A stretch of DNA of 64,000 nucleotides, taken from the NCBI GenBank assembly GCA_964016885.1, contig OZ024743.1:55676001-55740000 (forward strand), read 5' to 3'. The notes below the pieces were generated by a model. The model saw only the letters and a program-made list of their open reading frames with translations. It ran no database searches and was not told the DNA's origin. Shown here piece after piece: positions 1 to 64,000 of this stretch. The DNA is from Eledone cirrhosa (Eukaryota). The stretch's first letter is position 1; each line of letters starts with the position of its first letter. The translations under genes and the position numbers were made by a program.

Positions 1-3000
1 TGTTGTTTGTGTAGATGATGCTTTAGCTGAGTATGTCCTGGTGTTGTTGCTGTTGTTGTTTGTGTTGATGATGCTTTAGCTGAGTAAGTCCTGGTGTTGT
101 TGTTGTTGTTGTTGTTTGTGTTGATGATGCTTTAGCTGAGTATGTCCTGGTTTTGTTGCTGTTGTTGTTTGTGTTGATGATGCTTTAGCTGAGTATGTCC
201 TGGTGTTGTTGATGTTGTTGTTTGTGTTGATGATGCTTTAGCTGAGTAAGTCCTGGTGTTGTTGTTGTTGTTGTTGTTTGTGTTGATGATGCTTTAGCTG
301 AGTATGTCCTGGTTTTGTTGCTGTTGTTGTTTGTGTTCATGATGCTTTAGCTGAGTATGTCCTGGTGTTGTTGCTGTTGTTGATTGTGTTGATGATGCTT
401 TAGCTGTGTATGTCCTGGTGTTGTTACTGTTGTTGTTTGTGTTGATGATGCTTTAGCTGAGTATGTCCTGGTGTTGTTGTTGTTGTTGTTTGTGTTGAAG
501 ATGCTTTAGCTGAGTATGTCCTGGTGTTGTTGCTGTTGTTGATTGTGTTGATGATGCTTTAGCTGAGTATGTCCTGGTGTTGTTGCTGGTGTTGTTTGTG
601 TTGATGATGCCTTAGCTGAGTAAGTCCTGGTGTTGTTGCTGTTGTTGTTTGTGTTGATGATGCTTTAGCTGAGTATGTCCTGGTGTTGTTGCTGTTGTTG
701 TTTGTGTTGATGATGCTTTAGCTGAGTATGTCCTGGTGTTGTTGATGTTGTTGATTGTGTTGATGATGCTTTAGCTGAGTATGTCCTGGTCTTGTTGCTG
801 TTGTTGATTGTGTTGATGATGCTTTAGCTGAGTATGTCCTGGTGTTGTTGCTGTTGTTGTTTGTGTTGATGATGCTTTAGCTGAGTATGTCCTGGTGTTG
901 TTGCTGTTGTTGTTTGTGTTGATGATGCTTTAGCTGAGTATGTCCTGGTGTTGTTGATGTTGTTGATTGTGTTGATGATGCTTTAGCTGAGTATGTCCTG
1001 GTGTTGTTGCTGTTGTTGTTTGTGTTGATGATGCTTTAGCTGAGTATGTCCTGGTGTTGTTGCTGTTGTTGTTTGTGTTGATGATACTTTAGCTGAGTAT
1101 GTCCTGGTGTTGCTGTTGTTGTTTGTGTTGATGATGCTTTAGCTGAGTATGTCCTGGTGTTGTTGCTGTTGTTGTTTGTGTTGATGATGCTTTAGCTGAG
1201 TATGTCCTGGTTTTGTTGTTGTTGTTGTTTGTGTTGATGATGCTTTAGCTGAGTATGTCCTGGTGTTGTTGCTGTTGTTGTTTGTGTTGATGATGCTTTA
1301 GCTGAGTATGTCCTGGTGTTGTTGCTGTTGTTGTTTGTGTTGATGATGCTTTAGCTGAGTATGTCCTGGGGTTGTTGCTGTTGTTCTTTGTGTTGATGAT
1401 GCTTTAGCTGAGTATGTCCTGGTGTTGTTGCTGTTGTTGATTGTGTTGATGATGCTTTAGCTGAGTATGTCTTGGTGTTGTTGTTGTTGTTGTTTATGTT
1501 GATGATGCTTTATCTGAGTATGTCCTGGTGTTGTTGATGTTGTTGTTTGTGTTGATGATGCTTTAGCTGAGTAAGTCCTGGTGTTGTTGTTGTTGTTGTT
1601 GTTTGTGTTGATGATGCTTTAGCTGAGTATGTGCTGGTGTTGTTGCTGTTGTTGTTTGTGTTGATGATGCTTTAGCTGAGTATGTCCTGGTGTTGTTGCT
1701 GTTGTTGATTGTGTTGATGATGCTTTAGCTGAGTATGTCCTGGTGTTGTTACTGTTGTTGTTTGTGTTGATGATGCTTTAGCTGAGTATGTCCTGGTGTT
1801 GTTGTAGTTGTTGTTTGTGTTGAAGATGCTTTAGCTGAGTATGTCCTGGTGTTGTTGTTGTTGTTGTTTGTGTTGATGATGCTTTAGCTGAGTATGTCCT
1901 GGTGTTGTTGCTGTTGTTGTTTGTGTTGATGATGCTTTAGCTGAGTATGTCCTGGTGTTGTTGCTGTTGTTGTTTGTGTTGATGATGCTTTAGCTGAGTA
2001 TGTCCTGGTGTTGTTGCTGTTGTTGTTTGTGTTGATGATGCTTTAGCTGAGTATGTCCTGGTGTTGTTGCTGTTGTTGTTTGTGTTGATGATGCTTTAGC
2101 TGAGTATGTCCTGGTGTTGTTGTTGTTGTTGTTTGTGTTGATGATGCTTTAGCTGAGTATGTCCTGGTGTTGTTACTGTTGTTGTTTGTGTTGATGATGC
2201 TTTAGCTGAGTATGTCCTGGGGTTGTTGCTGTTGTTCTTTGTGTTGATGATGCTTTAGCTGAGTATGTCCTGGTGTTGTTGCTGTTGTTGTTTGTGTTGA
2301 TGATGGTTTAGCTGAGTATGTCCCGATGTTGTTGTTGTTTGTGTTGATGATGCTTTAGCTGAGTATGTCCTGGTGTTGTTGCTGTTGTTGATTGTGTTGA
2401 TGATGCTTTAGCTGAGTATGTCTTGGTGTTGTTGTTGTTGTTGTTTATGTTGATGATGCTTTATCTGAGTATGTCCTGGTGTTGTTGATGTTGTTGTTTG
2501 TGTTGATGATGCTTTAGCTGAGTAAGTCCTGGTGTTGTTGTTGTTGTTGTTGTTTGTGTTGATGATGCTTTAGCTGAGTATGTCCTGGTGTTGTTGCTGT
2601 TGTTGTTTGTGTTGATGATGCTTTAGCTGAGTATGTCCTGGTGTTGTTGCTGTTGTTGATTGTGTTGATGATGCTTTAGCTGACTATGTCCTGGTGTTGT
2701 TACTGTTGTTGTTTGTGTTGATGATGCTTTAGCTGAGTATGTCCTGGTGTTGTTGTTGTTGTTGTTTGTGTTGAAGATGCTTTAGCTGAGTATGTCCTGG
2801 TGTTGTTGCTGTTGTTGTTTGTGTTGATGATGCTTTAACTGAGTATGTCCTGGTGTTGTTGCTGTTGTTGTTTGTGTTGATGATGCTTTAGCTGAGTATG
2901 TCCTGGTGTTGTTGCTGTTGTTGATTGTGTTGATGATGCTTTAGCTGAGTATGTCCTGGTGTTGTTGCTGTTGTTGTTTGTGTTGATGATGCTTTAGCTG

Positions 3001-6000
3001 AGTATGTCCTGGTGTTGTTGCTGTTGTTGTTTGTGTTGATGATGCTTTAGCTGAGTATGTCCTGGTGTTGTTGCTGTTGTTGTTTGTGTTGATGATGCTT
3101 TAGCTGAGTATGTCCTGGTGTTGTTGCTGTTTTTGTTTGTGTTGATGATGCTTTAGCTGAGTATGTCCTGGTGTTGTTGCTGTTGTTGTTTGTGTTGATG
3201 ATGCTTTAGCTGAGTATGTCCTGGTGTTGTTGCTGTTGTTGTTTGTGTTGATGATGCTTTAGCTGAGTATGTCCTGGTGTTGTTGCTGTTGTTGTTTGTG
3301 TTGATGATGCTTTAGCTGAGTATGTCCTGGTGTTGTTGCTGTTGTTGTTTGTGTTGATGATGCTTTAGCTGAGTATGTCCTGGTGTTGTTGCTGTTGTTG
3401 TTTGTGTTGATGATGCTTTAGCTGAGTATGTCCTGGTGTTGTTGCTGTTGTTGTTTGTGTTGATGATGCTTTAGCTGAGTATGTCCTGGTGTTGTTGCTG
3501 TTGTTGTTTGTGTTGATGATGCTTTAGCTGAGTATGTCCTGGTGTTGTTGCTGTTGTTGTTTGTGTTGATGATGCTTTAAGTGAGTATGTCCTGGTGTTG
3601 TTGCTGTTGTTGTTTGTGTTGATGATGCTTTAGCTGAGTATGACCTGGTGTTGTTGTTGTTGTTGTTTGTGTTGAAGATGCTTTAGCTGAGGATGTCCTG
3701 GTGTTGTTGCTGGTGTTGTTTGTGTTGATGATGCTTTAGCTGAGTATGTCCTGGTCTTGTTGATGTTGTTGATTGTGTTGATGATGCTTTAGCTGTGTAT
3801 GTCCTGGTGTTGTTGCTGTTGTTGTTTGTGTTGATGATGCTTTAGCTGAGTATGTCCTGGTGTTGTTGCTGTTGTTGTTTGTGTTGATGATGCTTTAGCT
3901 GAGTATGTCCTGGTGTTGTTGTTGATGTTGTTGTTTGTGTTGATGATGCTTTAGCTGAGTATGTCCTGGTGTTGTTGCTGTTGTTGTTTGTGTTGATGAT
4001 GCTTTAGCTGAATATGTCCTGGTGTTGTTGCTGTTGTTGATTGTGTTGATTGTGTTGATGATGCTTTAGCTGAGTATGTCCTGGTGTTGTTGCTGTTGTT
4101 GTTTGTGTTGATGATGCTTTAGCTGAGTATGTCCTGTTGTTGTTGTTGATGTTGTTGTTTGTGTTGATGATGCTTTAGCTGAGTATGTCCTGGTGTTGTT
4201 GCTGTTGTTGTTTGTGTTGATGATGCTTTAGCTGAGTATGTCCTGGAGTTGTTGCTGTTGTTGTTTGTGTTGATGATGCTTTAGCTGAGTATGTCCTGGT
4301 GTTGTTGCTGTTGTTGTTTGTGTTGATGATGCTTTAGCTGAGTATGTCCTGGTGTTGTTGCTGTTGTTGTTTGTGTTGATGATGCTTTAGCTGAGTATGT
4401 CCTGGTGTTGTTGATGTTGTTGATTGTGTTGATGATGCTTTAGCTGAGTATGTCCTGGTGTTGTTCTGTTGTTGTTTGTGTTGATGATGCTTTAGCTGAG
4501 TATGTGGTGGTGTTGTTGTTGTTGTTTGTGTAGATGATGCTTTAGCTGAGTATGTCCTGGTGTTGTTGCTGTTGTTGTTTGTGTTGATGATGCTTTAGCT
4601 GAGTAAGTCCTGGTGTTGTTGTTGTTGTTGTTGTTTGTGTTGATGATGCTTTAGCTGAGTATGTCCTGGTTTTGTTGCTGTTGTTGTTTGTGTTGATGAT
4701 GCTTTAGCTGAGTATGTCCTGGTGTTGTTGATGTTGTTGTTTGTGTTGATGATGCTTTAGCTGAGTAAGTCCTGGTGTTGTTGTTGTTGTTGTTGTTTGT
4801 GTTGATGATGCTTTAGCTGAGTATGTCCTGGTTTTGTTGCTGTTGTTGTTTGTGTTCATGATGCTTTAGCTGAGTATGTCCTGGTGTTGTTGCTGTTGTT
4901 GATTGTGTTGATGATGCTTTAGCTGTGTATGTCCTGGTGTTGTTACTGTTGTTGTTTGTGTTGATGATGCTTTAGCTGAGTATGTCCTGGTGTTGTTGTT
5001 GTTGTTGTTTGTGTTGAAGATGCTTTAGCTGAGTATGTCCTGGTGTTGTTGCTGTTGTTGATTGTGTTGATGATGCTTTAGCTGAGTATGTCCTGGTGTT
5101 GTTGCTGGTGTTGTTTGTGTTGATGATGCCTTAGCTGAGTAAGTCCTGGTGTTGTTGCTGTTGTTGTTTGTGTTGATGATGCTTTAGCTGAGTATGTCCT
5201 GGTGTTGTTGCTGTTGTTGTTTGTGTTGATGATGCTTTAGCTGAGTATGTCCTGGTGTTGTTGATGTTGTTGATTGTGTTGATGATGCTTTAGCTGAGTA
5301 TGTCCTGGTCTTGTTGCTGTTGTTGATTGTGTTGATGATGCTTTAGCTGAGTATGTCCTGGTGTTGTTGCTGTTGTTGTTTGTGTTGATGATGCTTTAGC
5401 TGAGTATGTCCTGGTGTTGTTGCTGTTGTTGTTTGTGTTGATGATGCTTTAGCTGAGTATGTCCTGGTGTTGTTGATGTTGTTGATTGTGTTGATGATGC
5501 TTTAGCTGAGTATGTCCTGGTGTTGTTGCTGTTGTTGTTTGTGTTGATGATGCTTTAGCTGAGTATGTCCTGGTGTTGTTGCTGTTGTTGTTTGTGTTGA
5601 TGATACTTTAGCTGAGTATGTCCTGGTGTTGCTGTTGTTGTTTGTGTTGATGATGCTTTAGCTGAGTATGTCCTGGTGTTGTTGCTGTTGTTGTTTGTGT
5701 TGATGATGCTTTAGCTGAGTATGTCCTGGTTTTGTTGTTGTTGTTGTTTGTGTTGATGATGCTTTAGCTGAGTATGTCCTGGTGTTGTTGCTGTTGTTGT
5801 TTGTGTTGATGATGCTTTAGCTGAGTATGTCCTGGTGTTGTTGCTGTTGTTGTTTGTGTTGATGATGCTTTAGCTGAGTATGTCCTGGGGTTGTTGCTGT
5901 TGTTCTTTGTGTTGATGATGCTTTAGCTGAGTATGTCCTGGTGTTGTTGCTGTTGTTGATTGTGTTGATGATGCTTTAGCTGAGTATGTCTTGGTGTTGT

Positions 6001-9000
6001 TGTTGTTGTTGTTTATGTTGATGATGCTTTATCTGAGTATGTCCTGGTGTTGTTGATGTTGTTGTTTGTGTTGATGATGCTTTAGCTGAGTAAGTCCTGG
6101 TGTTGTTGTTGTTGTTGTTGTTTGTGTTGATGATGCTTTAGCTGAGTATGTGCTGGTGTTGTTGCTGTTGTTGTTTGTGTTGATGATGCTTTAGCTGAGT
6201 ATGTCCTGGTGTTGTTGCTGTTGTTGATTGTGTTGATGATGCTTTAGCTGAGTATGTCCTGGTGTTGTTACTGTTGTTGTTTGTGTTGATGATGCTTTAG
6301 CTGAGTATGTCCTGGTGTTGTTGTAGTTGTTGTTTGTGTTGAAGATGCTTTAGCTGAGTATGTCCTGGTGTTGTTGTTGTTGTTGTTTGTGTTGATGATG
6401 CTTTAGCTGAGTATGTCCTGGTGTTGTTGCTGTTGTTGTTTGTGTTGATGATGCTTTAGCTGAGTATGTCCTGGTGTTGTTGCTGTTGTTGTTTGTGTTG
6501 ATGATGCTTTAGCTGAGTATGTCCTGGTGTTGTTGCTGTTGTTGTTTGTGTTGATGATGCTTTAGCTGAGTATGTCCTGGTGTTGTTGCTGTTGTTGTTT
6601 GTGTTGATGATGCTTTAGCTGAGTATGTCCTGGTGTTGTTGTTGTTGTTGTTTGTGTTGATGATGCTTTAGCTGAGTATGTCCTGGTGTTGTTACTGTTG
6701 TTGTTTGTGTTGATGATGCTTTAGCTGAGTATGTCCTGGGGTTGTTGCTGTTGTTCTTTGTGTTGATGATGCTTTAGCTGAGTATGTCCTTGTGTTGTTG
6801 CTGTTGTTGTTTGTGTTGATGATGCTTTAGCTGAGTATGTCCTGGTGTTGTTGCTGTTGTTGATTGTGTTGATGATGCTTTAGCTGAGTATGTCTTGGTG
6901 TTGTTGTTGTTGTTGTTTATGTTGATGATGCTTTATCTGAGTATGTCCTGGTGTTGTTGATGTTGTTGTTTGTGTTGATGATGCTTTAGCTGAGTAAGTC
7001 CTGGTTTTGTTGTTGTTGTTGTTGTTTGTGTTGATGATGCTTTAGCTGAGTATGTCCTGGTGTTGTTGCTGTTGTTGTTTGTGTTGATGATGCTTTAGCT
7101 GAGTATGTCCTGGTGTTGTTGCTGTTGTTGATTGTGTTGATGATGCTTTAGCTGAGTATGTCCTGGTGTTGTTGCTGTTGTTGTTTGTGTTGATGATGCT
7201 TTAGCTGAGTATGTCCTGGTGTTGTTGTTGTTGTTGTTTGTGTTGAAGATGCTTTAGCTGAGTATGTCCTGGTGTTGTTGTTGTTGTTGTTTGTGTTGAT
7301 GATGCTTTAGCTGAGTATGTCCTGGTGTTGTTGCTGTTGTTGTTTGTGTTGATGATGCTTTAGCTGAGTATGTCCTGGTGTTGTTGCTGTTGTTGATTGT
7401 GTTGATGATGCTTTAGCTGAGTATGTCCTGGTGTTGTTGCTGTTGTTGTTTGTGTTGATGATGCTTTAGCTGAGTATGTCCTGGTGTTGTTGCTGTTGTT
7501 GTTTGTGTTGATGATGCTTTAGCTGAGTATGTCCTGGTGTTGTTGCTGTTGTTGATTGTGTTGATGATGCTTTAGCTGAGTATGTCCTGGTGTTGTTGCT
7601 GTTGTTGTTTGTGTTGATGATGCTTTAGCTGAGTATGTCCTGGTGTTGTTGCTGTTGTTGTTTGTGTTGATGATGCTTTAGCTGAGTATGTCCTGGTGTT
7701 GTTGCTGTTGTTGTTTGTGTTGATGATGCTTTAACTGAGTATGTCCTGGTGTTGTTGCTGTTGTTGTTTGTGTTGATGATGCTTTAGCTGAGTATGTCCT
7801 GGTGTTGTTGTTGTTGTTGTTTGTGTTGAAGATGCTTTAGCTGAGTATGTCCTGGTGTTGTTGCTGGTGTTGTTTGTGTTGATGATGCTTTAGCTGAGTA
7901 TGTCCTGGTCTTGTTGATGTTGTTGATTGTGTTGATGATGCTTTAGCTGTGTATGTCCTGGTGTTGTTGCTGTTGATGTTTGTGTTGATGATGCTTTAGC
8001 TGAGTATGTCCTGGTGTTGTTGCTGTTGTTGATTGTGTTGATGATGCTTTAGCTGAGTATGTCCTGGTGTTGTTGCTGTTGTTGATTGTGTTGATGATGC
8101 TTTAGCTGAGTATGTCCTGGTGTTGTTGCTGTTGTTGTTTGTGTTGATGATGCTTTAGCTGAGTATGTCCTGGTGTTGTTGATGTTGTTGATTGTGTTGA
8201 TGATGCTTTAGATGTGTATGTCCTGGTGTTGTTGTTGTTGTTGTTGTTTGTGTTGATGATGCTTTAGCTGAGTATGTCCTGGTGTTGTTGCTGTTGTTGT
8301 TTGTGTTGATGATGCTTTAGCTGAGTATGTCCTGGTGTTGTTGCTGTTGTTGATTGTGTTGATGATGCTTTAGCTGAGTATGTCCTGGTGTTGTTACTGT
8401 TGTTGTTTGTGTTGATGATGCTTTAGCTGAGTATGTCCTGGTGTTGTTGTTGTTGTTGTTTGTGTTGAAGATGCTTTAGCTGAGTATGTCCTGGTGTTGT
8501 TGTTGTTGTTGTTTGTGTTGATGATGCTTTAGCTGAGTATGTCCTGGTGTTGTTGCTGTTGTTGTTTGTGTTGATGATGCTTTAGCTGAGTATGTCCTGG
8601 TGTTGTTGCTGTTGTTGTTTGTGTTGATGATGCTTTAGCTGAGTATGTCCTGGTGTTGTTGCTGTTGTTGTTTGTGTTGATGATGCTTTAGCTGAGTATG
8701 TCCTGATGTTGTTGCTGTTGTTGTTTGTGTTGATGATGCTTTAGCTGAGTATGTCCTGGTGTTGTTGTTGTTGTTGTTTGTGTTGATGATGCTTTAGCTG
8801 AGTATGTCCTGGTGTTGTTACTGTTGTTGTTTGTGTTGATGATGCTTTAGCTGAGTATGTCCTGGGGTTGTTGCTGTTGTTCTTTGTGTTGATGATGCTT
8901 TAGGTGAGTATGTCCTGGTGTTGTTGCTGTTGTTGTTTGTGTTGATGATGCTTTAGCTGAGTATGTCCCGATGTTGTTGCTGTTGTTGTTTGTGTTGATG

Positions 9001-12000
9001 ATGCTTTAGCTGAGTATGTCCTGGTGTTGTTGCTGTTGTTGTTTGTGTTGATGATGCTTTAGCTGAGTATGTCCCGATGTTGTTGCTGTTGTTGTTTGTG
9101 TTGATGATGCTTTAGCTGAGTATGTCCTGGTGTTGTTGCTGTTGTTGTTTGTGTTGATGATGCTTTAGCTGAGTATGACCTGGTGTTGTTGTTGTTGTTG
9201 TTTGTGTTGATGATGCTTTAGCTGAGTATGTCCTGGTGTTGTTGCTGTTGTTGATTGTGTTGATGATGCTTTACCTGAGTATGTCCTGGTGTTGTTACTG
9301 TTGTTGTTTGTGTTGATGATGCTTTAGCTGAGTATGTCCTGGTGTTGTTGTTGTTGTTGTTTGTGTTGAAGATGCTTTAGCTGAGTATGTCCTGGTGTTG
9401 TTGTTGTTGTTGTTTGTGTTGATGATGCTTTAGCTGAGTATGTCCTGGTGTTGTTGCTGTTGTTGTTTGTGTTGATGATGCTTTAGCTGAGTATGTCCTG
9501 GTGTTGTTGCTGTTGTTGATTGTGTTGATGATGCTTTAGCTGAGTATGTCCTGGTGTTGTTGCTGTTGTTGTTTGTGTTGATGATGCTTTAGCTGAGTAT
9601 GACCTGGTGTTGTTGTTGTTGTTGTTTGTGTTGAAGATGCTTTAGCTGAGTATGTCCTGGTGTTGTTGCTGGTGTTGTTTGTGTTGATGATGCTTTAGCT
9701 GAGTATGTCCTGGTGTTGTTGCTGTTGTTGATTGTGTTGATGATGCTTTACCTGAGTATGTCCTGGTGTTGTTACTGTTGTTGTTTGTGTTGATGATGCT
9801 TTAGCTGAGTATGTCCTGGTGTTGTTGTTGTTGTTGTTTGTGTTGATGATGCTTTAGCTGAGTATGTCCTGGTCTTGTTGATGTTGTTGATTGTGTTGAT
9901 GATGCTTTAGCTGTGTATGTCCTGGTGTTGTTGCTGTTGTTGTTTGTGTTGATGATGCTTTAGCTGAGTATGTCCTGGTGTTGTTGCTGTTGTTGTTTGT
10001 GTTGATGATGCTTTAGCTGAGTATGTCCTGGTGTTGTTGTTGATGTTGTTGTTTGTGTTGATGATGCTTTAGCTGAGTATGTCCTGGTGTTGTTGCTGTT
10101 GTTGTTTGTGTTGATGATGCTTTAGCTGAATATGTCCTGGTGTTGTTGCTGTTGTTGATTGTGTTGATTGTGTTGATGATGCTTTAGCTGAGTATGTCCT
10201 GGTGTTGTTGCTGTTGTTGTTTGTGTTGATGATGCTTTAGCTGAGTATGTCCTGTTGTTGTTGTTGATGTTGTTGTTTGTGTTGATGATGCTTTAGCTGA
10301 GTATGTCCTGGTGTTGTTGCTGTTGTTGTTTGTGTTGATGATGCTTTAGCTGAGTATGTCCTGGAGTTGTTGCTGTTGTTGTTTGTGTTGATGATGCTTT
10401 AGCTGAGTATGTCCTGGTGTTGTTACTGTTGTTGTTTGTGTTGATGATGCTTTAGCTGAGTATGTCCTGGTGTTGTTGTTGTTGTTGTTTGTGTTGATGA
10501 TGCTTTAGCTGAGTATGTCCTGGTGTTGTTACTGTTGTTGTTTGTGTTGATGATGCTTTAGCTGAGTATGTCCTGGGGTTGTTGCTGTTGTTCTTTGTGT
10601 TGATGATGCTTTAGCTGAGTATGTCCTGGTGTTGTTGCTGTTGTTGTTTGTGTTGATGATGCTTTAGCTGAGTATGTCCCGATGTTGTTGTTGTTTGTGT
10701 TGGTGATGCTTTAGCTGAGTATGTCCTGGTGTTGTTGCTGTTGTTGATTGTGTTGATGATGCTTTAGCTGAGTATGTCCTGGTGTTGTTGCTGTTGTTGT
10801 TTGTGTTGATGATGCTTTAGCTGAGTATGTCCTGGTGTTGTTGTTGTTGTTGTTTGTGTTGAAGATGCTTTAGCTGAGTATGTCCTGGTGTTGTTGTTGT
10901 TGTTGTTTGTGTTGATGATGCTTTAGCTGAGTATGTCCTGGTGTTGTTGCTGTTGTTGTTTGTGTTGATGATGCTTTAGCTGAGTATGTCCTGGTGTTGT
11001 TGCTGTTGTTGATTGTGTTGATGATGCTTTAGCTGAGTATGTCCTGGTGTTGTTGCTGTTGTTGTTTGTGTTGATGATGCTTTAGCTGAGTATGTCCTGG
11101 TGTTGTTGCTGTTGTTGTTTGTGTTGATGATGCTTTAGCTGAGCATGTCCTGGTGTTGTTGCTGGTGTTGTTTGTGTTGATGATGCTTTAGCTGAGTATG
11201 TCCTGGTCTTGTTGATGTTGTTGATTGTGTTGATGATGCTTTAGCTGTGTATGTCCTGGTGTTGTTGCTGTTGTTGTTTGTGTTGATGATGCTTTAGCTG
11301 AGTATGTCCTGGTGTTGTTGCTGTTGTTGATTGTGTTGATGATGCTTTAGCTGAGTATGTCCTGGTGGTGTTGCTGTTGTTGTTTGTGTTGATGATGCTT
11401 TAGCTGAGTATGTCCTGGTGTTGTTGCTGTTGTTGTTTGTGTTGATGATGCTTTAGCTGAGTATGTCCTGGTGTTGTTGCTGTTGTTGTTTGTGTTGATG
11501 ATGCTTTAACTGAGTATGTCCTGGTGTTGTTGCTGTTGTTGTTTGTGTTGATGATGCTTTAGCTGAGTATGTCCTGGTGTTGTTGTTGTTGTTGTTTGTG
11601 TTGAAGATGCTTTAGCTGAGTATGTCCTGGTGTTGTTGCTGGTGTTGTTTGTGTTGATGATGCTTTAGCTGAGTAAGTCCTGGTGTTGTTGTTGTTGTTG
11701 TTTGTGTTGATGATGCTTTAGCTGAGTATGTCCTGGTGTTGTTGCTGTTGTTGATTGTGTTGATGATGCTTTAGCTGTGTATGTCCTGGTGTTGTTGCTG
11801 TTGTTGTTTGTGTTGATGATGCTTTAGCTGAGTATGTCCTGGTCTTGTTGATGTTGTTGATTGTGTTGATGATGCTTTAGCTGTGTATGTCCTGGTGTTG
11901 TTGCTGTTGTTGTTTGTGTTGATGATGCTTTAGCTGAGTATGTCCTGGTGTTGTTGCTGTTGTTGATTGTGTTGATGATGCTTTAGCTGAGTATGTCCTG

Positions 12001-15000
12001 GTGTTGTTGCTGTTGTTGATTGTGTTGATGATGCTTTAGCTGAGTATGTCCTGGTGTTGTTGCTGTTGTTGATTGTGTTGATGATGCTTTAGCTGAGTAT
12101 GTCCTGGTGTTGTTGCTGTTGTTGTTTGTGTTGATGATGCTTTAGCTGAGTATGTCCTGGTCTTGTTGATGTTGTTGATTGTGTTGATGATGCTTTAGCT
12201 GTGTATGTCCTGGTGTTGTTGCTGTTGTTGTTTGTGTTGATGATGCTTTAGCTGAGTATGTCCTGGTGTTGTTGCTGTTGTTGATTGTGTTGATGATGCT
12301 TTAGCTGAGTATGTCCTGGTGTTGTTGCTGTTGTTGATTGTGTTGATGATGCTTTAGCTGAGTATGTCCTGGTGTTATTGCTGTTGTTGATTGTGTTGAT
12401 GATGCTTTAGCTGAGTATGTCCTGGTGTTGTTGCTGTTGTTGTTTGTGTTGATGATGCTTTAGCTGAGTATGTCCTGGTCTTGTTGATGTTGTTGATTGT
12501 GTTGATGATGCTTTAGCTGTGTATGTCCTGGTGTTGTTGCTGTTGTTGTTTGTGTTGATGATGCTTTAGCTGAGTATGTCCTGGTGTTGTTGCTGTTGTT
12601 GATTGTGTTGATGATGCTTTAGCTGAGTATGTCCTGGTGTTGTTGCTGTTGTTGTTTGTGTTGATGATGCTTTAGCTGAGTATGTCCTGGTCTTGTTGAT
12701 GTTGTTGATTGTGTTGATGATGCTTTAGATGTGTATGTCCTGGTGTTGTTGTTGTTGTTGTTGTTTGTGTTGATGATGCTTTAGCTGAGTATGTCCTGGT
12801 GTTGTTGCTGTTGTTGTTTGTGTTGATGATGCTTTAGCTGAGTATGTCCTGGTGTTGTTGCTGTTGTTGATTGTGTTGATGATGGTTTAGCTGAGTATGT
12901 CCTGGTGTTGTTACTGTTGTTGTATGTGTTGATGATGCTTTAGCTGAGTATGTCCTGGTGTTGTTGTTGTTGTTGTTTGTGTTGAAGATGCTTTAGCTGA
13001 GTATGTCCTGGTGTTGTTGTTGTTGTTGTTTGTGTTGATGATGCTTTAGCTGAGTATGTCCTGGTGTTGTTGTTGATGTTGTTTGTGTTGATGATGCTTT
13101 AGCTGAGTATGTCCTGGTGTTGTTGCTGTTGTTGTTTGTGTTGATGATGCTTTAGCTGAGTATGTCCTGGTGTTGTTGCTGTTGTTGTTTGTGTTGATGA
13201 TGCTTTAGCTGAGTATGTCCTGGTGTTGTTGCTGTTGTTGTTTGTGTTGATGATGCTTTAGCTGAGTATGTCCTGGTGTTGTTGCTGTTGTTGTTTGTGT
13301 TGATGATGCTTTAGCTGAGTATGTCCTGGTGTTGTTGCTGTTGTTGTTTGTGTTGATGATGCTTTAGCTGAGTATGTCCTGGTGTTGTTGCTGTTGTTGT
13401 TTGTGTTGATGATGCTTTAGCTGAGTATGTCCTGGTGTTGTTGTTGTTGTTGTTTGTGTTGATGATGCTTTAGCTGAGTATGTCCTGGTGTTGTTACTGT
13501 TGTTGTTTGTGTTGATGATGCTTTAGCTGAGTATGTCCTGGGGTTGTTGCTGTTGTTCTTTGTGTTGATGATGCTTTAGCTGAGTATGTCCTGGTGTTGT
13601 TGCTGTTGTTGTTTGTGTTGATGATGCTTTAGCTGAGTATGTCCCGATGTTGTTGTTGTTTGTGTTGATGATGCTTTAGCTGAGTATGTCCTGGTGTTGT
13701 TGCTGTTGTTGATTGTGTTGATGATGCTTTAGCTGAGTATGTCTTGGTGTTGTTGTTGTTGTTGTTTATGTTGATGATGCTTTATCTGAGTATGTCCTGG
13801 TGTTGTTGATGTTGTTGTTTGTGTTGATGATGCTTTAGCTGAGTAAGTCCTGGTGTTGTTGTTGTTGTTGTTGTTTGTGTTGATGATGCTTTAGCTGAGT
13901 ATGTCCTGGTGTTGTTGCTGTTGTTGTTTGTGTTGATGATGCTTTAGCTGAGTATGTCCTGGTGTTGTTGCTGTTGTTGATTGTGTTGATGATGCTTTAC
14001 CTGAGTATGTCCTGGTGTTGTTACTGTTGTTGTTTGTGTTGATGATGCTTTAGCTGAGTATGTCCTGGTGTTGTTGTTGTTGTTGTTTGTGTTGAAGATG
14101 CTTTAGCTGAGTATGTCCTGGTGTTGTTGTTGTTGTTGTTTGTGTTGATGATGCTTTAGCTGAGTATGTCCTGGTGTTGTTGCTGTTGTTGTTTGTGTTG
14201 ATGATGCTTTAGCTGAGTATGTCCTGGTGTTGTTGCTGTTGTTGATTGTGTTGATGATGCTTTAGCTGAGTATGTCCTGGTGTTGTTGCTGTTGTTGTTT
14301 GTGTTGATGATGCTTTAGCTGAGTATGTCCTGGTTTTGTTGCTGTTGTTGTTTGTGTTGATGATGCTTTAGCTGACTATGTCCTGGTGTTGTTGCTGTTG
14401 TTGTTTGTGTTGATGAAGCTTTAACTGAGTATGTCCTGGTGTTGTTGCTGTTGTTGTTTGTGTTGATGATGCTTTAGCTGAGTATGACCTGGTGTTGTTG
14501 TTGTTGTTGTTTGTGTTGAAGATGCTTTAGCTGAGTATGTCCTGGTGTTGTTGCTGGTGTTGTTTGTGTTGATGATGCTTTAGCTGAGTATGTCCTGGTC
14601 TTGTTGATGTTGTTGATTGTGTTGATGATCCTTTAGCTGTGTATGTCCTGGTGTTGTTGCTGTTGTTGTTTGTGTTGATGATGCTTTAGCTGAGTATGTC
14701 CTGGTGTTGTTGCTGTTGTTGTTTGTGTTGATGATGCTTTAGCTGAGTATGTCCTGGTGTTGTTGTTGATGTTGTTGTTTGTGTTGATGATGCTTTAGCT
14801 GAGTATGTCCTGGTGTTGTTGCTGTTGTTGTTTGTGTTGATGATGCTTTAGCTGAATATGTCCTGGTGTTGTTGCTGTTGTTGATTGTGTTGATTGTGTT
14901 GATGATGCTTTAGCTGAGTATGTCCTGGTGTTGTTGCTGTTGTTGTTTGTGTTGATGATGCTTTAACTGAGTATGTCCTGTTGTTGTTGTTGATGTTGTT

Positions 15001-18000
15001 GTTTGTGTTGATGATGCTTTAGCTGAGTATGTCCTGGTGTTGTTGCTGTTGTTGTTTGTGTTGATGATGCTTTAGCTGAGTATGTCCTGGAGTTGTTGCT
15101 GTTGTTGTTTGTGTTGATGATGCTTTAGCTGAGTATGTCCTGGTGTTGTTACTGTTGTTGTTTGTGTTGATGATGCTTTAGCTGAGTATGTCCTGGTGTT
15201 GTTGTTGTTGTTGTTTGTGTTGATGATGCTTTAGCTGAGTATGTCCTGGTGTTGTTACTGTTGTTGTTTGTGTTGATGATGCTTTAGCTGAGTATGTCCT
15301 GGGGTTGTTGCTGTTGTTCTTTGTGTTGATGATGCTTTAGCTGAGTATGTCCTGGTGTTGTTGCTGTTGTTGTTTGTGTTGATGATGCTTTAGCTGAGTA
15401 TGTCCCGATGTTGTTGTTGTTTGTGTTGATGATGCTTTAGCTGAGTATGTCCTGGTGTTGTTGCTGTTGTTGATTGTGTTGATGATGCTTTAGCTGAGTA
15501 TGTCTTGGTGTTGTTGTTGTTGTTGTTTATGTTGATGATGCTTTATCTGAGTATGTCCTGGTGTTGTTGATGTTGTTGTTTGTGTTGATGATGCTTTAGC
15601 TGAGTAAGTCCTGGTTTTGTTGTTGTTGTTGTTTGTGTTGATGATGCTTTAGCTGAGTATGTCCTGGTGTTGTTGTTGTTGTTGTTTGTGTTGATGATGC
15701 TTTAGCTGAGTATGTCCTGGTGTTGTTGCTGTTGTTGATTGTGTTGATGATGCTTTAGCTGAGTATGTCCTGGTGGTGTTGCTGTTGTTGTTTGTGTTGA
15801 TGATGCTTTAGCTGAGTATGTCCTGGTGTTGTTGTTGTTGTTGTTTGTGTTGATGATGCTTTAGCTGAGTATGTCCTGGTGTTGTTGCTGTTGTTGTTTG
15901 TGTTGATGATGCTTTAGCTGAGTATGTCCTGGTGTTGTTGCTGTTGTTGATTGTGTTGATGATGCTTTAGCTGAGTATGTCCTGGTGTTGTTGCTGTTGT
16001 TGTTTGTGTTGATGATGCTTTAGCTGAGTATGTCCTGGTGTTGTTGTTGTTGTTGTTTGTGTTGAAGATGCTTTAGCTGAGTATGTCCTGGTGTTGTTGT
16101 TGTTGTTGTTTGTGTTGATGATGCTTTAGCTGAGTATGTCCTGGTGTTGTTGCTGTTGTTGTTTGTGTTGATGATGCTTTAGCTGAGTATGTCCTGGTGT
16201 TGTTGCTGTTGTTGATTGTGTTGATGATGCTTTAGCTGAGTATGTCCTGGTGTTGTTGCTGTTGTTGTTTGTGTTGATGATGCTTTAGCTGAGTATGTCC
16301 TGGTGTTGTTGCTGTTGTTGTTTGTGTTGATGATGCTTTAGCTGAGCATTTCCTGGTGTTGTTGCTGGTGTTGTTTGTGTTGATGATGCTTTAGCTGAGT
16401 ATGTCCTGGTCTTGTTGATGTTGTTGATTGTGTTGATGATGCTTTAGCTGTGTATGTCCTGGTGTTGTTGCTGTTGTTGTTTGTGTTGATGATGCTTTAG
16501 CTGAGTATGTCCTGGTGTTGTTGCTGTTGTTGATTGTGTTGATGATGCTTTAGCTGAGTATGTCCTGGTGTTGTTGCTTTTGTTGTTTGTGTTGATGATG
16601 CTTTAGCTGAGTATGTCCTGGTGTTGTTGCTGTTGTTGTTTGTGTTGATGATGCTTTAGCTGAGTATGTCCTGGTGTTGTTGCTGTTGTTGTTTGTGTTG
16701 ATGATGCTTTAACTGAGTATGTCCTGGTGTTGTTGCTGTTGTTGTTTGTGTTGATGATGCTTTAGCTGAGTATGTCCTGGTGTTGTTGTTGTTGTTGTTT
16801 GTGTTGAAGATGCTTTAGCTGAGTATGTCCTGGTGTTGTTGCTGGTGTTGTTTGTGTTGATGATGCTTTAGCTGAGTATGTCCTGGTCTTGTTGATGTTG
16901 TTGATTGTGTTGATGATGCTTTAGCTGTGTATGTCCTGGTGTTGTTGCTGTTGTTGTTTGTGTTGATGATGCTTTAGCTGAGTATGTCCTGGTGTTGTTG
17001 CTGTTGTTGATTGTGTTGATGATGCTTTAGCTGAGTATGTCCTGGTGTTGTTGCTGTTGTTGATTGTGTTGATGATGCTTTAGCTGAGTATGTCCTGGTG
17101 TTGTTGCTGTTGTTGTTTGTGTTGATGATGCTTTAGCTGAGTATGTCCTGGTCTTGTTGATGTTGTTGATTGTGTTGATGATGCTTTAGATGTGTATGTC
17201 CTGGTGTTGTTGTTGTTGTTGTTGTTTGTGTTGATGATGCTTTAGCTGAGTATGTCCTGGTGTTGTTGCTGTTGTTGTTTGTGTTGATGATGCTTTAGCT
17301 GAGTATGTCCTGGTGTTGTTGCTGTTGTTGATTGTGTTGATGATGCTTTAGCTGAGTATGTCCTGGTGTTGTTACTGTTGTTGTTTGTGTTGATGATGCT
17401 TTAGCTGAGTATGTCCTGGTGTTGTTGTTGTTGTTGTTTGTGTTGAAGATGCTTTAGCTGAGTATGTCCTGGTGTTGTTGTTGTTGTTGTTTGTGTTGAT
17501 GATGCTTTAGCTGAGTATGTCCTGGTGTTGTTGCTGTTGTTGTTTGTGTTGATGATGCTTTAGCTGAGTATGTCCTGGTGTTGTTGCTGTTGTTGTTTGT
17601 GTTGATGATGCTTTAGCTGAGTATGTCCTGGTGTTGTTGCTGTTGTTGTTTGTGTTGATGATGCTTTAGCTGAGTATGTCCTGGTGTTGTTGCTGTTGTT
17701 GTTTGTGTTGATGATGCTTTAGCTGAGTATGTCCTGGTGTTGTTGTTGTTGTTGTTTGTGTTGATGATGCTTTAGCTGAGTATGTCCTGGTGTTGTTACT
17801 GTTGTTGTTTGTGTTGATGATGCTTTAGCTGAGTATGTCCTGGGGTTGTTGCTGTTGTTCTTTGTGTTGATGATGCTTTAGCTGAGTATGTCCTGGTGTT
17901 GTTGCTGTTGTTGTTTGTGTTGATGATGCTTTAGCTGAGTATGTCCCGATGTTGTTGTTGTTTGTGTTGATGATGCTTTAGCTGAGTATGTCCTGGTGTT

Positions 18001-21000
18001 GTTGCTGTTGTTGATTGTGTTGATGATGCTTTAGCTGAGTATGTCTTGGTGTTGTTGTTGTTGTTGTTTATGTTGATGATGCTTTATCTGAGTATGTCCT
18101 GGTGTTGTTGATGTTGTTGTTTGTGTTGATGATGCTTTAGCTGAGTAAGTCATGGTGTTGTTGTTGTTGTTGTTGTTGTTTGTGTTGATGATGCTTTAGC
18201 TGAGTATGTCCTGGTGTTGTTGCTGTTGTTGTTTGTATTGATGATGCTTTAGCTGAGTATGTCCTGGTGTTGTTGCTGTTGTTGTTTGTGTTGATGATGC
18301 TTTAGCTGAGTATGACCTGGTGTTGTTGTTGTTGTTGTTTGTGTTGATGATGCTTTAGCTGAGTATGTCCTGGTGTTGTTGCTGTTGTTGTTTGTGTTGA
18401 TGATGCTTTAGCTGAGTATGTCCTGGTGTTGTTGCTGTTGTTGTTTGTGTTGATGATGCTTTAACTGAGTATGTCCTGGTGTTGTTGCTGTTGTTGTTTG
18501 TGTTGATGATGCTTTAGCTGAGTATGACCTGGTGTTGTTGTTGTTGTTGTTTGTGTTGAAGATGCTTTAGCTGAGTATGTCCTGGTGTTGTTGCTGGTGT
18601 TGTTTGTGTTGAAGATGCTTTAGCTGAGTATGTCCTGGTGTTGTTGTTGTTGTTGTTTGTGTTGATGATGCTTTAGCTGAGTATGTCCTGGTGTTGTTGC
18701 TGTTGTTGTTTGTGTTGATGATGCTTTAGCTGAGTATGTCCTGGTGTTGTTGCTGTTGTTGATTGTGTTGATGATGCTTTAGCTGAGTATGTCCTGGTGT
18801 TGTTGCTGTTGTTGTTTGTGTTGATGATGCTTTAGCTGAGTATGTCCTGGTTTTGTTGCTGTTGTTGTTTGTGTTGATGATGCTTTAGCTGAGTATGTCC
18901 TGGTGTTGTTGCTGTTGTTGTTTGTGTTGATGAAGCTTTAACTGAGTATGTCCTGGTGTTGTTGCTGTTGTTGTTTGTGTTGATGATGCTTTAGCTGAGT
19001 ATGTCCTGTTGTTGTTGTTGATGTTGTTGTTTGTGTTGATGATGCTTTAGCTGAGTATGACCTGGTGTTGTTGTTGTTGTTGTTTGTGTTGAAGATGCTT
19101 TAGCTGAGTATGTCCTGGTGTTGTTGTTGTTGTTGTTTGTGTTGATGATGCTTTAGCTGAGTATGTCCTGGTGTTGTTGCTGTTGTTGTTTGTGTTGATG
19201 ATGCTTTAGCTGAGTATGTCCTGGTGTTGTTGCTGTTGTTGATTGTGTTGATGATGCTTTAGCTGAGTATGTCCTGGTGTTGTTGCTGTTGTTGTTTGTG
19301 TTGATGATGCTTTAGCTGAGTATGTCCTGGTTTTGTTGCTGTTGTTGTTTGTGTTGATGATGCTTTAGCTGAGTATGTCCTGGTGTTGTTGCTGTTGTTG
19401 TTTGTGTTGATGATGCTTTAACTGAGTATGTCCTGGTGTTGTTGCTGGTGTTGTTTGTGTTGATGATGCTTTAGCTGAGTATGTCCTGGTCTTGTTGATG
19501 TTGTTGATTGTGTTGATGATGCTTTAGCTGTGTATGTCCTGGTGTTGTTGCTGTTGTTGTTTGTGTTGATGATGCTTTAGCTGAGTATGTCCTGGTGTTG
19601 TTGCTGTTGTTGTTTGTGTTGATGATGCTTTAGCTGAGTATGTCCTGGTGTTGTTGTTGCTGTTGTTGTTTGTGTTGATGATGCTTTAGCTGAATATGTC
19701 CTGGTGTTGTTGCTGTTGTTGATTGTGTTGATTGTGTTGATGATGCTTTAGCTGAGTATGTCCTGGTGTTGTTGCTGTTGTTGTTTGTGTTGATGATGCT
19801 TTAGCTGAGTATGTCCTGTTGTTGTTGTTGATGTTGTTGTTTGTGTTGATGATGCTTTAGCTGAGTATGTCCTGGTGTTGTTGCTGTTGTTGTTTGTGTT
19901 GATGATGCTTTAGCTGAGTATGTCCTGGAGTTGTTGCTGTTGTTGTTTGTGTTGATGATGCTTTAGCTGAGTATGTCCTGGTGTTGTTGCTGTTGTTGTT
20001 TGTGTTGATGATGCTTTAGCTGAGTATGTCCTGGTGTTGTTGCTGTTGTTGTTTGTGTTGATGATGCTTTAGCTGAGTATGTCCTGGTGTTGTTGATGTT
20101 GTTGATTGTGTTGATGATGCTTTAGCTGAGTATGTCCTGGTGTTGTTCTGTTGTTGTTTGTGTTGATGATGCTTTAGCTGAGTATGTGGTGGTGTTGTTG
20201 TTGTTGTTTGTGTAGATGATGCTTTAGCTGAGTATGTCCTGGTGTTGTTGCTGTTGTTGTTTGTGTTGATGATGCTTTAGCTGAGTAAGTCCTGGTGTTG
20301 TTGTTGTTGTTGTTGTTTGTGTTGATGATGCTTTAGCTGAGTATGTCCTGGTTTTGTTGCTGTTGTTGTTTGTGTTGATGATGCTTTAGCTGAGTATGTC
20401 CTGGTGTTGTTGATGTTGTTGTTTGTGTTGATGATGCTTTAGCTGAGTAAGTCCTGGTGTTGTTGTTGTTGTTGTTGTTTGTGTTGATGATGCTTTAGCT
20501 GAGTATGTCCTGGTTTTGTTGCTGTTGTTGTTTGTGTTCATGATGCTTTAGCTGAGTATGTCCTGGTGTTGTTGCTGTTGTTGATTGTGTTGATGATGCT
20601 TTAGCTGTGTATGTCCTGGTGTTGTTACTGTTGTTGTTTGTGTTGATGATGCTTTAGCTGAGTATGTCCTGGTGTTGTTGTTGTTGTTGTTTGTGTTGAA
20701 GATGCTTTAGCTGAGTATGTCCTGGTGTTGTTGCTGTTGTTGATTGTGTTGATGATGCTTTAGCTGAGTATGTCCTGGTGTTGTTGCTGGTGTTGTTTGT
20801 GTTGATGATGCCTTAGCTGAGTAAGTCCTGGTGTTGTTGCTGTTGTTGTTTGTGTTGATGATGCTTTAGCTGAGTATGTCCTGGTGTTGTTGCTGTTGTT
20901 GTTTGTGTTGATGATGCTTTAGCTGAGTATGTCCTGGTGTTGTTGATGTTGTTGATTGTGTTGATGATGCTTTAGCTGAGTATGTCCTGGTCTTGTTGCT

Positions 21001-24000
21001 GTTGTTGATTGTGTTGATGATGCTTTAGCTGAGTATGTCCTGGTGTTGTTGCTGTTGTTGTTTGTGTTGATGATGCTTTAGCTGAGTATGTCCTGGTGTT
21101 GTTGCTGTTGTTGTTTGTGTTGATGATGCATTAGCTGAGTATGTCCTGGTGTTGTTGATGTTGTTGATTGTGTTGATGATGCTTTAGCTGAGTATGTCCT
21201 GGTGTTGTTGCTGTTGTTGTTTGTGTTGATGATGCTTTAGCTGAGTATGTCCTGGTGTTGTTGCTGTTGTTGTTTGTGTTGATGATACTTTAGCTGAGTA
21301 TGTCCTGCTGTTGCTGTTGTTGTTTGTGTTGATGATGCTTTAGCTGAGTATGTCCTGGTGTTGTTGCTGTTGTTGTTTGTGTTGATGATGCTTTAGCTGA
21401 GTATGTCCTGGTTTTGTTGTTGTTGTTGTTTGTGTTGATGATGCTTTAGCTGAGTATGTCCTGGTGTTGTTGCTGTTGTTGTTTGTGTTGATGATGCTTT
21501 AGCTGAGTATGTCCTGGTGTTGTTGCTGTTGTTGTTTGTGTTGATGATGCTTTAGCTGAGTATGTCCTGGGGTTGTTGCTGTTGTTCTTTGTGTTGATGA
21601 TGCTTTAGCTGATTATGTCCTGGTGTTGTTGCTGTTGTTGATTGTGTTGATGATGCTTTAGCTGAGTATGTCTTGGTGTTGTTGTTGTTGTTGTTTATGT
21701 TGATGATGCTTTATCTGAGTATGTCCTGGTGTTGTTGATGTTGTTGTTTGTGTTGATGATGCTTTAGCTGAGTAAGTCCTGGTGTTGTTGTTGTTGTTGT
21801 TGTTTGTGTTGATGATGCTTTAGCTGAGTATGTGCTGGTGTTGTTGCTGTTGTGGTTTGTGTTGATGATGCTTTAGCTGAGTATGTCCTGGTGTTGTTGC
21901 TGTTGTTGATTGTGTTGATGATGCTTTAGCTGAGTATGTCCTGGTGTTGTTGTTGATGTTGTTGTTTGTGTTGATGATGCTTTAGCTGAGTATGTCCTGG
22001 TGTTGTTGTAGTTGTTGTTTGTGTTGATGATGCTTTAGCTGAGTATGTCCTGGTGTTGTTGTTGTTGTTGTTTGTGTTGATGATGCTTTAGCTGAGTATG
22101 TCCTGGTGTTGTTACTGTTGTTGTTTGTGTTGATGATGCTTTAGCTGAGTATGTCCTGGTGTTGTTGCTGTTGTTGATTGTGTTGATGATGCTTTAGCTG
22201 AGTATGTCTTGGTGGTGTTGTTGTTGTTGTTTATGTTGATGATGCTTTATCTGAGTATGTCCTGGTGTTGTTGATGTTGTTGTTTGTGTTGATGATGCTT
22301 TAGCTGAGTAAGTCCTGGTTTTGTTGTTGTTGTTGTTGTTTGTGTTGATGATGCTTTAGCTGAGTATGTCCTGGTGTTGTTGCTGTTGTTGATTGTGTTG
22401 ATGATGCTTTAGCTGAGTATGTCCTGGTGTTGTTGCTGTTGTTGTTTGTGTTGATGATGCTTTAGCTGAGTATGTCCTGGTGTTGTTGCTGTTGTTGTTT
22501 GTGTTGAAGATGCTTTAGCTGAGCATGTCCTGGTGTTGTTGCTGGTGTTGTTTGTGTTGATTATGCTTTACCTGAGTATGTCCTGGTCTTGTTGATGTTG
22601 TTGATTGTGTTGATGATGCTTTAGCTGTGTATGTCCTGGTGTTGTTGCTGTTGTTGTTTGTGTTGATGATGCTTTAGCTGAGTATGTCCTGGTGTTGTTG
22701 CTGTTGTTGATTGTGTTGATGATGCTTTAGCTGAGTATGTCCTGGTGTTGTTGCTGTTGTTGTTTGTGTTGATGATGCTTTAGCTGAGTATGTCCTGGTG
22801 TTGTTGCTGTTGTTGTTTGTGTTGATTATGCTTTAGCTGAGTATGTCCTGGTGTTGTTGCTGTTGTTGTTTGTGTTGATGATGCTTTAACTGAGTATGTC
22901 CTAGTGTTGTTGCTGTTGTTGTTTGTGTTGATGATGCTTTAGCTGAGTATGTCCTGGTGTTGTTGTTGTTGTTGTTTGTGTTGAAGATGCTTTAGCTGAG
23001 TATGTCCTGGTGTTGTTGCTGGTGTTGTTTGTGTTGATGATGCTTTAGCTGAGTATGTCCTGGTCTTGTTGATGTTGTTGATTGTGTTGATGATGCTTTA
23101 GCTGTGTATGTCCTGGTGTTGTTGCTGTTGTTGTTTGTGTTGATGATGCTTTAGCTGAGTATGTCCTGGTGTTGTTGCTGTTGTTGATTGTGTTGATGAT
23201 GCTTTAGCTGAGTATGTCCTGGTGTTGTTGCTGTTGTTGATTGTGTTGATGATGCTTTAGCTGAGTATGTCCTGGTGTTGTTGCTGTTGTTGTTTGTGTT
23301 GATGATGCTTTAGCTGAGTATGTCATGGTCTTGTTGATGTTGTTGATTGTGTTGATGATGCTTTAGATGTGTATGTCCTGGTGTTGTTGCTGTTGTTGTT
23401 TGTGTTGATGATGCTTTAGCTGAGTATGTCCTGGTGTTGTTGCTGTTGTTGATTGTGTTGATGATGCTTTAGCTGAGTATGTCCTGGTGTTGTTGCTGTT
23501 GTTGATTGTGTTGATGATGCTTTAGCTGAGTATGTCCTGGTGTTGTTGCTGTTGTTGTTTGTGTTGATGATGCTTTAGCTGAGTATGTCCTGGTGTTGTT
23601 GTTGTTTGTGTTGATGATGCTTTAGCTAAGTATGTCCTGGTGTTGTTGCTGTTGTTGTTTGTGTTGATGATGCTTTAGCTGAGTATGTCCTGGTGTTGTT
23701 GATGTTGTTGATTGTGTTGATGATGCTTTAGCTGAGTATGTCCTGGTCTTCTTGCTGTTGTTGATTGTGTTGATGATGCTTTAGCTGAGTATGTCCTGGT
23801 GTTGTTGCTGTTGTTGTTTGTGTTGATGATGCTTTAGCTGAGTATGTCCTGGTGTTGTTGTTGTTTGTGTTGATGATGCTTTAGCTAAGTATGTCCTGGT
23901 GTTGTTGCTGTTGTTGTTTGTGTTGATGATGCTTTAGCTGAGTATGTCCTGGTGTTGTTACTGTTGTTGTTTGTGTTGATGATGCTTTAGCTAAGTATGT

Positions 24001-27000
24001 CCTGGTGTTGTTGCTGTTGTTGATTGTGTTGATGATGCTTTAGCTGAGTATGTCCTGGTGTTGTTGCTGTTGTTGTTTGTGTTGATGATGCTTCAGCTGA
24101 GTATGTCCTGGTGTTGTTGTATATGTTGTTGTTTGTGTTGATGATGCTTTAGCTGAGTATGTCCTGGTGTTGTTGCTGTTGTTGTTTGTGTTGATGATGC
24201 TTTAGCTGAATATGTCCTGGTGTTGTTGTTGTTGTTGTTTGTGTTGATGATGCTTTAGCTGAGTATGTCCTGGAGTTGTTGCTGTTGTTGTTTGTGTTGA
24301 TGATGCTTTAGCTGAGTATGTCCTGGTGTTGTTGCTGTTGTTGTTTGTGTTGATGATGCTTTAGCTGAGTATGTCCTGGTGTTGTTGCTGTTGTTGTTTG
24401 TGTTGATGATGCTTTAGCTGAGTATGTCCTGGTGTTGTTGATGTTGTTGATTGTGTTGATGATGCTTTAGCTGAGTATGTCCTGGTGTTGTTGCTGTTGT
24501 TGTTTGTGTTGATGATGCTTTAGCTGAGTATGTGGTGGTGTTGTTGTTGTTGTTTGTGTAGATGATGCTTTAGCTGAGTATGTCCTGGTGTTGTTGATGT
24601 TGTTGTTTGTGTTGATGATGCTTTAGCTGAGTAAGTCCTGGTGTTGTTGTTGTTGTTGTTGTTTGTGTTGATGATGCTTTAGCTGAGTATGTCCTGGTGT
24701 TGTTGTTGATGTTGTTGTTTGTGTTGATGATGCTTTAGCTGAGTATGACCTGGTGTTGTTGTTGTTGTTGTTTGTGTTGATGATGCTTTAGCTGAGTATG
24801 ACCTGGTGTTGTTGTTGTTGTTGTTTGTGTTGTAGATGCTTTAGCTGAGTATGTCCTGGTGTTGTTCCTGTTGTTGTTTGTGTTGATGATGCTTTAGCTG
24901 AGTATGACCTGGTGTTGTTGTTGTTGTTGTTTGTGTTGTAGATGCTTTAGCTGAGCATGTCCTGGTGTTGTTGCTGGTGTTGTTTGTGTTGATGATGCTT
25001 TAGCTGAGTATGTCCTGGTCTTGTTGATGTTGTTGTTTGTGTTGATGATGCTTTAGCTGAGTATGTCCTGGTGTTGTTGCTGTTGTTGTTTGTGTTGATT
25101 ATGCTTTAGCTGAGTATGTCCTGGTGTTGTTGCTGTTGTTGTTTGTGTTGATGATGCTTTAACTGAGTATGTCCTGGTGTTGTTGCTGTTGTTGTTTGTG
25201 TTGATGATGCTTTAGCTGAGTATGTTCTGGTGTTGTTGTTGTTGTTGTTTGTGTTGAAGATGCTTTAGCTGAGTATGTCCTGGTGTTGTTGCTGGTGTTG
25301 TTTGTGTTGATGATGCTTTAGCTGAGTATGTCCTGGTCTTGTTGATGTTGTTGATTGTGTTGATGATGCTTTAGCTGTGTATGTCCTGGTGTTGTTGCTG
25401 TTGTTGTTTGTGTTGATGATGCTTTAGCTGAGTATGTCCTGGTGTTGTTGCTGTTGTTGATTGTGTTGATGATGCTTTAGCTGAGTATGTCCTGGTGTTG
25501 TTGCTGTTGTTGATTGTGTTGATGATGCTTTAGCTGAGTATGTCCTGGTGTTGTTGCTGTTGTTGTTTGTGTTGATGATGCTTTAGCTGAGTATGTCCTG
25601 GTCTTGTTGATGTTGTTGATTGTGTTGATGATGCTTTAGATGTGTATGTCCTGGTGTTGTTGCTGTTGTTGTTTGTGTTGATGATGCTTTAGCTGAGTAT
25701 GTCCTGGTGTTGTTGCTGTTGTTGATTGTGTTGATGATGCTTTAGCTGAGTATGTCCTGGTGTTGTTGCTGTTGTTGATTGTGTTGATGATGCTTTAGCT
25801 GAGTATGTCCTGGTGTTGTTGCTGTTATTGTTTGTGTTGATGATGCTTTAGCTGAGTATGTCCTGGTGTTGTTGTTGTTTGTGTTGATGATGCTTTAGCT
25901 AAGTATGTCCTGGTGTTGTTGCTGTTGTTGTTTGTGTTGATGATGCTTTAGCTGAGTATGTCCTGGTGTTGTTGATGTTGTTGATTGTGTTGATGATGCT
26001 TTAGCTGAGTATGTCCTGGTCTTGTTGCTGTTGTTGATTGTGTTGATGATGCTTTAGCTGAGTATGTCCTGGTGTTGTTGCTGTTGTTGTTTGTGTTGAT
26101 GATGCTTTAGCTGAGTATGTCCTGGTGTTCTTGTTGTTTGTGTTGATGATGCTTTAGCTAAGTATGTCCTGGTGTTGTTGCTGTTGTTGTTTGTGTTGAT
26201 GATGCTTTAGCTGAGTATGTCCTGGTGTTGTTACTGTTGTTGTTTGTGTTGATGATGCTTTAGCTAAGTATGTCCTGGTGTTGTTGCTGTTGTTGATTGT
26301 GTTGATGATGCTTTAGCTGAGTATGTCCTGGTGTTGTTGCTGTTGTTGTTTGTGTTGATGATGCTTTAGCTGAGTATGTCCTGGTGTTGTTGTTGATGTT
26401 GTTGTTTGTGTTGATGATGCTTTAGCTGAGTATGTCCTGGTGTTGTTGCTGTTGTTGTTTGTGTTGATGATGCTTTAGCTGAATATGTCCTGGTGTTGTT
26501 GTTGTTGTTGTTTGTGTTGATGATGCTTTAGCTGAGTATGTGGTGGTGTTGTTGTTGTTGTTTGTGTAGATGATGCTTTAGCTGAGTATGTCCTGGTGTT
26601 GTTGATGTTGTTGTTTGTGTTGATGATGCTTTAGCTGAGTAAGTCCTGGTGTTGTTGTTGTTGTTGTTGTTTGTGTTGATGATGCTTTAGCTGAGTATGT
26701 GGTGGTGTTGTTGTTGTTGTTTGTGTAGATGATGCTTTAGCTGAGTATGTCCTGGTGTTGTTGCTGTTGTTGTTTGTGTTGATGATGCTTTAGCTGAGTA
26801 TGTCCTGGTGTTGTTGCTGTTGTTGATTGTGTTGATGATGCTTTAGCTGAGTATGTCCTGGTGTTGTTGTTGTTGTTGTTTGTGTTGAAGATGCTTTAGC
26901 TGAGTATGTCCTGGTGTTGTTGCTGTTGTTGTTTGTGTTGATGATGCTTTAGCTGAGTATGTCCTGGTGTTGTTACTGTTGTTGTTTGTGTTGATGATGC

Positions 27001-30000
27001 TTTAGCTGAGTATGTCCTGGTGTTGTTGTTGTTGTTGTTTGTGTTGAAGATGCTTTAGCTGAGTATGTCCTGGAGTTGTTGCTGTTGTTGTTTGTGTTGA
27101 TGATGCTTTAGCTGAGTATGTCCTGGTCTTGTTGCTGTTGTTGATTGTGTTGATGAAGCTTTAGCTGAGTATGTCCTGGTGTTGTTGTTGTTGTTGTTTG
27201 TGTTGATGATGCTTTAGCTGAGTATGTCCTGGTCTTGTTGCTGTTGTTGATTGTGTTGATGATGCTTTAGCTGAGTATGTCCTGGTGTTGTTGCTGGTGT
27301 TGTTTGTGTTGATGATGCTTTAGCTGAGTATGTCCTGGTGTTGTTGCTGTTGTTGATTGTGTTGATGATGCTTTAGCTGAGTATGTCCTGGTGTTGTTGC
27401 TGTTGTTGTTTGTGTTGATGATGCTTTAGCTGAGTATGTCCTGGTGTTGTTGCTGTTGTTGATTGTGTTGATGATGCTTTAGCTGAGTATGTCCTGGTGT
27501 TGTTGCTGTTGTTGTTTGTGTTGATGATGCTTTAGCTGAGTACGTCCTGGTGTTGTTGCTGGTGTTGTTTGTGTTGATGATGCCTTAGCTGAGTAAGTCC
27601 TGGTGTTGTTGCTGTTGTTGTTTGTGTTGATGATGCTTTAGCTGAATATGTCCTGGTGTTGTTGCTGTTGTTGTTTGTGTTGATGATGCTTTAGCTGAGT
27701 ATGTCCTGGTGTTGTTGCTGTTGTTGTTTGTGTTGATGATGCTTTAGCTGAGTATGTCCTGGTGTTGTTGCTGGTGTTGTTTGTGTTGATGATGCCTTAG
27801 CTGAGTAAGTCCTGGTGTTGTTGCTGTTGTTGTTTGTGTTGATGATGCTTTAGCTGAATATGTCCTGGTGTTGTTGCTGTTGTTGTTTGTGTTGATGATG
27901 CTTTAGCTGAGTACGTCCTGGTGTTGTTGCTGTTGTTGTTTGTGTTGATGATGCTTTAGCTGAGTATGTCCTGGTGTTGTTGCATTTGTTGTTTGTGTTG
28001 ATGATGCTTTAGTTAAGTATGTCCTGGTGTTGTTGCTGTTGTTGTTTGTGTTGATGATGCTTTAGCTGAGTATGTCCTGGTGTTGTTGCATATGTTGTTT
28101 GTGTTGATGATGCTTTAGCTGAGTATGTCCTGGTGTTGTTGCATTTGTTGTTTGTGTTGATGATGCTTTAGTTAAGTATGTCCTGGTGTTGTTGTTGTTG
28201 TTGTTTGTGTTGATGATGCTTTAGCTGAGTATGTCCTGGTGTTGTTGCATTTGTTGTTTGTGTTGATGATGCTTTAGCTGAGTATGTCCTGGTGTTGTTG
28301 CATTTCTTGTTTGTGTTGATGATGCTTTAGTTAAGTATGTCCTGGTGTTGTTGCTGTTGTTGTTTGTGTTGATGATGCTTTAGCTGAGTATGTCCTGGTG
28401 TTGTTGCTGTTGTTGTTTGTGTTGATGATGCTTTAGCTGAGTATGTCCTGGTGTTGTTGCTGTTGTTGTTTGTGTTGATGATGCTTTAGCTGAGTATGTC
28501 CTGGTGTTGTTGCTGTTGTTGATTGTGTTGATGATGCTTTAGCTGAGTATGTCTTGGTGTTGTTGTTGTTGTTGTTTATGTTGATGATGCTTTATCTGAG
28601 TATGTCCTGGTGTTGTTGATGTTGTTGTTTGTGTTGATGATGCTTTAGCTGAGTAAGTCCTGGTGTTGTTGTTGTTGTTGTTGTTTGTGTTGATGATGCT
28701 TTAGCTGAGTATGTGCTGGTGTTGTTGCTGTTGTTGTTTGTGTTGATGATGCTTTAGCTGAGTATGTCCTGGTGTCGTTGCTGTTGTTGATTGTGTTGAT
28801 GATGCTTTAGCTGAGTATGTCCTGGTGTTGTTGCTGTTGTTGATTGTGTTGATGATGCTTTAGCTGAGTATGTCCTGGTGTTGTTGTAGTTGTTGTTTGT
28901 GTTGATGATGCTTTAGCTGAGTATGTCCTGGTATTGTTGCTGTTGTTGTTTGTGTTGATGATGCTTTAGCTGAGTATGTCCTGGTGTTGTTGTTGTTGTT
29001 GTTTGTGTTGATGATGCTTTAGCTGAGTATGTCCTGGTGTTGTTGCTGTTGTTGTTTGTGTTGAAGATGCTTTAGCTAAGTATGTCCTGGTGTTGTTGTT
29101 GTTGTTGTTTGTGTTGATGATGCTTTAGCTGAGTATGTCCTGGTGTTGTTGCTGTTGTTGTTTGTGTTGATGATGCTTTAGCTGAGTATGTCCTGGTGTT
29201 GTTGCTGTTGTTGTTTGTGTTGATGATGCTTTAGCTGAGTATGTCCTGGTGTTGTTGCTGTTGTTGTTTGTGTTGATGATGCTTTAGCTGAGTATGTCCT
29301 GGTGTTGTTGCTGTTGTTGTTTGTGTTGATGATGCTTTAGCTGAGTATGTCCTGGTGTTGTTGTTGTTGTTGTTTGTGTTGATGATGCTTTAGCTGAGTA
29401 TGTCCTGGTGTTGTTACTGTTGTTGTTTGTGTTGATGATGCTTTAGCTGAGTATGTCCTGGGGTTGTTGCTGTTGTTCTTTGTGTTGATGATGCTTTAGC
29501 TGAGTATGTCCTGGTGTTGTTGCTGTTGTTGTTTGTGTTGATGATGCTTTAGCTGAGTATGTCCCGATGTTGTTGTTGTTTGTGTTGATGATGCTTTAGC
29601 TGAGTATGTCCTGGTGTTGTTGCTGTTGTTGATTGTGTTGATGATGCTTTAGCTGAGTATGTCTTGGTGTTGTTGTTGTTGTTGTTTATGTTGATGATGC
29701 TTTATCTGAGTATGTCCTGGTGTTGTTGATGTTGTTGTTTGTGTTGATGATGCTTTAGCTGAGTAAGTCCTGGTTTTGTTGTTGTTGTTGTTGTTTGTGT
29801 TGATGATGCTTTAGCTGAGTATGTCCTGGTGTTGTTGCTGTTGTTGTTTGTGTTGATGATGCTTTAGCTGAGTATGTCCTGGTGTTGTTGCTGTTGTTGA
29901 TTGTGTTGATGATGCTTTAGCTGAGTATGTCCTGGTGTTGTTACTGTTGTTGTTTGTGTTGATGATGCTTTAGCTGAGTATGTCCTGGTGTTGTTGTTGT

Positions 30001-33000
30001 TGTTGTTTGTGTTGAAGATGCTTTAGCTGAGTATGTCCTGGTGTTGTTGTTGTTGTTGATTGTGTTGATGATGCTTTAGCTGAGTATGTCCTGGTGTTGT
30101 TGCTGTTGTTGTTTGTGTTGATGATGCTTTAGCTGAGTATGTCCTGGTGTTGTTGCTGTTGTTGATTGTGTTGATGATGCTTTAGCTGAGTATGTCCTGG
30201 TGTTGTTGCTGTTGTTGTTTGTGTTGATGATGCTTTAGCTGAGTATGTCCTGGTGTTGTTGCTGTTGTTGTTTGTGTTGATGATGCTTTAGCTGAGTATG
30301 ACCTGGTGTTGTTGTTGTTGTTGTTTGTGTTGAAAATGCTTTAGCTGAGCATGTCCTGGTGTTGTTGCTGGTGTTTTTTGTGTTGATGATGCTTTAGCTG
30401 AGTATGTCCTGGTCTTGTTGATGTTGTTGATTGTGTTGATGATGCTTTAGCTGTGTATGTCCTGGTGTTGTTGCTGTTGTTGTTTGTGTTGATGATGCTT
30501 TAGCTGAGTATGTCCTGGTGTTGTTGCTGTTGTTGATTGTGTTGATGATGCTTTAGCTGAGTATGTCCTGGTGTTGTTGCTGTTGTTGTTTGTGTTGATG
30601 ATGCTTTAGCTGAGTATGTCCTGGTGTTGTTGCTGTTGTTGTTTGTGTTGATGATGCTTTAGCTGAGTATGTCCTGGTGTTGTTGCTGTTGTTGTTTGTG
30701 TTGATGATGCTTTAACTGAGTATGTCCTGGTGTTGTTGCTGTTGTTGTTTGTGTTGATGATGCTTTAGCTGAGTATGTCCTGGTGTTGTTGTTGTTGTTG
30801 TTTGTGTTGAAGATGCTTTAGCTGAGTATGTCCTGGTGTTGTTGCTGGTGTTGTTTGTGTTGATGATGCTTTAGCTGAGTATGTCCTGGTCTTGTTGATG
30901 TTGTTGATTGTGTTGATGATGCTTTAGATGTGTATGTCCTGGTGTTGTTGCTGTTGTTGTTTGTGTTGATGATGCTTTAGCTGAGTATGTCCTTGTGTTG
31001 TTGCTGTTGTTGATTGTGTTGATGATGCTTTAGCTGAGTATGTCCTGGTGTTGTTGCTGTTGTTGATTGTGTTGATGATGCTTTAGCTGAGTATGTCCTG
31101 GTGTTGTTGCTGTTGTTGTTTGTGTTGATGATGCTTTAGCTGAGTATGTCCTTGTGTTGTTGCTGTTGTTGATTGTGTTGATGATGCTTTAGCTGAGTAT
31201 GTCCTGGTGTTGTTGCTGTTGTTGATTGTGTTGATGATGCTTTAGCTGAGTATGTCCTGGTGTTGTTGCTGTTGTTGTTTGTGTTGATGATGCTTTAGCT
31301 GAGTATGTCCTGGTGTTGTTGTTGTTTGTGTTGATGATGCTTTAGCTAAGTATGTCCTGGTGTTGTTGCTGTTGTTGTTTGTGTTGATGATGCTTTAGCT
31401 GAGTATGTCCTGGTGTTGTTGATGTTGTTGATTGTGTTGATGATGCTTTAGCTGAGTATGTCCTGGTCTTGTTGCTGTTGTTGATTGTGTTGATGATGCT
31501 TTAGCTGAGTATGTGCTGGTGTTGTTGTTGATGTTGATTGTGTTGATGATGCTTTAGATGTGTATGTCCTGGTGTTGTTGCTGTTGTTGTTTGTGTTGAT
31601 GATGCTTTAGCTGAGTATGTCCTTGTGTTGTTGCTGTTGTTGATTGTGTTGATGATGCTTTAGCTGAGTATGTCCTGGTGTTGTTGCTGTTGTTGATTGT
31701 GTTGATGATGCTTTAGCTGAGTATGTCCTGGTGTTGTTGCTGTTGTTGTTTGTGTTGATGATGCTTTAGCTGAGTATGTCCTGGTGTTGTTGTTGTTTGT
31801 GTTGATGATGCTTTAGCTAAGTATGTCCTGGTGTTGTTGCTGTTGTTGTTTGTGTTGATGATGCTTTAGCTGAGTATGTCCTGGTGTTGTTGATGTTGTT
31901 GATTGTGTTGATGATGCTTTAGCTGAGTATGTCCTGGTCTTGTTGCTGTTGTTGATTGTGTTGATGATGCTTTAGCTGAGTATGTCCTGGTGTTGTTGCT
32001 GTTGTTGTTTGTGTTGATGATGCTTTAGCTGAGTATGTCCTGGTGTTGTTGTTGTTTGTGTTGATGATGCTTTAGCTAAGTATGTCCTGGTGTTGTTGCT
32101 GTTGTTGTTTGTGTTGATGATGCTTTAGCTGAGTATGTCCTGGTGTTGTTACTGTTGTTGTTTGTGTTGATGATGCTTTAGCTAAGTATGTCCTGGTGTT
32201 GTTGCTGTTGTTGATTGTGTTGATGATGCTTTAGCTGAGTATGTCCTGGTGTTGTTGCTGTTGTTGTTTGTGTTGATGATGCTTTAGCTGAGTATGTCCT
32301 GGTGTTGTTGTTGATGTTGTTGTTTGTGTTGATGATGCTTTAGCTGAGTATGTCCTGGTGTTGTTGCTGTTGTTGTTTGTGTTGATGATGCTTTAGCTGA
32401 ATATGTCCTGGTGTTGTTGTTGTTGTTGTTTGTGTTGATGATGCTTTAGCTGAGTATGTCCAGGAGTTGTTGCTGTTGTTGTTTGTGTTGATGATGCTTT
32501 AGCTGAGTATGTCCTGGTGTTGTTGTTGTTGTTGTTTGTGTTGATGATGCTTTAGCTGAGTATGTCCTGGTGTTGTTGCTGTTGTTGTTTGTGTTGATGA
32601 TGCTTTAGCTGAGTATGTCCTGGTGTTGTTGCTGTTGTTGTTTGTGTTGATGATGCTTTAGCTGAGTATGTCCTGGTGTTGTTGATGTTGTTGATTGTGT
32701 TGATGATGCTTTAGCTGAGTATGTCCTGGTGTTGTTGCTGTTGTTGTTTGTGTTGATGATGCTTTAGCTGAGTATGTGGTGGTGTTGTTGTTGTTGTTTG
32801 TGTAGATGATGCTTTAGCTGAGTATGTCCTGGTGTTGTTGATGTTGTTGTTTGTGTTGATGATGCTTTAGCTGAGTAAGTCCTGGTGTTGTTGTTGTTGT
32901 TGTTGTTGTTTGTGTTGATGATGCTTTAGCTGAGTATGTCCTGGTGTTGTTACTGTTGTTGTTTGTGTTGATGATGCTTTAGCTAAGTATGTCCTGGTGT

Positions 33001-35628
33001 TGTTGCTGTTGTTGTTTGTGTTGATGATGCTTTAGCTGAGTATGTCCTGGTGTTGTTGTTGATGTTGTTGTTTGTGTTGATGATGCTTTAGCTGAGTATG
33101 TCCTGGTGTTGTTGCTGTTGTTGTTTGTGTTGATGATGCTTTAGCTGAATATGTCCTGGTGTTGTTGTTGTTGTTGTTTGTGTTGATGATGCTTTAGCTG
33201 AGTATGTCCAGGAGTTGTTGCTGTTGTTGTTTGTGTTGATGATGCTTTAGCTGAGTATGTCCTGGTGTTGTTGCTGTTGTTGTTTGTGTTGATGATGCTT
33301 TAGCTGAGTATGTCCTGGTGTTGTTGCTGTTGTTGTTTGTGTTGATGATGCTTTAGCTGAGTATGTCCTGGTGTTGTTGATGTTGTTGATTGTGTTGATG
33401 ATGCTTTAGCTGAGTATGTCCTGGTGTTGTTGCTGTTGTTGTTTGTGTTGATGATGCTTTAGCTGAGTATGTGGTGGTGTTGTTGTTGTTGTTTGTGTAG
33501 ATGATGCTTTAGCTGAGTATGTCCTGGTGTTGTTGATGTTGTTGTTTGTGTTGATGATGCTTTAGCTGAGTAAGTCCTGGTGTTGTTGTTGTTGTTGTTG
33601 TTGTTTGTGTTGATGATGCTTTAGCTGAGTATGTCCTGGTGTTGTTGCTGTTGTTGTTTGTGTTGATGATGCTTTAGCTGAGTATGTCCTGGTGTTGTTG
33701 CTGTTGTTGATTGTGTTGATGATGCTTTAGCTGAGTATGTCCTGGTGTTGTTGTTGTTGTTGTTTGTGTTGAAGATGCTTTAGCTGAGTATGTCCTGGTG
33801 TTGTTGCTGTTGTTGTTTGTGTTGATGATGCTTTAGCTGAGTATGTCCTGGTGTTGTTGTTGTTGTTGTTTGTGTTGATGATGCTTTAGCTAAGTATGTC
33901 CTGGTGTTGTTGCTGTTGTTGTTTGTGTTGATGATGCTTTAGCTGAGTATGTCCTGGTGTTGTTACTGTTGTTGTTTGTGTTGATGATGCTTTAGCTGAG
34001 TATGTCCTGGTGTTGTTGCTGTTGTTGATTGTGTTGATGATGCTTTAGCTGAGTATGTCCTGGTGTTGTTGCTGGTGTTGTTTGTGTTGATGATGCTTTA
34101 GCTGAGTATGTCCTGGTGTTGTTGCTGTTGTTGATTGTGTTGATGATGCTTTAGCTAAGTATGTCCTGGTGTTGTTGCTGTTGTTTGTGTTGATGATGCT
34201 TTAGCTGAGTATGTCCTGGTGTTGTTGCTGTTGTTGTTTGTGTTGATGATGCTTTAGCTGAGTATGTCCTGGTGTTGTTGCTGGTGTTGTTTGTGTTGAT
34301 GATGCTTTAGCTGAGTATGTCCTGGTGTTGTTGCTGTTGTTGATTGTGTTGATGATGCTTTAGCTGAGTATGTCCTGGTGTTGTTGCTGTTGTTGTTTGT
34401 GTTGATGATGCTTTAGCTGAGTATGTCCTGGTGTTGTTGCTGTTGTTGTTTGTGTTGATGATGCTTTAGCTGAGTATGTCCTGGTGTTGTTGCTGTTGTT
34501 GATTGTGTTGATGATGCTTTAGCTGAGTATGTCCTGGTGTTGTTGCTGTTGTTGATTGTGTTGATGATGCTTTAGCTGAGTATGTCCTGGTGTTGTTGCT
34601 GTTGTTGTTTGTGTTGATGATGCTTTAGCTGAGTACGTCCTGGTGTTGTTGCTGTTGTTGATTGTGTTGATGATGCTTTAGCTGAGTATGTCCTGGTGTT
34701 GTTGCTGGTGTTGTTTGTGTTGATGATGCTTTAGCTGAGTATGTCCTGGTGTTGTTGCTGTTGTTGATTGTGTTGATGATGCTTTAGCTGAGTATGTCCT
34801 GGTGTTGTTGCTGTTGTTGATTGTGTTGATGATGCTTTAGCTGAGTATGTCCTGGTGTTGTTGCTGTTGTTGTTTGTGTTGATGATGCTTTAGCTGAGTA
34901 CGTCCTGGTGTTGTTGCTGTTGTTGTTTGTGTTGATGATGCTTTAGCTGAGTATGTCCTGGTGTTGTTGCATTTGTTGTTTGTGTTGATGATGCTTTAGT
35001 TAAGTATATCCTGGTGTTGTTGCTGTTGTTGTTTGTGTTGATGATGCTTTAGCTGAGTATGTCCTGGTGTTGTTGCTGTTGTTGTTTGTGTTGATTATTC
35101 TTTAGCTGAATATGTCCTGGTGTTGTTGCTGTTGTTGTTTGTGTTGATGATGCTTTAGCTGAGTATGTCCTGGTGTTGTTGCTGTTGTTGTTTGTGTTGA
35201 TGATGCTTTAGCTGAGTATGTCCTGGTGTTGTTGCTGTTGTTGTTTGTGTTGATGATTCTTTAGCTGAGTATGTCCTGGGGTTGTTGCTGTTGTTGTTTG
35301 TGTTGATGATGCTTTAGCTGAGTATGTCTAGTGTTGTTGCTGTTGTTGATTGTGTTGATGATGCTTTAGCTGAGTATGTCCTGGTGTTGTTGCTGTTATT
35401 GTTTGTGTTGATGATGCTTTAGCTGAGTATGTCCTGGTGTTGTTGCTGTTGTTGATTGTGTTGATTATGCTTTAGCTGAGTATGTCCTGGTGTTGTTGAT
35501 GTTGTTGATTGTGTTGATGATGCTTTAGCTGAGTATGTCCTGGTGTTGTTGCTGTTGTTGTTTGTGTTGATGATGCTTTAGCTGAGTATGTCCTGGTGTT
35601 GTTGTTGTTGTTGATTGTGTTGATGATG
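1..35628. repeat. 53-bp tandem satellite array (~670 monomers; continues beyond the window start)
   Basis: Consensus GTGTTGATGATGCTTTAGCTGAGTATGTCCTGGTGTTGTTGCTGTTGTTGTTT, period 53 (CTTTAGCTGA at 21, 74, ...). Variants are mostly single substitutions or +/-3 nt in the GTT tract. Confidence 0.98.
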
Positions 35629-37857
35629 CTGTTGCTGTTGCTGCTGTTGCTGCTGTTGTTCATGTTTTTGTTGTTGTGATGGTGATGGTGGTGATGGTGG
35701 TTGATAGTGGTGGTGGTGGTGTTGATGCTATTGTTGTTGCTGCTGTTGTTGCTATTGTTGTTGTTCCTGGAGGTGGTGGTGCTGTAGTTATTGTTGTTGG
35801 TGGTGCTGCTGTTTTGTTGTTGTTGTTGTTGTTGTTGGAGGTGGTGCTGTTGTTGTTATTGTTGTTGGTGGTGCTGCTGTTTTGTTGTTGTTGTTGTTGT
35901 TGTTGTTGAAGGTGGTGGTGCTGTTCTTATTGTTGTTGGTGGTGGTGCTGCTGTTTTGTTGTTGTTGTTGTTGGAGCTGGTGGTGGTACTGTTGTTATTG
36001 TTGTTGGTGGTGGTGCTGTTTTGTTGTTGTTGTTGGAGGTGGTGGTGGTGCTGTTGTTATTGTTGTTGGTGGTGCTGTTTTGTTGTTGTTGTTGTTGGAG
36101 GTGGTGGTGCTGTTGTTATTGTTGTTGGTGGTGTTGCTGTTTTGTTGTTGTTGTTGTTGGAGGTGGTGGTGCTGTTGTTATTGTTGTTGGTGCTGCTGTT
36201 TTGTTGTTGTTGTTGTTGTTGTTGGAGGTGGTGGTTCTGTTGTTATTGTTGTTGTTATTGTTGGGGGAAGTTGGTGCTGTTGTTATTGTTGTTGTTGGTG
36301 TTGCAGTTCTGTTGTTGTTGTTGTTGTTGTTATTGTTGGGGGTGTTTGTGCTGTTGTTATTGTTGTTGTTGGTGTTGCAGTTTTGTTGTTGTTGTTGTTG
36401 TTGTTGTTGTTGGAGGTGGTGGTTCTGTTGTTATTGTTGTTGGTGGTGCTACTGTTTTGTTGTTGTTTTTGTTGTTGTTGTTGTTGTTGTTGTTGTTGGG
36501 GGTGTTGGTGCTGCTGTTTTGTTGTTGTTCTTGTTGGAGGTGGTGGTTCTGTTGTTATTGCTGTTGTTGGTGCTGCTGTTTTGTTGTTGTTGTTGTTGTT
36601 ATTGTTGGGGGTGTTGGTGCTGCGTTTTGTTGTTGTTGTTGTTGTTGTTGGAGGTGGTGATTCTGTTGTTGTTGTTGTTGCTGGTGTTGCTGTTTTGATG
36701 TTGTTGTTGTTGTTGGGGTGTTGGTGCTGCTGTTTTGTTGTTATTGTTGTTGTTGGAGGTGGTGGTGCTGTTGTTATTGTTGTTGTTGGTGTTGCTGTTT
36801 TGTTGTTGTTGTTGTTGCTGTTGTTGTTGGAGGTGGTGGTGCTGTTGTTATTGTTGTTGTTGGTGTTGTAGTTTTGTTGTTGTTGTTGGTGGTGGTGGTG
36901 GTGGTGGTGGTGCTGTTGTTATTGTTGTTGTTGGTGTTGCTGTTTTGTTGTTTTTGTTGTTGTTGGAGGTGGTGGTGCTGTTGTTATTGTTGTTGTTGGT
37001 GTTGTAGTTTTGTTGTTGTTGTTGGTGGTGGTGGTGGTGCTGTTGTTATTGTTGTTGTTGGTGTTGCTGTTTTGTTGTTGTTGTTGTTGTTGTTGTTGGA
37101 GGTGGTGGTGCTGTTGTTATAATTGTTGTTGGTGTTGCTGTTTTGTTGTTGTTGTTGGTGGTGGTGGTGGTGCTGTTGTTATTGTTGTTGGTGATGCTGT
37201 TTTGTTGTCGTTGTTGTTGTTGTTGTTGTTGGAGGTGGTGGTTCTGTTGTTATTGTTGTTGGTGGTGCTACTGTTTTATTGTTGTTGTTGTTGGGGGTGT
37301 TGGTGCTGTTGTTATTGTTGTTGTTGGTGTTGCTGTTTTGTTGTTTTTGTTGTTGGTGGTGGTGGTGCTGTTGTTATTGTTGTTGGTGATGCTGTTTTGT
37401 TGTTGTTGTTGTTGTTGTTGTTGGAGGTGGTGGTGCTGTTGTTATAATTGTTGTTGGTGTTGCTGTTTTGTTGTTGTTGTTGGTGGTGGTGGTGGTGCTG
37501 TTGTTATTGTTGTTGGTGATGCTGTTTTGTTGTCGTTGTTGTTGTTGTTGTTGTTGGAGGTGGTGGTTCTGTTGTTATTGTTGTTGGTGGTGCTACTGTT
37601 TTATTGTTGTTGTTGTTGGGGGTGTTGGTGCTGTTGTTATTGTTGTTGTTGGTGTTGCTGTTTTGTTGTTTTTGTTGTTGGTGGTGGTGGTGCTGTTGTT
37701 ATTGTTGTTGGTGATGCTGTTTTGTTGTTGTTGTTGTTGGTGGTGGTGGTGCTGTTGTTATTGTTGTTGGTGATGCTGTTTTGTTGTTGTTGTTGTTGTT
37801 GTTGGAGGTGGTGGTGCTGTTGTTATTGTTGTTGGTGGTGTTGCTGTTTTGTTGTTG
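35629..37857. repeat. GGT/GTT-rich degenerate minisatellite (~50-60 bp unit) with a 325-bp internal duplication
   Basis: Recurring unit GGAGGTGGTGGTGCTGTTGTTATTGTTGTTGGTG...GCTGTTTTGTTGTTG. The rare variant TATAATTG recurs 325 bp apart (AATT at 37121 and 37446). Confidence 0.93.
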
Positions 37858-38439
37858 TCCACTTCACTTCATCAGAAGAAACACTCTGGTACTTACACAC
37901 TTCAGGAATGAAGTACCAGAAAAAGTTATATATGTTTCTTGGAATGATAATAATGCATTGTTACTTGGTTTATTGTTTCTTTGAAAACTGACGTGTATAC
38001 TGAGACCCTAGCTGCACATCACTAACTTTAAAAGGTGCTCATGCAACGCAACACTAAATATCTCCACTACTATTAACTTTAAAATGTGTATACCGACTGC
38101 GTTCCCGCAACACAACGCCAAAAAACGGTTTTTATTTATCTTACAACCAGGCTTCTAAGCTTCATTCTTTAACAGTTTGATGACTCTACCAGTAGTTAAC
38201 TCAAATACAATCAGGTTTTAAGCCCCCAACATACACCAGGGAAATTAAGATCACTTCGTACTTCATTCAAGCATTTAATCTCATCCTGGATGGATTAATT
38301 TCCTCGGTTGGTGCACTTCCCGCCTTCTTTACCATGGATAATTTCATGGCCATTTCTAGATCGCAATAATCACGTGCCAGGGCTACGACATTATTGATGC
38401 TTATCTGCCTAACGAAATTGACAACATCCTCCTCCTCTG

Positions 38440-38646
38440 AGAGTACAAGACTTCCCCTGGACGCCAGTCCATCGTAGGGTTAAACCCCAGCTATTGCTGG
38501 CACTTATTTTCAAGTGAGTATACTGGAGCAACGTCAAATGAAGTGTTTTGCTCAAGAACACAACACGCAACGCAGCCCTGGAATTGAACCCATGACATAA
38601 CGATCGTAAGTCCAACACTCTTACCACTAGGCCACGTGCCTTTCCG
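38440..38646 (-). mobile_element. tRNA-derived SINE
   Basis: Minus strand: A box TGGCCTAGTGG, B box GGTTCAATTCC, then the SINE body motif TGTGTTCTTGAGCAAAACACT and CCCTACGATGGACTGGCG. Confidence 0.8.
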
Positions 38647-38664
38647 TTGCATTACTAGTATTTT

Positions 38665-38742
38665 ATTTAAACGACCCCATAAGGATAAAAGGCAAACCTA
38701 ACCTCAAAAGGATTTGAACTCAGAACGTAAAGGGGCGTAACT
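38665..38742 (-). mobile_element. SINE fragment, same family as 53958-54313
   Basis: AAGGATAAAAGGCAAA...GGATTTGAACTCAGAACGTAAAGGGGCGTAA matches the copies near 54015-54075. Confidence 0.6.
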
Positions 38743-39321
38743 ATATTGATTTATTTAATAAAAATATAATTGTTTCTTGCAACCGTTCTAGTCCGCATAA
38801 TTTGATGATTTATTTATGTAAAAGGCTGTGTTTCAGACTAAATAAATCAAAACATTTTTCCATGTAGAATGGCGTATTTAATTTAGAACTAAATCAACTA
38901 CAAACATACAAAATAAGAATTATAATGTTTTAGAGATTACCCTGCCTCGAAACCATGACATAAAATGCAAGGCGTGCTGTGATGTGTATGCTAATAGTGT
39001 CAGAGAGTGCAATGCTTTTCTGTACTAATAGTCTGGCAAAAGCATTATATTAAAAAATACAAACATTCGGCTACTGTGACCTGTTGTAATCTATGTTTTT
39101 GAATTTACTATTATATGACAGTAAATTACGGCCAGAATATAATGTGATACTTCAAGAGCAGTATTATTATAAGGAAAATTAGCAATACAGGGATAGATAA
39201 AAAGACTCAAAGTGAAATAAAGAGAAGGGTGAGTAAACGCTTAAGAATAGGTGAATTAAAGTATGAAAGGAGGTCATAGATGGAGTGAAAGAGAAATAGG
39301 GAGATAGTGGGAGTGAGCGCT

Positions 39322-39510
39322 GAGGAGGAGGAGGAGGAGGAGGAGGAGGGGGAGGAGGAGGAGGAGGGGAGGAGGGTAGGAGGGGGAGGAGGAGGGGGGG
39401 AGAAGAAGAAGAAGAAGAAGAAGAAGAAGAAGAAGAAGAAGAAGAAGAAGAAGAAGAAGAAGAAGAAGAAGAAGAAGAAGAAGAAGAAGAAGAAGAAGAA
39501 GAAGAAGAAG

Positions 39511-39540
<30 letters not shown>
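39322..39540. repeat. Polypurine tract: GGA/G-rich run followed by pure (GAA)n, ~46 units
   Basis: Directly visible; the pure GAA run spans ~39402-39540. Confidence 0.97.
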
Positions 39541-39541
<1 letters not shown>

Positions 39542-39944
39542 TCTAAAATAGATAGATAAAATAAATAGACAAATAAACACAGGAAAGATAAATAGAATAA
39601 TTTGACTGAAGCCATAAATAAAAAGAGTTTGCAGAGTAAAATAGTGAGATGATTAGAAAGATAGAAAAAAATATTTCTGATTTCATAAGAAATTGTAAGG
39701 AAAATAGAAACGCTTGATGAATATATAACATTCCAGATGTTGAAAAGTGAGATATGCCGCCATGTTGAAAATGAGAGTATGAGTGAGATATGCCGTCATG
39801 TTGTAAACAACAGTTGAAAGAGAAGAATATTACTAACATTTTATTAGAGTTTTTAACGTGATTTATTTACCTATATTATCCTCCTTTCTTGTATTATCAA
39901 GTGTCGTTATAAAGAGCAAACTACGTCGTTATATAAAAAGAAGG

Positions 39945-40070
39945 AAATGGCGTCGGATTAAAAATGTCTCGCTATTTGTTCCAGCTCACTGCTCTCTGAG
40001 ATCAACTTCGTCTTTCATCTTTTCGGAGTCGATAAATAAAGTATTAGTCTAGTACTGGTGTCGGTTACTC
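39945..40070 (+). mobile_element. Degenerate SINE fragment (53958-54313 family, opposite strand)
   Basis: TCAACTTCGTCTTTCATCTTTTCGGAGTCGATAAATAAAGTA resembles the reverse complement of 53990-54045. Confidence 0.5.
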
Positions 40071-40717
40071 ATCTCTCTGTCTTTATCACTTCTCTCTGAC
40101 TGTCTCTCTCCTCTCTCTGACTCTCTCTCCCTCCCTCTCTCTCTCTCCCTCCTCCCCTCTCTCTCCCTCTCCCTCTCTTCCTCTCTTTCTCTGGAAAAAA
40201 CCGGCTGTGCTCAGACCTGGTGAGGAATGAACTCTCCCAGGTTTAAGAAGCCAAAGATACACCATGTTTAAAGATGGCGTCCCTACGATACGAACAAAAC
40301 ATAGGGGACGCTTCCATTTCCTTCCAGTAAATAGATAGGTGAGACAGTAATAAATGTTCTCTTTATACATCAGTTATTGTCATGTTCCTACATATTGCCA
40401 CCATCTTCGACTCCTCGATCGCATCCACCAGCGCAGCCTCCACGCCATCCTCAATATCTACTACAGAGACTTTGTCACGAATGTTGGTGTTCCAAATACG
40501 CTAAGACTTTAGTTACTCTAAATTGTTCTGGTAAAATGAAAAATAGACGAGAGGAACAAAGCCTTAAGCCCATAAAAACTGGTTAACTGCTAAATTTCAA
40601 GTCAGTTTCAGTGGAAATATGTAAACAACCTGGTCGCAGACAGTGCGACGAAAATTTTCACATAACACAAATGATAAATGTAATAGTTTTTCCAATTAAT
40701 AAAATGACTTTTCCATG

Positions 40718-40721
<4 letters not shown>

Positions 40722-40806
<85 letters not shown>
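40722..40806. repeat. (TA)n microsatellite, representative of many TA/CA/TATG tracts from 43.2 to 63.4 kb
   Basis: Directly visible. Confidence 0.97.
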
Positions 40807-40809
<3 letters not shown>

Positions 40810-42148
40810 GTGCTATTATTACAAATCTTTGGAAATTAGATCTTATACCCAGCTGCAATGCAATTTAACACCTTATCCTTTGAAGCATAAATATATTTCT
40901 ATCTTTTGCTTTTTAACTCTCCCCCTTTACATTAAATGTTCACCCCGCTCGTTAACTTGTATTTATGTCACGTGATAGGTAAAGTTCAGTCGAATGTAAC
41001 GGCAGAGAAGCTGAAGAAAGTATTTTAAAAAAGCGCTGACTGAGATATTGTTAATGTAAAGGAATGTTTCATGAAACTAACACGTGTATTCGATATATTA
41101 GAGTGAGGAAAAGGCAGGCTGTTTTCAGTACATTTCATGACAGGTATATATACGAGCTTTATAATGGCGTAATGTGCTTCTTAAAATATCACTTGATAAC
41201 ACATAAAAAACGGTTAATATATTATTCCGTGTTGGACCTCCGTTGATTCTTATGACGAGCATACCAATTCATTTGATCAAACGGAAACTCTGCTCGGGAA
41301 ATTACTCTTAACGTAATACTCAGTGAGATTCATTGTAACACAGATGAATGGAATTGAGCAACGGTAATTAAAATGTCTTGCGTATTTCGCAAGACAGTTA
41401 CTCTCAGGTCCCAAATAATAGATGTAGGGGTCAGCAATCTTTCTTGGTTGTCTCCGTTGACTTTTTAAAAACCAGAATTAATCGTTTAGCTTATATATTG
41501 AAGCTCCAGTCCATCCTATTTATTTTATAACGTATGGTATTTCTAGTAATGCACGTTATTTTTTTTTTTTTTTTTTGTCATGTATAATGATTTTTTAATG
41601 TATAAAGAAAATTAATTGTCGCAGGAATGCTACCACTTAAAATAAAATTTCGGCGAAGATAGATTAGCAAACGAGACTCGGGCGTATATAAAAGCAAGCT
41701 TTTTAATGGCGTGCTTTGCTACTTAAAACAACATATAAAATAAAAAGAAACATTATATATAATGCTCAATAAATTAAAATGTAAGTGGCAGAACATTCCA
41801 CAGATACCTATACCCTCAACGTAGTCCACGGGGAGATTTTTTGTGAGAAAGTTGGTCCTTTGAAATAAAGGTACAACTCATGTTTGCCGATAGAATGGAC
41901 TGAAACAACTGGAAATAAAGTAGTTTACGCAATGAGGCACCCTTATTATTAAGCCATGCGCATTCTGTTAATGTAAAGTAAAGTTTGGTGTAATAAGCAC
42001 ATATATTAGGATGAGAAAATGGCAAGCTGTTTTCCACATATTCTATGACAGGTATATTAACATACGAGCTTTAAAATGGCGTAGTTGATCTTTAAAAGAA
42101 CACAAGAAGGAAAAATAATATATTATACCACTATAAACTTTATAAAAA

Positions 42149-42350
42149 CGCGTGGCTTAACGGTTAAGGTGTTTGGCTCACGATTGGAATTTCGTTTCCC
42201 GGTGGTTTATGTCCTTGAGCAATTTATTTTAATACCCGTTTCTCCAGTCCAGTCAACTAGAAATAAATAAGTCATACCTGTAATTCAAATGGCCAGCCAC
42301 ATCAAACAGTGTGTCAAACTGAATTTTCCCGAGAAGTACATTAAGACTAC
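42149..42350 (+). mobile_element. Degenerate tRNA-derived SINE
   Basis: A-box-like GTGGCTTAACGGTTAAG, then TGTCCTTGAGCA and CTCCAGTCCAGTCAACT body motifs. Confidence 0.55.
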
Positions 42351-42521
42351 AGGTTCAATCCCAAGTGATTGCTGCTACAGGTATTATTTTCAGCTGTGTT
42401 GACCGGTGCAACAGGGAATGAAGTCTGTTGGTTAAAAACACATGCCAACCGGTCGAGAGGTCAATCCTATGATGTTATGATTGTAAGAACATCTACCTAA
42501 GCACTAAGCCGCGCGGCTTCA
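42351..42521 (-). mobile_element. Degenerate tRNA-derived SINE, tail-to-tail with the previous copy
   Basis: Minus strand begins GAAGCCGCGCGGCTTAGTGCTTAGG (A-box-like). Confidence 0.45.
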
Positions 42522-43251
42522 CATCAGCCGAGATAGTAACACCAGAGTGTAGCATAATTAAATAGGGATGATATATGAAGATAATATATTGGAACAGGTA
42601 CGAGTAAAAGACCTACAATATGATATCATACTGGGAACAAATCAGAAACAATATAATTATTTTAAGATTTGTCATAGTGAGAAAATTAACTTAATGAGAA
42701 AAACAAGACCAAAGCTATCAACACTTAATTTGTATCACCCGTTTCATTACATTCTTAACGTAATTAATTAAAATCTATAAGTAGAATATTGAAGCTGAGC
42801 CTTGTTGATTTGATTGCTTGTAGTGTTTACAAGAACAACTGGTGATGAAAGCATCGCAATTCATGGCATCACTGCATGTTGTATAGTTGAATCACCTGCA
42901 TCTCTGACCTTGTAGCTGCTGTTATTGTGGTACTTTACATAGATTTAAGTACACGCTTTTGTTATTAACATAGTACTCGTTAGTCATTTCAATCTGTAAA
43001 TAAACTTCTCAAAGGAATCTATGTGCTTCAAAACTTCCTCCTTCTATTCTAGTTCCACGTGTAAAAATGTTAACTTCTATGTATATATCTCTTTTAAGAA
43101 AGGAAAAAAACAACAACTGAAAATCAAAAGCAAAAGCAATTACACAAGAACAAAAAATATTATTGTTATTAATATTATTGTTATTAATGTTGGCATTACA
43201 GTTGATTCATTTTCATTAAACTGTCTACAACAAACACGTAAAACATAACAC

Positions 43252-43310
<59 letters not shown>

Positions 43311-43443
43311 GAGTGTGTGTGTTATGTTTTGCGTGTACATACATACATACATCATACATATACATAAATACATATATACATATACGTGCGTACATATATA
43401 TAAGTTAATGATGTTAAAAAAGGGCTGCGTCGATATCTCGTTT

Positions 43444-43503
<60 letters not shown>

Positions 43504-43743
43504 TGTGCATGTGTATGTATATATGTTGAAATAGTGTTCCATACACCACCACCGCCATCGACCCCGTTCGCCGCCGTCTCATTTATCACTGTCACTAAAC
43601 GCCAAACCTTATAACATTTATCTTCCTTTCATTTACGCTCAACGCCTTCTGCTCCTACCCCGCCGTCCCTCTCGAACTTCTTCTCTATCTCTATACATTG
43701 CACTTCCATCACCTCCTTATTAGGAAAAATGGTATCAGATGTG

Positions 43744-44487
<744 letters not shown>

Positions 44488-44488
44488 C

Positions 44489-44672
<184 letters not shown>

Positions 44673-45319
44673 TAAAATAACAGATTAAAGTTTAAGCAAA
44701 GAATCGCTGCCCTACGGTTCTTATATATTTTGATATATATTTATCCTTATCGAACCCTCTTTGGATTTTAGTCTTCAAATTTATTATTATTACTATATAT
44801 ATATACACACACACACTAACATGCAAACATGCATGCATTCATATGTACATGCATACACACATTCATATGATAATACATATGAACATACATACATACATAA
44901 ATACATACATAGATAGGAACGTACATACATACATACATACATAGGAACATACATTCATACATACGCATGTACATACATAAGAATACTACTATTAACTAAC
45001 GTATTCAATGCATAATAAGAGTTGAAATATATTTATTTGAATATTTATTTCTTCTAATGATTACACCTTAATTTCGGATCTCACTCTTATCAAGATATAA
45101 GTATTAAAGAGCCTCGTTGCAACTGGTTTTCTAGAACATATTCTAATAAATGGAGTGTACCAACAACCAGGGAAGTCTTCCATTTTTTCCTAATATATCT
45201 TACTGTACCAAGGAATTTCCTTCATTTTCCACTATATGTATGTGTTTGTATCTGTGTGAGTGGGTGTGTATATCTGTGTGTGTATGTGTGTATGTGTCTG
45301 TGTGGTGTGTGCGTGTGTA

Positions 45320-45678
45320 TAGTGTAACCCTGGCATTCGCGGTCCCAGCTATTCGTGGAATTTTCCTGAGAACCTAACTAATAGTTGTTCGTGCAAACCA
45401 CTGCATATTCGCGCAATCCTAAATATATTCCGCGATTTTTTTTTCTGGCCTTTTTCGTTGCAATACATATTCTTTAACGCTAAATTATTGATAACAATAT
45501 ACCGTATTTGCCGGCTTATTGGACGCTCCTTTGCATAAGACGTTCCCTCTTTTTTTATATTTAACGTTATATTTTGAAGTTTATAGGCATTTTTATGAAG
45601 CACATCCAATATTCACGGTTTTTCACTCTTCGCGGGTGCTCTAGGAACGTAACCCCAACGAATAGCGGGGAACAACTG
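45320..45678. mobile_element. Tigger/pogo-like (Tc1-mariner) MITE
   Basis: Imperfect TIRs TA|TAGTGTAACCCTGGCATTCGCGG ... CGAATAGCGGGGAACAACTG|TA with TA target dinucleotides; subterminal GGGGTTACGTTCC on the minus strand is Tigger-like. Confidence 0.65.
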
Positions 45679-45703
45679 TATGTATGTATATATATATATA
45701 TAT

Positions 45704-45775
45704 CAGGGATCCCCAACCTTTTGGGTCCGCGGGCCGGATAGCCATGCAGCGGTGTCTCCGCGAGCCGGATACGCA
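45704..45775 (+). mobile_element. hAT-like (Charlie-type) terminal fragment
   Basis: CAGGGATCCCCAACCTTTT...GCGGGCCGGAT terminus; the other end was not found. Confidence 0.5.
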
Positions 45776-46250
45776 ATTAATACTACTTATATACAAATAA
45801 GTAATTATTTATTTATCCTTTATGTTAAATTTGAAACAAAATTCAATATTGATACTTAGAACTGTCCCAAGCAGAAAAATACATTTAAACATTGTTTTAT
45901 TCGGCAATATCGATAGATCGGGTATTCATGATTTTTGAAGGATACGTATAAAGGAAAATATATATAGTTTTTATCACGTTTTTATCACATTTAAATTTTT
46001 TGTTAGATTTTAATATGATACCGTAATGAACCATGTGTTCTTACATTCAATACAGATTATCTCCTGTTAAAGTTGATATATTCTATTGTACGTATATATC
46101 ATTAGATATATATGTATGTACATATGTCATTCACTATTTTGTAATGATTAAATACTCAGATTTATTCTTTGAGCTTATTCTTAGGGGATAAGGCGCATGT
46201 TCGAGATTATCTCAAACATGACATATATAATTTTAAATGTAATATATATA

Positions 46251-46515
46251 TGTAGCGACTAACGCCACCTTGCCCGGGGAGAAAAAACTAATTGGAGTTA
46301 CTTCCCGTTGAATTCTAGAGGATTCCTTGAACTTCCGGTCTAGGGATTATAAAGGAGGAAGAAAAGAGACATCTTGGCTTTTTTGGCGACCGGATCTCGG
46401 ACAGTTCACTCACGAGCGAGTTTGTTAATCGTATTATATCTGTATCGAATTAAATTAGTGGTTGGCCTGCAGTGGTGTTTACCAAAGTAAATAACCCTGT
46501 GACCAATTCACTAAA
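46251..46515 (+). mobile_element. Probable solo LTR
   Basis: Starts TGTAG and ends CTAAA (one change from CTACA); internal TATAAA and a downstream AATAAA; GC-richer than its flanks; TA-rich insertion site. Confidence 0.45.
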
Positions 46516-46675
46516 TATGTATGTATGTATATGTTTTTACTCTGTCACTTTTGCTATTTTTTAAAGTAACAGCTTTCACGTTTTCTATCATAAAATTAAG
46601 TAGGAATTTTTGCTTTTTAGGCCAAACAATGGTAATCAATATCTGTTTTGCTTGTTATTTATATATTTTGTAATT

Positions 46676-47119
46676 AAACTACATACCATGAAACATGCAC
46701 TGCAAAAGGTATTTCTATATGAGGCTACAGCACGCAACATGGTTGGTGCTAACCCATATCGTACTCAACAACTTTTATATCGAAGACGTGCTGGCAAAGG
46801 AAAAGAAGATGAAAACACTTCAAATCATGATAATAAAAGTCATATTGGCAATCACGATGAAGCCTCAGCATTAATCCTAGTCAGCTGTCACTTACCAACT
46901 GCCACATCTGCATGTGAATCAATTGGTGGCCACAATCGAAGTCGCGGACAGATGGTTGAAGAAGCTGCACATCTTTATGGTACATTGCAGGAAAAACGTG
47001 CTGTAAATATGTGCCAGACCCTGTTAAAAACTCTTGAAGAACGTCAATGTAAACTGGACTTGGTTCCATCAGCTACACAACTTTCCCAATATCCTGTACC
47101 ACAGGCTGTCATGTGCTGA
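46676..47119 (+). CDS. SREBP: C-terminal coding segment of a sterol regulatory element-binding protein (terminal exon or gene fragment)
   Basis: KVFLYEATARNMVGANPYRTQQLL...ASALILVSCHLP...RGQMVEEAAHLYGTLQEKRAVNMCQTLLKTL matches, from memory, the SREBP1/2 C-terminus ([23 protein letters not shown]...ALLLASCYLP...[25 protein letters not shown]). Stop at 47119; the 5' boundary is uncertain. Confidence 0.75.
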   Translation, partial: KLHTMKHALQKVFLYEATARNMVGANPYRTQQLLYRRRAGKGKEDENTSNHDNKSHIGNHDEASALILVSCHLPTATSACESIGGHNRSRGQMVEEAAHLYGTLQEKRAVNMCQTLLKTLEERQCKLDLVPSATQLSQYPVPQAVMC

Positions 47120-47606
47120 TTTCAGCATTCTTATGAAGGGGTTATTTATGATCTAACTAGATTCAGGCACATTGCCACAGTTTCACAATATCACAGAGTT
47201 TACTTGAAACAACTTCTACTTTGATAATAATGGCTAAAAAAATAAACAGCAAATAATTTTATTTTTACACCAATTGTTAGGTTTATGAAACTGTGTTTTT
47301 CTGTAGAGTCCATATTTCTTGTGTACTCTATTTCGAACGTGTGTGTGTATTTATATATATAGAAAAGTATATTTTTAAATATATGTATACATACATACAA
47401 ATTTATGTGCTTGTGTCTGAATGTATATACATACAAATTAAACAAACGTATTCACATACTACATTCACAATCATATGTGTGTGTGATATTTTCATTTTTT
47501 TTAAAACGTGTAATTGGTCCAGTTCTGAATGTATTAACCAATTCTTAAAACACTAGAGATTTCATTTTATCTTTGCGTTAATCAATATTTGCATCCAAAT
47601 TATTTG

Positions 47607-47647
<41 letters not shown>

Positions 47648-47672
47648 GTGTGTGTGTATATATATATATATT

Positions 47673-47719
<47 letters not shown>

Positions 47720-48112
47720 CATCTGTACTCAGTATCCCCTATAAATATTTACTTTATCTAATTTTTTAATTAATATCAATGTTTCTAACATCAGCATTGT
47801 TAATATATCTTGAGTAGAACCTGTTAACCCCTATGAATATTCGAGTAATTAAAATGTTTAATTAATTAATTAATAAGATTACAGTCAATAATTCAAGTTT
47901 GTCTGGTTTTAAAATTTTTTTATAATTAATATAGTCATAGCGAAATTAACAATGTTGATGTCAATAGTATTAATTTGTTAGGACTCTCGTTTAGGTCACT
48001 AACCCCACCCTAACTGTTTTGCCTTATACTTTTCTTAATGTATACATTTCTAATACTATTTTACAGATATATATATATTTGAAGATGTAGATTACGATTA
48101 AGTTAATTGAAT

Positions 48113-48167
<55 letters not shown>

Positions 48168-48219
48168 CGTGTGTGTGTGTGTGCGTGTGTGTATTTATGT
48201 ATGTATGTATGTATGCATG

Positions 48220-48452
48220 TTCTGGTTTTATAATTTAAAGAATGTCTACCATTAGAGGAGAGAGTCAGTTTCTAACATAGTTACAAGTCTCTCTCATTGG
48301 AATTTACACATCATCACCTAGGTAGATATGTATGTATGTACTTCTGGTTTTAGAATTTCACAAATTTTTTCCCAATACAGAGAGAGTCGGTTTCTAACAT
48401 AGACACAAGACTCTCTCAATGGAATTTACACAACATCAACTAGGTAGATTAT
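48220..48452 (-). repeat. Two diverged tandem ~120-bp units, probably the LINE 3' UTR, each with a stem-loop
   Basis: TCTGGTTTTA...GAGAGAGTC..TTTCTAACATAG..ACAAG.CTCTCTCA.TGGAATTTACACA..ATCA.CTAGGTAGAT occurs twice; GAGAGAGTC/GACTCTCTC forms a hairpin. Confidence 0.65.
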
Positions 48453-48576
48453 GTATGCATGCATGTGTAAATATGGATGTTATTGTATGTGTGGATGAGT
48501 ATGTTCTGAGTTGTATGTGTGCATGTGTATATGCTTTGTATCTGTACATGTGTATATGCAATTATTAGATGCAAAA

Positions 48577-49523
48577 TTTTTAGAATGTTTTACATATTTT
48601 TACTGTTCCATTATTGGATTGTACTTGTAATTTCCTAACTAGCTTCTCAAGATTTGTATTGAGGCAGTTACTAACATACCCCAGTGCCCCAATAATCACA
48701 GGCATAAATCTGAAGGTGTAATCAGAGTGGAGTATCTGCAGATTTCTCATCAGTTCTGCATAAATATTCTCCTTTTCGCTAATCTTTGATATTATATTGG
48801 CATCTGCTGGGCAGCTAATTTCCACTACTGTGCATGCTTTCTTCTCCCAGCCCCATATCATAATATCTGGTCTGTTATGCCTGCATTTTATTGGGGTTTT
48901 TACTGGAACATTCCACCAGTACTCTTTCATATTATGTACACAGATGTCTTCTACATTGCTGTAGCTTTTAATGTGTTTATTATCGGGGCTATCTTTTTTA
49001 CGAACTGCATTGTACATTGTTTTGGCCACTACATCATGCCTCATAGGTAGATAGTACCGCGATGACATCTTTGGACAGCTGCTGATGACATGGGTGATAT
49101 GCTCGACGTTGGTTCTGCAGAGTCTGCACTTGTTATCACAGGTGTTTTGCCTGCATCCCTATCTCTTTTGTGAATCAGGTATTTCGTGTTAATCTCCTGT
49201 TCTTGGATTGCAAAAGCGTATCCTTCAAAGTGGGAACCAATATAGCGGTTGTTGATCCAAGATAGACTACTTTCCTTATCTATATTACTCTTACTCTGGG
49301 GCTTCCTGGCAACATATCCATGCATGATTTTTTGCTGATAAGCAGGCAGTTTTTCGTCCATGGATTCACTGCGATACTGCTGAGCGACTTCCCTGGGTGT
49401 GAGTTTTTGATTATTACACAGGGAATATTTCTGGAGGAGTTCCTTCCCAACTCTTATGATCTTATCTGTTTCATGCAGATAGACTTGCTCGAGAATCGGG
49501 CTCCTACGTTTCGAGGTTCGTAG
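48577..49523 (-). pseudogene. 5'-truncated, frameshifted RLE-type non-LTR retrotransposon ORF (R4/NeSL-like): CCHC finger plus restriction-like endonuclease
   Basis: EGYAFAIQEQEINTKY, then a frameshift, then CRLCRTNVEHITHVISSC (CCHC), RHDVVAK, HNRPDIMIW..K..CTVVEISCP and K..IY..L (PD-(D/E)xK nuclease), and PVIIGALG. Confidence 0.88.
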
Positions 49524-49568
49524 ATGTCGTCGGAGAGATATGATACGACATTCAAATGTTGTCTGTCC

Positions 49569-49630
<62 letters not shown>

Positions 49631-49721
49631 ATGTATGTATGTCTGTCTGTCTGTATGTATGTATGTATGTATGTATGTATGTATGTATGTATGTATGTAT
49701 ATATGTATGTATGTATGTGTG

Positions 49722-50330
49722 TCAGGTCACCAGTTGGTGCTACTGGTAACATGTATCCCAGTACAACCTGTCTCATGGTAGGGTCGTTGGCGACTAAACT
49801 GGCAACCCCACCAAGTTTTCTTGGTGAGGAGGGTGACTTTGGACATCCTTCAGGACTAAAAACAAAACCTGTCAAAAGGCAAAGGGGCTCTTAAGAGTCA
49901 ATGACCATCCAAAATCACCGGGAGAGATGACCCCTTAGCCTTTGTCAAGGTAGCATTCTAGGAGAAGGAAAACTCTGATATAACACCTGCAACCCTCATG
50001 GTATCCAATGATGTTGACTTGTTCTTCTTTTTGGTAAATATCATCTTGGTTAAGAGAGTGGGACTGCTTTTGTGCAGTGCCTTTGATCACTATAAAAGCT
50101 TCACAGCACAGGCATTGCTTTATATCTGGAGATCTCTCTGCACTTGTCATCACATGGTACCATGGGCCCAGCACTATGTGTCAATAATTGTCACAAGTGT
50201 AGTGTTTGTACCAGAGTTTTCAAGTCGCTGGCTGGACTAAAAAGTCACACTCGTTCAGCGCATCGGTAGGGGTTCTCCTGCATGGATATAAAGTAGTGGC
50301 CGTACTCGAAAACGAGTTGGCACCCACCAT
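49722..50330 (+). mobile_element. ~610-bp non-coding retroposon with an RTE-type 5'-UTR motif
   Basis: CTAGGAGAAGGAAAACTCTGAT motif recalled from RTE-clade 5' UTRs. Ends GGCACCCACCAT followed by (GTAT)n; homologous to 50352-50567 and 58302-58670. Confidence 0.7.
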
Positions 50331-50351
50331 GTATGTATGTATATATGTATG

Positions 50352-50567
50352 TATGTATGTATGTATGTTATGTCGGGTGACTCTTGAGTGCTACTGGTAA
50401 CATGTAACCCAGTACAACCTGTCGCATGGCTGGGTCGTCGGCGACTAAACCGGCAACCCCGCGCCAAGTTTACTTTGTGAGAAGGATGATTTTGGACACC
50501 CTGCAGGACAAAAAAGAAAACCTGACAAAGGGCGGAGAACTCATAAGAGTTAACGGCCATCCAAAAA
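50352..50567 (+). mobile_element. Second copy (5' part only) of the 49722 element
   Basis: GTGCTACTGGTAACATGTA.CCCAGTACAACCTGTC...GGCGACTAAAC.GGCAACCCC shared with 49737-49810. Confidence 0.75.
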
Positions 50568-50592
50568 TGCGTAAATATGTATATACATCGAT

Positions 50593-50625
<33 letters not shown>

Positions 50626-50793
50626 CAATATGTTGAAAAGGTAACACACTAGAGTGAGAGATACAGTGCGCTATCAATAAAACAGGGAAAAAACCACTAG
50701 TGTATGGAATCTATAACCTATGAAAGGCAGACTATAGACACGATAATTAAAAATATAAATTAAAGCGTAAATAAATACCTCTATAACTATATA

Positions 50794-50875
50794 ACACACG
50801 TACAAATCCAAAGAGATCTGTTTCGCCAGTAAGTTGTTGACAGAAATGGAATAACCTCTGTTACTCAGCGTGTGT
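50794..50875 (-). ncRNA. Type I hammerhead ribozyme, long stem III, core CUGAGUA (G8U)
   Basis: Stem I ACACACG/CGTGTGT; stem II CAG..AGGTT/AACTT..CTG; GAAA; stem III CAGATC/GATTTG; GUA cleavage triplet. Confidence 0.7.
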
Positions 50876-51246
50876 AAGGCTATATATTTCAGACAACACT
50901 AAGAGAATTTTAAAAATGACTGTCCAGCTACACGTGGGAGAGAGAAGTCACAGCGTGTTTAAGAGCTCAGGATTTCTTCTCCTTTGAGCACATTACTTAC
51001 AGGGAATTGCGAGGGCCTATGGCTCCGTTAATTTATCGTGATATTTCGCTCCTTATAACAGTCTTTCCTATCTCTCTGTTTGGTTGAGCCCACTTCTCTG
51101 AGTGGTTTTGGGCTGCCCTTTCTAGCAGCTCGTCCCTCAGAGGCCACTGGTTCACTGCCCTAAACACGCTGTGACTTCTCTCTCCCACGTGTAGCTGGAC
51201 AGTCACTTTTAAAATTCTCTTAGTGTTGTCTGAAATGTATAGCCTT

Positions 51247-51324
51247 ACACACGCTGAGGAACCGAGGTTATTCCATTTTTATCAACAACTTACTGGCGAA
51301 ATGTACGTGGATTTGTACGTGTGT
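51247..51324 (+). ncRNA. Type I hammerhead ribozyme, core CUGAGGA, rearranged stem III
   Basis: ACACACG-CTGAGGA-stem II-GAAA-TGTA|CGTG...GTA|CGTGTGT. Confidence 0.65.
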
Positions 51325-51576
51325 TATATAGTTATAGAGGTATTTATTTACGCTTTAATTTATATTTTTAATTATCGTGTCTATAGTCTGCCTTTCATAG
51401 GTTATAGATTCCATACACTGGTGGTTTTTCCCTGTTTTGTTGATAGCGCATTGTATCTCTCTCTCTAGTGTGTTACCTTTTCAACATATTGTATTTTAAA
51501 GAGTTCAGGATTTCTTCTCCTTTGAGCACATTATTTACAGGGAACGGCGAGAGTCTATGGCTACGTTAATTTATCG

Positions 51577-51614
<38 letters not shown>

Positions 51615-51632
51615 TATATATATAATATATAT

Positions 51633-51733
<101 letters not shown>

Positions 51734-52789
51734 TTAGTTAGTTATACTATTTATGGTTATGTAAATACAAAACCTTATGCAGTTATAAGTATTTTACACA
51801 CACCCTAAATAGTGGTAGGCAGTAATGTATTACTACCTTATTACCAGTAAGTTAAGTAGCTCAATGTAAAAATATCAGATGATTTACAGAGCAGTTATAT
51901 TCTTTAATTTAGAATCCTCGCTCATCATCTATAATTTCCATTTGTGGCACCTTACGATGGGTTAATCCACCATAATAATATGATCACCTTCAGCATAACT
52001 TAATTAAACTACTCTATAGTTAATACACTTTGTGCTTTAAAAATTTCTCTTGGAGGATGCGCATCACCATAGAAATTAGGGTCTATATTGGGACACATTT
52101 TAATAGCTAGGTATAGAAACCCCAGAGTTACCTCCCCGCATGCATTAACTCCCCTTAGCCACACACACACTTCCGGGCGGTATTCAATGGCGTTTCTCGA
52201 AACGTAACAGCCTCCTGTATTGAACTAAAGAACACCAGACTACGATCTCTAATTGGATTGTCGTGGATTATGTGAAGGGCATATAATCGAAAAATACACT
52301 CCCCTGACCATGAAAATGCCGAAGTACATGAAATACTTGACTTCCCTGCGCTGTGCATCTCCAATACTTTTAACACTTTTAATGCTTGCACTATTTTTAA
52401 TGCTTATAATATTTCTCCACACACAGACTATATCAATCATATAAAGAATTTGCCACCAGATCTACCAACCTAACACTCTTGTTTACCTACCTAAGTGCCT
52501 CTACCACACATATCTCTCTGCCACACTATATAAACAAGACGCACATGCGTGCCACACATATAACATTTCCACTATATAACCGCTTATCTTCATGTTGTAT
52601 TTTAACCTGTATTTTTGATTTTTGATTGTACCTCTTAATATAAATGTAATCTCGAAGTGTGTACTGCCACTCTAAATTCTGCAATGAATGTTGACCCACA
52701 ATGTTTGAATATGTATCAATGTTTGAATATGTATCGGTATGTCTCTCGGCTGAAAAGGAGGTCATATAACTGTCCATGCATTAATAAAT

Positions 52790-52836
52790 TGCTCCGAAGA
52801 ATCCAAACCTCGGTTTGGAGGAAACAGCTGTAAGCA
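52790..52836 (+). ncRNA. Minimal type I hammerhead, core CCGAAGA (U4C), palindromic stem III
   Basis: Stem I TGCT/AGCA; stem II TCCAAAC/GTTTGGA; GAAA; ACAGCTGT palindrome; GUA site after 52832; ~40 nt upstream of a (TA)n tract. Confidence 0.7.
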
Positions 52837-52867
52837 CAATAATGTTTTGAACAGTTCTTTGATTCTT

Positions 52868-52928
<61 letters not shown>

Positions 52929-52972
52929 TACTTCAAAATATTAATAAATATAGACATTCATATGATCAAATA

Positions 52973-53038
52973 TATTTTATTATACATATTTCAGAGGTAC
53001 TGAGCTATTTCAACAGTACGTCCTCATCAGATAAAATA
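52973..53038 (-). ncRNA. Type I hammerhead ribozyme (mirror copy in the left arm of family B)
   Basis: Reverse complement of 53139-53204. Confidence 0.8.
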
Positions 53039-53138
53039 AGTTAATGCCTGACATACCTTGACTATGTTGGTTAGAATTCAGTCATGCCATGACTGAAATA
53101 TAATCATCAACATAGTCAAGGTATGTCAGGCATCAACT

Positions 53139-53204
53139 TATTTTATCTGATGAGGACGTACTGTTGAAATAGCTCAGTACCTCTGAAATATGTATAATAA
53201 AATA
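53139..53204 (+). ncRNA. Type I hammerhead ribozyme, canonical CUGAUGA core
   Basis: Stem I TATTTTAT/ATAAAATA; stem II GGA-C-GTACTG/CAGTAC-C-TCT; GAAA; 2-bp stem III with AUGU loop; AUA site after 53196. Confidence 0.82.
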
Positions 53205-53357
53205 TATTTGATCATATGAATGTCTATATTTATTAATATTTTGAAGTAATATTAATAACTCCAGAAAACCTACGTGTGGAGTGCTTCTAATCTATTGTGA
53301 AACTTTATTCATTGAACCTTGTTAAACTTTTAATTATATATATATGTATATGTATAT

Positions 53358-53712
53358 GCGCGGGGACATAGAAATAGTCGGGCTGGATACTCGATCGTGC
53401 GGTTAAACCACTGGGAATGAAGGACCCCTAGCTTTTGTCAGGGCATTCTTCTATGAAAAAGGCAACTCAGGAAACTCGGATAACTCCGACATAAAACCTG
53501 CGGCTCAGTAGTTACCGATAGTGTTGTTCTTTTCTTCTTTTCGGTTTATAGCTACTGTCGCTCAGAGAGTGGGATTGGCTCAGTGCACAGTCTTTCCTCA
53601 CTTTAAAAAATATCTTCACGCACAGGCATTGCACGATAGAATTAATTAATAATTATTAATAATGGTATATCGTGCAATGGCTATACTCGATAATGAGGGG
53701 GCAGCCATCATA
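53358..53712 (+). mobile_element. Diverged relative of the RTE-derived 49722 element, with a different 3' end
   Basis: Colinear motifs TAGC.TTTGTCA.GG, AACCTGC, TTCTTTT, AGAGAGTGGGA.TG, TCACT.TAAAA and CACAGGCATTGC; 3' hairpin CATTGCACGATA/TATCGTGCAATG; end GAGGGGGCAGCCATCAT. Confidence 0.6.
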
Positions 53713-53957
53713 TATGTATGTATGTATGTGTCTATTGGTGTATGTATGTATGTATGTATGTATGTATGTATGTATGTATGTATGTATGCATGTATGTATG
53801 TATTGCAATTCATAATTGTTAAATTACGTTAATCCCCCGGCAAAAAATCAATGATTGATATTATTCATTATCTACATGAAATTACAAGCATTCATCGAAA
53901 GTAACCAGTAATAAAATCATTAATGAATGGAAATATACAATAATTGTCTCTACTTTT

Positions 53958-54313
53958 GGCACAAGGCCAGCAATTATCCCAGTGTAATACTGGTACTTTA
54001 TTTTATCGAACCTGTAAGGATGAAAGTCAAAGTTAACTTCGGCGGGATTTGAACTCAAACCGTAAAGGGCCGTAATTCTATGTTGCAAAATATGGCGTCC
54101 GACCCTCTTTAATAATGGTTTCTTATATAGGCACAAGGCCAGCAATTTGGGGGCGGGGCAAGTCGATCAAATCGACCCAGTGCATGACTGGTACTTTATT
54201 TTATTAACTCCGCAAGGATGAAAGGCAAAGTAACCTCGGCGGGATTTGAACTCAGCTCATAAATGGACGTAACTCTATACTGCAAATATGGCGTCCGACC
54301 CTCTTCAATAATG
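53958..54313 (-). mobile_element. Two tandem SINE copies
   Basis: GGCACAAGGCCAGCAATT at 53958 and 54130; the minus strand carries a B-box-like GAGTTCAAATCCCGCCGA and CTTTCATCCTT. Confidence 0.75.
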
Positions 54314-54894
54314 AAAGTGTTGTTCCCTTTTTCGTTTCCAAGTAATCGTAATGAATCTTCACTTTCTACGAACACAGAATATGAGTGACTAAACTCTAGT
54401 TATGCTGTTAATATCACTACAGTTGCTATATTTCCTATTTTACACTTTACTTTTATTTTACTTGTACTTGTGGCGGCGTTTACCTGCGTTGTGTTGAGCC
54501 GGCTCTATCGAAGGAGTTCACGGTGTAAGTTCATTTCAGTGGAGTTTCTTCGGACGATTGGCTTCACAAACGGTGCTCAGCCGAAATTATATGCACGTTA
54601 GGATAGTGCAATCCAAACATTGCATCGGTTATAGCGCCGATCTCTCGCTTTCAGACTCAACCCAATTTGGGGGATCCACTGCTGTGACGGGGACAGATGA
54701 GAGGGAGTTTGGTCGGCAGAGGTGATAAACACAACCTATTTGGGCCATTTTGTAGGCCAGCAGAAGCACACCCCATACCCAGCTCAGTCATACCGACCCT
54801 ACGCACCTTCCTATTATACACGTGAAAACATTCTCTCCAAGCAAATACTGTTGAAGATTTATTCTCGGTCTAACCTACCATATAGCTAACTCTG

Positions 54895-55015
54895 TTCTAA
54901 GCCGAAGGCTCATCAGACCGATGCTTATCTCCGGTTTCCTTGGCATTAGGCGGCTGAGAGTATAAGAGTATACAACTCTCCCAGGATAGGACGCCGGTCT
55001 CTCGCAGGATTATCT
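54895..55015 (-). mobile_element. SINE 3' fragment
   Basis: GCTTATCTCCGGTTTC...GGA..GGACGCC.GTC..TCGCAGG resembles the distal part of the 38440 SINE. Confidence 0.45.
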
Positions 55016-55449
55016 CCATAGTTCAGTTCCATGCTACCCACCCAACTTCCGTTTAACCTTTGTCTCTTCCTTTTGCGATCTGGCTGGTTCACAGACCAGT
55101 CGTATATTCTCCTTCTATAGTTTGTTAATACGATTTCAGAACTTATGTCCTACAACTTGTATTAATTATTTCCATTTCCTAAAGTTACTAACCACACATA
55201 TGTATGCTGCCTTCTACGTAATTTTTCCGTTCCATATCGGTATGTCGATATTTCTTTCTTTGGTTCTTTATTGTTTTTTGTTGTTGTTGTTTTTCTTCGT
55301 CCATTGTCCGTTGTGTTTCTCCCCGGATAGTCCTGTCTTTAATGTATTCGAAACTATAATGATCCACAGAAGACACCCGATGAACGGGAATGCATACACA
55401 CACACACACACATATATATGTGTATGTATGTGTGTATACGCGCGTGTGT

Positions 55450-55496
<47 letters not shown>

Positions 55497-55540
55497 TAAA
55501 AGCGAAGTAGTTTCAGATGTTCAAGTCCTTTAATAATAAT

Positions 55541-55614
55541 GCTGTGATATATATTTCAATGACGACACTGGCCACACTGTTCTGTGTGCGAGTGTCGTGA
55601 CATCATCAGACAGC
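55541..55614 (-). ncRNA. Type I hammerhead ribozyme (inverted arm of family C)
   Basis: Reverse complement of 55907-55980. Confidence 0.75.
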
Positions 55615-55906
55615 TTGTTACATAATAAGGTTGTTTCCGAGGCAATCCAAATTGAATCGACATGGGAACGGACGAAGTTCGTGCTTTTGGGTTTTTCATC
55701 CGTTCCCTTGTGAGTACCAATTCACCCCCACCGGTCTGCGCAAGCGCATGTCCGAAGGAAGTTGACCATTAGCACCGCAGATTTCAACGAAATTGGTGAA
55801 TTGGTACTCACAAGGGAACGGATGAAAAACCCAAAAGCACGAACTTCGTCCGTTCCCATGTCGATTCAATTTGGATTGCCTCGGAAACAACCTTATTATG
55901 TAACAA

Positions 55907-55980
55907 GCTGTCTGATGATGTCACGACACTCGCACACAGAACAGTGTGGCCAGTGTCGTCATTGAAATATATATCACAGC
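55907..55980 (+). ncRNA. Type I hammerhead ribozyme (first direct repeat of family C)
   Basis: Stem I GCTGT/ACAGC; CTGATGA; long stem II ACGACACT/AGTGTCGT with inner CACAC/GTGTG; GAAA; palindromic AUAU loop III; AUC site after 55975. Confidence 0.8.
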
Positions 55981-57195
55981 ATTATTATTAAAGGACTTGA
56001 ACATCTGAAACTACTTCGCTTTTACTTATTCGATATTTACTCCGTCACTCCTATGTGGAAAAAGTACGTTGAGTGCTTGAATTGAATTGCATCAATATTT
56101 ACCCTAATAATTAAGCTCCGATTAGTTGAGCGCTCTATGATGTAACCGATATGGTGGAGAAGAGAGGAACCAACCAAGAGCTACCCCGGAAATCCCCTCT
56201 ACCATGGGGATGAAAAACCCCTGACACTGGACGGGCGTAATAGTATCTTTCGGCAGGATAAATACGCGGAAACAAAAAATAAGATAAACCCCTATTTCCT
56301 GCACCAAATCGCTTCTGAACAGAGGCCCCCTCAATTCAATCTATACATGGACAGATGGACAATCGTATGGTTCGTTTTACACATATGTACTCTGTGTTTT
56401 TGCATTTATTCACTATTGTCTCTGTTCTTTTCTTTTCTTTTGTGTTCTCTTTTGTGTACTTTTTGTCTGTTTTTCTTTGACTCTGTTCCATGTGATGGAA
56501 AGTATGACCGTGTAACGGATTGACTAATGCCTTGAACCATGTGGTTTGCCCTCCGTTATAAGGTCCGGCACTGTCGTTCAATATCTGTAACACTAGAATC
56601 CCTCCCAGAACATATTACTTAAACATCTCTCTCCATATTATTTACTCACTTCAATGTATATCTTTACTTAATCCGAATTATCACTTGAAAATTTTTGAAT
56701 TTAGAATTTTTGAATTCTTTATTGTTTAATTTATAATCTCTGATATTTGATTTAGGATTTTAACCTTTAATTTTAATTTTAATTTTTATTCCCAACTCTC
56801 ACTCTTAACTTACTATGTAAAACCATAGTACCTAGAATTAAGTTTATTTTACCTTATGAGTTGATGGTCAGTCTTACTGTCAACGCTTAGTGAAAGGTAG
56901 TATTATGACCTATAAAAACTAACACCCTCCCATCCCCTCTGGCTTTCGGCTGACTGCCACAGTAGCGATGGTAGCAGTAAGCTTTGGCAAGGCATAGGTG
57001 GGCCACTGACAGCGAATTTCGTTGAAATCTGCGGTGCTAATGGTCAACTTCCTTCGGACATAAGCTTGCGCAGACCGGTGGGGGTGAATTGGTACTCACA
57101 AGGGAACGGATGAAAAACCCAAAAGCACGAACTTCGTCCGTTCCCATGTCGATTCAATTTGGATTGCCTCGGAAACAACCTTATTATGTAACAAC

Positions 57196-57267
57196 CTGTC
57201 TGATGATGTCACGACACTCGCACACAGAACAGTGTGGCCAGTGTCGTCATTGAAATATATATCACAG
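57196..57267 (+). ncRNA. Type I hammerhead ribozyme (second direct repeat of family C)
   Basis: Same motif with stem I CTGT/ACAG; AUC site after 57263. Confidence 0.78.
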
Positions 57268-57393
57268 CATTATTATTAAAGGACTTGAACATCTGAAACT
57301 ACTTCGCTTTTACTTATTCGATATTTACTCCGTCACTCCTATGTGGAAAAAGTACGTTGTGTGCTTGAATTGAATTGCATCAATGTTAACCCT

Positions 57394-57438
<45 letters not shown>

Positions 57439-57439
<1 letters not shown>

Positions 57440-57613
57440 CAAAGAGGGTGTGGTAAGATACTAGGTGGACCATTACTCACCAGAGTACTCGATACTTGGG
57501 GTAGTAGAGTGGGAAATATGAAAAGATGCAGGACTCCGACGGCTGAGTTCCGGTTCGGATCTAGCTGTCGAAACGGCCGGAGCTCCCCGTCGGGGTCCTG
57601 AATCTTTTCATAT
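57439..57613 (-). mobile_element. Fold-back element, family E (diverged copy)
   Basis: Hairpin ATATGAAAAGAT...ATCTTTTCATAT (57516-57613); 77-nt tail homologous to 61667-61743; retains GTCGAAACGG...CCGTCGGGGTC. Confidence 0.75.
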
Positions 57614-57625
57614 ATATATATATAT

Positions 57626-57685
<60 letters not shown>

Positions 57686-57752
57686 TATATATATTTATAT
57701 CTACCCCAAATCACTCTCTATCTTTCTATTTCATCTTTTGTTTTTCATTCTA

Positions 57753-57788
57753 TCTTCTAATGAAGGAGTAATGTCCGAAACGTAAAGA
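57753..57788 (+). ncRNA. Degenerate minimal hammerhead (CUAAUGA, G5A)
   Basis: TCTT-CTAATGA-AGGA-GTAATG-TCC-GAAACGTA|AAGA; stem I TCTT/AAGA. Confidence 0.55.
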
Positions 57789-58075
57789 CTTTTCGCCAAG
57801 ATATCAAGCTTAGATTAATATATTTCTTTATTGTACTGTTGTTTGGGGAGTTTTGTGCCAAGCTGTTAGGTGCGTCCGTTGGTTGTTTCAGATGACGAGG
57901 CGTTTTCGCTAGGTCATCAACAGCAGATGAATAGGCGATTGCGGGAAAGTCTTTAACAACATAGCTCCAAACGCCAGCTCCTTAATTTAGAGGTGGTAAG
58001 ATGTTGTCAACGATCTCTTAACTCAAGGGTCAGTGACTAGAGCACTCAGCCAATATCATTTATTTCATACTCTAG

Positions 58076-58110
58076 CTTCTGATGAAGGATTAACGTCCGA
58101 AATTTTAAGA
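58076..58110 (+). ncRNA. Degenerate minimal hammerhead, paralogue of 57753
   Basis: CTT-CTGATGA-AGGA-TTAACG-TCC-GAAA-TTTTAAGA; both copies are followed by ATATCAAGC. Confidence 0.5.
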
Positions 58111-58301
58111 TTGAAGTCCTATTATATCAAGCGTTAAACAAATATAGATCGTTATTTTACTTTATTGTTTTGCTGTGTTGTTTTCCGTTTACTTTTCGCA
58201 AATACATGCACACTCACACACACACATACACACGCACACATACGCACACACACACACACACACACACACGCACAGACGCATATATATATATATATATATA
58301 T

Positions 58302-58666
58302 ATGGTGGGTGCCAACTCGTTTTCGAGTACGGCCACTACTTTATATCCATGTAGGAGAACCCCTACCGATGCGCTGGACAAGTGTGACTTTTGAGTCCAG
58401 CCAGCGACTTGAAAACTCTGGTACAAACACTACACTTGTGACAATTATTGACACATAGTGCTGGGCCCATGGTACCATGTGACGACAAGTGCAGAGAGAT
58501 CTCCAGATATAAAGCAATGCCTGTGCCGTGAAGCTTTTATAGTGAGCAAAGGCACTGCACAAAGGCAGTCCCACTCTCTTAACCAAGATGATATTTACCA
58601 AAAAGAAGAACAAGTCAACATCATTGGATACCATGAGGGTTGCAGGTGTTATATCAGAGTTTTCCT

Positions 58667-58670
<4 letters not shown>
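58302..58670 (-). mobile_element. Third copy (3' part) of the 49722 element
   Basis: Near-identical reverse complement of 49962-50330; the spurious ORF translations are almost the same. Confidence 0.85.
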
Positions 58671-58724
<54 letters not shown>

Positions 58725-58995
58725 TTGGTGCTCTGAAATAGCGATATATATATGAATGTATATACAGTGTATTTTGCAATAGACTGTATGCTTAATTAAA
58801 AGCATTTCGAAGACCTTACGCTATTGTTTTAGAGTAGTGACAGTCTCTCTTACTTTAAATTTTTAGCAAACAGGGGAGATAAAGCTGACAGAGCTCTGTT
58901 TCGTACTTTTTGGCGCACAGGAGAAATACAATGAAAGAAATAACGGAAAGACGAACAGTCCTATCTCCTCAGTCAACCTATGGAATATATATATG

Positions 58996-59027
<32 letters not shown>

Positions 59028-59048
59028 CGTATATATACGTATATATGA

Positions 59049-59103
<55 letters not shown>

Positions 59104-59106
59104 CGT

Positions 59107-59984
59107 AGGTTTGATGGTCTTTATTCTCTCGTTCACGATTTCACCGAACTTAAATTCATAGAAATCTGGGACTTGTCTCCTTCTTCCTCACTTTCTGTTG
59201 CCTCACCATTTTGTTTGTTTACCCTCGCGTCCCCTTTATTTACGTGTCCCAACGACTTTTTTTAGCCGTTGCTCGCACCAACCGGAGGTATATAGTCTTT
59301 AAAGCGATGAAATGCCTATGATAGTTGGAAGATCACTGATGAAGGACAAACTTTTTTCATATGTAACCCATTTGCAACTCCGCAGCGCCCTTATTATCAT
59401 ATTTACACATATTTTTTCCTCTGCTGCTACACCGTCTTTTTCGTTCTATGTATCTTTACCCTTTCTAGCAGTCTCTCTCTCTCTGTTAGCCTCTTCCTCA
59501 CCTCACCCTTCACTCACTCATTCTCTGTCACTACCTCTCCTCCTCCTCTTCTTTCTTCCCGTTTGACCTGTGAGTAACTCTTTTCTCTCACATTCTCGGC
59601 CTAGCTGGTCGGAATTTTTTTTCTCTCTCGTCTACGATTTCACAGAACTTATGTTTACCGAATTCGCAGACCAGACCCCTTCTTCCCCCCGTTAGACCTG
59701 TGCGAAATTCCTTCCTTGCTCACATTTCAACCAGGTTTGATGGTCTTTATTCTCTCGTTCACGATTTCACCGAACTTAAATTCATAGAAATCTGGGACTT
59801 GTCTCCTTCTTCCTCACTTTCTGTTGCCTCACCATTTTGTTTGTTTACCCTCGCGTCCCCTTTATTTACGTGTCCCAACGACTTTTTTTAGCCGTTGCTC
59901 GCACCAACCGGAGGTATATGGTCTTTAAAGCGATGAAATGCCTATGATAGTTGGAAGATCACTGATGAAGGACAAAATTTTTTC

Positions 59985-59988
<4 letters not shown>
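59107..59988 (+). mobile_element. Tandem non-coding element, family F (626-nt monomer, 256-bp terminal redundancy)
   Basis: 59107-59362 = 59733-59988; TA-rich flanks; contains TA-TGAT..ATCA-CTGATGAAGGAC. Confidence 0.8.
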
Positions 59989-60017
<29 letters not shown>

Positions 60018-60099
60018 AAGAAAAAGAGATGAAATCGAAAATGCAACTGAAGTCTTATTTTTTATTTTTTTTTTTTTAAATATATATATTTATTTGGTT

Positions 60100-60137
60100 C
60101 CTTTACCGGTTTCGCAGTTCTTCTGCTTTTCAAAAGG
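60100..60137 (-). ncRNA. Minimal hammerhead with U3-A8 core (left arm of family D)
   Basis: CCTT-TTGAAAA-GCAG-AAGAA-CTGC-GAAA-CCGG-TA|AAGG. Confidence 0.75.
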
Positions 60138-60215
60138 TGAGTTGAGATGGAGGGTCTGTGGTTTTTCTCACATCTGAGAAGTGAGAAAAACCACAGACCC
60201 TCCATCTCAACTCAG

Positions 60216-60251
60216 CTTTTGAAAAGCAGAAGAACTGCGAAACCGGTAAAG
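60216..60251 (+). ncRNA. Minimal hammerhead with U3-A8 core (right arm of family D)
   Basis: CTT-TTGAAAA-GCAG/CTGC-GAAA-CCGG-TA|AAG; site after 60248. Confidence 0.72.
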
Positions 60252-60428
60252 GAACCAAATAAATATATATATTTAAAAAAAAAAAAAAATTAAAAAAAAT
60301 AAGACTTCAGTTGCATTTTCGATTTCATCTCTTTTTCTTTATACTTTCACTCGTGTAGGACACCTCGGTTATTTTTCATTTTGTAAAAAAAACCTCACTT
60401 TCTAATATATATATATATTTTTAGCCGA

Positions 60429-61378
<950 letters not shown>

Positions 61379-61383
<5 letters not shown>

Positions 61384-61482
61384 AAAATGGGGAGAAGAAT
61401 ACTGCATGGTTGCACATGGATAACATGTTATAAAATGAGTCCCTCATCAGTGATTTGCCAACGATCATTGGTATTTCATTGC

Positions 61483-61485
<3 letters not shown>
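61379..61485 (-). mobile_element. Family F short fragment (conserved core only)
   Basis: Minus strand GAAATACCAATGATCGTTGGCAAATCACTGATGAGGGAC...CATGTGCAACCATGCAGTATTC. Confidence 0.7.
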
Positions 61486-61863
<378 letters not shown>

Positions 61864-62057
61864 CATCATGTATATAAAATGAGGGAGAAAGGGGGCTCCT
61901 CCTGTTACTAATGGTGGCAACAATCATCAGCCAGCCATAACAGATGTCTTTCATTAATGATGACAACTAAATTTGATGTTGATGATTTTTAAAAGACTTT
62001 CCCCACTCCCTTCGCATCACCTGAACATTATACATTATGTGTGCGTATGTATATATA

Positions 62058-62185
<128 letters not shown>

Positions 62186-62199
62186 CATACACACACACA

Positions 62200-62317
<118 letters not shown>

Positions 62318-62366
62318 TATACACATATATATATACACACATACACACACATATATATATATATAT

Positions 62367-62411
<45 letters not shown>

Positions 62412-62418
62412 CATACAT

Positions 62419-62480
<62 letters not shown>

Positions 62481-62531
62481 ATATATATATGTATATTATT
62501 ATTGTTGTTGTTGTCGTTATTATTATTGTTG

Positions 62532-62566
<35 letters not shown>

Positions 62567-62721
62567 GTTATTAATGTATATGTGTGTATGTATATATGTA
62601 TGTGTGTATGTATGTATATGCATGTGTGTATATATATATATATATATTCCTCTTTTATTATTTTATTTTATTTTTTATTTATTTATTAATATATATATAT
62701 ATATATATTTTTTTTTTCTCC

Positions 62722-62897
<176 letters not shown>

Positions 62898-62975
62898 CGC
62901 GCACTCCTACATACCTTACCATTCCTTACATGTCATAACATATATTTCTGATTTTCACTTTACAGTCCGTGAAGA

Positions 62976-63054
62976 GACACACACACACACTTAAACACAT
63001 GTGCGCATACAAACACACACACAAAGTGGTAAGCCAGATCACGTTGCTCAGCTT

Positions 63055-63152
<98 letters not shown>

Positions 63153-63183
63153 AAGTGGTTAGCCAGATCACGTTGCTCAGCTT

Positions 63184-63226
<43 letters not shown>

Positions 63227-63230
63227 GCAG

Positions 63231-63270
<40 letters not shown>

Positions 63271-63345
63271 ACACACACACACACATACACACACACAGCC
63301 ACACACACACACACACACATTCACACACACAGCCACATGCACACA
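62976..63345. repeat. (CA)n tract containing two copies of a 36-bp unique core, ~130 bp apart
   Basis: AAAGTGGT.AGCCAGATCACGTTGCTCAGCTTTATA near 63023 and 63152. Confidence 0.85.
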
Positions 63346-63764
63346 CATTCATAAGTTTGCACTCGTACATACATACTCCCAAATATAGAGGATAAAATGG
63401 GCACTTGACTCTTAGTGGTGTCATTGGGGTGCCGCCATGACAGACAGCGTGTCTTGGACATTTTAATCTTGGCTGGGCCCATTTCTGTCGAGGTCGGTAC
63501 ATAGCTTATTTCTAAGAAAGAAAGAAAGAAAGAAAGATAGAGAATGAGTGAGAGAGAGACAGAGAGTATGAGTAACAAAAACATTGACAGAGGGAGAGAG
63601 ACAGAGAGGGAGAAAGCTAAAGAGAGAGAGAGGGGGGCAGGGATAGAGAGAAACAGACAGAAAGTGAGAGAGACAGAGGCAGAGATAAAGAGAATGGGGG
63701 CAGGAGGCAGAATGTATCCCAATACTGAATTGGAATTTAATTTATTGACCTCGAAACGACTGTA

Positions 63765-64000
63765 AGGCTATGAGTTCGATCCCTGACACTTTATCTTACG
63801 TTGCTCCGGTTCACTAAGCTGGAAAAAGAAATTAGTTGTACATATAATTCAGAAGGGCCAATCTTGTCAAACAATGTCCGACTGAATCTAATCGAGAACT
63901 GCGTTTGGGGTTCATGTATCAATGAAATGGTCCGCCCTTGCACTTTCATTTCATCAGCCTGCTGTTGCGTTGATTAAATTAACTGGAACACACGTCATCG
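63765..64000 (+). mobile_element. Degenerate SINE
   Basis: B-box-like GAGTTCGATCCC followed by ACGTTGCTCCGGTTCACT, as in the 38440 and 42149 SINE bodies. Confidence 0.5.

Follow-up and report, generated by a model that had tools for sequence, protein, structure and literature searches.

A young two-armed insertion of a non-coding, hammerhead-bearing 1288-nt repeat in Eledone cirrhosa, likely mobilised by Hydra-clade Penelope-like elements

In silico analysis of a 64,000-nucleotide stretch of the Eledone cirrhosa genome (assembly GCA_964016885.1, contig OZ024743.1, positions 55,676,001 to 55,740,000 of the forward strand; hereafter the window) revealed a young, two-armed Penelope-type insertion of a non-coding, hammerhead-bearing 1288-nt repeat into a TA microsatellite. 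To judge from its sequence signals, the repeat is likely moved in trans by the reverse transcriptase (RT)/endonuclease of Hydra-clade Penelope-like elements (PLEs), while the form of its RNA template is a separate matter. A short, protein-free, young, high-copy family that keeps only cis signals is a clean substrate for asking how PLEs produce tandem, inverted, one-side-tailed insertions and what role their hammerheads play, and for testing the circular-template model. In the literature searched, neither this family nor the hairpin pair reported below is described, and an octopus repeat annotation (PMC13282606) does not mention ribozymes in its accessible parts.

Results

The insertion lies between two (TA)n target remnants, at positions 55453 to 55494 on the left (21 copies according to TRF and evident in the sequence) and 57398 to 57438 on the right (TRF). 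Taking positions 56112 to 57399 as the unit, its layout is (TA)n, an inverted arm (unit positions 904 to 1206), a direct piece (972 to 1288), one full unit and (TA)n, i.e., 1.25 units head to tail. The inverted arm (55492 to 55794, minus strand, 303 nt) reaches 68 nt deeper into the internal region than the direct repeat, matches the 5′ direct piece perfectly along 235 nt and stops at the short 3′ site, 2 nt before the usual position 1208. Repeat comparison shows that it is followed by a 5′-truncated upstream unit (55795 to 56111, plus strand; unit 972 to 1288), which constitutes the pseudo-LTR, and by the full non-coding unit (56112 to 57399, plus strand), which holds no ORF remnant and finishes at the long 3′ site. 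The direct repeats at 55795 to 56111 and 57083 to 57399 are 317 bp each, offset by 1288 and separated by 971 bp, and they differ at 4 of 317 positions (55907/57195, 56072/57360, 56097/57385 and 56100/57388), in agreement with the initial annotation, which had noted few differences and about 970 bp in between. The left edge of the 317-bp repeat is the inversion junction, whose position varies from copy to copy; the repeat is therefore not a defined LTR.

Elsewhere in the window, positions 1 to 37858 are occupied by a 53-bp satellite of about 670 copies with a strong G/T skew that terminates in a (TGT)n tract. A fragment on the minus strand at 48580 to 49158 resembles what we take to be the zinc-knuckle/endonuclease end of a non-LTR retrotransposon ORF. 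At positions 59107 to 59991, direct repeats of 259 bp, spaced by 626 nt, lie inside TA repeats, with a CUGAUGA core close to their end; this is probably another Penelope-type element. Further hammerhead-like remnants were seen at 52740 to 52840, 57757 to 57790, 58079 to 58105 and 60010 to 60300, the last being an inverted pair that matches the 3′ end of the PLE family in L071/L072.

The locus contains three hammerhead motifs of type I, with CUGAUGA cores that begin at 55912 and 57200 on the plus strand and at 55609 on the minus strand. On the basis of core and fold, the 5′ hammerhead spans 55907 to 55980 (plus strand; stem I of 5 bp) with a predicted cut after 55975. The 3′ hammerhead spans 57195 to 57268 (plus strand; predicted cut after 57263), and its stem I has 4 bp, with a private G>C at 57195 that occurs in 1 of 126 aligned segments. 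The third, likewise recognised by core and fold, lies antisense within the inverted arm (55541 to 55614, minus strand). The two co-oriented sites are spaced by exactly 1288 nt, so this part of the initial annotation, including the antisense third ribozyme, was confirmed. Cleavage at both would release a monomer of 1288 nt (55976 to 57263, plus strand). Across the 3.0-Gb genome, the exact hammerhead pattern is found 1,790 times and its reversed control not once, which indicates that the hammerheads are not due to chance. An Rfam search at the gathering threshold gave no match anywhere in the window. As in EN+ PLEs, the hammerhead is located within the pseudo-LTR.

Stem II opens at its base with U-U, G-U and U-A, followed by a C-C mismatch. 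The closing U-U, previously flagged as atypical, is real and fixed in the lineage (85/86, 29/29 and 32/33 in three subfamilies), and related families have A-U, G-U or G-C at this position. The C-C at position 4 is common to all related families compared, despite otherwise unrelated stems, and is a candidate for a tertiary contact. Stem III is the palindrome AUAUAUAU, of which relatives carry a wobble-compatible G variant (together AUAURUAU). Its sequence could pair as a dimer, as suggested beforehand, and is consistent with the dimer cleavage described for PLE hammerheads (PMC4209133; work cited in the review PMC6765202). The active monomer fold is predicted to lie above the best fold by 6.0 kcal/mol in the 5′ copy and 8.8 kcal/mol in the 3′ copy. 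If a transcript began left of 55492, the 5′ ribozyme would be trapped in a perfect 235-bp hairpin, and the 3′ copy carries private changes in stem I and in the first of the two hairpins described below. The core, stem I and the palindromic stem III are nevertheless retained across subfamilies about 30% apart, in a sample partly selected by that very pattern.

The internal 911 nt gave 1,339 first-look candidates genome-wide, and the 40 that were scored matched at 88 to 100%, which indicates that the region is a repeat and not captured unique DNA, a concern raised at the outset. The 3′ 313 nt gave 2,529 first-look candidates. The repeat composition of the genome is octopus-like, and among named proteins the closest homologue of a local transposon protein comes from an octopod. 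The locus itself is ordinary, one among many hundreds. Its unit differs from the young majority by 10 substitutions and two indel blocks, from which a young insertion follows, as the initial annotation had proposed. The family has at least four age classes, and older subfamilies at about 82%, 77% and 70% retain the ~1.3-kb unit and the same ends. A divergent "sister" (L134), considered as a separate element, is in fact this unit's oldest subfamily. RNA editing was rejected as the source of variants (A>G 2.4 and T>C 3.6 per 1,000), site 1274 changes without consistent direction, and four contig runs of one study contain many variants of the repeat.

Two full units stand in tandem at L010/L018. 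A ten-unit inverted-plus-tandem array at L123-L124 (G000:C1:130.88-130.89 Mb) is a nascent satellite, expanded through later duplications of monomers and dimers: its units R2 and R4 differ at 2 of 1,313 positions, and the original units are about 6 to 7% apart. Considered as evidence of rolling-circle copying, the array was rejected because these later duplications account for it. At L125, L224 and L225 the arms of a single insertion are 6 to 13% apart, with many differences of the subfamily type, suggesting either that one event drew on two different RNA templates or that an old end later received another insertion. In 15 of the 67 loci (L004, L008, L024, L040, L091, L093, L097, L101, L104, L116, L125, L128, L214, L219 and L220), an ATT run just 3′ of stem I (unit 1155 to 1161) has received a short SINE-like repeat. 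These insertions are independent, since their duplication lengths differ; at L091 the insert is found in both arms, truncated differently.

Insertion ends were compared at 67 non-redundant loci, chosen as best matches or by ribozyme pattern; 15 of them had been picked for a full 3′ match and were bound to show one long end. The 16 one-ended and 4 three-ended loci were excluded from the pairing count, leaving 47 that are cleanly two-armed. Of these, 45 combine a long with a short end and 2 are long at both ends, whereas no insertion is short at both; random pairing would leave about half mixed. All 68 long ends fall at unit positions 1283 to 1288, blurred by 2 to 4 nt of AT microhomology, and 62 of them border the TA repeat. 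Short ends fall at 1208 in 45 of 54 cases, the "1216" class being counted as 1208 plus TA repeat. These fixed 3′ ends lie 56 and ~132 nt past the predicted cut, and the one-sided tail measures ~76 to 80 nt. In contrast, the internal 5′ ends (n = 126) are widely spread and do not cluster at the cut site. The unit start is reached at 28 of the 67 loci, and inversion joints mostly show 0 to 6 nt of overlap or short fillers.

The pairing of one long with one short end matches the two internal start sites and the extension of both strands reported for a PLE in vitro (PMC11167929). It was also seen in an active comparison PLE of the same genome with ~900 codons (5 of 6 two-armed loci, the sixth continuing into the next unit) and in a Hydra family (L299, L345, L346 and L338; L303 is ambiguous). 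Loci L282-L293 (e.g., G000:C4:233387300-233397200) represent a very young autonomous PLE with a ~900-codon frame and many near-identical copies, which forms inverted two-arm insertions in (TA)n with a tail of ~43 nt.

Several related hammerhead groups in the genome have stem III and the motif after the short end in common with the repeat. One of them carries a Hydra-clade ORF (L334, 742 aa) with RWR, DKT and CxCx5C-type motifs, found in 75, 75 and 73, respectively, of the 81 homologues aligned. The Hydra clade favours (TA)n and has been defined by RWK, DKT and CxCx5C motifs (PMC8557442, section 11). A full-length copy of the family (L338) has a ribozyme at each end, 4142 nt apart, and a frame broken near its start.

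Two hairpin motifs link the repeat to this Hydra family. Hairpin 1 (ACUC...GAGU, whose ends can pair) begins 7 nt after the short end in both, and at our locus it lies at 56039 to 56077 (plus strand), past the short-end site 56031. A terminal copy at 57327 to 57365 (plus strand) carries a private A>T at 57360 in GAG. Hairpin 2, with the compensated pair GCUC...GAGC, starts 7 nt past the long end in both families and is followed by an ATG. It exists only at the unit junction (56115 to 56133, plus strand, past the long-end site 56107) and matches the 5′ UTR of Hydra-clade elements. The 7-nt spacing of hairpin 2 was seen at 33 junctions of the repeat lineage and 4 Hydra 5′ ends, offsets that are fixed by the search pattern, and the motif also precedes the ATG in two further Hydra families. 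In the unit, the ATG at 56151 to 56153 (plus strand) stands where the Hydra ORF begins; it opens a frame of 53 to 55 codons in older subfamilies that is frameshifted at this locus and in the youngest subfamily.

Unit positions 1 to 49 align to the Hydra family 5′ UTR up to the ATG. For the window copy, 1 shuffle in 500 attained this score, and for a sister subfamily none in 500 did. The value of 45 compares to 32 to 38 at six loci from other PLE families, but base composition lets AT-rich windows inside the unit do equally well against the Hydra element (up to 55 versus 45). Longer 5′ alignments to Hydra were mixed, their scores being reached by 0 to 180 of 300 shuffles. Stem III AUAURUAU together with the stem II C-C occurs in 84 of 86 copies of the repeat and 48 of 49 of Hydra. 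Both the (TA)n target and short cis signals are thus shared with an ORF-bearing family, the cis signals being a criterion of our own and not a published one. A unit profile had no significant match to loci holding ORF-bearing PLEs, so the exact partner family was not found among them, and the unit body did not match the Hydra families, similarity being confined to the short motifs. Taken together, these signals make the Hydra clade the likely mover of the repeat.

As other candidate partners, 50 loci from a Pfam GIY-YIG search and 37 of the active ~900-codon family were set aside, being alike in anatomy but not in ribozyme or hairpin motifs. A match at L060 turned out to be an older copy of the repeat family adjoining an unrelated PLE. 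A multiple alignment spanning several families shifted onto the repeated motif and was therefore not informative. For a related hammerhead group (stem I UUUAU, same stem III), the genome holds 29,934 exact matches; at least two of its subfamilies have Hydra-type endonuclease ORFs 1.7 to 2.4 kb upstream, and an inverted pair at window positions 53000 to 53177 is a member of this group. Searching the genome with a Hydra endonuclease yielded 74,691 first-look candidates.

Discussion

We propose that the enzyme would dock on the two hairpins of the RNA and cut both strands of (TA)n, so that one cDNA would be primed from each target strand, one per start site. The two variably truncated cDNAs would then be joined back to back, often via a few bases of microhomology. 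The template would be uncut or re-ligated RNA, since any copy of more than about 135 nt extends through the ribozyme site. With priming no further than 56 and ~132 nt beyond the cut, a linear monomer that had been cut could not have yielded the copies seen. Hairpin 2 falls outside the end of the element itself and is present at this locus only at 56115; arms longer than a unit would hence require a 1288-nt circle closed by re-ligation or a multimer made by read-through. A linear transcript of this locus primed at 56115 would copy at most the 317-nt piece, while a ligated monomer would give arms of full or more than unit length. We regard the modelled hairpin-2 geometry as a real argument for a circle, though not as proof, and, between the two templates, we give the multimer about an even chance and the circle a somewhat smaller one.

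A circular template was proposed in 2014, in a model that gives arms of full or more than unit length (PMC4209133). In such a scheme, our repeat might be a SINE-like parasite that has long lived on Hydra-clade elements and transposes by way of the 1288-nt circle: cut and ligation would place both docking hairpins just past the joint, and a dimeric RT would prime one strand per hairpin and roll round the circle. We hold this scheme only tentatively, as possible rather than probable; if true, it would explain tails, inverted arms and tandems of more than one unit together. The initial annotation had predicted a 1288-nt monomer or circular RNA. The monomer stands as the product expected if both sites are cut, but the circle does not qualify as highly self-paired, since its minimum free energy of -294 compares to -287 ± 8 in 25 shuffles (z = -0.9; 58% paired). 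Divergence within tandem and inverted pairs did not separate circle from multimer.

The same element might also spread with a largely dispensable ribozyme, which we judge an evenly balanced prospect. Templates would be linear read-through transcripts of tandem loci, the tandems would be renewed by insertion into their own ends, template jumps or unequal crossing-over, our locus would be near a dead end, and the 1288-nt circle would be rare or absent. In the accessible accounts of other systems, ribozyme mutants of a lizard PLE insert normally in vitro and no RNA reads began at the cut site (PMC11167929), cleavage was found in only 1 of 9 frog dimers (bioRxiv 10.64898/2026.07.22.740005), and PLE ribozymes cut poorly (PMC4209133). 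In our data, the U-U, G-U, U-A base of stem II, as opposed to the A-U/G-C pairs of relatives, the ~6 to 9 kcal/mol cost of the active fold, the growth of the ten-unit array by later duplications and at least three loci with arms from different variants (L125, L224 and L225) argue in the same direction. Furthermore, multi-unit loci could supply linear templates, and hairpin 1 is present in long-ended copies. On the other hand, the ribozyme's core and its stems I and III have persisted as the subfamilies diverged, albeit in the partly pattern-chosen sample, and a purely linear scheme would lose one junction with each long-end priming, so that some renewal step would still be needed.

Improbable, and largely refuted, is the idea that the copies are truncated 3′ ends of an autonomous PLE with an upstream ORF, or hold a decayed ORF, the latter a possibility raised in the initial annotation. 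Hydra elements in this genome do have 1.7-kb 3′ UTRs, and the ATG at the Hydra start position with its short frame in older subfamilies also speaks for such an origin. However, the unit is self-closing, 33 junctions joining its own 3′ end to its own start, and its size is steady at ~1.3 kb through four age classes. No open frame above 204 aa was found among 150 scored of 650 candidate copies of the short frame, and the 55-codon frame did not match longer proteins, which is weak evidence. A Pfam search of the unit gave no match, and profiles of GIY-YIG domains from this genome and of 81 Hydra-type proteins scored it no higher than shuffles. An apparent decayed GIY-YIG at unit 80 to 235 (tblastn E 0.09 to 0.5) disappeared with profile and shuffles. 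The RT plus GIY-YIG ORF of autonomous PLEs (RWK, DKT and CxCx5C for Hydra) is therefore absent from the unit, with no remnant above shuffles, and was found only in the candidate partner L334, so the non-coding middle claimed initially is supported. The unit probably arose by internal deletion of an ORF-bearing Hydra-like element. A plant-type LTR retrozyme with two 317-bp LTRs is very hard to credit and is refuted by the variable repeat lengths, since, despite ribozyme-bearing direct repeats around a non-coding middle, the ribozymes are type I and not the type III that plant elements carry in fixed LTRs with a 4-bp target duplication, the 5′ boundary of the repeat is a freely variable inversion point, both ends lie in (TA)n, and inverted arms are the rule. 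What had been called a complete retrozyme with 317-bp repeats is a Penelope-type partial tandem with an inverted arm, its unit being longer than those of reported animal retrozymes.

The closest known systems, as far as the accessible text of the cited papers goes, are EN+ PLEs (Craig et al. 2021, PMC8557442; Arkhipova et al. 2013, PMC3846280), which have the partial-tandem pseudo-LTR with its hammerhead, an adjacent inverted 5′-truncated copy, a one-sided tail and a microsatellite target. The repeat differs in lacking an ORF, in a tail of ~76 to 80 nt versus 30 to 40 nt and in its 1288-nt unit. Within them, the Hydra clade (PMC8557442, section 11) also has the (TA)n target and the hammerhead. 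The repeat and the Hydra family of this genome share stem III, the stem II C-C, the two equally spaced hairpin motifs and the 5′ UTR up to the ATG, but the repeat has no protein, no detectable similarity in its body, a longer hairpin 1 loop and a stem II closed by U-U. Non-autonomous Chlamys PLEs such as MRC1 of Chlamydomonas (PMC8557442) are likewise non-coding PLE dependents with pseudo-LTRs and head-to-tail insertions and were once taken for LTR elements, but they belong to another clade, mostly without canonical hammerheads, and have extensive 3′-end similarity to their partner. PAc/Poseidon in vitro (Frangieh et al. 2024, PMC11167929) resembles the repeat in its two internal start sites that set the tail, in the extension of both strands and in a binding region extending downstream of the starts; it is autonomous, from a different clade, and does not need its ribozyme for insertion in vitro.

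Metazoan non-LTR retrozymes (Cervera and de la Pena 2020, PMC7229834; Li, Clavereau and Pollet 2026, bioRxiv 10.64898/2026.07.22.740005) are, in the parts accessible, also non-coding, with one type I hammerhead per unit, a head-to-tail arrangement, a GC content of 39% and a proposed dependence on PLEs. Their units measure 170 to 400 nt (2020) or 51 to 972 nt (2026, with a repeat finder that stopped at 1000) versus 1288 nt here, and our repeat further differs in mostly dispersed and truncated copies, a long stem II and a circle that is not predicted to be highly paired. The repeat is thus a new, unusually long example of an already known kind of non-autonomous Penelope-type element that may work like an animal retrozyme but departs from one in size and folding, and, in pointing to Hydra as the clade, the family backs the connection proposed between animal retrozymes and PLEs.
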